In this document: piece after piece, positions 1 to 64,000 of the stretch | Layout: each line of letters opens with the position of its first letter | How positions within the stretch are numbered: the stretch's first letter is position 1 | NCBI GenBank assembly: GCA_038891615.1 | Contig: JAWADY010000001.1 | Span: 64,001-128,000, forward strand | Length of the DNA stretch: 64,000 bases | Reading direction: 5' to 3' | DNA from: Candidatus Woesearchaeota archaeon | Lineage (GTDB): Archaea; Nanobdellota; Nanobdellia; Woesearchaeales; ARS49 | The notes under the pieces: generated by a model | Told to the model about the DNA's origin: nothing | Seen by the model: the letters and a program-made list of their open reading frames with translations, nothing else | The model's database searches: none | Made by a program: the position numbers and the translations under genes

Positions 1-75
1 CTACCAAATGACCTTGCAGCAATTCTTGTTGAACAGAAAAAAGCACTTTTTTCAGAAGAGGAGAATGAGCCTTGA
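1..75 (+). CDS. 3' end of probable GINS subunit (Gins15/51), partial
   Basis: Frame 1 reads LPNDLAAILVEQKKALFSEEENEP*, resembling the GINS B-domain end (LP...A..L). Position matches the known archaeal PCNA-PriS-Gins15-L44e-S27e-aIF2a-Nop10 cluster. Confidence 0.5.
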   Translation, partial: LPNDLAAILVEQKKALFSEEENEP

Positions 76-127
76 GAAAGGTTTACCAACGCAATGTTTT
101 TAAACCTTCACATTTTCTTTCAAAGCC

Positions 128-442
128 ATGAAGCTTCCAAAAACAAGACGGACATACTGTCCTACATGCAAAAAGTACACTGTGCATAATCTTAGCGAAG
201 CCAAGAGAAAGACTCCTGGTAGCGCGCACCCAATGAGCTATGGAAGTAAGTTGAGGGCAAAGTTGCGCGGAAGAATGGGAAAAGGCAACATGGGTCGTTA
301 TTCTAAAGGAGCACTCTCTGGATGGAAGATGTATGGCAAGAAAACCTCAAAAAAGACAGACATAAGGCTTGAATGCAGCGTGTGTAAAAAGATTAGGCCG
401 CAGGCAGAGGGTTTCAGGGCAAGAAGGATTGAATTCAAGTAA
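128..442 (+). CDS. rpl44e: 50S ribosomal protein L44e (eL42)
   Basis: RTYCPTCKKYTVH and KTSKKTDIRLECSVC zinc-ribbon motifs; basic protein; conserved context. Confidence 0.97.
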   Translation: MKLPKTRRTYCPTCKKYTVHNLSEAKRKTPGSAHPMSYGSKLRAKLRGRMGKGNMGRYSKGALSGWKMYGKKTSKKTDIRLECSVCKKIRPQAEGFRARRIEFK

Positions 443-482
443 AGACAGAATCTGATTTAACCAAATGGCGAGGTGGCTATGA

Positions 483-668
483 ATGAAGCTTTTAAGGGAA
501 CCAAGCACAAAATTTGTTAAAGTACGATGTCCAAAGTGCAAAAACGAACAGATTATTTTTGGCAAAGCCTCTACAACTGTCAACTGTCTTGTTTGTGGGA
601 AATTCTTTGCAGAACCAACTGGCGGCAAGGCGAAAATAAAAGCAAGGATTCTCGAGGTGCTTGAATAA
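483..668 (+). CDS. rps27e: 30S ribosomal protein S27e
   Basis: FVKVRCPKCKNEQIIF...CLVCG...PTGGKA. Confidence 0.97.
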   Translation: MKLLREPSTKFVKVRCPKCKNEQIIFGKASTTVNCLVCGKFFAEPTGGKAKIKARILEVLE

Positions 669-671
669 TCA

Positions 672-1439
672 ATGCTGCTGAAAAAAGAAGGCTTTCCGGA
701 AGAGGACGAACTCGTTCTTTGTACTGTCACTGCTGTGCAAAGTCACTCTGTTTTTTGCAAACTAGACGAATATGAGAAGCAGGGAATGATAAACATCTCA
801 GAGGTTGCACCTGGTAGGATAAGGAACATCCGGGACTATGTCGTCGAAGGCAAAAAGATTGTTTGTCAGGTGTTGCGCGTAGACAAAGAAAAAGGTTATA
901 TAGACCTCTCGCTAAGAAGGGTGAGCGAGACGCAGCGCAAGAAAAAGCTAAATGAAATAAAACAAGAACAGCTTGCAGAAAAGATTGTAGAACAGGTTGC
1001 AAAACAGCGTGATGAACCGCTTGAGGTGCTTTATAAAAAGGTTAGAGCAGTTCTCAAAGATTGGCCAAATCTTTTTCCTGCGTTTGAGAAAGTGGCAAAA
1101 AGAGAACTTAGTCTTGAAAAGGTTGGATTTGAGCCAGAGCTTGCGCGACAGCTTGAAGAGGTCATACTTACTAGAATAAAGCCTCCACAGAAAATTCTTG
1201 AAGGGATACTAACCTTGACAAGCTATGCCAGCAATGGCATACAATTAATAAAAGAAACGCTTTTGGCTGGTTTGATTCCCGGCATTACAATAACATATTC
1301 TGGCGCTGGGAAATATCGTATAGTCTCCATGGCGCCTGAGCCAAAGGAGGCTGAAAGGCTCTTAAAAGAATCTGTGGCAAGGATGATTTCAATCGGACAG
1401 GATAAGAAGTTAGTCATCGAATTCAAAAGGATTGATTGA
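672..1439 (+). CDS. eif2a: Translation initiation factor 2 subunit alpha
   Basis: N-terminal S1 domain (PEEDELV, ISEVAPGRIRNIRD, KGYIDLSLRRV); C-terminal GAGKYRI. Confidence 0.96.
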   Translation: MLLKKEGFPEEDELVLCTVTAVQSHSVFCKLDEYEKQGMINISEVAPGRIRNIRDYVVEGKKIVCQVLRVDKEKGYIDLSLRRVSETQRKKKLNEIKQEQLAEKIVEQVAKQRDEPLEVLYKKVRAVLKDWPNLFPAFEKVAKRELSLEKVGFEPELARQLEEVILTRIKPPQKILEGILTLTSYASNGIQLIKETLLAGLIPGITITYSGAGKYRIVSMAPEPKEAERLLKESVARMISIGQDKKLVIEFKRID

Positions 1440-1450
1440 ACTAAGGCAGT

Positions 1451-1624
1451 ATGAAGCGCATACTAAAGTGTGAAGCATGCGAAAGATATACGATGAAAGA
1501 GATATGTAGTTGCGGTGGAAAGGCTGTTATAACAATTCCACCAAAATACGTTCCTGGCGATAAATATGCTGACTATCGCAGAAAAGCAAAAAGGGCCCAA
1601 TTGGAAGCAAAGGGGCTTCTCTGA
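1451..1624 (+). CDS. nop10: H/ACA RNP protein Nop10 (57 aa, absent from ORF track)
   Basis: Manual translation MKRILKCEACERYTMKEICSCGGKAVITIPPKYVPGDKYADYRRKAKRAQLEAKGLL*; canonical position after aIF2a. Confidence 0.93.
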   Translation: MKRILKCEACERYTMKEICSCGGKAVITIPPKYVPGDKYADYRRKAKRAQLEAKGLL

Positions 1625-1639
1625 AGAGTGTGAATAGCA

Positions 1640-2413
1640 ATGTGGAGACCAATCGCATTTGGAAAAAAGCCAAAGCTGAACAAACCATTTCTCATTGTTG
1701 GGTTGCCTGGGATTGGTAGTGTTGGAAAGATTGCAGTGGATTTTCTCATTGACGAATTGAAAGCAAAGAAAATATTCTCATTCGAGTCAACAGAAATACC
1801 AAGCTTTGCTTTTGTGAATGAGAAAAACCTTGTAGAACTTCCTACCATTGAGCTTTATTTGAAAAAGCGGAACGGCAAAGGTGCACAAGACTTGCTTTTG
1901 CTTGCAGGAGATTACCAACCAATCAACGAAGCCTCTTGTTACGAGTTTTCACAAAAACTATTAGATGTTTGCGTCGAACTTGGCTGTGAAGAATTAGTCG
2001 CCCTTGGAGGAATAGGATTAAAGAACATTCCAAAAAAGCCAAAAGTTTATTGTACGGCCGTAGAAGAAGAAGTTGTAAAGTCTTTTGCAAAAGCAAAGGC
2101 ATCGCCAAGGTTGTACGGCGTAGTTGGCCCAATTGTTGGGACAACAGGTTTGATTGTTGGGCTTGCAGGTAAACGCAAATTAAAGGCTGCTGCTTTGCTT
2201 GCCGAGACTTATGCCCACCCTGCATATCTGGGGGTTATGGGTGCGCGCGAGCTGTTAAAGACGCTTAACAAGAAATACAATCTTGGCATTTCGCTTGAAC
2301 ATTTTGATGAAGAAATAGCCCGCCTTGAAAAGGAATTCGCAGACATTCCCCCGCCTTCCAGACTTCGTGAGCCGACGACAAGTTCCAAGGGTGAGACAAG
2401 TTATATTGGATAG
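1640..2413 (+). CDS. PAC2 family (proteasome assembly chaperone-like) protein
   Basis: GLPGIGSVGKIAVDFL, GDYQP and ALGG motifs; typically follows nop10. Confidence 0.9.
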   Translation: MWRPIAFGKKPKLNKPFLIVGLPGIGSVGKIAVDFLIDELKAKKIFSFESTEIPSFAFVNEKNLVELPTIELYLKKRNGKGAQDLLLLAGDYQPINEASCYEFSQKLLDVCVELGCEELVALGGIGLKNIPKKPKVYCTAVEEEVVKSFAKAKASPRLYGVVGPIVGTTGLIVGLAGKRKLKAAALLAETYAHPAYLGVMGARELLKTLNKKYNLGISLEHFDEEIARLEKEFADIPPPSRLREPTTSSKGETSYIG

Positions 2414-2479
2414 CTTTGTCGACAATAGGTCGTGATTAATCGTCTGAAAAAAGCGGTGATTTATTTAATGGTGATGTAA

Positions 2480-4657
2480 ATGGTTGGTCCGGTGAGTGGC
2501 TCAAGAGCTTTTGCAGGTAAAAGAGGAAAGAGGAATCCAAAAACCGCAGAACAACAGCCTGGCAAGCTTGACAAACAACCTATCATTATCACCAGCGCCC
2601 TTACATATTCGAATGGTCCGTTGCACATTGGGCACATATTAGAATACATCCAAACAGATATAATTGCAAGGGCTTTGAAGAGCTCAGGGAAAGAGGTTAT
2701 TTATTGTGGTGGCGAGGACACTCATGGCACGCCAATAGAAATAAGCGCGATGAGGCTTGGAATTTCTCCCGAACAGCTTATTACAAGATTCTTTAAGGAG
2801 CATAAGGAAGACCTTGATGCCTTCTTTGTTCAGCCAGACTCCTTCTACTCAACACACTCTTCTGAAAATAAAGAGCTGGTTGACTTTGTTTTTAATACGT
2901 TGAGAAAAAATGGACACATCTATAAAAAGGATGTTGAATTAACCTATTGCCCAAAGTGTAGCCGTTTTCTCCCTGACAGGTTTGTGAAAGGAACATGTCC
3001 AAGGTGTGGAGCAGCTGACCAGTATGGTGATGTTTGTGAAGTCTGCGGCAGCAGTTATGCGCCAATCGAGCTCAAGGAGCCTTATTGTGCCATTTGTCAT
3101 AGTGCACCAACAAGAAAGGTATCAAAGCACTACTTTTTTAAGCTCTCATCTTTCTCAGACCAACTTGCTGACTGGCTGACTTCAAACAAAGCACTTCAGC
3201 CAGAAATAAAGAATCATGTTTTGCGATGGATTGAAAGTGGTTTGCAGGACTGGGACATAAGCAGGGATGGTCCTTATTTTGGTTTCAAGATTCCAGGGGA
3301 AGAAAATAAATACTACTATGTATGGATGGACGCACCAATAGGTTATATCTCGAGTCTTGCACATTGGTTTAAGGGCGACCTGCGCAAGGCTATTGAGTAT
3401 TGGAATAATGCCTATATTTTGCACATAATTGGCAAAGACATATTCTATTTTCATTTCCTTTTTTGGCCAGCCATGTTAATGGCAGCAGGTCTAAGAAAAC
3501 CAGACAGCATACTAGTTCATGGCTTTGTTACGATAAATGGAGAAAAAATGTCAAAGTCCAAAGGGACTTTTCTTACAGCAAAGGACGCGCTGAAAATTGC
3601 AAAGCCTGAATATTTTAGGTGGTATTTTGCATCCCATCTTGGAAGGACATTGGCCGATGTGGATCTAAATTTAACAGAGTTTAAGGAAAAAATAAACAGC
3701 GACCTCGTTAGCAACATTGCAAACTTTTGCTACAGGGTTCTTTCATTTGTTAACAGCCATCTAGACTCAAAGCTTGGCCATATCGACCCTGTAGATAAAG
3801 ATGTTTGTGAAGCATCGTTAGAAATAATAAAAAAAATAAAAACCGCTTATCTTAATTTTGAGATAAAAGAAGCTGTAAAAGGACTTCTTGAGCTTTCTTC
3901 TCTTGGCAACGCTTATTTCCAAAAAAACGCTCCTTGGAAGCTTATTAAAGGAGGTGTGAATGAAAAGATTAGGGCAAAATCTGTTGTCACCCTTGCAACA
4001 AACATTGTCAAGAATATTGCCATTCTCTCATATCCAATCTTGCCATCATTTTCAGCATCGATTGAAGCCCAGCTAAGGCTTAAAAACCTAAACTTTTCCG
4101 ATACAGGCTTTAATCTTGAAGACAGAAGTATTGGTACTGCAAAGGCTGTCTTTACAAAGCTCGTTGACATAAGGCTTACTGCAGAAGAACCATTTTCAAA
4201 GCTTGAGCTAAGGGTTGGAAAGATAATTGAAGCAAAAGTCCATCCAAATGCTGAGAAGCTTCTTGTGCTACAGGTTGATCTAGGTAGCGTTGGGAAGAGG
4301 CAACTTGTTGCAGGTATAAGACAGTGGTATACACCTGAAGAGCTCGTTGGCAAAAAAGTACTTGTGCTTGTCAATCTAAAACCCATAAAGCTGAGAGGAG
4401 TTGAAAGCCAAGGAATGATACTTGCGGCAAAGCGAGGAACTGATACAAGATTGGTTGAAGCAAAAAGCTCAGAGCCGGGTGATATTGTTTTTGTTGATGG
4501 TGTTGAACAAAAGCCAGAAAAACAAATAAAAATAGAACAGTTTGCGGATGTGAAACTTGTAACACGAAACAAAAAGGTCTTTTACTACGACAAACCATTA
4601 AAAACAAAAAAAGAAGAGCTGATTTCAGACATCGGCGACGATGCTGTTATTTCTTGA
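2480..4657 (+). CDS. metG: Methionine--tRNA ligase with C-terminal tRNA-binding domain
   Basis: HIGH (LHIGH), KMSKS, zinc knuckles, YVWMDAPIGY and a C-terminal OB domain (LRGVESQGMILAA). Exact start uncertain. Confidence 0.97.
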   Translation: MVGPVSGSRAFAGKRGKRNPKTAEQQPGKLDKQPIIITSALTYSNGPLHIGHILEYIQTDIIARALKSSGKEVIYCGGEDTHGTPIEISAMRLGISPEQLITRFFKEHKEDLDAFFVQPDSFYSTHSSENKELVDFVFNTLRKNGHIYKKDVELTYCPKCSRFLPDRFVKGTCPRCGAADQYGDVCEVCGSSYAPIELKEPYCAICHSAPTRKVSKHYFFKLSSFSDQLADWLTSNKALQPEIKNHVLRWIESGLQDWDISRDGPYFGFKIPGEENKYYYVWMDAPIGYISSLAHWFKGDLRKAIEYWNNAYILHIIGKDIFYFHFLFWPAMLMAAGLRKPDSILVHGFVTINGEKMSKSKGTFLTAKDALKIAKPEYFRWYFASHLGRTLADVDLNLTEFKEKINSDLVSNIANFCYRVLSFVNSHLDSKLGHIDPVDKDVCEASLEIIKKIKTAYLNFEIKEAVKGLLELSSLGNAYFQKNAPWKLIKGGVNEKIRAKSVVTLATNIVKNIAILSYPILPSFSASIEAQLRLKNLNFSDTGFNLEDRSIGTAKAVFTKLVDIRLTAEEPFSKLELRVGKIIEAKVHPNAEKLLVLQVDLGSVGKRQLVAGIRQWYTPEELVGKKVLVLVNLKPIKLRGVESQGMILAAKRGTDTRLVEAKSSEPGDIVFVDGVEQKPEKQIKIEQFADVKLVTRNKKVFYYDKPLKTKKEELISDIGDDAVIS

Positions 4658-4713
4658 TAATCCGCATATGTAAGCTTGCAAAAATTATAAAAGCAAAAAA
4701 TCACCTGATTGAT

Positions 4714-5310
4714 ATGAATTATAGGAAATTGTCAAGTTGGTTTGCAACAGCGCTTCTCCCTTTACTTTTTTATCTCCTAAGTATACTTGTCGTAGTCTAT
4801 TCCGAACATTTCCACCAAAAAGAGTTTGAGAAACTTGGAATTCCCCAAAATTTGAGAGAGCTTGATGGAAAAATTCTTTCTTACTTTGCGACGGGAGATG
4901 AAAAGGTGATTGAGAAGACAGGACTAAGAGAGGCTGAAAAAAGTCACTTGGCTGATGTGCGGAAGCTTGTAAAAGATGCAGAGAAGATTTTTGCGGTACT
5001 GCTTTTATTCTGGTTATTGGTTTTTTACACCAGCAATGAGAGAAAGAATGCACTTTTTGTTGGTAGTCTTTTGATAATAAGTATTCCTTTAATCTTAGCA
5101 GCAATCCCATTTGACAGCCTTTTTGTTGCGTTTCATCTTATAACCTTTCCACAAGGAGGATGGCTTTTTCCTCCTGGATGGGTGCTCACGCAAGTTTACC
5201 CAGTTGCTTTCTTTAGAGATGCTGCAATTAGCATAGCTCTTCACGGAGCGATTTTTGGAATCGTTCTTATGTTTTTTTCCAAGTTTGGAGATGAAAATTT
5301 TAATGCTTAA
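4714..5310 (+). CDS. Integral membrane protein, DUF1461/TIGR01906-like
   Basis: EKSHLADVRKL and FVAFHLITFPQGGWLF motifs, about 4 TM segments. ATG 4714 lies ~25 nt after a TATA-like TTATAAAA. Confidence 0.75.
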   Translation: MNYRKLSSWFATALLPLLFYLLSILVVVYSEHFHQKEFEKLGIPQNLRELDGKILSYFATGDEKVIEKTGLREAEKSHLADVRKLVKDAEKIFAVLLLFWLLVFYTSNERKNALFVGSLLIISIPLILAAIPFDSLFVAFHLITFPQGGWLFPPGWVLTQVYPVAFFRDAAISIALHGAIFGIVLMFFSKFGDENFNA

Positions 5311-5414
5311 AAGGATAAACTTTTCTGATGCTTAATGAAAAGAATGTGCTAAAATTGTAAGCAGCATGCTCCACAGAAATATATTTAAATGGCGATTAGG
5401 GATAAATTTTTAAT

Positions 5415-5503
5415 GGGCGCATAGCTCAGCCTGGTAGAGCACTTGGCTCTTAACTTCTTTGATAGAGACCAAGTGGTCGGGGGTTCAAATCCCCTTGCGC
5501 CCG
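5415..5503 (+). tRNA. tRNA-Lys(CTT) with 15-nt intron at 37/38 (5453-5467)
   Basis: Acceptor GGGCGCA/TGCGCCC, D stem GCTC/GAGC, anticodon stem CTTGG/CCAAG, loop CT-CTT-A|A, T loop TTCAAAT, discriminator G; CCA not encoded. Confidence 0.93.
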
Positions 5504-5506
5504 TTT

Positions 5507-5704
5507 CACCGAACGCTAGCGAGGAGCGTCGCAGCAAGGGAACGAAGTGACCGTTGGCGAGACGCCCGCAGCAAGTGAGGTGAAACCACCGAACGCTAGC
5601 GAGGAGTGTCGCAGCAAGGGAACGAAGTGACCGTTGGCGAGACGCCCGCAGCAAGTGAGGTGAAACCACCGAACGCTAGCGAGGAGCGTCGCAGCAAGGG
5701 AACG
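5507..5704 (+). repeat. Tandem 80-bp GC-rich imperfect-hairpin repeat, ~2.5 copies
   Basis: Units start at 5507, 5587 and 5667; identical except C>T at 5607. Confidence 0.95.
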
Positions 5705-5731
5705 CTGGCAATAAAAAACAAACATCCTAAA

Positions 5732-6802
5732 ATGCCGTCAAAAAGAGGTCAGCTGACACTTTTTATAATGATTGGAGTTTTTGTTCTTATTCTGCTGGTA
5801 GCTGCAGTATACCTAAACAGCTATCTGCAGGCAAAGAAATCTGAAAAGGTCCTTTTGACAACCCTTAAGCTTGCGCATCGTCCAGAAGTAATCACTCCAA
5901 CAGTCTGTGCTGATGGCACTGAGATTGGAAGCTGTTCAAAAACAAAGCCCTTCTTTTGCAACAAACAAAAAAGGTTAGTTGCAGACTGTCAGCGTTGTGG
6001 CTGCTTTCCAGGTAGTGACTGCCTTCCTGACGGGACCTGCACCAAACCTATTTTTACAGAAGGCAACTTTACCATTTACTTTTTGCCAATAAATTATGCA
6101 CCAAACGAATCAGGCTTTCTTAGTAGGGTTGCTGTTCTAAAGGAGCTACTTCAGGCAGAGTTGGGGCTTTCTGAAAAAAATTTTGTAATCATAGACGAAT
6201 CTCTTTTTTTTCCAACCACAGAGTGTAATCAAACAGCAAGCCAACTTCATCGTTTTGTTGATGTGTGGGCACAAAAGCGCACAGGCGCTGGTCTTGGAGG
6301 TGTAAAATTTACAGCCGGCATTCCTATTTATGATTACAGGATAATTGGTTTGGACAAGAACAACCAATCAATCGAGAACTGTGGCTGTGGATACACCTTT
6401 ATGTATTCACCATTAATTTACATAGGTGGAGCGGCCTGCAGCTTACAGCAAAATGCGCTGGCACACGAGATAGGACATAGCTTTGGTCTTTGCGACGAAT
6501 ACGACACTTGTGTTTGGCAGGCAACCTCTCTTGAGCTTTCAAACGCCTATGGTCATCCTTGTTTCAATAAAATGCCTGATGAAAATAATAGCAACTGCGG
6601 AAAGCGTTGTTGTGCAGGCGAAGAAGGACATCCTTTTGGCAAGGCATGTTGTGCTGGTAAATATGCAGACAAAAAAGAAGATGGCTGGTTTAGCTACCTT
6701 GGCTCTTCTAACATCCCCCCTCCTCGAAGGTCAACAGCAGAAATGAAAGCAGTCATTTTGGAATTTTTGTGCACCAATCTTGGGGTGTGTCAAGATGTTT
6801 GA
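5732..6802 (+). CDS. Cys-rich zinc metallopeptidase with class III (pilin-like) signal peptide
   Basis: From ATG 5732: MPSKRGQ|LTLFIMIGVFVLILL; zincin motif AHEIGHSFGLCDEY. The ORF-track extension upstream is just the repeat. Confidence 0.75.
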   Translation: MPSKRGQLTLFIMIGVFVLILLVAAVYLNSYLQAKKSEKVLLTTLKLAHRPEVITPTVCADGTEIGSCSKTKPFFCNKQKRLVADCQRCGCFPGSDCLPDGTCTKPIFTEGNFTIYFLPINYAPNESGFLSRVAVLKELLQAELGLSEKNFVIIDESLFFPTTECNQTASQLHRFVDVWAQKRTGAGLGGVKFTAGIPIYDYRIIGLDKNNQSIENCGCGYTFMYSPLIYIGGAACSLQQNALAHEIGHSFGLCDEYDTCVWQATSLELSNAYGHPCFNKMPDENNSNCGKRCCAGEEGHPFGKACCAGKYADKKEDGWFSYLGSSNIPPPRRSTAEMKAVILEFLCTNLGVCQDV

Positions 6803-7469
6803 AAAGGAAAGAAAAGGTTGGCAAAGGGCATGTATTACCTACTTCGGCATCATTCTTTTCTTTGTTTTGCTATCAAAAGTTGTCCTAGCAGAGTCTGAAA
6901 AGGTATTAAATTTTGACTTTATTGTTATGAAAAATGGCAGTGCACAGTTCAGCGATGCGAGGGTAAGTTTTGGTACCGCTGACCAGCCAAGCAGCCTTAG
7001 ACAGGATTGGTCTATTCGGTTTGGCAATTATTTTAGCTACATCCCACTTGTTTTTGTTCTTTATAAGGATCCGCCAGTGCTTGTTGACAGTTTGTTGGTA
7101 TCAAAAAAGCTTCCCTACACAAACAACACTGGTGTTCTTGAAGTTGCTTTCAAAAACAAAACCGTCCTGGCTTTTGATTTGGTGAAGCTTTGTGATGGAG
7201 ATAGCTTTTGTGAAGAGTTTGAAAACGCCCTCAGTTGTCCTTCTGATTGCCCTCTTGACAGGGTTGATGAGCTTTGCATTCCTGCTTTTGATGGCATCTG
7301 TGACCCAGACTGCATTGGCTCGTTAGACACTGATTGCATTGAAAAACAACTCCGCCCTTCACCGCTTACTGGCTCGACAATAATGCTTGTTTTAATTGCA
7401 GCAGTCATTTTATTTGTTATTGCTTTTCTTTTTCATTACATGAGAAGGAGGAAAGATACTTTTAAATAG
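6795..7469 (+). CDS. Secreted membrane-anchored Cys-rich protein
   Basis: Signal peptide, CDGDSFCEEFENALSCPSDC and DGICDPDC motifs, C-terminal TM with basic tail; overlaps the upstream stop. Confidence 0.7.
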   Translation: MFEKERKGWQRACITYFGIILFFVLLSKVVLAESEKVLNFDFIVMKNGSAQFSDARVSFGTADQPSSLRQDWSIRFGNYFSYIPLVFVLYKDPPVLVDSLLVSKKLPYTNNTGVLEVAFKNKTVLAFDLVKLCDGDSFCEEFENALSCPSDCPLDRVDELCIPAFDGICDPDCIGSLDTDCIEKQLRPSPLTGSTIMLVLIAAVILFVIAFLFHYMRRRKDTFK

Positions 7470-7506
7470 ACGAGTAGCAAAGGGATGGCTTGAAAAGGGG
7501 TGTGAC

Positions 7507-8772
7507 ATGTCAAATATCCTTTCTGTCAAGGCAAGGCAGGTGTTTGATTCGAGAGGGAATCCAACAGTTGAGGCAGAGGTACGTACTGCAAAAGGGGTTT
7601 TTACAGCAATAGCGCCTTCTGGCGCAAGCGTGGGCAGACATGAAGCGCTGGAACTTCGCGATGGCGGTGCTGCATATCTTGGTAAAGGGGTTCTAAAGGC
7701 GGTTGGGAATGTCAATAGGTTGATCGCAAAAGCGATTGTTGGAATGAGCTGCATCAATCAGCGTGAAATAGATAAGACTTTGATAGAACTCGATGGGACA
7801 GAAAACAAATCAAGATTGGGAGCTAACGCAACGATTGCTGTTAGCATGGCCGTCTGCAGGGCTGGCGCTGCAGAGCAGCGAGTGCCACTATACGAGCACA
7901 TTGCGAGGCTTTTTAAGAACAAGAGGCCACTTTTGCCAATGCCTGCCTTTAACATAATCAATGGTGGACGTCATGCTGGCAATAAGCTCGACTTCCAAGA
8001 ATACCTGTTGATTCCAAAAGGTGCAAAGTCATTTGCAGAAGCTATTCAAATTGCGACAGAGGTCTACCACATTCTAAAGGACAAGCTTGACAGAGATTTA
8101 GGGACAATGGCAACAAATGTTGGTGATGAGGGTGGTTTTGCACCACAACTGAATTGCATCGAAGAGCCATTTGATTACATTTTGGATGCGGTAAACGAGC
8201 TTGGCTATTGGAAAAAGATAGGGCTTGGCGTAGATGCTGCTGCAACAACATTTAGGGAAGGCAATGCTTACAGAGTTGAAGGTCAGAGCTATACAACTCC
8301 AGAGCTTATAGCAAAATATGAAGAACTCACAAAAAGCTATCCTTTAATTTCAATTGAAGACCCATTTCATGAGGAAGCTTTTGAAGACTTCGCAGAACTG
8401 AATGTGCGAATTGGCAAGAGAGTGCAAGTTGTTGGCGACGACCTGCTCACAACAAACATATTAAGGATAAAAAAAGCCTTATTGCACTCATCATGCACTT
8501 GTTTGCTGTTGAAGCCAAATCAGATTGGAACATTGACAGAGAGCTTTGAAGCCGCAAAGGTTGTTCTCGATGCAGGGTGGTCAGTTATGGTTTCGCACAG
8601 GTCGGGTGAAAGCGAAGATGCCTTTATTGCAGACTTGGCTGTTGGTTTGGGAGCTGGACAGATAAAAGCAGGAGCGCCCTGTCGCGGAGAACGACTTGCT
8701 AAATACAATAGACTTTTACGAATTGAAGAAGAGCTTGGAAGGAAGGCGAAGCTTGCCAAGTTTCCAAAGTGA
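7507..8772 (+). CDS. eno: Enolase
   Basis: DSRGNPTVE, PSGAS, GDEGGFAP, VGDDL, KPNQIG, SHRSGE, ERLAKYN. Confidence 0.98.
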   Translation: MSNILSVKARQVFDSRGNPTVEAEVRTAKGVFTAIAPSGASVGRHEALELRDGGAAYLGKGVLKAVGNVNRLIAKAIVGMSCINQREIDKTLIELDGTENKSRLGANATIAVSMAVCRAGAAEQRVPLYEHIARLFKNKRPLLPMPAFNIINGGRHAGNKLDFQEYLLIPKGAKSFAEAIQIATEVYHILKDKLDRDLGTMATNVGDEGGFAPQLNCIEEPFDYILDAVNELGYWKKIGLGVDAAATTFREGNAYRVEGQSYTTPELIAKYEELTKSYPLISIEDPFHEEAFEDFAELNVRIGKRVQVVGDDLLTTNILRIKKALLHSSCTCLLLKPNQIGTLTESFEAAKVVLDAGWSVMVSHRSGESEDAFIADLAVGLGAGQIKAGAPCRGERLAKYNRLLRIEEELGRKAKLAKFPK

Positions 8773-8793
8773 GCAAAAGGTGATAAAATTAAG

Positions 8794-10338
8794 ATGAACA
8801 AGAGCATGCTGCAAAAGCCAAAAAAGCCCTTTGTCTTAGTTATTCTTGATGGATGGGGTATAAGAAAGGACAGAAGAGGAAATGCAGTTGCACAAGCAAG
8901 GCTACCTAACTATAAATCATTTCTTAGAAAATATCCGCACACAGAACTAAAAGCAGCTGAAGAAGCTGTAGGGCTTGTCAAAGGTGCGATTGGCAATTCT
9001 GAAGTTGGGCATATGAACATAGGAGCTGGAAGAATAGTATATCAGGAGCTCGTAAGAATAAATCGCTCAATCGCTGATGGAAGCTTTTTCAGAAATCCTG
9101 TGCTTTTGGAAGCTGCCAAAAAAGTCAAAAAGGCAGGTTCTGCGCTACATCTGTTTGGGCTTTTGTCAGACGGAAAGGTACATTCTGAAATTTCGCACCT
9201 CTTTGCATTGTTGAGATTTGCAAAAAAGCAAGACATTGTTAATACTTGGATTCATTGCATCCTTGATGGCCGTGATGTTGCACCAAAGAGCGCTGAGAGG
9301 TATTTGCTAGAGTTGCAAAGGGAGATGAGAAGGATTGGTATTGGAAAGATAGCAACAGTCATTGGTCGATACTACGCAATGGACAGAGATAAGCGTTGGG
9401 AAAGAACTGAAAAGGCATACAATGCAATGTTAGGAATTGGCCCAAGGTTTAAGACCGCGCTTGGAGCTTTAAAGGGCTACTATGCCCGTGGAATCACAGA
9501 CGAGTTTGTCCTTCCAACAGTCATTGGTAATTTTGAAGGAATCAAAAATGATGATGTGCTCGTTTTCTTCAACTTTCGTTCAGACAGAGCAAGGCAGCTT
9601 ACAATGGCTTTTATTAACAAAAGGTTTGGTTGGTTCAAGCGTAAGCTGGTGAAAGTTCATTTTGTCGGAATGTGTGAATACGACCCAAAGTTTCATATAC
9701 CTGTTATCTGCCCTCCAGTCATTCCAAAAGGCATCTTAGGGGAGCTCCTCTCCAAGGCAGGACTTAGGCAGTTGAGAATTGCTGAGAGCGAAAAGTATGC
9801 TCACGTAACTTATTTCTTTAACAACGGCATTGAAAAGCCCTTTCCAAATGAAGATAGAATAATCATTCCTAGTCCAAAGGTTGCAACATACGACTTGGCA
9901 CCAGAAATGAGAACAAAGGAAATAACAGACGCGCTTTTAAACGAACTTCAAGAAGACATCTATGATTTTGCAGTTGTTAATTTTGCTAGTCCTGATATGG
10001 TTGGCCATACTGGAAAGATTGATGCAGCAATTCGTGCCCTTGAAGTTGTTGACAATCAGCTTGGTAGGATTGTACAGCTTGTGTTGGAAAAAAAAGGAGT
10101 GGTAATAATAACAGCAGACCACGGCAATTGCGAGGAGATGATAGGAAAACGACGAACATCGCACACATTGGCGCCTGTTCCTTTCATTCTTATTGATGGA
10201 CGTGTTCCGGTTGGTCTTTCGAGGCATCGCCCAGTCAGGCTTAGGAAGGGCTTGTTAGGGGATGTTGCCCCAACAATCCTCAAACTTATGGGAATAAAAA
10301 AACCAAAGGAAATGACCGGGAAAAGTTTAATGGTCTAA
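8794..10338 (+). CDS. gpmI: 2,3-bisphosphoglycerate-independent phosphoglycerate mutase (bacterial GpmI type)
   Basis: ILDGWG, GNSEVGH, DGRD, GRYYAMDRD, DMVGHTG, TADHGN. Confidence 0.97.
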   Translation: MNKSMLQKPKKPFVLVILDGWGIRKDRRGNAVAQARLPNYKSFLRKYPHTELKAAEEAVGLVKGAIGNSEVGHMNIGAGRIVYQELVRINRSIADGSFFRNPVLLEAAKKVKKAGSALHLFGLLSDGKVHSEISHLFALLRFAKKQDIVNTWIHCILDGRDVAPKSAERYLLELQREMRRIGIGKIATVIGRYYAMDRDKRWERTEKAYNAMLGIGPRFKTALGALKGYYARGITDEFVLPTVIGNFEGIKNDDVLVFFNFRSDRARQLTMAFINKRFGWFKRKLVKVHFVGMCEYDPKFHIPVICPPVIPKGILGELLSKAGLRQLRIAESEKYAHVTYFFNNGIEKPFPNEDRIIIPSPKVATYDLAPEMRTKEITDALLNELQEDIYDFAVVNFASPDMVGHTGKIDAAIRALEVVDNQLGRIVQLVLEKKGVVIITADHGNCEEMIGKRRTSHTLAPVPFILIDGRVPVGLSRHRPVRLRKGLLGDVAPTILKLMGIKKPKEMTGKSLMV

Positions 10339-10356
10339 AACGACAGCGCGCTTTTG

Positions 10357-12168
10357 TCATTGCTCGCTTTTCTCGATAGCCAGATTGTGCGCCTTGATGT
10401 AATTTCTAATGAACTTTCTCCAATCTGCTGTTGCCGCAATCATCCGCGCAGTGAATTTGTTTTCTGTTCGTTCTTCAGGTGTCATGTGTGCATAATCGTA
10501 CATGAAGTTCGCAAGGTCCTTGATAACATCCTCATCCTTTCTTTTGTATCTTTTTAGCACAAACACACCAGGATATCTCCCTTGCTCGCATTCTGTGCAA
10601 ATGTATCTTCCAAAGCCCGAGAGGTCTGTTGTTACTGAAGAAACTCCAAGCGCGGCTGCTTCAAGTGGAGTGTAGCCCCATGGCTCGTAGAAAGAAGGAA
10701 ATATCCCAAGATGACTTCCAAGCATCGATTCATAATATGTCGTGTCAAGTAAGCCATCAGCGCCAGTGAGATAAATTGGATAAAATACAACTTTTACCCT
10801 GTCACTTTCTTCGTTTGTCAGACCAGCTACCTTCAATGAGTTTATTATCAAATCTGATTCCTCATTGTAGAGGTCGTGCGTTGATATAGGAACTTTGCCC
10901 TTTTTAAGCAGCCTCAAAGTCTTAATCCTGAGTTCCTCGAATTCTTCTTCACTGAACAACTCTTTTTTTGAAATCTCTCGATTGGCAATAAGTGCATATA
11001 AAATCCTGTCACGAATATCTTCACTCATGTCATCGACACTGTCTTTTATGTCTCCAAAAAGGGTTTTGTTCTCAAGGAGCTCAGGCTTTATCCCTTTTGC
11101 ATTTCCAGGAATCCAAAAGAATGCGACTATGGTTATTGGAGATTTTTCTTTTTTAAGTCGCTCATTTAGCAAAGAGAGTGCCTTTATGAAAATGTCAACT
11201 CCTTTATCGTGAAACTCATAACGTCCTGCAAGAAAATAAATGAGCGTCTTCTTTATCTCAAAACGGTAGTATGGAAAAAAGTAGAAAAGGATAAAATGCC
11301 TTATCCTATCATTGAATAGTTTATGCTTAACGGATGCTTCTTCAAATGTTGGAAATTTTTCCATATCAAGACCATTTGGTAGCAATAAGTCTGCCTTTCT
11401 TCCAAGAATGTGCTCGGCCTCCATCGCAGTCAGTTCGCTTACTGTGCTAAAAACATCTGCACTTTTTGCACAGGCTTGTTCTAATTGATGTTTTGCTAAC
11501 AATCCGGGCCCCCTTGCCCGCGCCTCCTGCTGTGCGTTTATTTTTGGAATTATGTCATAGAAGTCTGCCCTTTCGCTCGCCAATGCCCTACCGAGAGTAG
11601 TGGCATGGGTTGTAAAGACTGTTCCAACTTTTGCTTCCACGCTCTTTAAATAAAGTAAGCCAGCGCCTGAAAGCCATTCATGAAATTGTGCGACAACCTT
11701 TCCTCCAAAAACCTTTGCCAATTCCTCAATAACCTTCCCAGCAGCCCATGACCAAATGACAGGCTCGTCAAAATCATAGTACTCTGTGTAAAGCGAATCT
11801 ATACCATACAATTCCCACAGCCTACGCTTTATATCGTTTTTATTCTTTGCAAAATTTGTGAAATCTATGAGTATGACCAAAGGATTGCCCTTAGTGAGCC
11901 ATCTGCCACAATGGCACTCAATCCCATCCTTTCGGAGTTTGTCAAATGGCTCCTTGCATTCGGCTGGCGCAATTGTTTCTTCAAAAATTCCAGACGCCTT
12001 TTGAGGAAAATAAGGACCAAGGAGAAAATACTTTCTGCCGTAAATATTCACCATTTGTTGCGCTTTAGATTGAACAACAGTAAAAATTCCTCCAATCTTG
12101 TTGCAAACTTCCCAAGAAACCTCAAACACAATCCCTGCTTGTGGTTGAATCTCTTGTTCCTGCGCCAT
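10357..12168 (-). CDS. Glycogen synthase, GT3 family
   Basis: FEVSWEVCNKIGGI, FTTHATTLGR, GRYEFHDKG, FPSFYEPWGYTPLE. Confidence 0.92.
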   Translation of the reverse strand: MAQEQEIQPQAGIVFEVSWEVCNKIGGIFTVVQSKAQQMVNIYGRKYFLLGPYFPQKASGIFEETIAPAECKEPFDKLRKDGIECHCGRWLTKGNPLVILIDFTNFAKNKNDIKRRLWELYGIDSLYTEYYDFDEPVIWSWAAGKVIEELAKVFGGKVVAQFHEWLSGAGLLYLKSVEAKVGTVFTTHATTLGRALASERADFYDIIPKINAQQEARARGPGLLAKHQLEQACAKSADVFSTVSELTAMEAEHILGRKADLLLPNGLDMEKFPTFEEASVKHKLFNDRIRHFILFYFFPYYRFEIKKTLIYFLAGRYEFHDKGVDIFIKALSLLNERLKKEKSPITIVAFFWIPGNAKGIKPELLENKTLFGDIKDSVDDMSEDIRDRILYALIANREISKKELFSEEEFEELRIKTLRLLKKGKVPISTHDLYNEESDLIINSLKVAGLTNEESDRVKVVFYPIYLTGADGLLDTTYYESMLGSHLGIFPSFYEPWGYTPLEAAALGVSSVTTDLSGFGRYICTECEQGRYPGVFVLKRYKRKDEDVIKDLANFMYDYAHMTPEERTENKFTARMIAATADWRKFIRNYIKAHNLAIEKSEQ

Positions 12169-12255
12169 TTTGCTTTTGCAGTCTGTTGAGTAATTAAAAA
12201 TTTCACACTACTTTTAAGTAGGAATTCTTAGATGAGTCCTCTTAAGCAATCTAGC

Positions 12256-12666
12256 CTATCCAAACTGCCAGCCGATATAGCTGTCAATGCTCAGTTTTCC
12301 TGCCCCAAGCAGGAAGAGTGCAGCAGCCACAGCCAAAACAAGCAAGTCCCAGTCCCATTCGGCTTCCCCTGAAGCAAAATTCTTCTTCCACTTAAACACT
12401 TTCAGGTATAAAATGGTGATAAACTCAAAGATAATGAGGGCGGCAGCGACTCTTGTGAAGACTCCTGCGATGAGCGCAAGTCCTCCAATAAATTCAGAAA
12501 TAACAAGGAGAAATGCCCAAAAACTTCCTGGTTTAAATCCAATCCCTTTAAGCCAGCCTGCTGTCTGACTAAATCCTTTCACCTTTGGCAAGCCGTGCCC
12601 TACCATTAGTAATCCAAGTGCTGCTCTTAAGAAAACAGGCGCCCATCCAACAATCAACTCAGCCAT
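12256..12666 (-). CDS. DoxX family membrane protein
   Basis: LRAALG...HGLPK, EFIGGL...GVFTR, GAGKLSID. Confidence 0.9.
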   Translation of the reverse strand: MAELIVGWAPVFLRAALGLLMVGHGLPKVKGFSQTAGWLKGIGFKPGSFWAFLLVISEFIGGLALIAGVFTRVAAALIIFEFITILYLKVFKWKKNFASGEAEWDWDLLVLAVAAALFLLGAGKLSIDSYIGWQFG

Positions 12667-12711
12667 GTCTTCACCTCCAATTCATTCAACACTTCGCGCT
12701 CTGTGGGATGT

Positions 12712-13146
12712 TTAAAGCAGTGATGTTACGACAATGAGATATGCTGCAATAAGTAGCCACACAATATTCTCAAAAAGCTTTGACCAACTTAAAGGAACTT
12801 TTATTGCTGTTCCATAGCAGCCGCAGTTTTCCATCTTTATCTTTCTTACCAAAGCTGTGAAAACAAAAAAAGTGTTAATGAGCATTAGAAAAAAAGAAGC
12901 TATTGCGACAATCCTTAACCCAATGCCAGTGAGCAGCAAAATCCCTACTGTCATCTCAGCAAATGGGAGTATGTGTGCAGACAGCCTTGCAAGTGGGAAA
13001 GGCAAAATTCCATATTTCATAACAATCCTGCTAAATCCCTTTAGGTCCGGAATCTTGAGGACGGCGCTGAAGAAAAATATGAATCCCAAAAGGAGTCTTG
13101 CGACAAATACCGCCTCAGGGCCAATAAGATTTACGAAAGCTACCAT
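12712..13146 (-). CDS. MauE/DoxX-like membrane protein
   Basis: RLLLG.IF...K, LPFAE...G.LLL.G, CGCYG motif. Confidence 0.85.
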   Translation of the reverse strand: MVAFVNLIGPEAVFVARLLLGFIFFFSAVLKIPDLKGFSRIVMKYGILPFPLARLSAHILPFAEMTVGILLLTGIGLRIVAIASFFLMLINTFFVFTALVRKIKMENCGCYGTAIKVPLSWSKLFENIVWLLIAAYLIVVTSLL

Positions 13147-13380
13147 CTTTTTATAGTTGTTTTTTGTATTATTTAAAAACCTATCGTAACATTGACTGTA
13201 AAGTTAGCAGCACCTATTTTGTTGCAAAAAGATAATCTAGCACCAAAAGATTATATGCTTCAGGTACCGAATACCTTGCCTCGTAGGTATATAAATTTTT
13301 TACAAGCTACCGCATAACCTTTATAATGTTCAGCAATTTATCTTGTCAAAAATCTGTGAATTAAAAGAGGTAAGGTAAAT

Positions 13381-13616
13381 ATGCCATTTGCCAGGACGCC
13401 AAGTGGTTCCGGGAAGTCCACAATGATGGCGCTGCTTGGCTGTCTTGACTTTCCATAAAAGGGAAAGGTGTTTCTTGACCAGAAAGATATAACAAAGCTA
13501 AGCGAAAACCGCTTGGCGCGCTTGCATTCTCATTCATGATATGAATGCTATCTGGCGTGCTTCCCGCATTGCAGGCATCAAGGCTGAAGCCAATAGAGTC
13601 ATTGCGCTACGAATGA
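13381..13616 (+). pseudogene. Collapsed remnant of a MacB/LolD-type ABC transporter operon (ATPase N-terminus plus permease C-terminus)
   Basis: 13381: MPFARTPSGSGKSTMMALLGCLDFP*KGKVFLDQKDITKLSENRLARL (Walker A region, internal TAA). 13551-13616: SGVLPALQASRLKPIESLRYE* (FtsX/MacB permease end). Confidence 0.85.
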
Positions 13617-13690
13617 TGTGGTGCTGTTCTCTGCGGACGGCAGACTTAGGGAGAAAACGGGCAATGGATTTGATAGGGTTAAGTGTTATG

Positions 13691-14308
13691 TTATGCGCTT
13701 TCTGTGCGTGCCTTCTTAAGTGCTCTTGCCCACCAGAGAAGCTCATTAAGGAATCTCTCCACAGGATCGCCCATAGTGCCTTTACGCACTGGTTCGAACA
13801 TTTCAGGACCCTGAGGACCTTTGCCCATCATCGCCGCAAAAAATATATCAACTGGAATATGAATTGAGTTTCTAATAGGTGCCATTTGAAGTTCAATGGC
13901 AACTTGCCGAAGCTGTTCAACTGCGCGAGCACCTAAAGCACTGCCATAACTTACAAAACCGACTGGTTTTCTATTCCATTCTGGGTATATCACATCCATT
14001 GCGTTTTTGAGAACCGCAGGATAGCCATGATTATATTCCGGGGTTACTATAATAAACGCGTCTCCATCATTAATTTTTTCTGACCATTTTTTTACTACTT
14101 CATTTGGATATTGTCTCTTTGCCATCGAAGGTGATATTGTTTCATCAAAAAATGGCATCGGATAATCGCGCAGATCTAGGAGCTCAGCTTCCACATCTTT
14201 CAGCTTTTTTATTTCTTCAAAAATCCACTGTGCCGGTTTTTCGCTGAAACGATTTTGCCTAGTGCTGCCAATAATGATTTTAATTTTAATACTGCTCATA
14301 CTATTCAT
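13691..14308 (-). CDS. NADPH-dependent FMN reductase (flavodoxin-like)
   Basis: GSTRQNR, TPEYNHGYPAVLKNAMD, GARAVEQLR. Confidence 0.93.
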   Translation of the reverse strand: MNSMSSIKIKIIIGSTRQNRFSEKPAQWIFEEIKKLKDVEAELLDLRDYPMPFFDETISPSMAKRQYPNEVVKKWSEKINDGDAFIIVTPEYNHGYPAVLKNAMDVIYPEWNRKPVGFVSYGSALGARAVEQLRQVAIELQMAPIRNSIHIPVDIFFAAMMGKGPQGPEMFEPVRKGTMGDPVERFLNELLWWARALKKARTESA

Positions 14309-14546
14309 TACCTCCTTGATTTATTTTATAAAATTTTTGTTTTTGAACTTCTTTTGATAAATTCTTCAGAATTCTGAGAATATAATCTGTGTTAATTGTG
14401 TAAGATATTTCTTGTCCTTTTCTTTCGTTAATCACGATATTGTTGTTTTTAAGTAGTCTAAGATGCTGTGATACTGCAGGTTGAGACAGTCCAGCTATCT
14501 TGACCAATTCCCTAACTGTTTTTTGTCCATTAAGCAGAGCCTCCAC
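14301..14546 (-). CDS. ArsR/SmtB family transcriptional regulator (start uncertain)
   Basis: TVRELV...LSQPAVSQHLRLLK...ERKGQEISY. The frame stays open to 14627 (CLFTNEIEKFGKSIESTSRYKI) with no ATG. Confidence 0.85.
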   Translation of the reverse strand: MEALLNGQKTVRELVKIAGLSQPAVSQHLRLLKNNNIVINERKGQEISYTINTDYILRILKNLSKEVQKQKFYKINQGGNE

Positions 14547-14634
14547 AATTTTATAGCGAGATGTACTCTCTATACTTTTACCAAATTTTTCTATCTCATT
14601 TGTGAACAGACATAGATGACTTTTACTTTACATC

Positions 14635-17277
14635 TCATAAAACATTTTCTTTAGCCATTCTTATCATCAGCCACTTGTGCAACTCGATGTAAAACGCGCC
14701 TGTAAGTGAAATAAGCACTATAATGACAAATTTACTTAGAGGCAATGCTGTTGTGTGGAAAAACTTGTTCAGTAATGGTGTATAGACAATTGCGAGTTGG
14801 AGTGCTAGAGAGATAAGGAATGTTGCAACAAGCGATTTGTTTCTGAACGGCCCTATCTTAAGCACGGGTTTTTCAATCGATCTGCTGCTAAAAGACTGAA
14901 AAAGCTCATAAAGAACAACAGATGTAAATGCAGCTGTTTGTGCCATCGTAAGCGAACTTTTTGCAAACCAACTAAAAATCAAGAGAACTCCTACGCTCGA
15001 CACAATTGGATAGCCTATAAGGAAGTGTTGCATACCTTCAAAAATGTTCTTTTCAGGTTTTCGTGGAGGCCTTGACATTAGCCCATGCTCTGGAGGGTCA
15101 ACTCCGAGCGCCAGTGCAGGCAACCCATCTGTAAAGAGGTTTATCAGCAAAATGTGTATAGCAGCAAGTGGGAGCGGTAGACCTATTAGTATTGATGAAA
15201 GGATAATAAGGACTTCAGCCAGATTTCCAGAAAAAAGATAAGCAAAGAACTTCCTGATGTTATCATAAATTCTTCGCCCTTCTTCAACTGCTGCAACAAT
15301 GCTTGCAAAATTATCGTCCGCAATTACCATTGCGCTTGCCTCGCGCGCGACATCAGTTCCTGTCTTTCCCATCGCAATGCCAATCGAGGCTTTTTTTAAG
15401 GCTGGTGCGTCATTAACGCCATCACCAGTCATTGCAACGATGTGACCTTTTGACTCAAAAGCTTCAATTATCCTTATCTTTTGGATTGGGTCGACCCTCG
15501 CATAGATGCCAATTTCCTCAACAATCTGTTTAAGGCGTTCATCATCAGTATGAGCAAGTTCAAGGCCAGTCATTGCCTTTCCTTCAATGCCAAGCTCTTT
15601 TGCTATTGCAATGGCAGTTGCAAGATGGTCCCCAGTTACCATCACAACTTTAATTCCAGCACTTTTGCATTTTTTAATGGCTTCTTTTACCTCTTGCCTT
15701 GGAGGATCGACCATGGCTTGCATGCCTACAAAAATCATTCCCTTTTCAACTTCTGTGGCAACAACCTTCTCATCCTTCAGCTCTTTGTAGGCAAAACCAA
15801 GAACCCTCAAAGCCATGTTTGCGAGCTTTTCGTTTTCTTCAAGAACAGTCTCTTTTTCTGCCTTTGTGAAGCGAAGGATTCTGCCATTCACGAGCTGATA
15901 ATCGCAAAGGCCAACAATTATTTCGGGTGCGCCCTTAGTAAATGCAACTTTTTTCTTTCCATACCTGTGGATTGTTGTCATTCGCTTTCTCTCAGGAGTA
16001 AATGCTATCTCGCTTTCTTTTGGATTTTCAATCTTCAACTTCTCAATGTCTATGCCTGCCTTCTCTGCCGCAACAATAAGGGCTGCTTCGGTTGGATCCC
16101 CGACAATCTCTGCCTCTTCAGGTCCCAATCTGCGCAACTGACAATTGTTGTTCAGAACACCCATTTGGAGCAGCAACTCAAAATCTTTAGGGCTCGAGTC
16201 AAAAGTTCCTTTTAGAGAGTATCCAGAACCGCTGACATTTATCAGCCTTTTGTTGGCATAGATTTTTCTTACAGTCATCTCGTTGCATGTCAGTGTCCCT
16301 GTCTTATCAGCGCAAATGACAGTGCATGCACCAAGGCTTTCAACAGCAGGAAGGCTCCGCATGAGAGCGTTACGCTTTGCCATTCGCTTAACTCCAAATG
16401 CAAGAGATATTGTGACAACGGCAGGCAAGCCCTCTGGGATTGCTGCAACCGCAAGCGCAATCGCAGATAAAAGAATTGTTTCTTTGGCTATGCCACGTAT
16501 CATTCCAAGAGCAAAGGTAATCACTGCAATCCCAAGCACAACCAATATGATAAACCTGCTCAACTTTCTTAGTTTTTTCTGAAGTATTGTTTCAACAGGT
16601 TTTGCCTTTTCTATCATTCGCGCAGTCTTTCCAACCTCGGTTGCTTTTCCAGTTGCAGTCACCACTGCTTTTGCCCTTCCCGCAGTCACCACTGTTCCTG
16701 CAAAAACGCTGTTTGTTCTGTCAGCCACAGATGTATCGGTTGGCAATGGCTCAAGCTGCTTTACGACAGGAACAGATTCGCCTGTTAGACTTGCTTCTTG
16801 GCACTCAAGATTGTAAAGCTCAATGAGCCTTGCATCAGCTGGAATCTTGTCTCCACTTTCAAGAACAAGAATGTCTCCAGGGACAACTTCGCGCGCATCA
16901 ATAATCTTCTCAATGCCATCGCGCACGACTTTTGCCTTTTGGGCAGTCATTTGCTTAAGGGCTTCAATTGCAGCCTCAGCTTTATATTCTTGCACAAATC
17001 CCAAAACGGCATTTAGTATTACAATTGCAGCAATTGCGGTTGCATCGGTTAGTTCGCCAATAGTTGCAGCAAAGATTGTTGCTGCTATAAGAACCAGCAC
17101 AATTGGGCTCTTGAATTGTCCGATGAGAATCTTCAGCCAAGAGATTCTTTCCTCGCGTTCAATCGTATTTGGTCCGTGCAGTCTTAACCTGACTTTGGCT
17201 TCTGTATCCGTCAAGCCATTCAGGCTGCTTCTAAGAGCCTTTAATACCTCTTTTGCATCTTCGTCATAATAATGCAT
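14635..17277 (-). CDS. P-type cation (Ca2+-type, P2A) transporting ATPase
   Basis: LTGES, IPEGLP, DKTGTLT, KGAPE, MVTGD, TGDGVNDAPAL. ATG 17277 follows a TATA box near 17306-17314. Confidence 0.95.
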   Translation of the reverse strand: MHYYDEDAKEVLKALRSSLNGLTDTEAKVRLRLHGPNTIEREERISWLKILIGQFKSPIVLVLIAATIFAATIGELTDATAIAAIVILNAVLGFVQEYKAEAAIEALKQMTAQKAKVVRDGIEKIIDAREVVPGDILVLESGDKIPADARLIELYNLECQEASLTGESVPVVKQLEPLPTDTSVADRTNSVFAGTVVTAGRAKAVVTATGKATEVGKTARMIEKAKPVETILQKKLRKLSRFIILVVLGIAVITFALGMIRGIAKETILLSAIALAVAAIPEGLPAVVTISLAFGVKRMAKRNALMRSLPAVESLGACTVICADKTGTLTCNEMTVRKIYANKRLINVSGSGYSLKGTFDSSPKDFELLLQMGVLNNNCQLRRLGPEEAEIVGDPTEAALIVAAEKAGIDIEKLKIENPKESEIAFTPERKRMTTIHRYGKKKVAFTKGAPEIIVGLCDYQLVNGRILRFTKAEKETVLEENEKLANMALRVLGFAYKELKDEKVVATEVEKGMIFVGMQAMVDPPRQEVKEAIKKCKSAGIKVVMVTGDHLATAIAIAKELGIEGKAMTGLELAHTDDERLKQIVEEIGIYARVDPIQKIRIIEAFESKGHIVAMTGDGVNDAPALKKASIGIAMGKTGTDVAREASAMVIADDNFASIVAAVEEGRRIYDNIRKFFAYLFSGNLAEVLIILSSILIGLPLPLAAIHILLINLFTDGLPALALGVDPPEHGLMSRPPRKPEKNIFEGMQHFLIGYPIVSSVGVLLIFSWFAKSSLTMAQTAAFTSVVLYELFQSFSSRSIEKPVLKIGPFRNKSLVATFLISLALQLAIVYTPLLNKFFHTTALPLSKFVIIVLISLTGAFYIELHKWLMIRMAKENVL

Positions 17278-17424
17278 TTCTTCTCTCCAAGCATTTTGCA
17301 CCCGCTTTATATAAACTTTTGTAGGCAAAGTTTCCCTTTAAAGTGGTTTTTCAAAAAAAGTGACCGCCCTTTTCAACAGGTTGACCAGATACATTTATAA
17401 ATGAGCCCTAAACATCCATGAATC

Positions 17425-17877
17425 ATGGTTAGCTTTAAGCTCGTCATTGGAACAAAGACAGGAGTTTGCGTACAAAAGGAATTGCAAGAGCCAGGTTCAA
17501 GGGTGTTTTTGGGTAAAAAGATAGGCGAAGTTGTTAAAGGGGATGAACTTGGGCTTCCTGAGCTTGCAGGCTATGAATTTCTCATTACAGGGGGTTCTGA
17601 TGACTGCGGTTTTCCAATGAGAGCGGATGTGGCTGGGGTTGGGAGAAGAAGGATTCTTGCAGTAGCTGGTGTTGGCGTGAAAAAGGTTGGAAAGGGCATA
17701 AGAATAAGAAAAACTGTTTGTGGAAACACAATTCATCCAAAGATTTCTCAAATAAACCTCAAAGTGACAAAAGAAGGAAGCAAACCACTTTTTGTGGCTG
17801 GAGCTGGTGAAACAGCAAAGGCTGAAAAGGAAAAGTCTGCAGAGGCTGAAAAGCAAGAAAAGCCTGCAAAGCAGTAA
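17425..17877 (+). CDS. rps6e: 30S ribosomal protein S6e
   Basis: GKKIGE, ITGGSDDCGFPMR, RKTVCGNTI, QINLK. Confidence 0.96.
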   Translation: MVSFKLVIGTKTGVCVQKELQEPGSRVFLGKKIGEVVKGDELGLPELAGYEFLITGGSDDCGFPMRADVAGVGRRRILAVAGVGVKKVGKGIRIRKTVCGNTIHPKISQINLKVTKEGSKPLFVAGAGETAKAEKEKSAEAEKQEKPAKQ

Positions 17878-18041
17878 ATCGTAAAAGGCTGCATAGAGGC
17901 TAAGCCTTGAGCAGTCGTCAATTAGTTGCGGACATTACTCAACTTTGCTTTTCTTCTGAAAACCGCGAAAGTTTTATAAAGCATTTGAGCGTTTGCTTTT
18001 TAAAATTTAGTTCAACTGTCCGGTTAAAAAAGGTGGTGTTT

Positions 18042-18974
18042 TTGGAACAAAACGAGTTCATAAAAAAATTTGTTGAGCGCTATAAAGAAGTTGAAAAGTT
18101 TCTATCAAACCATGATGTTGATAGGGCAAAAAAAGCCTATAACGACCTTCTTGAGAGCTATAAGGATTTATCTGATTCAAACTTAAGTGAAATCCACAAG
18201 ATGATTGCATATGACAAGACGCGCAGTCTTTATGACAGACTAAATGAGATGGAAATAAACTCAAGGGAGGCCAAACTTAAGAAGACTGACTTGAAAAAAC
18301 CCCAGGCACTAAAAGCAGCCCTCATGCTAATATCAATTATCTTTGCTTTGGCAATCCTTTTTCAGCCAAAATTTGCAGGCCTTGTTACGCTTTCAAATTT
18401 TACTTTTGTAGATGTTCTCAGCGCTCAATTTGAGGGTAATGAAAATCACACTTTTATTCTCCACAAACAACCAATATCCCTTAAGGTCAGTGGATATCTA
18501 ACTTCAAACGGAAGTGCAAAACTTTACCTTTTGACCAACGGAACAAGGATGTTAGTTTATGACAGCTCGATGAATGGAAGGGAATTTGAAGAAGTCTGCA
18601 TTGAAACTTGCAGCCTTCAAGGCGTCCCAAAGAACATAACTCTTGCTTCGGAACTTGCGAATACATCATTAGTCCTAACAAAAATAAATTATGTATCTGA
18701 TGTCAGCACAAATAAAGCACCAGAGTGGAAAGCGGGTTATATCTTTAACATTCCTGTTGGCACGCCTTACAAGATATACCTTGATGATTATTTTGTAGAC
18801 CCGGATGGCGACAGGCTGGTCTATTTGGCAACACAAGCAGAAGGTTTGGAGGTTAAAGTGGAGGGCAATGTTGTTACATTGTTAGCCAAAAGTACTGGAA
18901 CAAGAGAGCTAACCTTCATCGCATCCGACCTTGTGAGTGTAACCCGTGTGCCTGTCAAGATTTTCATATCATAG
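18042..18974 (+). CDS. Membrane-anchored surface protein with C-terminal cadherin-like domain
   Basis: Helical N-terminus, one TM, then NKAP...LDDYFVDPDGDRLVY. TTG 18042 follows AGGTGG (ORF track start 17907). Confidence 0.65.
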   Translation: MEQNEFIKKFVERYKEVEKFLSNHDVDRAKKAYNDLLESYKDLSDSNLSEIHKMIAYDKTRSLYDRLNEMEINSREAKLKKTDLKKPQALKAALMLISIIFALAILFQPKFAGLVTLSNFTFVDVLSAQFEGNENHTFILHKQPISLKVSGYLTSNGSAKLYLLTNGTRMLVYDSSMNGREFEEVCIETCSLQGVPKNITLASELANTSLVLTKINYVSDVSTNKAPEWKAGYIFNIPVGTPYKIYLDDYFVDPDGDRLVYLATQAEGLEVKVEGNVVTLLAKSTGTRELTFIASDLVSVTRVPVKIFIS

Positions 18975-18988
18975 CTAAGCATTTCAAA

Positions 18989-21361
18989 ATGCAAAAAAGA
19001 GCACAGCTAACAATTTTCATAATAATAGGAGTTGTTTTGATTCTATCCGTAGGAACAATTATATACTTGGCAAGTCTGAGAAGGGCTCCTGTTTCGCGCG
19101 AGGTTGTTACACCAACACTTCCTGAAGTTCCTGTTGAAGTGCAACCGATAAAGGAGTTTGTAACAACTTGTATTGCCCAAGTTTCAGAAAATGGCTTAAG
19201 ACTCCTTGGCGAAAAAGGAGGCTATATTGATCCTGTAAAAGCGGGTCTCAAATTTAATTCTGTAGAGCCAACGGATTCCGAACTTGTTGAGCTTGTCTCT
19301 GGGGGACCTAAAATCCCGTACTGGTGGTACATGGCAGGAAAGAATGATTGCATAGGCACTTGCCCATTTTCATCCAAAAGGCCAAGCCTTTTCCGAGACG
19401 GCAGTGGCAAGAGTATTGAAGAGCAACTGGATGAATATATCAAGTCAAAGTTGAGGGATTGCACATCTGCTTTTAAAAATTTTAAAGAGCAAGGTTTTGA
19501 GATTGAAGAGCTTGGAGAGATAAAAGTTGAAACAAGTGTGGCTAAAAAAGGAGTGAATTTTTTTGTTCGGTGGCCCTTGCTTGTAAGGAAAGCAGGTGCA
19601 GAGTTCAGGCTTGATGAGTTTTTTGTCAGCCAACCTGTTGCCTTGGCAGATATATATGAGTTAGGCACAAAACTTGCAAATCTTGAGGCAGAATTTAACT
19701 ATCTGGAGAGAATGTCTAGAAACCTTATTGACAGCTTTTCAGACATCAACCCAGCTCTTCTTCCTCCAATTAGTGATGTGGATTTCTCACCAAAAATAGT
19801 AACTTGGCTCAAGAGCTCGGTTGCGAGAAAGCTGCAACAACTGCTTATGACTTATGTTCAATTCTTGCAAGTCATTGGAAGCAGGAACTATGTTTTTGTT
19901 GAAGCACCAGTTGAGGTTCGTGACAAAGCGCTTTTCAGAAAGAATTTTAATACGGATTTCGCAATTCCAATACCAGAGCATGGTCAAGAGAACAAGACGG
20001 ATTTTGGAATTGCTAACCTAAAAACCTATCCGAATATTGAAGCAAAATTCGCCTATCTTGGCTGGAAGCCGTACTTTGACCTAAACTGTAAGGGAGAACT
20101 ATGCCAACCCCAATCCGTTGGAACCACTTTTCCTTTCCAATTCAACATAAATAGATATTCTTTTGCATACGACCTAAGCTTTCCCGTTCTTGTGACTTTG
20201 ACAGATCCAGATGCCTATGGTGGCAAAGGATATACTTTTCAATTCTTTCTAGAAGGAAATTTGAGGAACAATGAGGCAATGTCAAGCGTATTTGAACCTC
20301 TTGGATTGGCTGCAGGAGTACCCTCGGCTTCCATGTTCTGTGATATTGAAAAAAGAATCCCAAATAACATAACTGTTACTGTTTTCAATGGAACTAACAA
20401 TAAGCCAATGCCAAATGTAGTTATTTATTTTGCATGTGGTGATGAGGCATGCGCCATTGGAGAAACTGGCGAAGAAGGAAGCTTTACAGGCTACTTCCCA
20501 GGTTGCTTTGGAGGTGTTGTTTCGGCTCTTGCTGAAGATAGTTATCCTGCTTATGCTCCCCTTGACACCTATGAGATAGGAGAACAATCAGTCAATTTGA
20601 CTGTTGAGCCTTATCGCTATGTAAACTTTGAAGTCAAGAAGCATCCTATACAAAAAAAGCCTGTTTATAGAGAAATCGTAAGAAGACCATTTTTTGGTGA
20701 GCAAGAAGAAATTAGAAAAGTGCTAACTGGCTTTAGATGGGAAACATTTAATCCTAGCAAAGACTCTGCATTGCCTTTGGCAGATGACGAGGAAGCCACT
20801 ATTACAATGACAAGACTAGTAGCAGAAGGCGAGGAACCATTTGTAGCTGTTGGAAGCTATGCACCAGGAATAAGGCAAGAAGATAGGTTGTCTGAAGGAC
20901 TAAGGCTTATCCCTGGAACCTATGAGGTCAAGATACAACTGCTCAAGCGGCCAGAAGAGGGTTTGATTATACCTCCAGAAGCGCACTGGGCTAGGAAAAA
21001 GAAGTTTCTTGGTGGTTCTGAATGTGTTGCGCGATGGTGTGTTCCTAGCGAAAAGATGGTTTTCAACGAAGACAATCCTCTTTTTGTCGGAGAGGCAACG
21101 CTTAATTGGACTCTAACAAAAGAGCTGCTTGACTCAGGCAACACAATCGTCTTTTATGTCCCATACCTTGACCTTGCAAGCTTATCAGATAAATGCTATC
21201 TTGGAGAGACGCCTGTTGGTCCGGAAACCAATTGGCATTGTGGACAATGCGTGGACACCTTTTGTGAACGAACGCTTGAAGATTTGAGCTATTTTAACAT
21301 GTACCAAGACCTCGTAGGAACGAATATCGATGAATTCATTCCAGATGTGGTGAAGAAATGA
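18989..21361 (+). CDS. Large class III (pilin-like) signal peptide protein, module 1 'A'
   Basis: MQKRAQ|LTIFIIIGVVLIL; paralog of 27366-29363. Confidence 0.7.
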   Translation: MQKRAQLTIFIIIGVVLILSVGTIIYLASLRRAPVSREVVTPTLPEVPVEVQPIKEFVTTCIAQVSENGLRLLGEKGGYIDPVKAGLKFNSVEPTDSELVELVSGGPKIPYWWYMAGKNDCIGTCPFSSKRPSLFRDGSGKSIEEQLDEYIKSKLRDCTSAFKNFKEQGFEIEELGEIKVETSVAKKGVNFFVRWPLLVRKAGAEFRLDEFFVSQPVALADIYELGTKLANLEAEFNYLERMSRNLIDSFSDINPALLPPISDVDFSPKIVTWLKSSVARKLQQLLMTYVQFLQVIGSRNYVFVEAPVEVRDKALFRKNFNTDFAIPIPEHGQENKTDFGIANLKTYPNIEAKFAYLGWKPYFDLNCKGELCQPQSVGTTFPFQFNINRYSFAYDLSFPVLVTLTDPDAYGGKGYTFQFFLEGNLRNNEAMSSVFEPLGLAAGVPSASMFCDIEKRIPNNITVTVFNGTNNKPMPNVVIYFACGDEACAIGETGEEGSFTGYFPGCFGGVVSALAEDSYPAYAPLDTYEIGEQSVNLTVEPYRYVNFEVKKHPIQKKPVYREIVRRPFFGEQEEIRKVLTGFRWETFNPSKDSALPLADDEEATITMTRLVAEGEEPFVAVGSYAPGIRQEDRLSEGLRLIPGTYEVKIQLLKRPEEGLIIPPEAHWARKKKFLGGSECVARWCVPSEKMVFNEDNPLFVGEATLNWTLTKELLDSGNTIVFYVPYLDLASLSDKCYLGETPVGPETNWHCGQCVDTFCERTLEDLSYFNMYQDLVGTNIDEFIPDVVKK

Positions 21362-24300
21362 AAAGAGGTTTTGCGCTAAGGGTGGTTGCGCTGCTGTTAA
21401 GCGTTTTGGTAATCAGTATTCCAGTTGCCTTTAGCCAGCAGCTGTCAGTTTCTATAAAAGGAAGTGATGGCATAGAAGGATTTGCCAGGTCAACAGACAC
21501 CCTAAGCATAAACGCAACAGCCTTCCTTCCAGAAAATCAAACTGCCATTTTAAGGATGTTTTTTGAAGAACAGCAAGAAATTATTCCTTGCACCAAAACA
21601 AATGAACCTGGAAATGTCTGGAGTTGCGCTACGACAATGTTCATAGGTCCTGGTGCTCTTTCTGACAGCCTAACTTTTGTGCTTTATAATCCAAAATTTC
21701 CTACAGATATAGAAAAGGCTTATGCAGTTGTTGAAAAGGCTTTTGTCGTCGATAGAGCAGCTCCTGCTGTTGTAAGCCTTGAGGTTGCACCCAATGTTAC
21801 AAAGGATTCTCTCCAAGTGAAATATGCAGTAGAAGACTATGCAGAGCCTGGAAACACATCTGTTTGTGTTGGGATAAAGGAGATAAGATTTTATGAAGGA
21901 AATACCATTGTTCGCACTGAACAGGGTGCGCGTGAGAAATGTAAAGCCTCCGGAACTTTCACTTATACAACCGAAATAAGTCCTATTACAGGCAAACATA
22001 CGCTATCGGCTGATGTCATTGATTTCTTTGGTCAAGCAAGCCAGAAGAGCAGTCCAAAAACCTTTACTGTAGACAATGTTGCTCCGTTTGTGATTCCTTC
22101 TAGCCTAAAAATTGTTGATTCCCAAGGAAATGTCAGAAAGCATGTAAGAACACCAACAACTTCTGCTGACCAGTGGGTTGGAACTGTTTTCGTAACAATT
22201 GAAGGAACAGACATTGAACCAAAAAGCGTTTTGGCAGACCTTTCAAAGCTAACTGGTGATGGCTTGAAAGGAGGCAGGGTTGAAGAAGGAAATGAAACAA
22301 CAACAACCTTTGCTTTTCCATTCACATTCACAATGTTTGAGCAGCCATGTACAATAACCTTTTCTGGCAAGGACAAAATAGGCAATGCTTTTGAGCAATC
22401 TGTTGGCTGCGGCCTTGTGCTTGATGAAAAGCCACCTATTTTCAAAGAAATTTATTCCTCAACTCTTGGCAAGCCAGAGTTCCGGCTTTCTGATGAGAAA
22501 GGAAGACCATTTGTTGGCTTTAACACGAGCCTTCATGTTTTTTTTGAAGAGCTCGACAACACAGGCGGTGAAGGTTCTGGAATGACTAATGGAATGGCTT
22601 ACTTAGACCTTAGTCAGATAGGCCTTCAAGGCTCTGTAAGGGCAACAAATTGCACAAAATCTGGGCAAAAAATTTGGGACTGCAGGTGGGACTTTGGAGA
22701 GCAGCTTCCAGTCCGTAGTGGAATTTTCAACATCACACTACTCAAAAGTACGAGTGACTATCTTGGCAATGGGCTTGCGGTTGAACTCACACGTGAAGTA
22801 AATTCAAATGTTGAATTTCCAACAATAGTTTCTGAAAAAGTACGACACATCCCGTCCCAGGCTGGTTATCCTGGTCCTGTAAAGGGAGACACACTTTTCT
22901 TTGAATTCAACATCTCGAGCCCACCAGAGTCTCCGCCAATAGGTATTGCAAACCTTTCAGAGCTAACAATGAGTCCAGAGACAGAAACTTTCTTATGCAG
23001 CTACAATGAAGGTGCAAAGCTCTGGCAGTGTTCTGTTTCTGCAAACATAAAACGCTCAGGTCCTTTTAATGCAACGCTGACTTTTGATTTTTTCAATCCA
23101 AACAGGCTTAGCTACACAAAGTCAATATCAGTTTTTGGCATTTCAAACGAAACAAATCCAAACCACTGGGAAAGTAGTGTTACCTGCGAGCCAATTATTG
23201 ACAGGCAAACTGCACCATTGATTCCAGGAGGGCCCAAGGTTTACTGCACTGTTAAGCTTAAGTCGCTTTCTCCGCAAGCTTCAACAGCTTCCATAGAGTT
23301 TGGAAGGTTTAATGATTGCTCTGCATCAAATGGCCTTGTGACAGCTGCAAAGCTTCTCAACAACCAACCAGGTTCAACAACGCCAATCTTTGCCCTTACG
23401 CTCGCGCCAAGCGAATACAGAACAAATGAGCTTGTGTTCACCTGCCCTCTCAAGATACTCTCTAAAATAAATCAAGAATTCACTGAAAATCCAGAGATTG
23501 AAAATGTCTCGATGCGAATCCGCTTCTTTAATCTACCACTAGGAGAGCTTTCCAAGAGCTATGATGAAAGAATAGCATCTGCCAAGAAAAGCGCATGTGG
23601 TGGAATACAAAAGGTTGTTGCAACGCTGACAAAATTAGTTAACACCTTTAACAAAATATGCAGACTCAAGCAAGCATTTACTTCTGTTGTTGTTGGTATG
23701 GCAGCGGTTTATGTTCTTGTAAAAGGAACAGGCGAAGCTCTAATGAAAAATCCATTTACAGCCCCAGCTGGGTTTAAGATTTTTGGTATTGGCGTAAACC
23801 TTTGCGGAGGAACGCTTGCAACAGAAGGGACATTTAACAGCATCTTCAACTTTTTGGACACAGCATGTGCAGTTGTGAACTGCCAGCATACAGGAAAGAC
23901 TGGTCTTGCTTCTTCATTTGGTTTTGCAGCTGCAATATCAAAAAGCTGGGGAGAGCTGTGCCAGCACGCAAGGGTATGGGAATATAGGGCTTTTAATATT
24001 CAAGGAGTTGATGAAAAAGAACTTGTGAGAATAGGATTTGACCTTAAGCCTCCAATTGCTCGTGATGTAAAAGACAGCCTTGTGTTGAGCACTGCTTGCC
24101 TTTGCCTGCCTGGAATCATTTATAACATAAACAAATACAACCAAATACAGTGCGACTATGTCAACTGCCTCAAGGATGCAAAAAAGCAAGGGCTTCCAAT
24201 ATCTTATTGCGCAAATGTGAAGTCAGAAGCTTCTTGCGCATTTGTTTTTGGAGAGTTATTCCAACTTCTTCCATTCACAGCCCTTTTCAACAGAATAGTA

Positions 24301-24537
24301 GGAATCTTAATAGACATACTTTCTAATCCTTTTACAGCCTTGCAGGTTATTGCTGCATATTATTGCGGGCCAAAGATATGCCCTGCGATGGGCGAACCCG
24401 CGCCTTCAACTCCATGCAGAACAATATACCTTGTTCAAAAAGTAACAGACGCAATCAACTCATTGGTAAACATCAAAAATGCATTTAACTTTGAAATTGG
24501 GACAAAGTCGTGTGATGAGGCATGCAAGGAGGAATAA
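21358..24537 (+). CDS. Secreted Ig-like repeat protein with Cys-rich helical C-terminal domain, module 1 'B'
   Basis: Signal peptide; VD..AP Ig-fold boundaries; C-terminal CLCLPG domain; ATGA overlap with the upstream gene. Confidence 0.65.
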   Translation: MKRGFALRVVALLLSVLVISIPVAFSQQLSVSIKGSDGIEGFARSTDTLSINATAFLPENQTAILRMFFEEQQEIIPCTKTNEPGNVWSCATTMFIGPGALSDSLTFVLYNPKFPTDIEKAYAVVEKAFVVDRAAPAVVSLEVAPNVTKDSLQVKYAVEDYAEPGNTSVCVGIKEIRFYEGNTIVRTEQGAREKCKASGTFTYTTEISPITGKHTLSADVIDFFGQASQKSSPKTFTVDNVAPFVIPSSLKIVDSQGNVRKHVRTPTTSADQWVGTVFVTIEGTDIEPKSVLADLSKLTGDGLKGGRVEEGNETTTTFAFPFTFTMFEQPCTITFSGKDKIGNAFEQSVGCGLVLDEKPPIFKEIYSSTLGKPEFRLSDEKGRPFVGFNTSLHVFFEELDNTGGEGSGMTNGMAYLDLSQIGLQGSVRATNCTKSGQKIWDCRWDFGEQLPVRSGIFNITLLKSTSDYLGNGLAVELTREVNSNVEFPTIVSEKVRHIPSQAGYPGPVKGDTLFFEFNISSPPESPPIGIANLSELTMSPETETFLCSYNEGAKLWQCSVSANIKRSGPFNATLTFDFFNPNRLSYTKSISVFGISNETNPNHWESSVTCEPIIDRQTAPLIPGGPKVYCTVKLKSLSPQASTASIEFGRFNDCSASNGLVTAAKLLNNQPGSTTPIFALTLAPSEYRTNELVFTCPLKILSKINQEFTENPEIENVSMRIRFFNLPLGELSKSYDERIASAKKSACGGIQKVVATLTKLVNTFNKICRLKQAFTSVVVGMAAVYVLVKGTGEALMKNPFTAPAGFKIFGIGVNLCGGTLATEGTFNSIFNFLDTACAVVNCQHTGKTGLASSFGFAAAISKSWGELCQHARVWEYRAFNIQGVDEKELVRIGFDLKPPIARDVKDSLVLSTACLCLPGIIYNINKYNQIQCDYVNCLKDAKKQGLPISYCANVKSEASCAFVFGELFQLLPFTALFNRIVGILIDILSNPFTALQVIAAYYCGPKICPAMGEPAPSTPCRTIYLVQKVTDAINSLVNIKNAFNFEIGTKSCDEACKEE

Positions 24538-24562
24538 ACAAAAAGCCCTCAAGTGATGCAAA

Positions 24563-26311
24563 ATGAAAGGAACCGTGCTTGTAGTGCTTTTAGTTGCAAT
24601 TGTATTTGTCTCAGCTTTTGTTTGGAGTGCTGCATTTGCTCAAAAAATAGAAGTTAAGCCAAGTGCAACATCAGAAGAAGCCTTACCTCCAGCAGCTGCT
24701 GGCGAGGCTGCAAAAGAACAACTAACAACTGAGCCAATGTATTTCTGGACAGGAAAAGGTTTTGATTACTGGGAACCTAGGAGGTATACTAAGGAGCAGA
24801 TTGAAAACTATTACACAACAAAAGGCATTACACCAGAACCCGTAGATGCAAGGATTGGAAGATATGGTGTTCAAAACAAAGGAAGTAGGTTGGTTGACAA
24901 GGCAACAGTAAGTCTTAAAGATGGAACACTAAGCCGTTTTGTAGAGCGTGGAACTGTTATTATAAGAGCAGATAAAAAGGTTGAAGTGCAGGACCTGAGT
25001 GGCAAAAAGCTATGGGAAGAAGAAAATGAGCAAAGCTTTAATGACAGGTTTGGCTTTGTTGGCACTGACAATGCGCCCCTCTTCATTTCTGTAATGGCAG
25101 AAAAAGGGGTTTTACTTGAGAAGCTTCCAAAGGCAACTGTTGGCAAAACAATTAGCTATGAGGACTTAGAGATATTCAGGGATTCCCAGGGTAATCTTGT
25201 GGTTGTTGAGAAGGACAGACAACTTACTGAAAGATGGAATTCTGCTGGAGAAAAGATTGAAAGAATATTTGGGCCTGAGGAAGGGCCGACTGAGGGTTAT
25301 AAATTTGTTGACAATAAAATGCAGATTTACAGCAATGGAAGATTGGCTTATACTGCTGACACAGAACTAATTAATGGAAAGAGGAGGGTAGTTTTTGTTG
25401 TAGATGGCAAGTCATACTATTTGAATGATGCCAGTGTTCTAATCGATAAAAACACAAATAAGCCAGCTGATGAAAAGACGGTTGAGAAAGTAAAAGATGT
25501 TATTGGCAAGGACAACTATGAGTTGATTGTTTCCTCAAACGCAGCAAAAGCTGGCGCTCTAACTGTTGGAGAGTATTGGAATAGCGTTTGGCGTGCTGGA
25601 GGAATTGTTGGAGTGCTAAACCAGTTTGTTCAAAACTATTATCAGTGGTCTGGAATTGGTAACCTTGGCTCGCTCTTCATCGGACAAAAGAAGCTTGCTG
25701 AGCAAAGGCAAAAGGCTGCAGAAAGTCTTTGCAAAACCATAATACTTGGTGGCACGAAGTGCTGGACATCAAAGATTTGTCAAAAAAGCTCTGACATAAC
25801 AATAGGAGGAAACACTGCAATCCTCACAACACAGAAAGGAGGGATATACATAAGGCCTGAAAAGAGCACTAGGTTTGAGTTTGTCAATGAAACAACTGGT
25901 GAGAGGATAAGCAAGAGGCTTTACAAGGTCGAGTACAGGGTTTTAAACCTGGAAAAAGAGCCAATCAGCTATAACATTGTTTTTGTTCGCAATGACAGCA
26001 TGGAGAAGAACTACTTTGCATCAGGTGACACTAATGCACAACTAAAACCAGGCGAATCAGTTGTTAGAAGTTCAACTGACCCAATAATAAATTATGCAAG
26101 TAGCGAATACATAGAAGCATGCATTGTCTTTAGCAAGGCAGTGAAAAGTAGAACAGGGAAAATGCGTCACAAACTTTGTCATCCATTCGTAGAGGTTGGC
26201 CGTGAACCAACAATTCTTGAGCTCTCACAGATTGATAAAGAAAAGGCAAGAGGGGCAGGCCCAGAAAGTCAGCCTGCTGTGCCAAAGCCAGGGACAGAGG
26301 TCTGGGATTAA
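24563..26311 (+). CDS. Secreted hypothetical protein, module 1 'C'
   Basis: Signal peptide, beta-rich middle region, Cys-containing C-terminal domain. Confidence 0.6.
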   Translation: MKGTVLVVLLVAIVFVSAFVWSAAFAQKIEVKPSATSEEALPPAAAGEAAKEQLTTEPMYFWTGKGFDYWEPRRYTKEQIENYYTTKGITPEPVDARIGRYGVQNKGSRLVDKATVSLKDGTLSRFVERGTVIIRADKKVEVQDLSGKKLWEEENEQSFNDRFGFVGTDNAPLFISVMAEKGVLLEKLPKATVGKTISYEDLEIFRDSQGNLVVVEKDRQLTERWNSAGEKIERIFGPEEGPTEGYKFVDNKMQIYSNGRLAYTADTELINGKRRVVFVVDGKSYYLNDASVLIDKNTNKPADEKTVEKVKDVIGKDNYELIVSSNAAKAGALTVGEYWNSVWRAGGIVGVLNQFVQNYYQWSGIGNLGSLFIGQKKLAEQRQKAAESLCKTIILGGTKCWTSKICQKSSDITIGGNTAILTTQKGGIYIRPEKSTRFEFVNETTGERISKRLYKVEYRVLNLEKEPISYNIVFVRNDSMEKNYFASGDTNAQLKPGESVVRSSTDPIINYASSEYIEACIVFSKAVKSRTGKMRHKLCHPFVEVGREPTILELSQIDKEKARGAGPESQPAVPKPGTEVWD

Positions 26312-26380
26312 TGGAAGCAAAAAGCTTATCTTTGTCTGAATATGAGCACAAAAAGGTCATAGAAAATAGGAGGGAAATCT

Positions 26381-27247
26381 ATGGTTAAAGCAAAAAAAGT
26401 TGGTGCAAAAAAACAGCTTGCCAACACCACAAGAAAAGGCTACTTTGCAGGACTTTTTAAATGGTTTGCGAGCTCTTTTGTTGCAAAGCCGCAACAGCTT
26501 GGAATTAGCATTGTCTATGATGCAGTCTACTATACCTTGGCAATACTTGTTGGAATGCTGTTATACCTTCCTGTAAAAAAGGCATTTTTTTCTGTTCAAG
26601 CGCTAATGAGTGCTGCTGAGTCGGTTGGCCAGGCCTTACCAGAATTAACAACAACCGCAACCCAGAAACTGCTCTGGTCGCTAGGTGCTTTTGTTGTGCT
26701 TCTACCTATTGCATTGCTTTTTATATACACTGCATTTAAAGGAATGGTTTGGGCAGTCATTATTGGTAAGCCCTCGCTAGCTGCTTTTGGCAAAGGCTTC
26801 TATTGGAAGTTTTTTGCACTCAACCTTGTTTGGTTTGTGTTTTCGCTGCCACTCTTTAGCCTTTTGCTCCTTTTTTCGCGTTATGTTGCTGTGCTAGCAA
26901 ACTCTGCAACCCTGGCTTTTGTTTTATCAATAGTGCTCATGCTTTTGTTTTTGCACCTCCTCACAACAATGCACTACAGTTTTGCAAAAACCCAGCTTGT
27001 TGGAAAGTCGCTAGCAAGCATATTCACAATTGGTTTTGGCAAGATACATAGGCTTGGTCCTGCATATGTTCTTGGATTGGTTGTTTTCATCGTCTGGTCA
27101 CAAGTCTTATGGAGAGCGATAACAGCAATTGGGCTCTCGCCATCAGCGCAGTTCGCGCTGCTAATTACAATAATAATAACCCCTGTCCTTGCATGGCTAA
27201 GAATATTTGCATCAGGGCTAATAGAAAAAGAATCAAAAGGAGCATAG
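26381..27247 (+). CDS. Multi-pass membrane protein
   Basis: About 6 hydrophobic segments; RBS GGAGG upstream. Confidence 0.65.
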   Translation: MVKAKKVGAKKQLANTTRKGYFAGLFKWFASSFVAKPQQLGISIVYDAVYYTLAILVGMLLYLPVKKAFFSVQALMSAAESVGQALPELTTTATQKLLWSLGAFVVLLPIALLFIYTAFKGMVWAVIIGKPSLAAFGKGFYWKFFALNLVWFVFSLPLFSLLLLFSRYVAVLANSATLAFVLSIVLMLLFLHLLTTMHYSFAKTQLVGKSLASIFTIGFGKIHRLGPAYVLGLVVFIVWSQVLWRAITAIGLSPSAQFALLITIIITPVLAWLRIFASGLIEKESKGA

Positions 27248-27365
27248 TTTGAAAGAAGTGATGAGGGGCAAGATATGAAAAACAAAGCCAATCTTCAAAG
27301 GATGCCAAGCGACAGGTTGGCTTTAAAAGACAAGATTAAAAAGTAAAAAGTTAAGAATTAATCAG

Positions 27366-29363
27366 ATGTCAAGAAAAAGAGGTGTTCGTGGTCAATCTCG
27401 CCTTTTAAAAGCTAAGAAGGCGCAGCTAACAGTTTTCATAATCTTAGGATTGCTTTTTGTTCTCACAGCTGTTCTCATCTTTTACCTTACAACAGCCGCT
27501 GTAAGGGTTGAGAAAGCTGTAGCAGTACCGCGAGAGCAGCGACCTGTTTATGACTTTGTCGTTGAATGCCTTAAGTCAGTTGCACATGATGCAATTGTAC
27601 AAATGGGCCAACAATCTGGCTATTTGGTTATACCAGATTCGATTGCGAGGTCTCCTGCAAGCTATGTTCCTGCTGACCCAACAGGAACTTTCAAGATTCC
27701 ATTTTGGTATTACCTCGGTGAAGATAGAAGTCCAAGTATTGGAGATATGGAAAGGGCAATTTCAAGAAATGTTGAGGATAACCTCAGAGAATGTCTTGGA
27801 AACTTCACTGCATTCAAGGATTTAAGGATTTCAGAGATAGGTAATATGAGCGCAAAAACGACAATTGCAGAAAAGAATGTTGTGGTAGAGTTGGAGTGGC
27901 CGCTTGAGCTTGCAAGTGAGAAAGGGATTGAAAGGATAACGCGCTACACTGCCTTGCTTGATGTTAGGCTTAAAGAAGCATATGACCTTGCCCAGCGATT
28001 CATGACAGCAGAAAACACGCACAAATTGCTTGAGCAGAAAACCATCGACCTCATGGCACTTAACCCAGACATTCCAATGAATGGTTTGGAATTCACCTGT
28101 GAGCAAAAGGTCTGGTTTGCAAACGATATTAAAACTATGCTTCAAACAATGCTTCGAGATAACATTCCTGTCATAAGAATAAAAAACACAGCTTACCCCC
28201 CATTTGATGAGCCGCTGGCTAACTATGAGAAATTAAAAGCATACAGCCCCCAAGACATACTTGCAAACAGAGTACCAAAGCATACCCCCGAAGATGCCTA
28301 TGAGTTCTTCAACCTTTTCTTTGAAGTTGGACAGCCACCTACAGACCTCAAAGCAACCCTGCTTTACTCTCCTGACTGGGGGATGGATTTTGATGTTCAG
28401 CCAAGTGATAATGGTGTGCTTAAATCAAATGTTGCACGAGGGGTGCAAAAATACCTTCCATTTCTTTGCATAAATCAGTACCATTTTGTTTACGACATCA
28501 TTTATCCTGTTGTGCTTCGAGTGAAGGACGAACAAGCTTTCAAGGGCGAGGGCTTTGTTTTTCAGATTGCATTTCCAGTTCTGATAAACAATAACGAAGG
28601 AAATAGAATTGCTGTCCCAATAAAAAGGTTTGAGACAAGAAAGTTCCCATTAGAGTTTTGCAAATCTCTGAGCAACCAGGTCGTTGATGTTAGAGCAATC
28701 GGCCTTGAGCAGGGCTATGTTACTGAGCTAAAAGATGTAAATATGACCTTTAGATGTTTTGACCAACTGTGTCCTTTGGGAAAGACGACTGCAGACCCAA
28801 CCGCAGGCGCAAGGCGATTATTCACCAAAATTCCCGAAGGTTGTACAAATGCCTTTATTCGCGCTGAGAAGGCAGGCTATCTTGCAAATGAGCAACAACT
28901 CACAGAAGATGTTCTTGCGCAAGACAAGGTTGTCATACCATTAACCGCTCTAAAAACAATGAAAATAAAGGTGCTAAAGCATGGCTATTATGCTCCTGAA
29001 AAAAGGTGGCTCACAGAACCAAGAGAGCTGAGGGAAGGCGAGGAGGTTTCAATCGCGATAATCGCGAGGAACAAGCAGTTCGAGCAGTTCATTGATTATC
29101 CAACCACGAAAAGTCTAGAGCTCATTCAGGAGGATTCTAACTATGACATAACGGTTATGCTGCGCCTTTTTGGAAGGATGACAGGCGGCTATGCAGCAGA
29201 GAACCTTCCAATAAGATTTTCTGACATCGATGGCAAAGAAGTTATGATAATCCATGTGTTTGAATATTTGCCGATGGCTTTTGACAGGAGCTATGACAAT
29301 GATGTGGTATCATATCTGTACCAGGGAGGATATCAGCAGATGCTGAAACCGGAGTTTGAATGA
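27366..29363 (+). CDS. Large class III (pilin-like) signal peptide protein, module 2 'A2'
   Basis: KAKKAQ|LTVFIILGLLFVL; collinear similarity to 18989-21361. Confidence 0.7.
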   Translation: MSRKRGVRGQSRLLKAKKAQLTVFIILGLLFVLTAVLIFYLTTAAVRVEKAVAVPREQRPVYDFVVECLKSVAHDAIVQMGQQSGYLVIPDSIARSPASYVPADPTGTFKIPFWYYLGEDRSPSIGDMERAISRNVEDNLRECLGNFTAFKDLRISEIGNMSAKTTIAEKNVVVELEWPLELASEKGIERITRYTALLDVRLKEAYDLAQRFMTAENTHKLLEQKTIDLMALNPDIPMNGLEFTCEQKVWFANDIKTMLQTMLRDNIPVIRIKNTAYPPFDEPLANYEKLKAYSPQDILANRVPKHTPEDAYEFFNLFFEVGQPPTDLKATLLYSPDWGMDFDVQPSDNGVLKSNVARGVQKYLPFLCINQYHFVYDIIYPVVLRVKDEQAFKGEGFVFQIAFPVLINNNEGNRIAVPIKRFETRKFPLEFCKSLSNQVVDVRAIGLEQGYVTELKDVNMTFRCFDQLCPLGKTTADPTAGARRLFTKIPEGCTNAFIRAEKAGYLANEQQLTEDVLAQDKVVIPLTALKTMKIKVLKHGYYAPEKRWLTEPRELREGEEVSIAIIARNKQFEQFIDYPTTKSLELIQEDSNYDITVMLRLFGRMTGGYAAENLPIRFSDIDGKEVMIIHVFEYLPMAFDRSYDNDVVSYLYQGGYQQMLKPEFE

Positions 29364-32300
29364 AGATGAAAAAAAGTCTTAAGAGCATACTGCTGCTAAT
29401 GGCTTTCATCTTTTTAGCATTAGCTGTCTCAGTTTTTGGGCTAAGAATAACAGCTCCTGAAATTACCGAAATAAACACAACAAGCGTGACAATAACCTGG
29501 ACAAGTGATGTTGAATCAACAACACAAGTACTTTATGGTACTGCAAGAGATTTGAACCAGATATATGCCAACAATAGCCCTGTTACTTATCATTCTGCTC
29601 GGCTCACAAATCTTAGCCCTAATACAAAATATTATTTCTACATATTTTCTGCAAGCAAGGAACGCGCGGAATTTGCATCAGATGACAATAATGGCAAGCT
29701 TTATAACTTCACCACAGCGCCAGGAGCTGATGTTCGTGCGCCTGTCATCTCAAACATATCTGTTGCTACAGCAGAAACAACAACTGTAATCATTTGGGTG
29801 ACGGATGAGCCAGCCACAACCATGCTTTGGTATGGCACTGCGAGGGCTGAGAACCTTGCGCAAGATGGAAAGCTCACAACCGACCATCGCCTGTCAATTC
29901 CAACCGAAAAGGGCAAGGTTTACAGATTTGTGATTGGTGCTTGTGACGAGTTGAGAAATTGTGCAAACACAACAGAGCAGGGCTTTGTTGGCGGCTCTAC
30001 CGCAGCTTTCCTTTTTGTAGAAGTTCCTTCATTTGTTCAAGAAAACAGGATAGACATTGGTGGCAACACAACACCTTATGCTGCTGTTGAGGTTTTTGTA
30101 AATGGCGAGCTCAAACGTAAGGATGTAAATATTGGCGCAGACGGCAAATTCTTTTTTAGGAGCGTGCCACTCACGCTGGCAGAAAACAACATAACAATAA
30201 AAGCAATAGACAAAGCAGGCAACACAGTAAGCCAGAGCTTCACCACAACAATCGATGCAGAGCCTCCCATCATAGAGCTTGCAAATGTTTCAGAAGCAGT
30301 AACAGAGCCAAGGATTTTAATTAAAGGTAGGACAAATGAGCCTGTAACCCTACACTTTTCAAAACAAAAGGTACTTGATAAGCTTGCGCCTGTAAGGGTC
30401 TCAGGCTTGAAAGCTGAAGAACGCGCTTCTGTTGAATTGAGTTGGGAGCCAAATAAGGAAGAAGACTTGCTTGAGTATGCTGTTTATAGAAATGGCAAAA
30501 GGATTGCAGTTACAAGAACACCAAGCTATACCGATACTAATGTTGAGCCAGGAGTGAGCTACGCCTATAGGGTTTCTGCTGTTGACACGAGCTGCAACGA
30601 AGGAGGACTTTCAGATAGCGTTGAAATAACGACGGTTTATGGTCAAGAAGCAGTTGGAGAAGTGCCTGAAGTTCAATTCACTTGCACACCTCAAGAAACT
30701 ACCAAAGAACTTGGTGTTGGAGAGTTCGATATTGAGATTCCTTTAGAAGAGGGCTTGAACAGTATCAAGCTCAGATTTACTGATAGGGCAGGCAATTCGG
30801 TTGAGTTTGCAAAGGGCGTTATAGTTGATACGCAACCTCCACAAATTCTTGAGACAAACATTGATAGGCTAAGCCCAAGCTACTCTCCAGATGTTTTAAT
30901 AATCGGAAAGGTGAGCGAAAATGCAACTGTTTTTGTTGAAGTCCAAGGAGAAAAATATTTTGACCTCACTGATGATAAGGGGAATTTCAGAATCCCAGTT
31001 ACTCTTAAACGCGATGCAAGCATAAAGATCACCGAGAAAAGGGCAGAAGCAGAAACGGGTGAAGGTTGGAAAAACCACATAAAGGTCCAAGCGATTGACA
31101 TTGCTGGTCAGAAGTCTGATTTTGTTGAAGGGGATGTGATTTATGCCATTTGTGGCTTTGGCAGTTGGTTCAAGGTTGAGTTAAGCAAGCCAATGCCAAG
31201 TTCATTGACACCAAGATTGATGCTTGAGGGCCAACAGCAGCTTGGGTTTGGAGTCAACATAACTTATAGAGGAGGTTATGATGCAGTTATCAAGAGCATA
31301 AATGTCAGGCCAGCCACACTCAGTCCCGCGGCTTCTGAAAACTATGACCAAGGATGGTATCGTGCGGACATAAACCCTTCTCCAAGAGGAAAGAAGAGCT
31401 ATGTAGGTTATCTTAGGTTGCTATTCACAGGGGTTCCAGACGTTCCAGGCAAGACATTCCTGGAGCGGGAAGAAGTTCTTTCAAATCACAGGATTGGAAA
31501 GTGTAAAACAATTCCTCCTGGCACTGGATGTTTTAAAGGACTTCTCGAGTTAGAAATAAAAGCCCAAGAGCTCATACCGATAAAGCCGTTTACCCAAGTA
31601 ACAGGCCTCCCAACAGAGATCCAACCATCTGACATAACACAAAAGGTATGCATAGACATAGAATCAATGATTGATAGGCGTGTGAAGCCTCTTGCGCCGC
31701 GAGGTCTGCTGAAAAGTAGCATAAGCCTAATGGACGGAATATTAAAAGGAATTGATTCTGTGCTTAAGCCTGTCAGAACAATAGGGCAATTAACCTTGGG
31801 AGGCTGCTTTGCAACAAACCTGCTAAATTGGGCATTCTTTGTGCAGGAGCGCTTTGCTTGCACTCCTTCTCACGATTTGTTTGAAACAATTAAAAGCTTT
31901 TTGGGCATTTCCGAATTCAAGGATGTTGCAGAAATAGGGCTATGCAATGTCCATCCAAGGCTCAAAGACAATCCAACCGCAAAGGATGCCTGCAACAGGT
32001 GCAGTTCAGCAATAGCCTCAAGGATGAAGCTTGAGCGTGCAAGAAACTTTGTATGCGATAGAATAGGCTGTCCAGCTGTTCCCACATTGCAGGCATACAT
32101 AAAGGAGCAACAGCGTGATGCTGGAGCGCTGAAGCCAGTTAGGGTTGGTGACATAACCTATTACAAGGGCTCTAGTTGTGCGTTTGGTGGAGAAAGAGGA
32201 TGGCCACATGTTGGCAAAGGTGCAGGGATGGGCGATGGAGACTTAACAAGAGATTTTACTGGAATAAAAAGAATTTATTTGGATTATCTGAAGCACAAAA

Positions 32301-35300
32301 ATGATAAGACACCAGAAGGCTTCTCAGAAAGCCCTGCCGCAGGACCAGGGGTTCTTGATAGTGAAGTAAACTGTGCTGGTCTTCACCCTGCTGATCCAAG
32401 ATGTTGTGGCTTTGAATACATGCAGCAATGGGGCTCAGGATGTGGAATCCCAGATGGTGAAACTCTTTTCAACGAAATAAAAGAAAGCACATGCCTTGCT
32501 GCGCAAAGTTCAAGCCTGACTGCACCGAAGGATCTTAAAAGAGATGCAAACATTGATTGTTCTCCAAACATCTTCAATGCAGCAGCAGGCTTCTGCGACC
32601 CAGAATGGGGAACCCCTGTTACAGAGCCGATAGAGCTTACAGGCGTGCGCTATAACCTTGAAAACTCTCTTGCAACAAGCAGATTCAAAGACCCTGATGG
32701 AAGGGCAGCTGTTTTTGTCGCAATAGCCCCAGGCGACTGGAGCGTAAGTGGTGTTCCATATATTCATCAAACCTATGAAACCACAGGCTATAGGGTGCTG
32801 CGTGGTCAGGTTGCAGACAAGCTTAGCTTTGACCAAAGCAGGCTACCTGGTGATGAACAACCATCTTCAAAAAAGGATGTCAAAATCACCACAACTGGCT
32901 GGGGCGGTTATGAAAGAAGGCTAAGGGACAGAACAGAAAAGCAATATCAGCTATTCGTAAATGCAGAAACGATATTTCAACCAGATGGGGTTGATGCAAC
33001 AGGCTGCTTTGACACAACAAAGCTACCAACAGAACAGCAACAGCTTGATTGTTTCGTTTCAACAATGTGCGCAGGCGGAGAGATAGCCAATCCAGACACA
33101 TGCAAGAGACAAGCTCCAGGAGTTTTTGCTCTTATAAAGCAAAAGGTTGCTCCTGCAGAAGACTCAAACATTGTTGTGCCTGGCGAAGGGCTTTTAAGGA
33201 GCATGCAGTGTGTTTGCATACCTGCGGTGCAGGGTCATCTAGAAAAATGGAAGCAGATTCTTACTTTTGCAAGGAATTGTCTTAACTCGATTTATCTTAC
33301 TGGAGATGGGAGTGCAGGAGCCTGTCAGGCTTTCGTGAGTCAATATCTTTGTGACGCTTTGTTTGAACTTCTCAGCTGTGCAACAAAGAAGTATGGATAT
33401 GCCGCTGGTGGTCGTGCACGCGGAGAAGGGATTGGTGACCTTATTGGTACAATTACCGCTGCAGGCAATGATGCGTATAGGTCAGCCCAGCAGCGATATG
33501 GTCAAACACCAACCTTCCAAACACTCTTTGTTGAAAGAAAGCTTGTGAACAGCATCTGCCTGTTTGCATTCACTGGAACGTGGGACCTTGACCTGACAGC
33601 AATGTATCAACAAGCCGTTCAAGAATTTCCAATAGACAGCACAGGAGCCATTTTCAGGGCAGAAAGAAGGTTTGTTGCATTCAATCCAGGAACAAGACCA
33701 GCCGGCCTGACAACATGGAATTACCACTTAGGATTGCTGCTAGCAGCAGGAACAGACCTTAACTATAAGCTGGAACTAAAGTGCTCAAACAGCCAGAACT
33801 GCGATACTGCCGCAGGCTTTAAGAATGGAAGATGTGATTGCTATGGACAGCCTGAAAAAAGGGTTTTTATTCCTGTCGGCACAGGCCATCTCAAACGTGG
33901 GGAGATTCTTGGCGCTGGTCCTGAAGGTGAGATTTTCCATGTCATCGAGGCAACAGACCCCGCTTCATCAGTCCGTTATGACACTGCAATATTGAGCTGG
34001 GAATGGATAGACCCAAGAACAAACGAGGTTCGCACAGGAAAGGTTGAAAAAAGAATAAGTCTTGTTGGAGGAGATGCCCCTGCATTTTGCGGCTTTGATA
34101 CTTTTGCACTGGCATACAGGTGCGAGTTTGGGCTTGGGCAATATGCTGGAGCAAGGCTTGACAAAGTTGAACCGGTTTATCCAAGCGAACCTCCAGAAGC
34201 TGAGAAGGCAAAACTGTTTGTTCTTGGAAAGGAACTTAAGTTTGATGTGCAAATAACCAAACAGACTCCTCCTGAGCTGAGACAGCCTGCTTCTTCATAC
34301 AACCGCGAGACAAAGTTCTTAGTTTATGAAGTGAAAAATTCACATGGAGCTGTAATAAGAGAAAACAAAGAACTGCCAGAGGTTATAAACGAAGATGGAA
34401 CCTTTACAAAAACAATTAAAACACGTGAGCTTACCGAGGAAGATTTTGTCAGAACACTTGTAGCCGGATTTGGCTTTGACCTTGTTTATTGGGAACCATC
34501 GCTGCAAACAACGGACAAATGGTTGAGTGGAGAGGCCGCAAACAGACTGGTGGCAGTGGTTGATAGGCAACCAGCAGCTGGAACATTTGTTGTTGTTGGA
34601 TATCCAGATAGTACATTTGAAGTTTATCTCACCACAGGAGGACCTGTGCCCGCTGAAAACAGATTGCCACCTACAGAACCTCAAGGAAAGGGGCTCAGTA
34701 TTGGCGAGAGATTGAAAGGTGGAAGTTGGGGTTATTATGCAAAGCAGGAGTTGGTTGCTGGAAACCCAGTACCTTCCAGATTGCTGGCAAAGGGGACAAT
34801 TGGTCGTGATAATGTAATAAGTTATTCTTCTGAAGGCCGTGAAGTGTTCAAGCTGACATTATCCCAGAGACCGCCAAGTTATTTTGAAATCGTCCTGAGA
34901 GCTGTTCAGGCTGCTGCAGCATGCAACCCAAACGAGCCTGTTACTTTCACTGCAACATTCGCATTGTACGATGCGCTAACAGACTTCATCACCAGAGGGC
35001 CTAACTTCAACCAAATCACAACAGACCCATCAACCGGTGAGCAGCAAAAGAAAACCATCACTTTCCAGGCGGTATGTAATTCTAAACCACCAAAGGAGCT
35101 TGTTCCACCTCTCTTTGAGAGATGTTCTGCTGATGCGAGCATTGAAAACATGGTGCCTTGTATTTGCAGTGAGCGGTCTGACGAAGAGCTAAAAAATGTA
35201 CTCAAAACAGGAACAGAAGATGAAAAGCGAATGCTATTCAATTGTGGTGTTGGAAATCCTGTAGATGGAACCAAAAGATATTGTGGTTATGACACGAGAG

Positions 35301-35620
35301 ATGGCAAAGTAGTAAGGGTGTGTCGTGAAAAGGCAGAAACAGAACCAAAAATAGTTCAAGTGCTTATTTTAAGCCAAAATGAAAATGGGGAGTTTGTTGT
35401 TCCTGCAAACCCAAATGAACTTGAGGCAGGGACGCCATATGTGCTTGATGTAAAAACAAACCTTCCTGGAACAACCATCGTTGCAGCTTTTGTCGGAGAG
35501 CCTGTCGGACCATCGGTTGGAAAGCCTTTCTCACATGCCGCTGGGATTATCGAACTAAAGATTAAAGCACAAAAAGATGGGCTTAGTGATGAAAAAGGCA
35601 TTCAACTGACTTTCAAATAA
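29360..35620 (+). CDS. Giant (2086 aa) secreted FN3/Ig-like and Cys-rich protein, module 2 'B2'
   Basis: Signal peptide; FN3 motifs (VTITWTSD...LTNLSPNTKYYF; YAYRVSAVD); Ig-like repeats; CVCIP domain; ATGA overlap with the upstream gene. Confidence 0.7.
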   Translation: MKMKKSLKSILLLMAFIFLALAVSVFGLRITAPEITEINTTSVTITWTSDVESTTQVLYGTARDLNQIYANNSPVTYHSARLTNLSPNTKYYFYIFSASKERAEFASDDNNGKLYNFTTAPGADVRAPVISNISVATAETTTVIIWVTDEPATTMLWYGTARAENLAQDGKLTTDHRLSIPTEKGKVYRFVIGACDELRNCANTTEQGFVGGSTAAFLFVEVPSFVQENRIDIGGNTTPYAAVEVFVNGELKRKDVNIGADGKFFFRSVPLTLAENNITIKAIDKAGNTVSQSFTTTIDAEPPIIELANVSEAVTEPRILIKGRTNEPVTLHFSKQKVLDKLAPVRVSGLKAEERASVELSWEPNKEEDLLEYAVYRNGKRIAVTRTPSYTDTNVEPGVSYAYRVSAVDTSCNEGGLSDSVEITTVYGQEAVGEVPEVQFTCTPQETTKELGVGEFDIEIPLEEGLNSIKLRFTDRAGNSVEFAKGVIVDTQPPQILETNIDRLSPSYSPDVLIIGKVSENATVFVEVQGEKYFDLTDDKGNFRIPVTLKRDASIKITEKRAEAETGEGWKNHIKVQAIDIAGQKSDFVEGDVIYAICGFGSWFKVELSKPMPSSLTPRLMLEGQQQLGFGVNITYRGGYDAVIKSINVRPATLSPAASENYDQGWYRADINPSPRGKKSYVGYLRLLFTGVPDVPGKTFLEREEVLSNHRIGKCKTIPPGTGCFKGLLELEIKAQELIPIKPFTQVTGLPTEIQPSDITQKVCIDIESMIDRRVKPLAPRGLLKSSISLMDGILKGIDSVLKPVRTIGQLTLGGCFATNLLNWAFFVQERFACTPSHDLFETIKSFLGISEFKDVAEIGLCNVHPRLKDNPTAKDACNRCSSAIASRMKLERARNFVCDRIGCPAVPTLQAYIKEQQRDAGALKPVRVGDITYYKGSSCAFGGERGWPHVGKGAGMGDGDLTRDFTGIKRIYLDYLKHKNDKTPEGFSESPAAGPGVLDSEVNCAGLHPADPRCCGFEYMQQWGSGCGIPDGETLFNEIKESTCLAAQSSSLTAPKDLKRDANIDCSPNIFNAAAGFCDPEWGTPVTEPIELTGVRYNLENSLATSRFKDPDGRAAVFVAIAPGDWSVSGVPYIHQTYETTGYRVLRGQVADKLSFDQSRLPGDEQPSSKKDVKITTTGWGGYERRLRDRTEKQYQLFVNAETIFQPDGVDATGCFDTTKLPTEQQQLDCFVSTMCAGGEIANPDTCKRQAPGVFALIKQKVAPAEDSNIVVPGEGLLRSMQCVCIPAVQGHLEKWKQILTFARNCLNSIYLTGDGSAGACQAFVSQYLCDALFELLSCATKKYGYAAGGRARGEGIGDLIGTITAAGNDAYRSAQQRYGQTPTFQTLFVERKLVNSICLFAFTGTWDLDLTAMYQQAVQEFPIDSTGAIFRAERRFVAFNPGTRPAGLTTWNYHLGLLLAAGTDLNYKLELKCSNSQNCDTAAGFKNGRCDCYGQPEKRVFIPVGTGHLKRGEILGAGPEGEIFHVIEATDPASSVRYDTAILSWEWIDPRTNEVRTGKVEKRISLVGGDAPAFCGFDTFALAYRCEFGLGQYAGARLDKVEPVYPSEPPEAEKAKLFVLGKELKFDVQITKQTPPELRQPASSYNRETKFLVYEVKNSHGAVIRENKELPEVINEDGTFTKTIKTRELTEEDFVRTLVAGFGFDLVYWEPSLQTTDKWLSGEAANRLVAVVDRQPAAGTFVVVGYPDSTFEVYLTTGGPVPAENRLPPTEPQGKGLSIGERLKGGSWGYYAKQELVAGNPVPSRLLAKGTIGRDNVISYSSEGREVFKLTLSQRPPSYFEIVLRAVQAAAACNPNEPVTFTATFALYDALTDFITRGPNFNQITTDPSTGEQQKKTITFQAVCNSKPPKELVPPLFERCSADASIENMVPCICSERSDEELKNVLKTGTEDEKRMLFNCGVGNPVDGTKRYCGYDTRDGKVVRVCREKAETEPKIVQVLILSQNENGEFVVPANPNELEAGTPYVLDVKTNLPGTTIVAAFVGEPVGPSVGKPFSHAAGIIELKIKAQKDGLSDEKGIQLTFK

Positions 35621-35687
35621 GGAGAAAGTGAAATAATTTCATCTATTTTGTGCTTTTTTAATTTGTTTGATAAACAGTCAGAGTTTT

Positions 35688-35728
35688 AAGTGTGACAAGT
35701 GTGACAAAAAAGTCATAACATTTATATA
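35688..35728 (+). promoter_or_regulatory. Candidate operator plus TATA box of the Fis-like regulator
   Basis: Direct repeat AAGTGTGAC x2 (35688-35705), inverted repeat TGAC-A6-GTCA (35702-35715), TTTATATA at 35721-35728. Confidence 0.55.
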
Positions 35729-35750
35729 CCCAACAAATCCCTTTCTGTTA

Positions 35751-36443
35751 ATGGCATTTAATGATAAAAAGCATGCAATGGATGAAAAAAGGCTTGAATA
35801 TGTCATTGATGAACGTCTAAGGCAGGCTATTGACAGCACCTTGCTCAAGTACGGCTTACCAATAGCTAACAGTCTCAATCAGGACATAACAAATAGGATT
35901 AGCAAAAGTTCTGTACTTCTTTTTGACCCCGACACAAGCATCCCATTCAAAAAGGCAAAGCGCCTGTTCAAGAAATACTATCTAGAAAAGTTGCTCAAAA
36001 TACACGGTGGAAATATTTCTAGCGCTGCGAAGGCTGCAGGGATTGATAGACGTTCGCTTCATAGGCTCATTTCTACACTAAATATTTCTGTTGAAAGAAA
36101 GGGTATTAACAGAGCAAACTATCAAACAAACACTGTAAGCAAGATTTTTGAAGATGTGCTAGAAGGCTATAAAAGGTCTGCCAGTCAGCCAGAATTCAGG
36201 CTAAATCATCAAGAAATCACCAAGCTTTACAGATTAAGCCCAACGCTTTCCAGAGAACTTGTCAAGCACATTCCTTCAGTTACGCTAAAGGAGGCTGAAG
36301 AGGTTTTTGAGCAGAAATTTCTAAAACAGGCCCTTGAAAGAAATAACAAAAACATTTCAAGAACAGCAAGGGCAATAGGCATAAGATTTGAATCTCTTCA
36401 CAGAAAACTAAAGGAGATTGGTCTTCGTAATAATGTTGTTTAA
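35751..36443 (+). CDS. Protein with two Fis/NtrC-type HTH (HTH_8) domains
   Basis: HGGNISSAAKAAGIDRRSLHRLI and NNKNISRTARAIGIRFESLHRKLK. ATG 35751 sits at leaderless distance from the TATA box. Confidence 0.85.
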   Translation: MAFNDKKHAMDEKRLEYVIDERLRQAIDSTLLKYGLPIANSLNQDITNRISKSSVLLFDPDTSIPFKKAKRLFKKYYLEKLLKIHGGNISSAAKAAGIDRRSLHRLISTLNISVERKGINRANYQTNTVSKIFEDVLEGYKRSASQPEFRLNHQEITKLYRLSPTLSRELVKHIPSVTLKEAEEVFEQKFLKQALERNNKNISRTARAIGIRFESLHRKLKEIGLRNNVV

Positions 36444-36474
36444 AAAGTAAAAACCAAAAGCAAAAAGCTTTATT

Positions 36475-37722
36475 TTACTTAAAGGCACCCGGATCAAAGA
36501 CCGGCGGCCTATTTACATCTTTCACCGTAACTGTTATTTTCTTTGTAGCAGTGTTTGTGCCATCTGTTGCAGTAACCGTTACTTCGTGCACTCCCGCATC
36601 ATCATATGTTGTCTTGTAAGTTGTGCTGTTCATCCATCCACTTATCTTTGTGGTTATAGAATCTCCTTCAGGGTCTGTTACATTGAACTTCAGCTCGACT
36701 GTTTCTCCTTCATTGACTGTTATATCCGTAAGACCTGTTATTTGTGGAGGCTGGTTTCCTTTCTGAACAACAATGAAAAATGCTATTTTATCTGTTAACT
36801 CGCCATCGCTAGCTGTTATGTTAATCCGGTACTTGCCTTCGTCTCCAACCTTTGTTTGCCAGACGCCTCGCTCATCAAATGGAGGACTAAAAACAAAACT
36901 TATCTTGTCACCATCTGGGTCTTTTGCATTTGGCAAAAGGGTTATCCTGTCGCCCTCGTTTACAACGAAGTCCTGGATTGGAGCTATTACAGGTGGCCTA
37001 TTTACATTCTCAACAATAATCTTGACTGTCTTCGTTGTTGCTTCCTTTCCATCTGTTGCTGTTATAGTAACATTGTAGCTTCCGGCGTCATTGAATGTCG
37101 TCTCGTAGCTGTTTGTTTTCATCCAACCAGAATAGCTTACCGTCACATTGTCACCATCAGGGTCTATTATTTCAGGAGAAATAATCACTTTCTCTCCTTC
37201 TTTTACCCTTATGATGTCTTCGGCGAGTTGTATAACTGGAGCCCTGTTTGCATGTTTTACAATTATCTTAACAGTTTGCGTTACAACATTTACTCCATCG
37301 GAAACGCTTATGTTAACAAGATACTCGCCAGCATCTCCTTTCTTTGTTTGCCAGGTTCCATTTTCAGAAAGAGGTGCGCTGAATGAATATGTGAGATTGT
37401 TTCCCTCCGGGTCTGTTGCCTTTAGATTAGGGAAGCTTACAAGCTCTCCTTCTGTAACTATTTTTGTTGGATATTCCTCTTCACTCATTGTGGTTGTTTT
37501 TTCACCACTTTCAGTAACATTAAGCGCTGGCGTTTTTGTTTCTTCAACGCCTTTTGTTACATTCTCGGCACCTTCAGCCCCTGTAACAGCACCGCCACTT
37601 ACTTCGGTTATAGGCTGTTGTTCACATGGTTGTTGCGCAGCTTGTTTTAACTGGCAACCCGCAAACACAAGCACTGCGAGAAATGCAACAATTAGCAGAA
37701 TGAATCGTTGCATCTTTTTCAT
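36475..37722 (-). CDS. Lipoprotein with ~4 cadherin-like/Ig repeats
   Basis: Lipobox VFAGC, Thr/Glu linker, repeated NRAP/NRPP/NQPP...DP(D/E)G(D/N)...DG units in two alternating types. Confidence 0.8.
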   Translation of the reverse strand: MKKMQRFILLIVAFLAVLVFAGCQLKQAAQQPCEQQPITEVSGGAVTGAEGAENVTKGVEETKTPALNVTESGEKTTTMSEEEYPTKIVTEGELVSFPNLKATDPEGNNLTYSFSAPLSENGTWQTKKGDAGEYLVNISVSDGVNVVTQTVKIIVKHANRAPVIQLAEDIIRVKEGEKVIISPEIIDPDGDNVTVSYSGWMKTNSYETTFNDAGSYNVTITATDGKEATTKTVKIIVENVNRPPVIAPIQDFVVNEGDRITLLPNAKDPDGDKISFVFSPPFDERGVWQTKVGDEGKYRINITASDGELTDKIAFFIVVQKGNQPPQITGLTDITVNEGETVELKFNVTDPEGDSITTKISGWMNSTTYKTTYDDAGVHEVTVTATDGTNTATKKITVTVKDVNRPPVFDPGAFK

Positions 37723-37790
37723 GAGCTTCCCCTCCTCTTTTGCCGCTTTGAACAGCTAGGATAATCTCCCCAATTTCCTACCAATGTAAC

Positions 37791-37830
37791 AATAGTGTCA
37801 CTATTCTGAAATAGGTAAGGCATATATAAA
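37791..37830 (-). promoter_or_regulatory. Palindrome and TATA box upstream of the cadherin-like lipoprotein
   Basis: AATAGTG-T-CACTATT at 37791-37805; minus-strand TTTATATA at 37830-37823. Confidence 0.5.
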
Positions 37831-37900
37831 TTTTGTTGTAGTGAAAAATATATTAGTAAAAACGGCAAATTGATGAAAAGTTGATTAGCAAAAATGTTCT

Positions 37901-38614
37901 TTAGGCTTTGCTGAATGCTTTTTGCCGAGCAGGCTTTAGGCGCTTAATCTTTAAAGCAGAAACCCTTCCAGATTCGAGATGAAGGTCGATATAGAAATCT
38001 CCGCTTATAGTTGACTCTTGTACAATCCTTTCTAAAAGCAACTCTCGCGCAAAAACAGAAGACTTTATGCTTTTATCGAGGACAAAATATATTGGAAGAT
38101 GATTTATGCCATGTTCGTTCAGGAAGCTTCCGTACTCTTTTGTCACGTCTCTAAATAGGAACAAAGTTAATGGTTCCTCATGCAATCGTTTGGTTGGAAT
38201 GTAAAGTGTCTCTTCTTTCGCTTCAAACATGAATGCTCCACTTTTTTGTGCCTCAATTGGATCCTTGCTGGAAATTTCAAGCAAATTATTTGTTTCCTCC
38301 GTTTTTAGAAAAAAATATCTTCCTTTGCTGGATATGTTCGTCGCAAATTTTGGTGACTTAAGAATTAGGTTGTTCTTTTTGTCGGCAACGACAATCCTGC
38401 CGTCAGCAAAATAATTAAAACTTTCTGCAACCCAGGTCCATGTAGAATTTGCCACGCTGCCAATGTCAGAGCTTATCCTAACCTCTGCTAAGTCACGACT
38501 GGTAATCAATTCAAGCCCATTTTGTTTCAAAGCCCTTATCCCTTTGTCAAAAGGGCCGGTGTACAAAAAAAAGTTCAATACCTTATCTTTTTTTACAATG
38601 CTTTCGTATTGCAC
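37901..38614 (-). CDS. Hypothetical protein
   Basis: 237-aa ORF with plausible composition and no recognised motif. Confidence 0.65.
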   Translation of the reverse strand: MQYESIVKKDKVLNFFLYTGPFDKGIRALKQNGLELITSRDLAEVRISSDIGSVANSTWTWVAESFNYFADGRIVVADKKNNLILKSPKFATNISSKGRYFFLKTEETNNLLEISSKDPIEAQKSGAFMFEAKEETLYIPTKRLHEEPLTLFLFRDVTKEYGSFLNEHGINHLPIYFVLDKSIKSSVFARELLLERIVQESTISGDFYIDLHLESGRVSALKIKRLKPARQKAFSKA

Positions 38615-38673
38615 AATATGCTTAATGATTTTCTTTTATTAAAACTTTGTGAATACTACTGTTTTGATCAAAC

Positions 38674-38757
38674 TGCGGCGGACAGGATTCGAACCTGCGT
38701 AGGCACTAAGCCAGCAGCTCCTGAAGCTGTCCCGTTTGGCCACTCCGGCACCGCCGC
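38674..38757 (-). tRNA. tRNA-Leu(CAG)
   Basis: Acceptor GCGGCGG/CCGCCGC, anticodon loop TT-CAG-GA, long variable arm, GGTTCGAATCC, discriminator A. Confidence 0.95.
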
Positions 38758-38795
38758 ACAGTCTTTTTTTCCACAACGAATGTTTAAATAATTTA

Positions 38796-39713
38796 TCATT
38801 TCTTTTTCCATCCGGTTCTGGCTCTCTCAAGCGCTTTCAGAACCCTTTTTTTGTCAAAACCATACCCTTCAACTAACAGTTCTAGAATAGCCGGTTCATT
38901 TATATCTTTCCACTTAATCTTGTAACGGTCTGTTATTGGCATTGTCTTTATGTGCTCAAAAACCTCTTGCCAAGAATATTCAAAGTTCCAACCAGCATCT
39001 CTGAAAAGCTTGTCAAAATCATTACCATACTGCTTCACAAGTTTAAGCCCTTTTTTTGGGCCTATGCCATGAATGCCTGGATTAAAATCTGTGCCTATAA
39101 GCATTGCAAGGGCAATGAGTTGTTTTTGGTCAATCCCAAGCTGCTGTAACAGTTCCTTGAGCTCTATAAGATAAGTGCCGGTAAGTACAAAACCTTTTTT
39201 TCTCGGTAGCCATCTGCGTTTTGCAAGACTAAAATTTACTATCATTCTTTTTGCCCCAAACAAAAGGCTATCAAAATCCTGGCTGGCGACCGCCCAGCAA
39301 TCTCCTCTTGTTGTCATAAATGCTGCCTGTGCTTCTGCTTCGCTTGGGGCCTGAAGCCATGGTACGCCTAAGCCTTCAAGCAGTTGCTTGCTGCTCAAAA
39401 GGACATGTTCGCTGACAGTTTCAGTTACTCTCGGTTGAAACTCTCCACGCACAATTCTTTCATGCTTACCTATTTCAAGCCATGGACCATCAAATACAAA
39501 AACAGGTTTTATTCCAATGCTCATCAACCTTGTTGTTCTGTAAAAAAGCCCAACAAGATGGCTAGTAAGCCTTCCTTTTCTGTCAGTGAGTCTTGGCATT
39601 GTTTTGAGAAACTGATAAAGTTCGATGAATGCATCTATTGCAATCGATTTTCCTTTTAGTTCTTTGAAGCTTATTGCCTTTCTTGGAACAATTGCAGAGA
39701 TATTAAAGCCCAC
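38796..39713 (-). CDS. Divergent flap endonuclease 1 (FEN1/XPG family 5' nuclease) homolog
   Basis: AIDA, LYQFL, TSHLVGLFYRT, VFDG, APSEAEAQAA, SQDFDSLLFG, GTDFN, GIGPKKG. GTG 39713 follows GAGGTGA. Confidence 0.92.
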   Translation of the reverse strand: MGFNISAIVPRKAISFKELKGKSIAIDAFIELYQFLKTMPRLTDRKGRLTSHLVGLFYRTTRLMSIGIKPVFVFDGPWLEIGKHERIVRGEFQPRVTETVSEHVLLSSKQLLEGLGVPWLQAPSEAEAQAAFMTTRGDCWAVASQDFDSLLFGAKRMIVNFSLAKRRWLPRKKGFVLTGTYLIELKELLQQLGIDQKQLIALAMLIGTDFNPGIHGIGPKKGLKLVKQYGNDFDKLFRDAGWNFEYSWQEVFEHIKTMPITDRYKIKWKDINEPAILELLVEGYGFDKKRVLKALERARTGWKKK

Positions 39714-39738
39714 AAATTTCACCTCGCTTTATAAGTTA

Positions 39739-40431
39739 TCATGGAATCATCTTTCTCTTTCTCAATTTTTGAGGAGTGTACGCTCTTTTGTGCGGCTTTA
39801 TTCGTAACCATTTCTTTTTCATTGCAACTTCCCATTGGGGAAGGAGCTTCTCCAACTTCCACACCCACAGCAGTCTCCAATCCCGCCATAATCCCTTCAA
39901 AAAATTTTTTGGCAAGCCAAGTTTTTCTGTGAGTGTTACTATCTTTTTTTCCGCCTCAGCATTCTTGATGTGGGCAGCCCTTCTACGCGGCCGACACCAC
40001 TCCAAAATTGGTGCGACCTTCTTCATTGCAGAGATTATTTTTTGTGCAGCCCTTGCTGCGGTGATACCTTTGTGATAACGCTTCTCCCTCAAGCCGCCCC
40101 AAAAATTAAAATCATAATGCCAGTGCTCAAGAGCCATTTTATGAAAAAAATCAAGTTCACGATGGTCGTAGCTTGCAATGTAGAATTTCAATGTCCGCGC
40201 ATCTAGTAGGTACCTAAAAATCTTTGCAAGCAGGGCCTCGTCTTGCTCATGACCAGAACGAACAATTTTAGCCGTGAGAATCTCATAAGCTGTTCCAGTG
40301 GTTGAATCGTATACGTCAAATATAACCTCTTTATGACGTCTTGCCTCAACAACCACAGAATGCCCTTTGGCTTTTAACTCCGCTGCCAGCTTTTCTTTGG
40401 CTTTGTCATGAAGTTCCTTGTACCAACTCAT
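39739..40431 (-). CDS. Basic Trp-rich protein with N-terminal PD-(D/E)XK-like nuclease pattern
   Basis: HDKAKEKLAAELKAKGHSVVVE...IFDVYD....AYEILT fits a restriction-endonuclease-like core; 4-bp overlap with the Thg1 stop. Confidence 0.55.
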   Translation of the reverse strand: MSWYKELHDKAKEKLAAELKAKGHSVVVEARRHKEVIFDVYDSTTGTAYEILTAKIVRSGHEQDEALLAKIFRYLLDARTLKFYIASYDHRELDFFHKMALEHWHYDFNFWGGLREKRYHKGITAARAAQKIISAMKKVAPILEWCRPRRRAAHIKNAEAEKKIVTLTEKLGLPKNFLKGLWRDWRLLWVWKLEKLLPQWEVAMKKKWLRIKPHKRAYTPQKLRKRKMIP

Positions 40432-41288
40432 CTTTCTTTAATCAGCTTTTCAATGAGCCTTTTACCTTCGCTGCTCATGAAGGTCTTCGGGGAAGTGTCT
40501 ACAACGATTTTATGCCTGACCACACGCACTCTTCTTTTTTTAATCGGATTGTAACCCACCTTTAAAAAGGGCTGTTTATAGAGGAGGATGCCCCATCTCT
40601 GCCATGCGGGTGTTTTGGAAAGGTCAATACCGTGCTTTTTGCAAAGCTTCTCAAGCTCTGCTGTTTTCATTCCAGATAGCTTTCTGGAAACCGATCGCGG
40701 TGAAAGACCAGCACGAAAGAGAACCTTCTGTGCCCATGCATTGTTATGATTTCTAAAACACTCTGCTTGGCGCCAGCGGAGATATTTGAGTATTAATCCT
40801 CTTTTACTTTTTTTGTTTCTACTAACTAGAGGAATGCATCTGCAGTCAAAAGCAACCACTTTCTTTTTCTTGAAAAGCCTGGCTAACTCATTTGTCAGTT
40901 TCGAGGAAGCAACTGCAGCAAAAATTGAATCAATCTTTTCAATCCGTCTAAAATTGACGGGTTTGAGAAACAAAAGGTTTATTTCGTCTGAGAAAATATA
41001 AGCCAAAGTGGGGTTAAACTTTTGAAATAACTCTTTTGTTGTTTCTATTAGCGCTTCGAGAAAACGCTTGTCAAAAGGTTTTGTAAATCTTAAACTTTTT
41101 GAAACAGAGTGAAATGCCCAACCGTCTAGCCTAACGAAAAAAGCTGTGCCAGGAAGTTCTATTCCAGAATAGACCTCATAATCAATGAGTGATAGCTTAC
41201 CACTGCTTGCTTCTGATTTTGGTTTTGGAAAGCCTAATGCCTTCCATGGCTTTTCGACACCTTTTACTCTAGAAGTTGACTGAGGCAT
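40428..41288 (-). CDS. thg1: tRNA(His) guanylyltransferase Thg1 / Thg1-like 3'-5' polymerase
   Basis: VRLDGWAFH, KPFD, YIFSDEINLLF, RIEKIDS, FDCR, WRQAE, WQRWG. Start at 41288 or 41318. Confidence 0.93.
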   Translation of the reverse strand: MPQSTSRVKGVEKPWKALGFPKPKSEASSGKLSLIDYEVYSGIELPGTAFFVRLDGWAFHSVSKSLRFTKPFDKRFLEALIETTKELFQKFNPTLAYIFSDEINLLFLKPVNFRRIEKIDSIFAAVASSKLTNELARLFKKKKVVAFDCRCIPLVSRNKKSKRGLILKYLRWRQAECFRNHNNAWAQKVLFRAGLSPRSVSRKLSGMKTAELEKLCKKHGIDLSKTPAWQRWGILLYKQPFLKVGYNPIKKRRVRVVRHKIVVDTSPKTFMSSEGKRLIEKLIKER

Positions 41289-41694
41289 GCTTTCGTGGGG
41301 TTTCAGCGACTTGTTCATGTAAATAGGTTAATATTCCTGAGAGCTCCTTGAATTTTGATGTGAAAAGTATTTTTCTAAACCTGGTGTTTACCTTCACGCC
41401 TCTCTGCTGCAACTCTGATTTTATTCTTTCTGCTAATTTATTTGAGTTTTTGTTGACATCAAAAATAAGTATACATTCTTTGCCTGATTCTATTATTTTT
41501 GAAAGAAGTCCGAACTCTGGCTTAGTGTAGAAATAAACATTTTTTATCTGAAGAGAAGAAAGAATGTCAGCGTCACTTTTATGCTGCACGAGAACAATCC
41601 GATCCCGCGAGGCATTCGCAAGGTGTTGCAGCCACTCTGTGAATTTGTGAATCTCTTCTTCTCCTTTTGGCTGTGGCTTGCGTTTTCTTGCCAT
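41269..41694 (-). CDS. Small Toprim-domain-like protein with degenerate active site
   Basis: IVLVQHKSDADIL (cf. VEGKxD), ILIFDVNKNSNKL (cf. DxDxxG), GVKVNTRFRK. Confidence 0.65.
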   Translation of the reverse strand: MARKRKPQPKGEEEIHKFTEWLQHLANASRDRIVLVQHKSDADILSSLQIKNVYFYTKPEFGLLSKIIESGKECILIFDVNKNSNKLAERIKSELQQRGVKVNTRFRKILFTSKFKELSGILTYLHEQVAETPRKHASVNF

Positions 41695-41807
41695 TTGCTC
41701 CCTCTTTTTTTCATCCGCTTAAGAGCATTTGCTTTTTAAGCTTTATGCGTTATACCAGCCTACGGGGCGCAATATTTAAAAAGCATAAATTTTAACTTTT
41801 TTTGAGA

Positions 41808-42482
41808 ATGGCTGAAGTAAAAACAGATGCTCAAGAGATAAAGAAAGGGCCAGTCGTAACTCTCAAGAGAAAGCGCTGGTATCAAATCATTGCTCCAAAG
41901 CTGTTCAATGAGCAGAAGCTTGGAGAGGCTTTTGTGGCAGAACCTGAAAAATTGATTGGAAGAAGTGTCGTAGTAAGTATGATGAGCCTAACAGGAGAGC
42001 CACAGAAACAGAACATAAACCTATATTTCAGGATAAAAGGGGTTGAAGGCGAAAAACTAGTTACAGAACTAGAAGGTTACAAAATAAGCACATCTGCATT
42101 AAGAAAAGTAGCGAGAAGGGGAAAAAACAAAATAGAAGAATCGCTGCTCGTGACAACAAAAGATGGCAAAAACATTCGTATAAAACCAATCCTTGTAACG
42201 AGCGGTAAAGCAAAAGGTGGCGCTATTGCAGCAATTCACAAATCTTTAAGAAGCCAAGTGGCTATTTTTGCTGCAAAGCTTTCATCCGAAGAACTCTTTT
42301 CACAAATTATTAGCAATAACTTTCAACGCACAATTGCTACTTCTATGAAGAAAATATATCCCATAAGTTTCTCGGAGATAAAATGGGCCCAGATTGTAAA
42401 AGTGCCTTTATTAAAAGCTGAAGAAAGCTCACAGCAACCTGTTGAATCGCAACAGCTTCCTGTGCAACCCAGCCAGCCTTAG
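41808..42482 (+). CDS. rps3ae: 30S ribosomal protein S3Ae (eS1)
   Basis: KRWYQIIAPKLF, LIGR, TKDG..IRIKP, KIYP. Confidence 0.9.
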   Translation: MAEVKTDAQEIKKGPVVTLKRKRWYQIIAPKLFNEQKLGEAFVAEPEKLIGRSVVVSMMSLTGEPQKQNINLYFRIKGVEGEKLVTELEGYKISTSALRKVARRGKNKIEESLLVTTKDGKNIRIKPILVTSGKAKGGAIAAIHKSLRSQVAIFAAKLSSEELFSQIISNNFQRTIATSMKKIYPISFSEIKWAQIVKVPLLKAEESSQQPVESQQLPVQPSQP

Positions 42483-42594
42483 AGTCCTGCTTCTTAATTG
42501 GTGATAATTAAATTTGATTCTGATAGCATGTTGCTTGCGTTATAATGAACTTTACTCCAAAAGTTTTAAAAAGCAATTTTTGTTAAATTTTACT

Positions 42595-43206
42595 ATGGAA
42601 CTGATAGCACATGGTGCAGAAGCAAAGCTATATCGCGATGGCGATAAGCTCGTAAAGGAAAGAATTCCAAAAGCCTACAGGCTGCCTGAACTAGATAAAA
42701 GACTGCGCGCCTTTAGGACGAGAAGAGAAGCAAAAATGTTTGAAAGGCTACAGGCACTGGGCTTTCCAGCTCCTGCGCTCAGAAGCTTTTCTGACACATC
42801 AATGCGAATAGAGATGGACTTTTTACATGGCACACCAGTCAAAGACGTACTTCAACAGAATCCAACTGAATTTGTACGAGAAATCGGAAGAAAAATCGGT
42901 CTGTTGCACAAAGCAGATATAATCCACTCAGACCTAACAACTTCAAATATGATTCTAAGCAATGGGGAGATAAAATTTATAGACTTTGGCTTAAGTTTTG
43001 TTTCTCAAAAAATAGAAGACAAAGCTGTTGATCTGCACCTTTTTGACAGGGCACTTTATTCTGCGCATGGCGATATTTATGAGCAGTGCATTCCTGCTTT
43101 GTTTGAAGGGTATCGCGAAAGCTATCCAGAAGCAGAAGCGGTTCTTGCGCGACTTAAAATTGTTCAACTAAGAGGCCGAAACAAGAAAAAACAGGCTATC
43201 GGATAA
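42595..43206 (+). CDS. bud32: KEOPS complex kinase/ATPase Bud32
   Basis: GAEA, KERIPKAYR, RTRREA, HSDLTTSNM, IDFGL, EDKAVDL, RGR. Confidence 0.95.
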   Translation: MELIAHGAEAKLYRDGDKLVKERIPKAYRLPELDKRLRAFRTRREAKMFERLQALGFPAPALRSFSDTSMRIEMDFLHGTPVKDVLQQNPTEFVREIGRKIGLLHKADIIHSDLTTSNMILSNGEIKFIDFGLSFVSQKIEDKAVDLHLFDRALYSAHGDIYEQCIPALFEGYRESYPEAEAVLARLKIVQLRGRNKKKQAIG

Positions 43207-43223
43207 TTTTGTTTTGCTCCTCA

Positions 43224-44105
43224 CTAAATTTTTTCAAGCTCCTCGGCAATTAAGCCACTCACATCGATTTTTCCAACTGGATTGGTTATTGTGTTTGTTG
43301 TGATGACTTCTGCGCCTGCCCGCTTTAGCTTTTCAAGTGCGCCTTCTGCCAGAATGCCATGCACAGCAATACACAAAATGCTCTTAGCACCAAGGCGTTT
43401 TACTTCTTTTATCGTTTCAATCATTGTTGTACCTGAACTGATTATGTCGTCAATAATTATAACAGGTTTGCCTTTGATTGGAATTGATTCTTTTATCTTT
43501 ATTTTTACCTTTCTAGCAGCATACCTCTTTTTTCGCAGTACAAAAGCATGCATTCTTAGTCTTTTTGCAATCATTGAGGCCCATTGGTAGCTTTCAACAT
43601 CGGGCCCTATTATTATTTCTTTCCTAAAACGTGTGCCAATAAAATCTGCAAGCAAGTTGTTTACGCTTAAAGTTTTTGTTGGAATTGTAAAAATTTCTCC
43701 AAGATTTCGCACTCTATGAAGATGTGGGTCGATGGTTATGAGGTGGTCAAGCGTGTTGCTCAAAAGCCAAGCCATTTGTCTTGCGCTAACACACTCACCC
43801 TTTTTGAATGATGTGTCTTGACGCATATACGCCAAATAAGGAATCACTCCAATTATCTTTTTTGCGCCTAGCTCTCGCGCAGTTTTTGCGGCAAAAACAA
43901 GCTCAAGCAAAGCTTCGCTTGGTCTTGGATGCATTGTTTGGACAAGAATAACTTTAGCGTCCTTTAGGGGCATGGTGAAGCGCAGATATATCTCGCCGTC
44001 AGGAAAATGGCTCACCTTAAGTGTCGAGAAAGGAACTTTTAGCTTGTTTGCAATGGCGCGAGCAAGAGCTGTGCTATTTGAAAGTCCTATGATCAGTTTA
44101 GACAT
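43224..44105 (-). CDS. prs: Ribose-phosphate pyrophosphokinase
   Basis: FPDGE, PYLAYMRQD, IDPH, IIDDIISSGTT. ATG 44105 follows GAGGTGA. Confidence 0.95.
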   Translation of the reverse strand: MSKLIIGLSNSTALARAIANKLKVPFSTLKVSHFPDGEIYLRFTMPLKDAKVILVQTMHPRPSEALLELVFAAKTARELGAKKIIGVIPYLAYMRQDTSFKKGECVSARQMAWLLSNTLDHLITIDPHLHRVRNLGEIFTIPTKTLSVNNLLADFIGTRFRKEIIIGPDVESYQWASMIAKRLRMHAFVLRKKRYAARKVKIKIKESIPIKGKPVIIIDDIISSGTTMIETIKEVKRLGAKSILCIAVHGILAEGALEKLKRAGAEVITTNTITNPVGKIDVSGLIAEELEKI

Positions 44106-44168
44106 TTTTGCAATCACCTCTTTCTTCATTCATTAAACAGAGCTGTTTCTTTTAAAATGTTACTGCAA

Positions 44169-44270
44169 TGGGGCCGGGAGGATTTGAACCCCCGTTGGAC
44201 GCAAATTGGCTTGTGTCAAAATTTGTTCGTCCCCAAGCGCCAGTCATAGACCAAACTAGACCACGGCCCC
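44169..44270 (-). tRNA. tRNA-Pro(GGG) with 27-nt intron at 37/38 (44204-44230)
   Basis: Acceptor GGGGCCG/CGGCCCC, anticodon stem GGCGC/GCGTC, loop TT-GGG-G|T, bulge-helix-bulge core TTGG/CCAA, T loop TTCAAAT. Confidence 0.92.
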
Positions 44271-44356
44271 TTTGGTTCGATGCATCATTTTGCTTAAAAA
44301 GCTTTTCCATAAGTTTCATGCAAAGATTTTTATTTAATTCAAACTTTGAGAGCAGA

Positions 44357-44788
44357 ATGGGACTTGACGAATTGGTCAAGAAATTTGTGATAGATTTCAA
44401 AATGCCTCTCGAAGGAGGTTATCTCTTGATTATGCGTGAAGTTAGCCAAACAAAAAGCTGTATGTCTTACATTTTCGTTGCGTATAATGAGTTGCAAAAT
44501 AAAAAAGTGATTCACAGCGATGTTTATGCCCTTTTTGGCAAAAAAATGTATTTACACCAAACTGACGATGATGAAAAAATTTGTCAATTATCTTTTGTCA
44601 ACATTGAGGAGAAAAGGACAATCTTTCCGAAGCGTCACAAATTGATAATGCCTGTTGTTCATGTAATCTCGCATCCAATTCTTCACCTCTCATGGCAAAT
44701 ACAGAATGAAAGCGAATTGGAGTTTATTGAGCATCTCAGCAGTGAATATGCAGTGAAAGTAAGAATAAAATACCTTCATTTTGTATGA
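44357..44788 (+). CDS. Hypothetical protein
   Basis: 143 aa from MGLDELVKK; the ORF-track extension upstream overlaps the tRNA. Confidence 0.55.
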   Translation: MGLDELVKKFVIDFKMPLEGGYLLIMREVSQTKSCMSYIFVAYNELQNKKVIHSDVYALFGKKMYLHQTDDDEKICQLSFVNIEEKRTIFPKRHKLIMPVVHVISHPILHLSWQIQNESELEFIEHLSSEYAVKVRIKYLHFV

Positions 44789-44866
44789 TACTAAACAAAT
44801 AGAACAAAAGACAATATAGTCTTTTCTAAAGAAACCTTAATAAAGCCTTCTGACCTGTCCAAAGGC

Positions 44867-46195
44867 ATGGCAGAAAAATTCAAACGTGTTCGTGGGACTA
44901 ACGATTTCTATCCTTTGGATAAAGCCAAGTTTAACTTTGTAGCTGAACGTTTAAAAGAAACTGTCAGAAGATATGGTTATCAGGAAGTGACAGTCCCATC
45001 TCTTGAGAGCTTCAGGCTTCTTGCTGCAAAATCTGGGGAAGAGATAAAACAACAGATGTTTACGCTAACGCCAAAAAGCGTGATAAAACAACCCGAAGAG
45101 GTGGAAAAAGAAGAACTTGCACTCATTCCAGAATTCACACCTGGAATGGCAAGAATGTTTGTTGCAAAGCAAAAAGAGCTTGTAAAGCCAGTTAAGTGGT
45201 TTACATTTGATAAGCTGTGGCGATACGAAGCTCCGCAGAAAGGTAGAGAAAGAGAATTTTATCAATTGAGTGTTGAATGTTACGGCTCTAGCTTTCCTGA
45301 AGCTGATGCAGAGGTTATAAACCTTTGTATAGATTCCCTAAAAAGTTTTGGACTCAGTTCAAAGGATTTTGTCGTGAAGGTCAACAACAGAAAGTTACTT
45401 TCAGGCATTTTATCTGACATTCTTCCAAAAGCAAAAGACCAGAAATCAGAGGTTATCAGATTGATTGACAAGTCGAGAAAGATTCCTGAAGAAACTTTTG
45501 ACAGGCTTCTCGCAGAGCAAGGGCTTGATGCAGTAAAGCGAGAGCGCATAAAAGCTCTTGTTTCTCTTCGTGGTGAGCCAAAAAAAGTTCTCGCGAAGCT
45601 AAAAATGACTTCTTTAAATGCTGAAGCAAAAGAGGGGTTTGTTGAGTTGAGCAAAATAATTTCATTAGTTCAAGATAAAAGTGTGGAGCTTGACCTTTCA
45701 GTTGCGCGCGGGCTTGCTTATTATACTGGCACTGTCTTTGAGGTTTATGATAAAGCCGAGACTTTAAGAGCAATAGCTGGAGGGGGGCGGTATGATGGTC
45801 TTGTAGAGCTTTTTGGGGGCGAGCCTACACCCGCTGTTGGATTTGGGATGGGTTATTCTACCCTTTCTCTATTACTAGATGCTAAAGGACTTTTACCAAG
45901 GAAAATAAGCGGAGTTGATTTTTATGTGGCTTCTGTCAATGAAAAAATGTCACAAAAGGCAAGAGAACTTACACAAAAATTAAGGCTGAAGTGGTCTGCT
46001 GAAACCGATCTTTTGCGGCGCAAGCTGTCAAAGCAGCTGGAATATGCTGCTTCGATTGGTGCAACCAAGGTTGTCATTGTTGGACCAGAAGAACTTAAAA
46101 AAGGCAAAGTGGTTGTTAGGGACATGGCTTCTGGAAAAGAAGAAGAGGTTTCTATTGATGAGTTACTTAAATACAATATAGTTAAATTAAATTAG
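44867..46195 (+). CDS. hisS: Histidine--tRNA ligase
   Basis: RGTNDF, WRYEAPQKGREREFYQ, RGLAYYTG, GGGRYD, anticodon-binding domain. Confidence 0.97.
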   Translation: MAEKFKRVRGTNDFYPLDKAKFNFVAERLKETVRRYGYQEVTVPSLESFRLLAAKSGEEIKQQMFTLTPKSVIKQPEEVEKEELALIPEFTPGMARMFVAKQKELVKPVKWFTFDKLWRYEAPQKGREREFYQLSVECYGSSFPEADAEVINLCIDSLKSFGLSSKDFVVKVNNRKLLSGILSDILPKAKDQKSEVIRLIDKSRKIPEETFDRLLAEQGLDAVKRERIKALVSLRGEPKKVLAKLKMTSLNAEAKEGFVELSKIISLVQDKSVELDLSVARGLAYYTGTVFEVYDKAETLRAIAGGGRYDGLVELFGGEPTPAVGFGMGYSTLSLLLDAKGLLPRKISGVDFYVASVNEKMSQKARELTQKLRLKWSAETDLLRRKLSKQLEYAASIGATKVVIVGPEELKKGKVVVRDMASGKEEEVSIDELLKYNIVKLN

Positions 46196-46265
46196 TCACC
46201 AAATAAAAATCAAAAAATAGAAGAATTAAAGAATCTAAAAAAACGAAACAAAATATAAAAAAAGG

Positions 46266-47333
46266 TTACAACGTCTCGATGCCGAGCTCGCTGTTAAAAT
46301 ACTTCGTTCTTTCGCTTGCTTCTTTTGGGTTAGGTTTGCCGAGCAGCCATGGGCTACTAACACCAGTAATTATTGTCATTACCATTATCTTTCCTTTCAT
46401 GTTTTCATTAACCCTTGCTCCCCATATGACATTAGCGTCTTCATCCATGGACTCAGTTACTAGCTCTCCAACCCTGTTTATTTCGTCTAGCGTAAGGTCT
46501 GGTCCGCCTTCAACATGTATGAGCGCACCAGTTGCGCCTTTGTAGCTTATCTCAAGCAGTGGATTCGAAAGTGCTCCCCTTACAGCTTCTTCAACCCTGT
46601 TTGTTGTGTCAGAGCTTCCAATTCCTATCGCAGCAACTCCGCCGCTTGACATTATCGCCTTTACATCAGCGTAGTCTAGGTTTACAAGTGATGGAATTGC
46701 TATCGTTTCAACTATGCCTTTTATCATTGTAGCCACAAGTTCATTTGCTACAGCAAACGCCTGTTGCACAGGCAGATTTCCAGCAATTTGCACAAGTCTG
46801 TTGTTATCAATAACTACAACAGTATCGCAGTTCTTTCTTAGCTGTTGTAAGCCAAATTCAGCCTTATCGACTCTAGCACGCTCGATCTTGAATGGCATTG
46901 TCACCGTCCCGATAACTATTGCCCCTGTCTCTTTGGCAACAGCAGCAACAACAGGCGCTGCGCCAGTTCCTGTTCCACCTCCTTCTCCCGCGCATACAAA
47001 AACCATATCAGAACCTTTCAACAGTTCCTTCAGCTGCATAATGCTTTCTTGTGCAGCTTCTGCTCCCTTTTGTGGGAATCCGCCACAACCAAGCCCTCTC
47101 GTGATGTCCCTTCCAAGCAGGATTTTTTTGTCAGCCTCGGTTATATCTAAGTGCTGTTTATCCGTGTTTGCAGCAATTATTTCAGCACCCCTTATCCCTT
47201 TCTTGAAAAGCCAGCTTACCATATTGTTGCCGGCTCCTCCAACTCCAACTACCTTTATGTTTGCCTGCCCAACCTGTAATTCTTCAAGGTTGGTTGGTTG
47301 TGTGTTCAGCGCGTTTTTGACAAGCAGATCCAT
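46266..47333 (-). CDS. ftsZ: Cell division protein FtsZ
   Basis: VGVGGAGNN, NTD, GGGTGTG, NLDYAD, IWGA. ATG 47333 follows AAGGAGG. Confidence 0.97.
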   Translation of the reverse strand: MDLLVKNALNTQPTNLEELQVGQANIKVVGVGGAGNNMVSWLFKKGIRGAEIIAANTDKQHLDITEADKKILLGRDITRGLGCGGFPQKGAEAAQESIMQLKELLKGSDMVFVCAGEGGGTGTGAAPVVAAVAKETGAIVIGTVTMPFKIERARVDKAEFGLQQLRKNCDTVVVIDNNRLVQIAGNLPVQQAFAVANELVATMIKGIVETIAIPSLVNLDYADVKAIMSSGGVAAIGIGSSDTTNRVEEAVRGALSNPLLEISYKGATGALIHVEGGPDLTLDEINRVGELVTESMDEDANVIWGARVNENMKGKIMVMTIITGVSSPWLLGKPNPKEASERTKYFNSELGIETL

Positions 47334-47410
47334 TTTGTTTTCCTCCTTTGGTCCTTTTATTTTTAATCGATAAGAAGAATTTAAAGCAAAAGCTAATGAA
47401 TTAAAAATGA

Positions 47411-47503
47411 AAAACAGGCTCTCGTTAATGTTTGGTGGGGTAGAAAGAAAGAGGGAGAGCCTGTTTTCAGCGTGAGTCATATTGCATCAATTGGATGCAA
47501 TAT
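47411..47503. promoter_or_regulatory. Two perfect inverted repeats upstream of ftsZ
   Basis: AAAACAGGCTCTC (47411-47423) / GAGAGCCTGTTTT (47455-47467); ATATTGCATC-N5-GATGCAATAT (47479-47503). Confidence 0.7.
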
Positions 47504-47672
47504 CCTTTTATTATAATTTTGTATACTGACATACAGAATTATTAACTTGTATATAAAGCTTTCGTTTTACTTTTTACTAGATTTTCATCATCGAAAATAC
47601 TGGTTAACAAAATGCCAAACTTTATATATTGGTTTCTATTCTTTTCGTCTACTCATCAGAGGGGGTGGCAGA

Positions 47673-48077
47673 ATGGTAGTTCTTTTCGACAGGTTCAATC
47701 TTCCGGATGACATTTTCGAAATAATATTTGCGACAACACAGCAAAAGATTGTTGCAAAAGAGCTTATTAAATACCTCATCGCGAATGGTGGCGAGGTTTC
47801 AAAAAGCCTCATGTCAATCTTTGCGACACAACTTCATGAAAATAAGTATGAGGCTATGCTCGATATTCCGCCATACAAAGGGAAAAAGGTTAGGTTAGGT
47901 TACAACAAAAGACAGTTTTACGATAGAATATTGACTCCAATGAAAGCAATGGGACTCATAGATTATGATTTGTACAAAAAGACATACAAGATTTCAACAA
48001 AATTTTCAAGCGATATGATGCGCATTGGGCTCATGTGGAAAAGGGAATTGAGGGCACTTGGTTATACCGGCGCATGA
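47673..48077 (+). CDS. Hypothetical protein, possible winged-helix DNA-binding fold
   Basis: MVVLFDRFNLP...; C-terminal KRQFYDRILTPMKAMGLIDYD..KKTYKIS helix-plus-wing pattern; RBS GGGGGTG; TATA at 47621. Confidence 0.65.
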   Translation: MVVLFDRFNLPDDIFEIIFATTQQKIVAKELIKYLIANGGEVSKSLMSIFATQLHENKYEAMLDIPPYKGKKVRLGYNKRQFYDRILTPMKAMGLIDYDLYKKTYKISTKFSSDMMRIGLMWKRELRALGYTGA

Positions 48078-48095
48078 GCCTAAGCTTTCGCGCGA

Positions 48096-50039
<1,944 letters not shown>

Positions 50040-50189
50040 TCAAAACTGTTTTGATAAATTATTTATTGACGAGAAGAGTGTCGTCGAGCAGCTTTTTTCA
50101 CAAAGAAAATAACAAACCTGGATATATAAAGCTTGCGTTATTGTTTTCAGTTTATAAGGCTTAAAAACAAAAAATTTTGCCTTTTTAGG

Positions 50190-50903
50190 TTATAGCGTTT
50201 GCAAAGCAAGCCCTACAACGTAGCCAACCAAAGCAGCAGAGGTTCCTATGGCCGCCAGCTCAAGTCCTTGCTTTTTCCAGTCTCCAATAGTGAGCTTTGC
50301 TTTTGCAGCCCCAATAAAAAATAAAACAAGTACAGAGACAAAAATCGAGATAGTAACTGCTTGCTGAACACTAAAAAGAAAAAAAGGGATTATTGGCACA
50401 AAAGAACCTGCAAAGGAAGCAAAACCAACTCGAAATCCTGATGTCAGCGGATTCTTGTATTCTTCTGGGAAAAGCCTTAGCTCTTCTGCCATCATTGTGT
50501 CAAGCCATACCTTTTTGCTAGATGTTATTTTTGCAACAATCTCCTCGAGCAACCTTCCTCTAAAACCTTTTTTTCTATATATCTCACGAACTTCTTCTTT
50601 TTCGATTTCAGGAATTGTTTCAATTTCATGTTTTTCTTTTTCAAGTTTGCTTTTGTAGTACTCGTAGGCAGCTTTTGTGGAAGTGTAGGCAACGGCTCCC
50701 ATCGATATCGATTCAGCAAAGGTTGCTGCAAGCGCAGCAATAAGCACAATCTTTGTTGTGGCAGTTGCAGTAGCAACGCCGAGAACGATGCCTAGAACAT
50801 TTACAAGCCCATCCTGGCCACCAAGAATGAGCTCCCTAAGCTTCGGGGCAATGCTTTTCCTGTAAAATCCTTCTTCGGCGTCAAACGACTGCTGGCTTTT
50901 CAT
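50190..50903 (-). CDS. VIT1/CCC1 family Fe/Mn transporter
   Basis: LILGGQDGLV, ESISMG, MMAEEL, multiple TMs. Confidence 0.92.
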   Translation of the reverse strand: MKSQQSFDAEEGFYRKSIAPKLRELILGGQDGLVNVLGIVLGVATATATTKIVLIAALAATFAESISMGAVAYTSTKAAYEYYKSKLEKEKHEIETIPEIEKEEVREIYRKKGFRGRLLEEIVAKITSSKKVWLDTMMAEELRLFPEEYKNPLTSGFRVGFASFAGSFVPIIPFFLFSVQQAVTISIFVSVLVLFFIGAAKAKLTIGDWKKQGLELAAIGTSAALVGYVVGLALQTL

Positions 50904-53900
50904 CTTTTCTCTCGTTTTTGACCTTTTCTTCTAATTTTGGTGTCAAAAGTTTATAAATGATTGCCAAAGCTGCTACAATCACGACCACAACAAGCAGTCT
51001 GAACAATTTGTTGGTTATGCCAACTTCTTTTTCCTGAACAATAACCTTTTCAGCAATTATTTCCTTCTTCTCAACAGTGCACTCTCTTTCTTCCTCAGGT
51101 TTATGTTCTTTTGGAGGCAGGCAATTTGCATTTTCAGTCGCATTGCATGTTCTGGTTTGCTTTCCTTTACCATTTGCAGCAACACAAACACTCCATTCAC
51201 TGCAACTCCAGTTGTTGAAGCAAGGAGTGCAATTAATGTTTTCAGTCGGCTTGTTTTTTGTGGTGCCACATCTGTTTAGGTCTATACATTTACGGCTCGC
51301 TATGCCACTGCCAAGAGTTGCATTTGGTATACATTCACTCCATTCACTGCAACTCCAATTCTCCACACAAGTGGTAATGATACCCCCACCACCTCTACGA
51401 CTGCCTCTTCCCCCACCACCTGAAGGTGTTGGTGGCGAACTTTCTGTTGCTTCAGCTATCGAGAAACCTGAAAAGCTTGTGCGATTGATTTCAAAATAAT
51501 CACCAGTTGTGTTTTGGTTGGGATTTTCAACTAAGCTAAAACTTCCTAGGCAGGTTCTTGAGGCGAAAGCCCAATTCTCGCATACATAGAGTCTAAGGGC
51601 AGATTCTAGAGAAAAGGTAGTATTTGCGTAGCTCAGCTTGAGGGTTGCATTTGTGAAGTTTATTCCCCCAGAATCAACTCCATAGCTAACAATATACCCA
51701 CTTACAGGACTCGGCAAGCTGTCTAGGCCAACGCTTTTGTTTGTACTTTCAGAAAGATTTACGCCATTAAGCCTGAGAACAATTGAGCCATTTTGATTTG
51801 AAATCTGTAAGTCGTAGACCCCAAGCGGATGCTCAATGGTCATGTTATTGCTAAAGTTTTCACGTACTAATGCCTCTTCACTGCCTGGATAAAAAATTGT
51901 GATATTTGCTCGGAAGTCAGTGATATTTGGTGCAGTTACATTTAGTGTAAAGTTGAAAGGTTCTGCTGATATAAAAAAGTCGCTTGATGTTGCATTGTTT
52001 CCTGTTGTGTCGTTTGTAATAAAGGTTACATTGTGTCTTCCGATAATGACTGGAGTAAACTGTGTTGGTAACGAATGAGCAGTTATTGTAGAATTTGGCC
52101 AAGCAATTAGCGCTATCATCTTATCAATTTCAACATTATCCGTTGCTGTCATGTTTATGGTAACATTACGCCCAACAATTACTGACCTGGGCTTTGCATT
52201 GACACTTGTTATGTTTGGAGGTGTTTCATCAAGGCTTATGTTTATGAAATGTGTTTCAAAAGAAGTGGTATGATTTTCAGTTTCATGATACCTCGCAGTT
52301 ACATTAACAATGCCAGGAGTGCCATAGCTTTTGAGAATACTTTGAGGCGAGCTTCCATTTGCAATAAGCACACCATCACTGAAGACTTCAATGTTGCCAG
52401 AAGATGGAGTCAGAAGAATTGCAGTGATGTTGAGTTTTTGGCCTGTTAATGCGCTAACATTCCCGTCAATAGAATTTATTGTGAGATTGACTTCGCTCGA
52501 AGCCTTGCTAACTGTTAGTATGGCTTCAATCGTTGTTGCTGAAGTAAAGTTCGCATTTCCAGAAAAGCTACAGGTGTAATTATAGCTACCAGCAGCAAGC
52601 TGTGCAGTGTCAGGATTGCCCACATTTGTGCCATTTCTTGCAAGTTGAGGTGCAATCTGTTCAGCATTTCCTCTGCAACTTACATTTGTTGTTGTTCCGA
52701 AAATGACAGTAGTGTTTGGCAGTATTGTTATGTTAAGTGATGGTATCGACTTCAAAACAACAAATTCAAAGGTTTCAGTGGAATTCATAGCGCCGCTCGT
52801 ATCATTTGCATGCGAGCGCCAGCTATAGTTGCCAGCAGCAATTGGGCCATAGTTGTAAAAGTAAGTTCTATTTGTGTTGTTGCCAACAAAACCAGATGGT
52901 GAATAGTTTGCGAATGTTCCTGTAAAGTTGTGTTCAAAAAGCACTGCATCAAGGAACCAATCATCAAACCAACTTATGTTGAATTGATATGTTGCATTTT
53001 CAGAATAATTTGCTGGACTTGGTGGAAATGTTGCATTAACACCAGACCAGCTTGGTGGAGAATTTGTTGTTGTGGAGTAATTTGTCCAACCAGTTACACT
53101 GAATGTCAAATTGCCTTCAGAATAGCTAACTATACTGCATATTGTAAGGGGGCACGCCTGACCGTCCTTGAGTATCGCCGGAGTGCGCGTAAAATTCAAT
53201 CCAAACATTTTGATTGTTGCAGGTTTATTGAAAGCTGGGTATGTGTTTGTGTCAAGAAAAATCGAACCGTTGCTTATTATGAAAGCATCCGATGCTCCTG
53301 ACATGTTTGTTTGAGTTGAGAATGTTATTTTGCCAATGCCTGGCTTTTCTGCAGAACTCTCGCTTTCATTTACGAAGAGAACCTCATTTTTTGCAGCAAA
53401 AACGTCTATTCTTTTGAATGTTAAACCATTGTCAGAATCGGTGATTGGAATTCCAGTTCGTTTGAGAAGTCCTTCTATCTCTCTTGGGGTGAGGGATGTA
53501 TTAGAATAAAGTTTTTGGTAGTGGCGCAGCAGGGCTCCTGCACCAGAAACATGAGGAGTAGCCATTGATGTCCCGCTTTTAAGAGTATACCCCCCTCCCT
53601 TAGACGTTGAATTTATTGACACACCTGGCGCAAGCAAGTCTGTTATGTTGTTTGTGTTGCTAAAACTTGCTATCACATCAGCTTTTGTTGCGGCTGCCAC
53701 AGAGGTGACATTGCTTCCACAGGCTGGTGAAGCAATGCTTGTCGCGCTTCCATCATTCCCACTGGCTGCAACAACAAAAATGCCAGTGTTTGCTGCGCTG
53801 TTGGCAGCTGAAGCAACAGGGTCGGAGTCGCAATAGTTTGAGAAAAGTGTTTGTGATGCAAGCGACATGCTTATGACAGTTATATTGTAAATTGATGCAT

Positions 53901-54636
53901 TTGCTTTGCACCAATCAATCCCTGCAATAACATCAGAGCCTAAGCCAGAGCCTCCTGAATCAAGAACCTTTATTGCAACAATTTTTGCTCCTGGTGCAAC
54001 ACCTTTAATCGCCCCATTTGCAGCAACAATCCCAGCAACATGGGTTCCATGCCCATTATCATCCATTGGGTCATTGTCATTGTTTACAAAATCATATCCA
54101 GCAACAACCTTACATTCAGAACCAAAACATCCTCCAAGGTCTGTATGATTGTAATCAACTCCTGTATCTATTATGCAAATTGCTTGTCCAGCGCCAGTTA
54201 CATTTGTACCGTTAATTACAATTCCCCAAACATCATCCGCATTTATAAGAGGCACACTGTCTTGGAGAGCTATTCTGAAAGGTCTGTCGATATGTATTGA
54301 TCTAATTTTCGGATTTTGTTTTAGCTTTTCAAGTCCCTGCCTTGTTAGCTTACCCGAAAAACCAGGAAAAGAGGAATACTTATGCTTCAGCTTAAGGTCT
54401 AAGCCGCTAATCCCAAAAGTAGCATTTTCAAATTCATTAAACGCTTCTGTGCTAGCAATTGGCTCTTTTAACACCACAATAACATCTATCTCTTCAGCAC
54501 TCTGTAGTTCTGATAAAACCTCAGATTCTATGAACAGCTTTTCCTTTTTATCAATTCCTTCATGCCTACCAAATGCAGACAGCGTGGGCAAAAGGAAAAG
54601 AATAATTGTTGTAACAATGAGTAATCTCTTACTCAA
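50881..54636 (-). CDS. Membrane-anchored subtilisin-like S8 serine protease
   Basis: Signal peptide, I9-like prodomain, catalytic triad IIDTG/HGTHVAG/GTSMATP, Ig-like stalk, two C..NWSCSEWS.C repeats, C-terminal TM. Confidence 0.93.
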   Translation of the reverse strand: MSKRLLIVTTIILFLLPTLSAFGRHEGIDKKEKLFIESEVLSELQSAEEIDVIVVLKEPIASTEAFNEFENATFGISGLDLKLKHKYSSFPGFSGKLTRQGLEKLKQNPKIRSIHIDRPFRIALQDSVPLINADDVWGIVINGTNVTGAGQAICIIDTGVDYNHTDLGGCFGSECKVVAGYDFVNNDNDPMDDNGHGTHVAGIVAANGAIKGVAPGAKIVAIKVLDSGGSGLGSDVIAGIDWCKANASIYNITVISMSLASQTLFSNYCDSDPVASAANSAANTGIFVVAASGNDGSATSIASPACGSNVTSVAAATKADVIASFSNTNNITDLLAPGVSINSTSKGGGYTLKSGTSMATPHVSGAGALLRHYQKLYSNTSLTPREIEGLLKRTGIPITDSDNGLTFKRIDVFAAKNEVLFVNESESSAEKPGIGKITFSTQTNMSGASDAFIISNGSIFLDTNTYPAFNKPATIKMFGLNFTRTPAILKDGQACPLTICSIVSYSEGNLTFSVTGWTNYSTTTNSPPSWSGVNATFPPSPANYSENATYQFNISWFDDWFLDAVLFEHNFTGTFANYSPSGFVGNNTNRTYFYNYGPIAAGNYSWRSHANDTSGAMNSTETFEFVVLKSIPSLNITILPNTTVIFGTTTNVSCRGNAEQIAPQLARNGTNVGNPDTAQLAAGSYNYTCSFSGNANFTSATTIEAILTVSKASSEVNLTINSIDGNVSALTGQKLNITAILLTPSSGNIEVFSDGVLIANGSSPQSILKSYGTPGIVNVTARYHETENHTTSFETHFINISLDETPPNITSVNAKPRSVIVGRNVTINMTATDNVEIDKMIALIAWPNSTITAHSLPTQFTPVIIGRHNVTFITNDTTGNNATSSDFFISAEPFNFTLNVTAPNITDFRANITIFYPGSEEALVRENFSNNMTIEHPLGVYDLQISNQNGSIVLRLNGVNLSESTNKSVGLDSLPSPVSGYIVSYGVDSGGINFTNATLKLSYANTTFSLESALRLYVCENWAFASRTCLGSFSLVENPNQNTTGDYFEINRTSFSGFSIAEATESSPPTPSGGGGRGSRRGGGGIITTCVENWSCSEWSECIPNATLGSGIASRKCIDLNRCGTTKNKPTENINCTPCFNNWSCSEWSVCVAANGKGKQTRTCNATENANCLPPKEHKPEEERECTVEKKEIIAEKVIVQEKEVGITNKLFRLLVVVVIVAALAIIYKLLTPKLEEKVKNERKDEKPAVV

Positions 54637-54728
54637 AACAATCGCCCCCTTTTAATTTGGCAAACACTTTCTTTCGGTATTTAAAACTTTTTATGTGTCA
54701 GTTCTCTTTTTAAGTCTCAGCAAGTAGC

Positions 54729-55607
54729 TCATTTCAACTTACTAAGCGCAGATTTAAGCGCAACAATAGCAACTTTGCGCTGCTGCAAATCTGGCTCTTT
54801 CGTTGTTATTTTCTGTATCCACATGCCTGGTGCTGCAAAGGCTTTCATCAATGGCATATCAATTCTTTGCGCGCTTATTTTAAGGAGTTCGTAAGAAAGA
54901 CCTGCAATGACTGGTAGAAGAATAATTCTTGTTGCAATGTTCAGAAAGGCTGCTTGAGCTTTTATAACAGAAAAAACAACTATGCTTAAGAGGAGAACGA
55001 GCGCAACAAAACTTGTTCCGCAGCGAGGATGCTCTTTTGAAAATTTTTTGATTATTTTTGCATTAATGGCAGTAGTCTTGTATCCTGCTTCATAGCAGGC
55101 TATTGCTTTGTGTTCCGCACCATGGTATTGAAACACCCGTTTGATGTTTGGAAAAAATCCTAAAGCAAAGACATATCCTACAAAAATTGCTGCTCTGAAG
55201 AGCCCATCCACAAGATTGAAAACAATTCCTCTTGTGGCGATGAACGCTTTTGAAAGATAAAAAGGCACAACGACAAAAAGTCCTATGGTAAACGCAAGTG
55301 AGGTGAGCAAGGTTATTACAAGGCTTGTTGTTCCTATTTTTTCAGATTTATCAAGCTGTTGGTCAGCGCTCCAATTAAGCGCCTTCAGTCCGATGAAGAG
55401 TGTCTCAATAAGCACGGCAAAACCTCGCAAAAGCGGAAACTTGAAAATTCCTTTTTGAATCCAAGGCACATGTTTCCAACACTTCACAACGATTTTCTTG
55501 TTCGGCTTGTGCGCAGCAACAGCAATTATGTTACCAGCCCTTATAAGAACCCCTTCTATCAATGCTTGGCCACCAATCTGAATTTGTTTATTAGCTCTTT
55601 TCTTCAT
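54729..55607 (-). CDS. DUF1385 family membrane protein
   Basis: GGQALIEGV, VFQYHGAEHK, HPRCGTSF, QKITTKEP. Confidence 0.92.
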   Translation of the reverse strand: MKKRANKQIQIGGQALIEGVLIRAGNIIAVAAHKPNKKIVVKCWKHVPWIQKGIFKFPLLRGFAVLIETLFIGLKALNWSADQQLDKSEKIGTTSLVITLLTSLAFTIGLFVVVPFYLSKAFIATRGIVFNLVDGLFRAAIFVGYVFALGFFPNIKRVFQYHGAEHKAIACYEAGYKTTAINAKIIKKFSKEHPRCGTSFVALVLLLSIVVFSVIKAQAAFLNIATRIILLPVIAGLSYELLKISAQRIDMPLMKAFAAPGMWIQKITTKEPDLQQRKVAIVALKSALSKLK

Positions 55608-55609
55608 GG

Positions 55610-56263
55610 TTATACCTCAATGCTTTCTCCTTCTGCCATGACAATCACTTTTGTTTCAAGCCTTGCTTCCACGAGCTCTTTGAAGCGTTCAGCATCATCG
55701 ATTGTCCCTTCAAGCTTGCCCCAGTGCGATGGAATTGCGATTGATGGTTTAATTAGTTCTGTGGCTCTTGCCGCTTCGATTGCAGACATTGTATAAGTTC
55801 CACCAATGGGAAATATTGCAAGATCTATCTTTCCTAGGGCTTGCATTTCAGGAATGACCTCAGTGTCTGATGCGTAATAAATCCTTTTGTTTTCAAGTTC
55901 TAACACAAAACCAACTACAAATCCAGCTAGCCGGTGTGATGGCCTTCTCGGTGTGTATGCTGGAATAGCTTTCACAACAACCCAACCAAGTGATATTTCC
56001 TGCCCAGCAACAAGCTGCATACAGCCGTCTATTTCAGCAGCCGCTTCACGAGTGCCATAAATGGTTGTGTTGTCCAATCTTATCTTGTTAATTGTTTCAA
56101 TGCTTGCATGGTCTGGATGCCAATGAGAGATAAGGACAAGTTCAGCAGGTTCTAATCGCGACCAAAGTCCTGCATGCGGTTCAACGTAAGGGTCTATGTA
56201 AATCCTTTTTCCATCCTTTGTCTTGATTTTGAAAGTGGCATGACCAAGCCAGGTTAGCATCAT
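55610..56263 (-). CDS. Metallo-beta-lactamase fold hydrolase (UPF0173-like)
   Basis: WLGHATF, IDPY, HWHPDH, PIGGTYTM, PSHWG. Confidence 0.9.
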   Translation of the reverse strand: MMLTWLGHATFKIKTKDGKRIYIDPYVEPHAGLWSRLEPAELVLISHWHPDHASIETINKIRLDNTTIYGTREAAAEIDGCMQLVAGQEISLGWVVVKAIPAYTPRRPSHRLAGFVVGFVLELENKRIYYASDTEVIPEMQALGKIDLAIFPIGGTYTMSAIEAARATELIKPSIAIPSHWGKLEGTIDDAERFKELVEARLETKVIVMAEGESIEV

Positions 56264-56368
56264 TTTGGCATAAATGTTGTGCGGCGTTTATAAATTGAGC
56301 GGTAGTCCCACAAATGCATTTAGTGTAGACAAAGATTTATAAAAAGGGTTTCCACATTTTTAATTCTC

Positions 56369-57730
56369 ATGGTCCTAGAAAAACTCGGGAACTCACTCAA
56401 AGAAACACTAAAAAAGATTGCAGGAGCACTTTTTGTAGATGAAAGACTAGTCGATGAACTTGTAAAGGACATTCAGCGTGCTTTACTTGCAGGTGATGTT
56501 AATGTCAAACTTGTTTTTGAACTTACTCAAAGAATTAGACAAAAGGCATTAAAGGAATCTCTTCCAAAAGGTCTCACAAAAAAGGAACAACTGATAAACA
56601 TAGTTTATGAAGAACTCGTAGCCCTTCTTGGTGGCGAAAAAGCAGAGCTTTCAATCAAGCCAGCCGGTCAAACAAGAATTATGATGATAGGGCTCTTTGG
56701 TTCAGGGAAGACAACAAGCATTGGCAAACTTGCAAAATGGCTTTCTAAAAGAGGTCATCGCGTCGCAACAGTTGGTCTTGATGTTCATAGGCCCGCGGCA
56801 CCAGAACAACTCGAGCAGGTCTCGAGACAAGCAGGTGTGGCTTGTTTTGTTGACAAAAAAGAAAAAGATCCCTTGAAAATATGGGAGCTTTATGAAAAAA
56901 AGCTAATGGATTATGACGTTGTAATCATAGATACCGCAGGCAGGGATGCACTTAGCACAGAACTCATTGAGGAACTTAAACAGGTTGCAAAACGTATTCT
57001 GCCTGATGAGACATTACTAGTCATTTCTGCAGACATAGGGCAAGCAGCACTTGCACAGGCACAGGCATTCAAGGAAGCTTGTGGTGTTACTGGTGTGCTG
57101 CTGACAAAAATGGATGGAACTGCAAAAGGTGGGGGTGCCCTTGCCGCATGTTCGGTGACAGGTGCCCCTATAAAGTTCATAGGCGTTGGCGAGAAGCTCG
57201 ATGACCTTGAGTCATTCAATCCAAAGGGTTTTGTTGGAAGGCTGCTTGGAATGGGCGACATAGAAGCTTTGCTTGAAAAAGCAAAAGAAGCCGTGACAGA
57301 AAAGGAAGCAATTGAAATGGAAGCAAAGTTTCTAAAGGGTGAATTCACTCTTATGGACCTTTACAATCAAATGCAAATGATGTCAAGAATGGGGCCGCTT
57401 GCCAAGATAACTGAACTAATCCCAGGATTTGGTGGCTTGCAGCTTCCAACAGAGGTACTTTCTATTCAGGAAGAAAAACTCAAAAAGTGGCGTCATGCAA
57501 TGGATTCTATGACAAAAGAGGAGCTTGAAAATCCAGAAATTATAGATGTTAAGAGGATTGCACGCATAAGCAAGGGCTCTGGTGTTTCCCCAACTGAAAT
57601 TCGTGACCTCATTAAGCAGTTCAAAAAAGCACAGAAAATTATGAAGGTAATGAAAGGTGCAAAAAGCCCAGAAGAGGTCGTAAAGAAACTTTCAAAGAAA
57701 GGGCCTATGGTAAAGTTTAAGGGCAAATGA
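56369..57730 (+). CDS. srp54: Signal recognition particle protein SRP54
   Basis: GLFGSGKTT, DTAGR, TKMDGTAKGGG, RLLGMGD, M domain. Confidence 0.97.
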   Translation: MVLEKLGNSLKETLKKIAGALFVDERLVDELVKDIQRALLAGDVNVKLVFELTQRIRQKALKESLPKGLTKKEQLINIVYEELVALLGGEKAELSIKPAGQTRIMMIGLFGSGKTTSIGKLAKWLSKRGHRVATVGLDVHRPAAPEQLEQVSRQAGVACFVDKKEKDPLKIWELYEKKLMDYDVVIIDTAGRDALSTELIEELKQVAKRILPDETLLVISADIGQAALAQAQAFKEACGVTGVLLTKMDGTAKGGGALAACSVTGAPIKFIGVGEKLDDLESFNPKGFVGRLLGMGDIEALLEKAKEAVTEKEAIEMEAKFLKGEFTLMDLYNQMQMMSRMGPLAKITELIPGFGGLQLPTEVLSIQEEKLKKWRHAMDSMTKEELENPEIIDVKRIARISKGSGVSPTEIRDLIKQFKKAQKIMKVMKGAKSPEEVVKKLSKKGPMVKFKGK

Positions 57731-57739
57731 CTGCTCGCG

Positions 57740-58240
57740 CTAAAACCGTTTTGTGTAAAAGTGACAATATGGCTTTTTTCCACTTCTTTTATAATAATTC
57801 TGGTGATAATCCTCTGCTGGCCAGAAGGTTTTTGCCTTTCTCAATCGAGTAGCAATTCTGTAGCCTTTGCTTTTTAGAATTGCTATAAGTTTTTTGGAAA
57901 CTTGTTTTTGTTTTTCATTCACATAAAAAATCGCTGATTGGTATTGCTCACCAATGTCAGGTCCCTGGCGATTTACTTGAGTCGGGTCGTGGATTTCAAA
58001 AAAGAATTTGGCAAGCCCTTCAAAATTAGTTTTAGACCTGTCATAGCTTACTTCAACAGTTTCCAGATGGCCTGTCTTGCCAGAACAAACATCTTCATAT
58101 GTTGGATTATCCTTGTGGCCTCCCATATATCCAACTCTTGTTGAAATAACTCCTTTATAGCTTTTTAAAAGGTACTCAAGACCCCAAAAACAGCCTCCGG
58201 CAAAATATGCGATTTCTGTTTTTGTACTTTCTTTTTGCAT
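57740..58240 (-). CDS. msrA: Peptide-methionine (S)-S-oxide reductase
   Basis: FAGGCFWG, HDPT, QGPDIGEQY, AEDYHQNY. Confidence 0.96.
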   Translation of the reverse strand: MQKESTKTEIAYFAGGCFWGLEYLLKSYKGVISTRVGYMGGHKDNPTYEDVCSGKTGHLETVEVSYDRSKTNFEGLAKFFFEIHDPTQVNRQGPDIGEQYQSAIFYVNEKQKQVSKKLIAILKSKGYRIATRLRKAKTFWPAEDYHQNYYKRSGKKPYCHFYTKRF

Positions 58241-58243
58241 TTT

Positions 58244-58981
58244 TTAATGAATTGCCAAGGTTAAATTAGCTGTGTGCGCCGACCCAACCACACTTTTATC
58301 AGAAAGCATAAACTTTTTGAAAACGATGTGACCTGATAGCTCATCTTCCATACACTTTTCCATTTCCAGAATGTCAATTTTTTTTGCAAACAATGGCGAA
58401 TCAAGACAAAAGGTATCAGCATAACCTCCTTCAAAACCTATGTGAAAACCATATTTGTGTGCATCTCTTAAAAGCGCTGCAAAGTTTTCTTTTGTGACGA
58501 TACTCCCAAGCCATTTGCCAAGACCCTCGCTGGCCACCTGCGTTATCATAAAAACATAGCCTTTATCTAACATTTCTTTCATTAGTTCACCATGTTCACG
58601 GCCTTCATGAGCTGCAAACACAGAAATACCAAGTGGCTGGAGAGCTTTTTGAATACTTCTTAATTGTGTTAGTTGTAAGCCTGTTCCGCCAAGGACTAAC
58701 GCTTCAATTTTTTCTTTTTTTTGCATGCTTTCAACAATTTCTCGCACAAGTTTTGCTTCAGCTGTCGGATCCGCAACATCGCAGGTTGTCAAGATATGCC
58801 TTAACCCCATCAGCTTTGCCTGCAATGGTGTATGTTCGACTGTTGCATAATGGAAAAGATAGCAATCTTTTCTTGTAGGCTTGACAGAAAGAAGATAAGC
58901 TATTTTCCACCCTTTCTCAAGGCACGACTCAATGGCATAGCTACTGTCTTTTCCACCCGAAAACAGAATAGCAACTTTCAT
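58244..58981 (-). CDS. Diphthine--ammonia ligase family (Dph6) PP-loop ATPase
   Basis: MKVAILFSGGKDS, FEGGYADTF..DSPLF. ATG 58981 follows a TATA box near 59003-59012. Confidence 0.88.
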   Translation of the reverse strand: MKVAILFSGGKDSSYAIESCLEKGWKIAYLLSVKPTRKDCYLFHYATVEHTPLQAKLMGLRHILTTCDVADPTAEAKLVREIVESMQKKEKIEALVLGGTGLQLTQLRSIQKALQPLGISVFAAHEGREHGELMKEMLDKGYVFMITQVASEGLGKWLGSIVTKENFAALLRDAHKYGFHIGFEGGYADTFCLDSPLFAKKIDILEMEKCMEDELSGHIVFKKFMLSDKSVVGSAHTANLTLAIH

Positions 58982-59053
58982 GGAAAAATGGTCAAAGGGC
59001 TTATTTATAAATTTATCTCCAGCAGCGCACACAACTTCACCTTGCAACCCACC

Positions 59054-59452
59054 CTAACCCTTTGAAGGATCGATTATGAATCCGCGCTTTAGTATGTTCT
59101 GTCCGATAAGAATTCCATACTTCATGTGACTTCTCTTTGCAACAGTAAAATCAGCAACAATAATCCTGTGGCCAATCTTTACCTTTGCAACAACGACATC
59201 TCTTTTGGCAATGCCATGTGTTGTCCTGACTACGGCAGTCCTTACTACTGGTCCAAGGCCAAGCTCTCTAGCGAGCATTGCATCTATTGAACTTTTTGTT
59301 GCTCCAGTGTCAATCTTTGCTGTGACAGTTTTGTTTTTCCACAGACCAAATACAACAACCCGCTCTGTCAAACCTAATCTTGTTTTTCTCGAAAATCTTT
59401 TTGCAAGAAGTTTGAGTAGTGCGACTGGTAGACGCCTTATATTGCGAAGCAT
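59054..59452 (-). CDS. RimK-associated retropepsin-like aspartic protease
   Basis: AKIDTGATKSSID, RSHMKYGILIG, FIIDP. Confidence 0.85.
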   Translation of the reverse strand: MLRNIRRLPVALLKLLAKRFSRKTRLGLTERVVVFGLWKNKTVTAKIDTGATKSSIDAMLARELGLGPVVRTAVVRTTHGIAKRDVVVAKVKIGHRIIVADFTVAKRSHMKYGILIGQNILKRGFIIDPSKG

Positions 59453-59453
59453 T

Positions 59454-60950
59454 TTAAGTCATTGCTTTCGTGTCTTTTTCAATCCTTTTCATAAATGGGA
59501 AGAAGATTACATCACGAATGCTTGGCTGGTTTGTAAGCAGCATGACAAGCCTGTCAATTCCTATTCCAACACCACCTGTCGGTGGCATTCCATATTCTAG
59601 GGCACGTATGAAGTCTTCATCCATTGGATGTGCTTCTTTAAAGCCAGCACGAAGCTGTTTTGCCTGGGCTTCAAGAAGCGCTCTTTGAAGTAGTGGGTCA
59701 TTAAGTTCTGAATATGCATTTGCAATCTCCATTCCTGCAATGAAAAGTTCAAAGCGTTCAACAAATTCATCTGGATTAATGCGTGAAGGTTTGCAAAGCG
59801 GTGTCGTTTCTTTTGGATGCTCAATAATGAAAACCGGCTGGATCAGCTTTCCTGTAACCTCTTTCTCAAAAAGCGCTTGTATAACCTTTCCGCGTGTTAT
59901 ATCACCAGAGATTTCAAGATTGAAAGTTCTCCTTAGGTCAAAAAGCTCTTCATCAGGAAGCCTTGTGACATCTATATCTGCATGTTTTCTTATAGCATCG
60001 ACCATTGAAAGCTTTTGCCATGAGCCTTTTAGGTCTATCATGTTGCCCCTGTATTCAATTTTTGTGGTTCCGTAAAGCTTTTTTGCAGCATTTGATATTA
60101 GTCCTTCGGTTAATCCCATTATGTCATTGAAATCGGCATAAGCCTGGTAGATTTCTACTTGTGTAAACTCAGGATTATGGGTTCTATCGATGTCTTCGTT
60201 TCTGAAGTCCCGGGCAAATTCATAAACGCGGTCAATTCCACCTACGATGAGCCTCTTGAGATAAAGTTCATTGCTTATTCTTAGATAAACGTCCATTTTA
60301 AGAGCATTAAGAAATGTTTTGAATGGTCTAGCATTTGCACCGCCATAGATCGGCTGAAGGCAAGGAGTGTCAACCTCCAGAAAACCTTTTGAGTTCAGAA
60401 AATCCCGGATAGAATCGATTATCTTCGTCCTTTTTACAAACACCTCCCGAACCTCAGGATTCATTATCAAGTCAAGATACCTTTGCCTATACCTTGCCTC
60501 AATATCTTTCAGCCCGTGCCATTTTTCAGGAAGGGGACGAATGGCTTTTGCAAGCAAGTCAAATGCAGAAACAAGTACGGTGACCTCGCCTGATTTTGTT
60601 TTAAATACTGTACCTTTTGCGCCAATCCAGTCTCCAATGTCAAGAAGTTTTAGAACTTGATACTTTTCCGCACCAAGTTTGTCTTCTTTAAAGTAAAGCT
60701 GTATCCTTCCAGAGCCGTCGTCAATGTGACCAAAAGTCGCCTTCCCCATTCTGCGCATTGACATAAACCTTCCTGCGACACAGACCTTGTCCTCAGTCAC
60801 TTCATCTGGCTTTAGTTTTGAATACTTCTCCAAAAGTATTTTGGCTTTATGTGTTGGCTCGTACTTGTATGGGTAAGGTTCGATTCCAAGCTTTCTGATT
60901 TCATCAAGCTTTCTCAACCTCTCTTTTATTAGTTCCTCTTCGTTTGGCAT
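59454..60950 (-). CDS. lysS: Lysine--tRNA ligase, class II
   Basis: OB anticodon domain, RYRQRYLDL, GGANARPF, FRNE...HNPEF, YGMPPTGGVGIGIDRL. Confidence 0.97.
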   Translation of the reverse strand: MPNEEELIKERLRKLDEIRKLGIEPYPYKYEPTHKAKILLEKYSKLKPDEVTEDKVCVAGRFMSMRRMGKATFGHIDDGSGRIQLYFKEDKLGAEKYQVLKLLDIGDWIGAKGTVFKTKSGEVTVLVSAFDLLAKAIRPLPEKWHGLKDIEARYRQRYLDLIMNPEVREVFVKRTKIIDSIRDFLNSKGFLEVDTPCLQPIYGGANARPFKTFLNALKMDVYLRISNELYLKRLIVGGIDRVYEFARDFRNEDIDRTHNPEFTQVEIYQAYADFNDIMGLTEGLISNAAKKLYGTTKIEYRGNMIDLKGSWQKLSMVDAIRKHADIDVTRLPDEELFDLRRTFNLEISGDITRGKVIQALFEKEVTGKLIQPVFIIEHPKETTPLCKPSRINPDEFVERFELFIAGMEIANAYSELNDPLLQRALLEAQAKQLRAGFKEAHPMDEDFIRALEYGMPPTGGVGIGIDRLVMLLTNQPSIRDVIFFPFMKRIEKDTKAMT

Positions 60951-61076
60951 TCTTCAATCAAGCCTCACCTTCTTTATAAAGTTTTTTGCAAATAATTCGT
61001 TTACTAAAATTCAGAAAAATTTAAAAAGGACTACTCTTTCTCATTCAAAATTCATATTTAAGGGGGTGAAAAAGCA

Positions 61077-61211
61077 ATGGGATGGGAAGGTTGGCTCGCA
61101 GCCTTAGGAGGCGTGCTTGCTATACTTGGCCAACTGATAACACAGTCTTGGCTTATCTGGGTTGGTGGTATTGCAGCAGTCATATTTGGGATTTGGGCTG
61201 CAGCTAAATAA
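61077..61211 (+). CDS. Small 44-aa two-helix membrane protein (absent from ORF track)
   Basis: MGWEGWLAALGGVLAILGQLITQSWLIWVGGIAAVIFGIWAAAK*; strong RBS GGGGGTGA; followed by a T-tract. Confidence 0.8.
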   Translation: MGWEGWLAALGGVLAILGQLITQSWLIWVGGIAAVIFGIWAAAK

Positions 61212-61221
61212 TCTTTAATCT

Positions 61222-61250
61222 TATAATTTAATTTTATTTTTTTTTATTTT
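61222..61250 (+). terminator. T-rich archaeal-type terminator
   Basis: ATTTTATTTTTTTTTATTTT shortly after the stop of the small ORF. Confidence 0.5.
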
Positions 61251-61367
61251 AGAGCAAAAATTTGGCTATTTTTCCCTTTAAACAAAAAATTTATAAAGCC
61301 TGAACACAGTTGTGACTGTTTGATAGTTATGGGGCGGGGGGTGCCTGTGTGGCTTTTGAATTGAAAG

Positions 61368-64000
61368 ATGGCATCAAATTTAGAAGAATGCATAGAAAAC
61401 AAAGAAACAGCACCCGAAATCAGTGCTGAAAAAGGGCAAAAAGGTCTCCAAAATAAGATATTGGAAGAACTCTCTTTTCTGGAAAAACAAGACAAAGAAG
61501 CTTATGAAAAAATAACAAAGGAAGCAGATGAGCTATTTGCATTAAGCAAGGAAAAACAACTCCCATATACTAAGGACGATTGCCTAAAAGAGGCTTTTGA
61601 GCTCTACACTGAGCGAAGAGATAAGCCAGTTCTGATTTATTGTTCTGAAAATGCATGTCAAAAAACTAAAAACCTCGAAGAGCTTCTCAAAAAGCAGTTT
61701 GAGAAACAACAAATAAAGATTAAGAGTGTCAACGGATTGGAAGAGCTAAACGCGCTACATGGACGGCTAAAACTAAAAAGTGAATACAATTATAGTGGTA
61801 TAATTGCTCTGCTTGCGGATGAAGAAAAGACACTCATAAATCTGCAGATATACGATATAGAGACTTGTAACAAGCAAGACTTTATTTTTATATACAGCCC
61901 AAATATTCCCGATTCTGGCGAATTATCGAATGAGCAAAGAATAATTGAGTGTGGAAGAACTGAAAATCTTGATGGACGTATAAAAGATATCTATTTGCAA
62001 TGCCTTCAGGAGCTTGTTGGTTTTAAGCAAAAAGAACCTCAAGAAATTAAAACAACTTCTGAAGAAGGGCAATCAACTCTTGGATTTGATATTTTGCCTA
62101 AAATAAAAATCGCGCTCTTTTTGAACAAGCAAAATGAAGAGGAGATAACAAAAAAATATAGTGATGCTTTTGTCTTGCAAAAACCAGCAGCATCAAGCGA
62201 TTTGGATTGCAACTTAATTATTTGCGATAATCTCAGTCTCATAGAGTCAGACTTACAGAAAATCTATCGCGTTCCAATAATTTATTTCTCAAAAAGTTTG
62301 ACACCGGATGAAAAAAATGAAGCAAATGTAACTTCTCAAGCCGAAAGCAAAAAAGAATTGAAAGAATTAAATGTCTATTCTAAAGCTTCAACGGAAGAAG
62401 AACTAAACCAGATTGTCGCCGAAGCAGCAAAAGCTGTGCATGATGTTATGCATCTTGAAGAATGGTTGCCTGAAATAGCTAAAGAAATTAATTTAGACAA
62501 GATTATTGCCGCCAAAAAGGCGGGCGAAGCAGCATCAAACTTTGAAATTTATAAAAAACTTTTCACAAACCGTATCAAGGATGCAATGCTTTTCTCTTTT
62601 CTTGAAGCACAGGATGGAAGACCCAGGGCCAACATACTGGTTGATTACATGACTGACATGCTAAATAGAGGTAAAACAAAAGAGGCATGGCAGATTGGTT
62701 TGGAGTTACAAAAATATATCGGGCAAATGAGACCTGCGGGCGAAACCGACACTGGAAGAGAAGGTGGCGCATTCTTGTTTGGTCCTGTAGGGATTTTGCG
62801 TATTGATGGAAAATCACATTCTGTTAAAATTTTTTACGATAAGAAAGATAGAAAGCATTACGAAATTGCAGAACAAAGAAAAAAAGATTCAGCTTATATA
62901 ACTAAAAGCGAATCCTTTCTCAAAAGAAAGTTTAACATTGCTAAAGTTTATGAAACATTACATTATCCAGCTAGTAAAGATTTAGATAAGCTTCCTACAG
63001 ACATTCGCAACTTTTTTGACACAATAAAAGAATATGCTTGTGAAAACGAAGTTGGATATAGTTTAGCAATTCAGGGACAAGTATTTGGCCCAACCCTCTC
63101 GAACGTGCTTTTGAAAATCAATGAAAACTATGAGGCACGCAGGGAGCTTCAAAACGACCTCCGAATGATAAAGAATGCAATGCTGGAAGTATATTTTGAA
63201 CGCCTTGTGTGTTGGAACAACAACATCCCAAGAACAAAATGGGAAAAGCCAAAAGCAGAAGATGTAAAGAATTCCTATCAAAACAAATTGTTTGAAATTC
63301 TTGCGCTTTACTCAAAATATGCTGGAGTAGAATTAACAGAAAATCAAAAAAGCCTGTGGAAAGAATCTGTCAAAGCCTTGTTTGAAGCTGCGAAATGGCC
63401 TGAAAAAAGCATTGTTCGCAAAATGGATGCAAGCACAAAAAATGTGATTTTCAATTATGAAAAAGAGAACATTACATTTGACGAATTATTAAAAGTTTGC
63501 CTGAGTGAAGGCAAATCAAAAGAAAAAGTGAAAGACGTCATTAGAAAACATTTGTATCATGTTGACCTAACTCATAAACACTCTCATTTCCTTGAAGATT
63601 TTTATCATCTTGTAGATTCCTATGAGTTTTCACTCGGAATGAGCAAAATAAATAAATTGTATAAAAATTATATAAAAGCAATTGGGCTAAAAGATGTTGG
63701 TCAAGATACCTATACGCGTTATCTTATGGGGGCATATAATTCACTAAAAAGGGTCTATTTGTTACCGCATTATTTTCAAAAGGTTTTCCAGGAGTATGAG
63801 AACGGATTCATAAGCCAAACTAAGTTTTACGCACGAAAAAGTAAATTAGAGAAAGAAGTACCTTATCGTGTCGAACGTGTTAAAAAATATTTTGACTTGT
63901 TTAAAGAATCCCTGTTTAAGGTGAACAAAAACGGCTGGAAAGAGGATGTAGCTCAACTCGTTCAAGAAGTTGTAATACCGTACAAGAATAAAGCAATCAC
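61368..64000 (+). CDS. Large protein (>877 aa, runs off window) with protein-kinase-like/APH fold
   Basis: Open from MASNLEEC to the window end; HSVKIF (K487), VFGPTL, RKMDASTKNVIF (DxxxxN), LYHVD, HFLEDF. Confidence 0.7.
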   Translation, partial: MASNLEECIENKETAPEISAEKGQKGLQNKILEELSFLEKQDKEAYEKITKEADELFALSKEKQLPYTKDDCLKEAFELYTERRDKPVLIYCSENACQKTKNLEELLKKQFEKQQIKIKSVNGLEELNALHGRLKLKSEYNYSGIIALLADEEKTLINLQIYDIETCNKQDFIFIYSPNIPDSGELSNEQRIIECGRTENLDGRIKDIYLQCLQELVGFKQKEPQEIKTTSEEGQSTLGFDILPKIKIALFLNKQNEEEITKKYSDAFVLQKPAASSDLDCNLIICDNLSLIESDLQKIYRVPIIYFSKSLTPDEKNEANVTSQAESKKELKELNVYSKASTEEELNQIVAEAAKAVHDVMHLEEWLPEIAKEINLDKIIAAKKAGEAASNFEIYKKLFTNRIKDAMLFSFLEAQDGRPRANILVDYMTDMLNRGKTKEAWQIGLELQKYIGQMRPAGETDTGREGGAFLFGPVGILRIDGKSHSVKIFYDKKDRKHYEIAEQRKKDSAYITKSESFLKRKFNIAKVYETLHYPASKDLDKLPTDIRNFFDTIKEYACENEVGYSLAIQGQVFGPTLSNVLLKINENYEARRELQNDLRMIKNAMLEVYFERLVCWNNNIPRTKWEKPKAEDVKNSYQNKLFEILALYSKYAGVELTENQKSLWKESVKALFEAAKWPEKSIVRKMDASTKNVIFNYEKENITFDELLKVCLSEGKSKEKVKDVIRKHLYHVDLTHKHSHFLEDFYHLVDSYEFSLGMSKINKLYKNYIKAIGLKDVGQDTYTRYLMGAYNSLKRVYLLPHYFQKVFQEYENGFISQTKFYARKSKLEKEVPYRVERVKKYFDLFKESLFKVNKNGWKEDVAQLVQEVVIPYKNKAI

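What the first reader, a model, noticed from the sequence alone, without database searches (positions are those of the whole stretch)
38796..41694. Thg1-like reverse polymerase coupled to a PD-(D/E)XK-like protein and a divergent FEN1: candidate 5'-end repair/editing system
Seen: four co-oriented genes, Toprim-like (overlapping the Thg1 start), Thg1, a PD-(D/E)XK-like ORF (ATGA overlap) and a FEN1 homolog (25 bp gap), followed 38 bp later by tRNA-Leu. Established: archaeal/bacterial Thg1-like proteins do templated 3'-5' polymerisation on 5'-truncated tRNA, and protist mitochondrial 5' tRNA editing requires a 5' nuclease step before TLP fill-in. Inference: a 5' nuclease next to a reverse polymerase could form a trim-and-refill module for damaged RNA/DNA 5' ends, or a nuclease toxin plus repair/defence cassette. 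I know of no described operon with this composition.
Basis: partly seen in the sequence, partly recalled or inferred. Interest (0 to 1): 0.8.

Follow-up and report, generated by a model that had tools for sequence, protein, structure and literature searches.

The report
Reverse polymerase, new nuclease, capless FEN cassette
A tiny hot-spring archaeon carries an inserted three-gene cassette, made of a reverse (3'-5') RNA polymerase, a previously unnamed nuclease-fold protein and a stripped-down flap endonuclease, that recurs in other small archaea and probably trims and rebuilds damaged nucleic-acid 5' ends.

Summary

- A canonical FEN1 lies elsewhere in the genome.
- tRNA-His already encodes G-1 opposite C73, and RNase P RNA is present.
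- Linkage is conserved. The 230-aa ORF has a Thg1-like gene just upstream in 7 of 13 informative loci. It has the short FEN just downstream in 4 of 12.

The 230-aa ORF founds a compact orphan family: about 38 clusters and no remote relatives among 1.84 billion representatives. Its N-terminal domain has a PD-(D/E)XK fold.

The FEN belongs to a monophyletic DPANN paralogue clade. It lacks the helical cap and the PCNA-binding tail but keeps all catalytic acids.

Thg1 occurs in 2 of 401 sampled genomes of the host phylum and the ORF in 1 of 401. In two same-family genomes the Toprim-like gene and tRNA-Leu flank a PAP2 gene instead. So the trio looks like an inserted cassette and the Toprim-like gene is only a neighbour.

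No tRNA has encoded 5' mismatches, so protist-style editing is not indicated.

Best reading (0.45): an accessory trim-and-refill module for 5' ends. The function is inferred, not shown.

The parts
40428..41288 (-). Thg1-like protein (TLP), a 3'-5' nucleotidyltransferase. It is 286 aa from ATG 41288; the frame is open back to 41318.
   Evidence: PF04446 scores 8.3e-27. A profile of its clade matches the Methanosarcina acetivorans TLP structure 5AXK best, at 6.1e-65, against about 1e-29 for eukaryotic Thg1 structures. The motifs RLDG and SDE are invariant in 37 sequences. It is the only Thg1 in the genome.
39739..40431 (-). ORF230, the founding member of an orphan family. It has an N-terminal PD-(D/E)XK-fold domain (residues 1-123) and a conserved helical C-terminal domain (125-210). 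In this genome it also has a basic, disordered tail.
   Evidence: No Pfam, NCBIfam or PADLOC match. There are 38 homologue clusters in DPANN MAGs. An HMM found only one full-length 50% cluster among 1.84 billion representatives. The AF2 model has pLDDT 85. Nearly all of the top 50 VIA-align matches are restriction-endonuclease-fold proteins, with Z up to 8.3. D39, D42, E50, K55 and six His are invariant.
38796..39713 (-). Short FEN paralogue, 305 aa from GTG 39713. Compared with canonical FEN1 it has no helical cap and no PIP box, and it carries a 5-residue deletion after helix 2. The catalytic acids are intact.
   Evidence: TIGR03674 scores 292.6 bits, below the cut-off of 351.95, and model positions about 98-122 are missing. 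The AF2 model has pLDDT 94 and shows no helix in residues 75-101. The best folds are archaeal FEN-1, TMq 0.83-0.86. The short clade is monophyletic at 100/100 support.
38673..38758 (-). tRNA-Leu(CAG). It marks the downstream boundary of the cassette. A TATA-like TTATTTAAA lies in the 38-nt spacer in front of it.
   Evidence: The same tRNA follows the Toprim-like and PAP2 genes in the same-family genomes G037 and G028.
41269..41694 (-). Toprim-like 141-aa gene. It marks the upstream boundary and is not part of the module.
   Evidence: Matches occur in 22 of 31 same-family genomes, G000 included (21 of 30 without it). The 28 genomes of this family in the phylum-sample searches gave no Thg1 or ORF230 match. 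It is absent from all other ORF230 loci.

Best explanation
Thg1-like protein, ORF230 and the short FEN form an accessory gene cassette, probably horizontally acquired, for processing nucleic-acid 5' ends. It is shared patchily among hot-spring DPANN archaea.

Proposed mechanism (inferred):
1. ORF230, a PD-(D/E)XK-fold nuclease, and/or the capless, PCNA-independent FEN cut damaged or blocked 5' nucleotides off a base-paired 5' end. Because it lacks the cap, this FEN may not need to thread a free 5' end.
2. Nucleases of both classes typically leave a 5'-phosphate, so the product would be a recessed 5'-phosphate end.
3. The TLP activates that 5'-phosphate with ATP or GTP. It then refills the gap in the 3'-5' direction, using the opposite strand as template.

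The most likely substrates are tRNA acceptor stems or other structured RNA. Some ORF230-FEN pairs sit with DNA-repair genes, so RNA/DNA or DNA ends are also possible.

Shown here: the gene anatomy, the fold and family assignments, the intact catalytic motifs, the conserved linkage, the rarity in the host phylum and the insertion site. Inferred: every biochemical step and the substrate.
For: Linkage:
- Thg1 lies within 2 kb upstream on the same strand in 7 of 13 ORF230 loci that have at least 800 nt of upstream sequence (own, L005, L007, L008, L014, L015, L016).
- In four of these (own, L007, L008, L016) the Thg1 stop and the ORF230 start overlap.
- The short FEN lies within 700 nt downstream in 4 of 12 loci that have at least 900 nt of downstream sequence (own, L010, L013, L020).
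- The sole canonical FEN1 is divergently adjacent to Thg1 in L007, L008 and L014.
- These ORF230 copies are only 45-77% identical to one another.
- Matching contig lengths suggest that two further contigs carry all three genes: 40754 bases (P0167, P0023, P0046) and 26280 bases (P0215, P0005, P0044).

Rarity and insertion:
- ORF230 matched in 1 of 401 and Thg1 in 2 of 401 sampled genomes of the host phylum, and in 0 of 28 same-family genomes.
- In G037 and G028 the Toprim-like gene and tRNA-Leu(CAG) flank a PAP2 gene in place of the trio.
- The closest named relatives of the cassette genes are Aenigmatarchaeota.

A housekeeping role is not needed:
- G-1 is encoded and RNase P RNA is present.
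- A canonical FEN1 with a PIP-like tail exists elsewhere.

Enzymes look active:
- The catalytic acids of the FEN are conserved.
- The TLP carboxylate motifs are invariant.
- ORF230 has invariant D, D, E and K on the nuclease-fold strands.

Published work: archaeal and bacterial TLPs repair 5'-truncated tRNA in vitro, and their physiological role is open (PMC3061083; abstract and passages read).

An end-repair theme appears elsewhere. In L010 the gene order is HIT, LigD Prim-Pol, ORF230, short FEN, DUF72.
Against: - No experiment or expression data exist. Only DNA runs hold the locus.
- ORF230 occurs without Thg1 or a FEN within 5 kb in L006, L009 and L011. In G405 the three genes lie on separate contigs. 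No Thg1 was found in G402, G406 or G407.
- Many members of this Thg1 clade sit on long contigs with no ORF230 contig of matching length. Only 7 of 22 Thg1 clusters on contigs of at least 10 kb match.
- In five genomes of the phylum sample the short FEN lives without ORF230 or Thg1, among unrelated neighbours.
- In L005, L014 and L015 unrelated genes separate Thg1 from ORF230.
- All 38 full tRNA hits, and both tRNA-Gln genes once their D-loop introns are recognised, have fully paired acceptor stems. There is no encoded editing substrate.
- The spacing of the ORF230 motif (E50...K55) is not the classical (D/E)xK, so catalysis is unproven.
Confidence: 0.45

Rival explanations
1. ORF230 and the short FEN are a PCNA-independent DNA-repair nuclease pair, working in flap or branch processing, long-patch base excision repair or end joining. 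The TLP is a separate tRNA-maintenance enzyme that merely shares an old syntenic block with them.
For: - In L010 ORF230-short FEN follows HIT and LigD Prim-Pol (PF21686, 4.8e-70).
- In L026 the short FEN follows a methylpurine DNA glycosylase.
- The short FEN folds as an archaeal FEN-1.
- The closest folds to ORF230 include DNA enzymes: SfsA, Vsr, NucS, Hjc and restriction enzymes.
- In the same-family genomes the syntenic slot lies next to DNA ligase.
Against: - Thg1-ORF230 start/stop overlaps occur in four divergent loci.
- Thg1 is the commonest neighbour of ORF230, in 7 of 13 loci.
- Both genes are rare in the host phylum yet arrived together.
Confidence: 0.25
2. There is no functional coupling. 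The TLP safeguards G-1 or the 5' ends of tRNA on its own. The short FEN is a spare replication or repair nuclease. ORF230 is an unrelated protein. The adjacency reflects inherited gene order plus one transfer event.
For: - ORF230, Thg1 and the short FEN each occur alone in several genomes.
- Unrelated genes intervene in L005, L014 and L015.
Against: - Linkage persists at 45-58% ORF230 identity.
- The neighbour alternates between Thg1 and FEN, but it is always a nucleic-acid end enzyme.
- The trio replaces a PAP2 gene as one block.
Confidence: 0.2
3. The cassette is a defence or toxin-type system. A PD-(D/E)XK effector nuclease damages invader or host nucleic acid, and the TLP or the FEN reverses or modulates that damage.
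For: - The distribution is patchy and looks like horizontal transfer.
- PD-(D/E)XK folds are common defence effectors, and the matches include Card1/Can2, CdiA-CT and retron-associated nucleases.
Against: - None of the 5 proteins scanned matched any PADLOC model.
- Neither ORF230 nor this Thg1 clade was found in viral contigs.
- No integrase or flanking direct repeats were seen.
- The neighbouring genes are housekeeping genes.
Confidence: 0.1

Closest known systems
Archaeal and bacterial Thg1-like proteins, e.g. the Methanosarcina acetivorans TLP (PDB 5AXK) and the Bacillus thuringiensis TLP; tRNA 5'-end repair in vitro (PMC3061083, PMC4820378)
   Same: The window protein has the PF04446 domain. 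Its clade profile matches 5AXK best, at 6.1e-65. The carboxylate motifs are invariant. The host encodes G-1, as M. acetivorans does.
   Different: Here the TLP is fused into an operon-like unit with two nucleases. No partner nuclease for a prokaryotic TLP turned up in my literature searches.
Mitochondrial tRNA 5'-editing of Acanthamoeba and Dictyostelium: an unidentified 5' nuclease followed by TLP fill-in
   Same: The logic is the same: a nuclease step, then 3'-5' templated repair.
   Different: Those systems act on encoded acceptor-stem mismatches. None is encoded here: 0 of 38 full tRNA hits, and neither of the 2 intron-bearing tRNA-Gln genes. Any substrate would therefore be damage, not editing.
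Canonical archaeal FEN1 (TIGR03674)
   Same: The short FEN has XPG_N and XPG_I, all catalytic acids and an H2TH/H3TH region. Its fold gives TMq 0.83-0.86 to the P. furiosus and D. amylolyticus FEN-1 structures.
   Different: It lacks about 22-24 residues of the helical cap, 5 residues after helix 2 and the C-terminal PIP box. It scores below the equivalog cut-off. It forms a separate clade that co-exists with a canonical FEN1. The loss of the cap resembles XPG and GEN1; that comparison is recalled, not tested.
PD-(D/E)XK (restriction-endonuclease-like) superfamily, e.g. SfsA, AF1548, XisH, YaeQ, NucS, RAP domains
   Same: ORF230 has the alpha-beta-beta-beta-alpha-beta core. VIA-align gives Z 6-8.3 to many members. 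Acidic and lysine residues on strands 2 and 3 are invariant.
   Different: It matches no sequence family. The motif spacing is unusual (E50...K55). It has extra invariant histidines and a family-specific helical C-terminal domain.
Bacterial and archaeal LigD-type end-joining modules
   Same: One ORF230-short FEN pair (L010) sits directly behind a LigD Prim-Pol gene and a HIT gene.
   Different: No Ku, ligase or phosphoesterase was noted next to ORF230 in the stretches I examined. Not every ORF in every flank was checked for these. The window cassette carries a 3'-5' polymerase instead.

Membership tests
Thg1/TLP superfamily (PF04446) | N-terminal Thg1 catalytic domain above the Pfam gathering score | tested here: met
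   94.1 bits against a cut-off of 29.2; 96.3 bits in the genome search.
Thg1/TLP superfamily (PF04446) | Conserved metal-binding carboxylates of the palm domain. The motif identity is recalled; the conservation was tested. | tested here: met
   D55 (in RLDG) and D101-E102 (in SDE) are invariant in 37 sequences.
Thg1/TLP superfamily (PF04446) | TLP subtype (templated repair) as opposed to eukaryotic Thg1 | tested here: met
   The profile matches the M. acetivorans TLP 5AXK at 6.1e-65, against 1e-29 or weaker for human and yeast-type Thg1. The activity itself cannot be tested here.
Archaeal FEN1 equivalog (TIGR03674) | Whole-protein score above the curated cut-off | tested here: not met
   292.6 bits against 351.95. 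The canonical copy of the same genome scores 377.5.
Archaeal FEN1 equivalog (TIGR03674) | Seven-carboxylate active site | tested here: met
   D27, E127, D146, D148 and D209 are invariant. D75 and E125 are at least 90% conserved across 36 sequences.
Archaeal FEN1 equivalog (TIGR03674) | Helical arch/cap (alpha4-alpha5) for threading 5' flaps | tested here: not met
   All short-clade rows have a gap of about 22-24 residues. The AF2 model has no helix between residues 75 and 101, at pLDDT about 95.
Archaeal FEN1 equivalog (TIGR03674) | C-terminal PCNA-interacting (PIP) motif | tested here: not met
   Canonical rows end in a Q-x-x-L-x-x-F/W-type tail. Short-clade rows stop about 15-20 residues earlier.
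PD-(D/E)XK nuclease superfamily | Restriction-endonuclease-like alpha-beta-beta-beta-alpha-beta core fold | tested here: met
   The AF2 model has pLDDT 85. VIA-align Z is 5-8.3 over residues 1-123, and nearly all of the top 50 matches are PD-(D/E)XK proteins. Foldseek alone found nothing below E 1e-3. The Atlas leads point the same way.
PD-(D/E)XK nuclease superfamily | Catalytic D...(D/E)xK motif on strands 2 and 3 | tested here: inconclusive
   D39 and D42 on strand 2, and E50 on strand 3, are invariant. The invariant lysine is K55, not position 52.
Toprim domain (the 141-aa neighbour) | Significant match to a Toprim model, and the E...DxD motif | tested here: inconclusive
   Pfam Toprim_2 and Toprim_4 give E 0.08-0.16. 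NCBIfam PRK04017-type gives 45 bits against a cut-off of 124. By eye the expected acidic motif positions look substituted.
tRNA 5'-editing system (protist mitochondrial type) | tRNA genes with encoded mismatches in the first three acceptor-stem pairs | tested here: not met
   37 of 38 full-length Rfam tRNA hits are fully paired. The one exception, and a second tRNA-Gln, are explained by D-loop introns.
Known anti-phage defence systems (PADLOC-DB 2.0) | Match of any cassette protein to a defence model | tested here: inconclusive
   None of the 5 proteins matched at E up to 0.01. The library dates from 2023, so absence does not exclude a newer system.

The most novel reading that the evidence does not exclude
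This would be the first dedicated trim-and-refill machine for nucleic-acid 5' ends in prokaryotes. A new PD-(D/E)XK nuclease family and a capless FEN would create recessed 5'-phosphate ends, which a reverse (3'-5') polymerase then rebuilds. That would name the long-missing nuclease partner of Thg1-like proteins. It might also extend 3'-5' synthesis to RNA/DNA or DNA repair in thermophilic DPANN archaea.
Probability: 0.25. Interest if true: 0.85.

Novelty: new variant of a known kind. Interest (0 to 1): 0.6.

Why it matters
The physiological role of prokaryotic Thg1-like proteins has been open since their tRNA 5'-repair activity was found in vitro (PMC3061083). The nuclease that prepares substrates for 3'-5' polymerases is unidentified even in the protist editing systems.

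This conserved, transferable gene cluster gives two concrete candidate partner nucleases and a directly testable reconstitution. It also defines two unannotated protein groups: the ORF230 family, and a capless, PIP-less FEN clade that genome annotations currently label as ordinary flap endonuclease.

Tried and rejected
- Complex prediction. Three chains were submitted (TLP, short FEN and ORF230 as partner, each as an alignment). The score was 0.07 against a mark of 0.32. The tool's verdict is 'no answer', so this counts neither for nor against binding.
- Expression. No RNA holder is listed for the locus. Only hot-spring DNA runs were found, and read laying was not used.
- Protist-type editing substrates. 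I looked for encoded acceptor-stem mismatches and found none.
- ARAGORN with intron detection mis-typed many tRNAs and missed tRNA-His. I re-typed the anticodons by hand from the Rfam hits.
- Mobile-element signs. No meaningful direct or inverted repeats flank the cassette, and composition shows no anomaly. ORF230 and this Thg1 clade were not found in IMG/VR viral contigs.
- PADLOC gave no hits.
- Foldseek of ORF230 against the PDB gave nothing below E 1e-3. A PDB sequence search with the ORF230 profile gave nothing meaningful.
- The C-terminal domain of ORF230 was not folded or searched on its own, so I make no claim about its fold.
- Fused forms. The every-length HMM search found no full-length ORF230 domain inside a larger protein.
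- Literature. Searches turned up no paper linking Thg1/TLP with FEN, with a PD-(D/E)XK partner or with DPANN gene clusters.
- An earlier-findings look-up by ORF230 sequence found nothing.
Full report
**Observation**

The window is G000:C1:64001-128000 of a 661-kb, 97.9%-complete genome. Earlier notes of this scan call it a Woesearchaeota-type DPANN archaeon. Its canonical FEN1 groups with a protein that its source names Woesearchaeota. Near-identical DNA is held only by hot-spring metagenome runs.

On the minus strand lie four genes and a tRNA:
- A 141-aa gene, 41269-41694.
- A Thg1-family gene, 40428-41318. PF04446 gives 8.3e-27; Thg1C reaches 22 bits, below its cut-off.
- A 230-aa ORF, 39739-40431, whose ATG overlaps the Thg1 stop codon as ATGA.
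- A FEN homologue, 38796-39722, with XPG_N and XPG_I.
- tRNA-Leu(CAG), 38673-38758.

Reading the DNA refines two starts. Thg1 most likely starts at ATG 41288 (286 aa, the same start as the database entry P0161). That start overlaps the last 20 nt of the upstream gene. The FEN most likely starts at GTG 39713, behind a GAGGTG motif (305 aa, as in P0041).

1. *Is this the only FEN?* No. A canonical FEN1 of 338 model positions, scoring 377.5 bits (above the cut-off), lies at G000:C2:31017-32021. The window copy scores 292.6 bits, below the cut-off of 351.95, and its match is split around model positions 98-122.
2. *Does tRNA-His need G-1 added?* No. This found tRNA-His(GTG) at G000:C3:358-441, with a 13-nt intron, a G at position -1 and a C73 discriminator. 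RNase P RNA is present.
3. *Is linkage conserved?* Yes; see the section on linkage below.

I also tested the protist-editing analogy. Of 38 full-length tRNA hits, 37 have fully paired acceptor stems. The one exception is a tRNA-Gln. It and a second tRNA-Gln have introns in the D-loop, and their true 5' halves pair perfectly. No editing substrate is encoded.

**ORF230**

ORF230 matches nothing in Pfam, NCBIfam or PADLOC. It has 38 homologue clusters at 45-66% identity. All are hypothetical proteins from DPANN MAGs that their sources name Aenigmatarchaeota, Pacearchaeota, Micrarchaeia or Bilamarchaeaceae.

A profile search that read all 1.84 billion cluster representatives found only one full-length cluster, one 60-aa fragment and one marginal hit. 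The family is therefore compact and has no detectable remote relatives.

The 20-sequence alignment shows invariant D39, D42, E50 and K55, six invariant histidines, and a C-terminal LGLPKNF...WRDWRL.W motif. AlphaFold2 gives pLDDT 85 and pTM 0.81, with an alpha-beta-beta-beta-alpha-beta core in residues 1-123 and a helical domain in 125-210.

Foldseek found nothing below E 1e-3. The exhaustive VIA-align search returned almost only restriction-endonuclease-fold proteins in its top 50: a RAP-domain protein, SfsA, AF1548, VC1899/Card1/Can2, SdaI, XisH, YaeQ, Vsr, NucS, Hjc and CdiA-CT, at Z 5-8.3. The tool warns that Z of this size is middling. The consistency of the list is what supports the fold. 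The Atlas leads point the same way.

The lysine sits at position 55, not in a classical (D/E)xK. I therefore call the fold met and the catalytic motif inconclusive.

**The short FEN**

About 32 clusters of 286-321 aa score 301-414 bits to the window protein. Below them the list drops to canonical FEN1 proteins of 339-356 aa, at 283 bits or less.

In a 36-row alignment the short proteins differ from canonical FEN1 in three ways:
- a 5-residue deletion after helix 2;
- a deletion of about 22-24 residues that removes the top of the helical arch;
- loss of the C-terminal Q-x-x-L-x-x-F/W tail.

All the catalytic acids are kept.

The AF2 model (pLDDT 94) has no helix between residues 75 and 101. Its best structural matches are archaeal FEN-1 (TMq 0.83-0.86), ahead of XPG, Rad2 and GEN1.

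A maximum-likelihood tree of 59 rows separates 39 short sequences from 20 canonical ones with 100/100 support. One 295-aa row (P0135) falls among the canonical sequences and is probably a truncated canonical protein. The short FENs linked to ORF230 are scattered through the short clade.

In the phylum sample 397 of 401 genomes have a FEN match. I took five genomes with extra matches (G166, G167, G250, G267, G311). Each has a short paralogue beside a canonical FEN1, with neighbours unrelated to ORF230 or Thg1. In G311 the short FEN follows a methylpurine DNA glycosylase.

**The Thg1-like protein**

It is the only Thg1 in the genome. A profile of its clade matches the Methanosarcina acetivorans TLP structure 5AXK at 6.1e-65. 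Eukaryotic Thg1 structures score about 1e-29. The RLDG and SDE carboxylate motifs are invariant. The nearest named relatives are mostly Aenigmatarchaeota.

Published work shows that archaeal and bacterial TLPs, including one from an archaeon with encoded G-1, repair 5'-truncated tRNA in vitro. Their physiological role is unsettled (PMC3061083; abstract and passages read).

**Linkage**

The scans with the ORF230 alignment returned 18 loci, two of which are duplicates (L017 = L008, L018 = L010). With the window this makes 17 distinct loci. I used tblastn with the window proteins to find their neighbours.

- *Thg1 upstream.* Thg1 lies within 2 kb upstream on the same strand in 7 of the 13 loci with at least 800 nt of upstream sequence: own, L005, L007, L008, L014, L015 and L016. 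In own, L007, L008 and L016 the two genes overlap. In L005, L014 and L015 one to three unrelated genes intervene.
- *Short FEN downstream.* A short FEN lies within 700 nt downstream in 4 of the 12 loci with at least 900 nt of downstream sequence: own, L010, L013 and L020.
- *Canonical FEN1.* In L007, L008 and L014 a canonical FEN1 is divergently adjacent to Thg1. For L007 and L008 the whole-genome search shows it is the genome's only FEN. L014 is a metagenome contig and could not be checked this way.
- *Neither neighbour.* L006, L009 and L011 have full 5-kb flanks and neither neighbour. L012, L019, L021 and L022 are short contigs that show neither in what little flank they have.
- *Genome level.* G402, G406 and G407 gave no Thg1 match. 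G405 has all three genes on separate contigs.

The ORF230 copies in these loci are 45-77% identical. L016 is at most 52% identical to any other copy, so the linkage spans the whole divergence of the family.

Equal contig lengths in the three protein searches suggest two further contigs that carry Thg1, ORF230 and a short FEN together, of 40754 and 26280 bases. I could not fetch them.

In L010 the order is HIT, LigD Prim-Pol (PF21686, 4.8e-70, overlapping the ORF230 start), ORF230, short FEN, DUF72.

**Rarity and insertion**

In an even sample of 401 genomes of the host phylum, all at least 90% complete, ORF230 matched only in G000. Thg1 matched in G000 and one other genome. Neither matched in the 28 same-family genomes.

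The 141-aa upstream gene behaves differently. It has matches in 22 of 31 same-family genomes, G000 included, with orthologue-level matches at 38-47% identity in seven.

I examined four of the relatives. In two of them, G037 and G028, the orthologue is followed by a PAP2 membrane-protein gene, then by a tRNA-Leu(CAG) nearly identical to the window's, then by DNA ligase on the other strand. The other two, G385 and the unpublished G242, show no such tRNA nearby.

In the window the three-gene cassette therefore sits exactly where these two relatives carry PAP2. The Toprim-like gene is a boundary marker, not a member. Its Toprim assignment itself rests on weak matches.

I found no repeats, integrase or composition shift at the borders and no copies in viral contigs.

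The tallies include genomes flagged as unpublished (G242, G243, G321, G332, G359, G395, G418). No conclusion depends on them.

**Interpretation**

The evidence fits an accessory cassette centred on ORF230. Its recurrent partners are enzymes that act on polynucleotide ends: most often a 3'-5' polymerase, then a capless and PCNA-independent FEN, and once a LigD primase-polymerase.

Nucleases of the PD-(D/E)XK and FEN classes typically leave 5'-phosphates. Those are what a TLP activates and extends. A FEN without the cap may tolerate blocked or structured 5' ends; this comparison with XPG and GEN1 is recalled, not tested.

I therefore favour a trim-and-refill repair of damaged base-paired 5' ends (confidence 0.45). 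tRNA or other structured RNA is the most likely substrate. DNA or hybrid ends are a live alternative, given the DNA-repair contexts of some ORF230-FEN pairs (0.25).

Two weaker rivals remain: uncoupled synteny (0.2) and a defence or toxin role (0.1). No biochemical step has been shown.

My literature searches found no description of such a cluster, of the ORF230 family or of a capless archaeal FEN clade. Supplementary files could not be read.

Noticed in passing
G000:C3:358-441 (outside the window): tRNA-His(GTG) has a 13-nt anticodon-loop intron, an encoded G-1 and C73. ARAGORN in intron mode typed it as tRNA-Tyr, and it mis-typed several other intron-bearing tRNAs as Ser, Pyl or SeC.
   Followed up: yes
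G000:C3:123673-123772 and C3:122460-122558 (outside the window): Both tRNA-Gln genes (TTG and CTG) carry an intron in the D-arm region. The Rfam match therefore starts inside the intron and appears to have a mismatched acceptor stem. A Y-family polymerase-like gene lies between the two tRNA genes.
   Followed up: partly
window 44169-44270 (-): Rfam finds a second tRNA in the window at 41.8 bits. It has the anticodon loop CTTGGGG, which reads as Pro(TGG), and carries an intron. Default ARAGORN on the window missed it.
   Followed up: partly
G000:C1:39238-39342 (outside the window): An intron-bearing tRNA whose anticodon loop reads TAT. This would be tRNA-Ile(UAU), which is uncommon.
   Followed up: no
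window 37901-38614 (-): A 237-aa ORF directly downstream of tRNA-Leu has no Pfam, NCBIfam or PADLOC match. tblastn found it in none of the other ORF230 loci and in none of the four same-family stretches.
   Followed up: partly
L010 3829-7323 (contig labelled Saccharibacteria; same sequence as L018): The gene order is HIT, LigD Prim-Pol, ORF230, short FEN, DUF72. The archaeal-type FEN and ORF230 sit in a bin labelled as a bacterium. That suggests mis-binning or transfer. No canonical FEN1 was found in that genome (G406).
   Followed up: partly
L011 4995-5672: The ORF230 homologue is split into two ORFs of 102 and 116 aa. It may be a broken gene or a sequencing error.
   Followed up: no
G401 (genome of L005): No match at all to the archaeal FEN1 model in a genome of about 700 kb whose completeness is not given. 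This genome carries the closest ORF230 (66% identity) and a Thg1.
   Followed up: no
L026 935-3065: In G311 a methylpurine DNA glycosylase gene, the short FEN and a PF04013 RNA-methyltransferase-like gene are packed head to tail with overlapping ends.
   Followed up: partly
window 36475-37722 (-): A 415-aa protein that looks secreted, with four tandem repeats of about 90 residues of an Ig-like or cadherin-like kind. The repeats were seen by eye in the translation.
   Followed up: no
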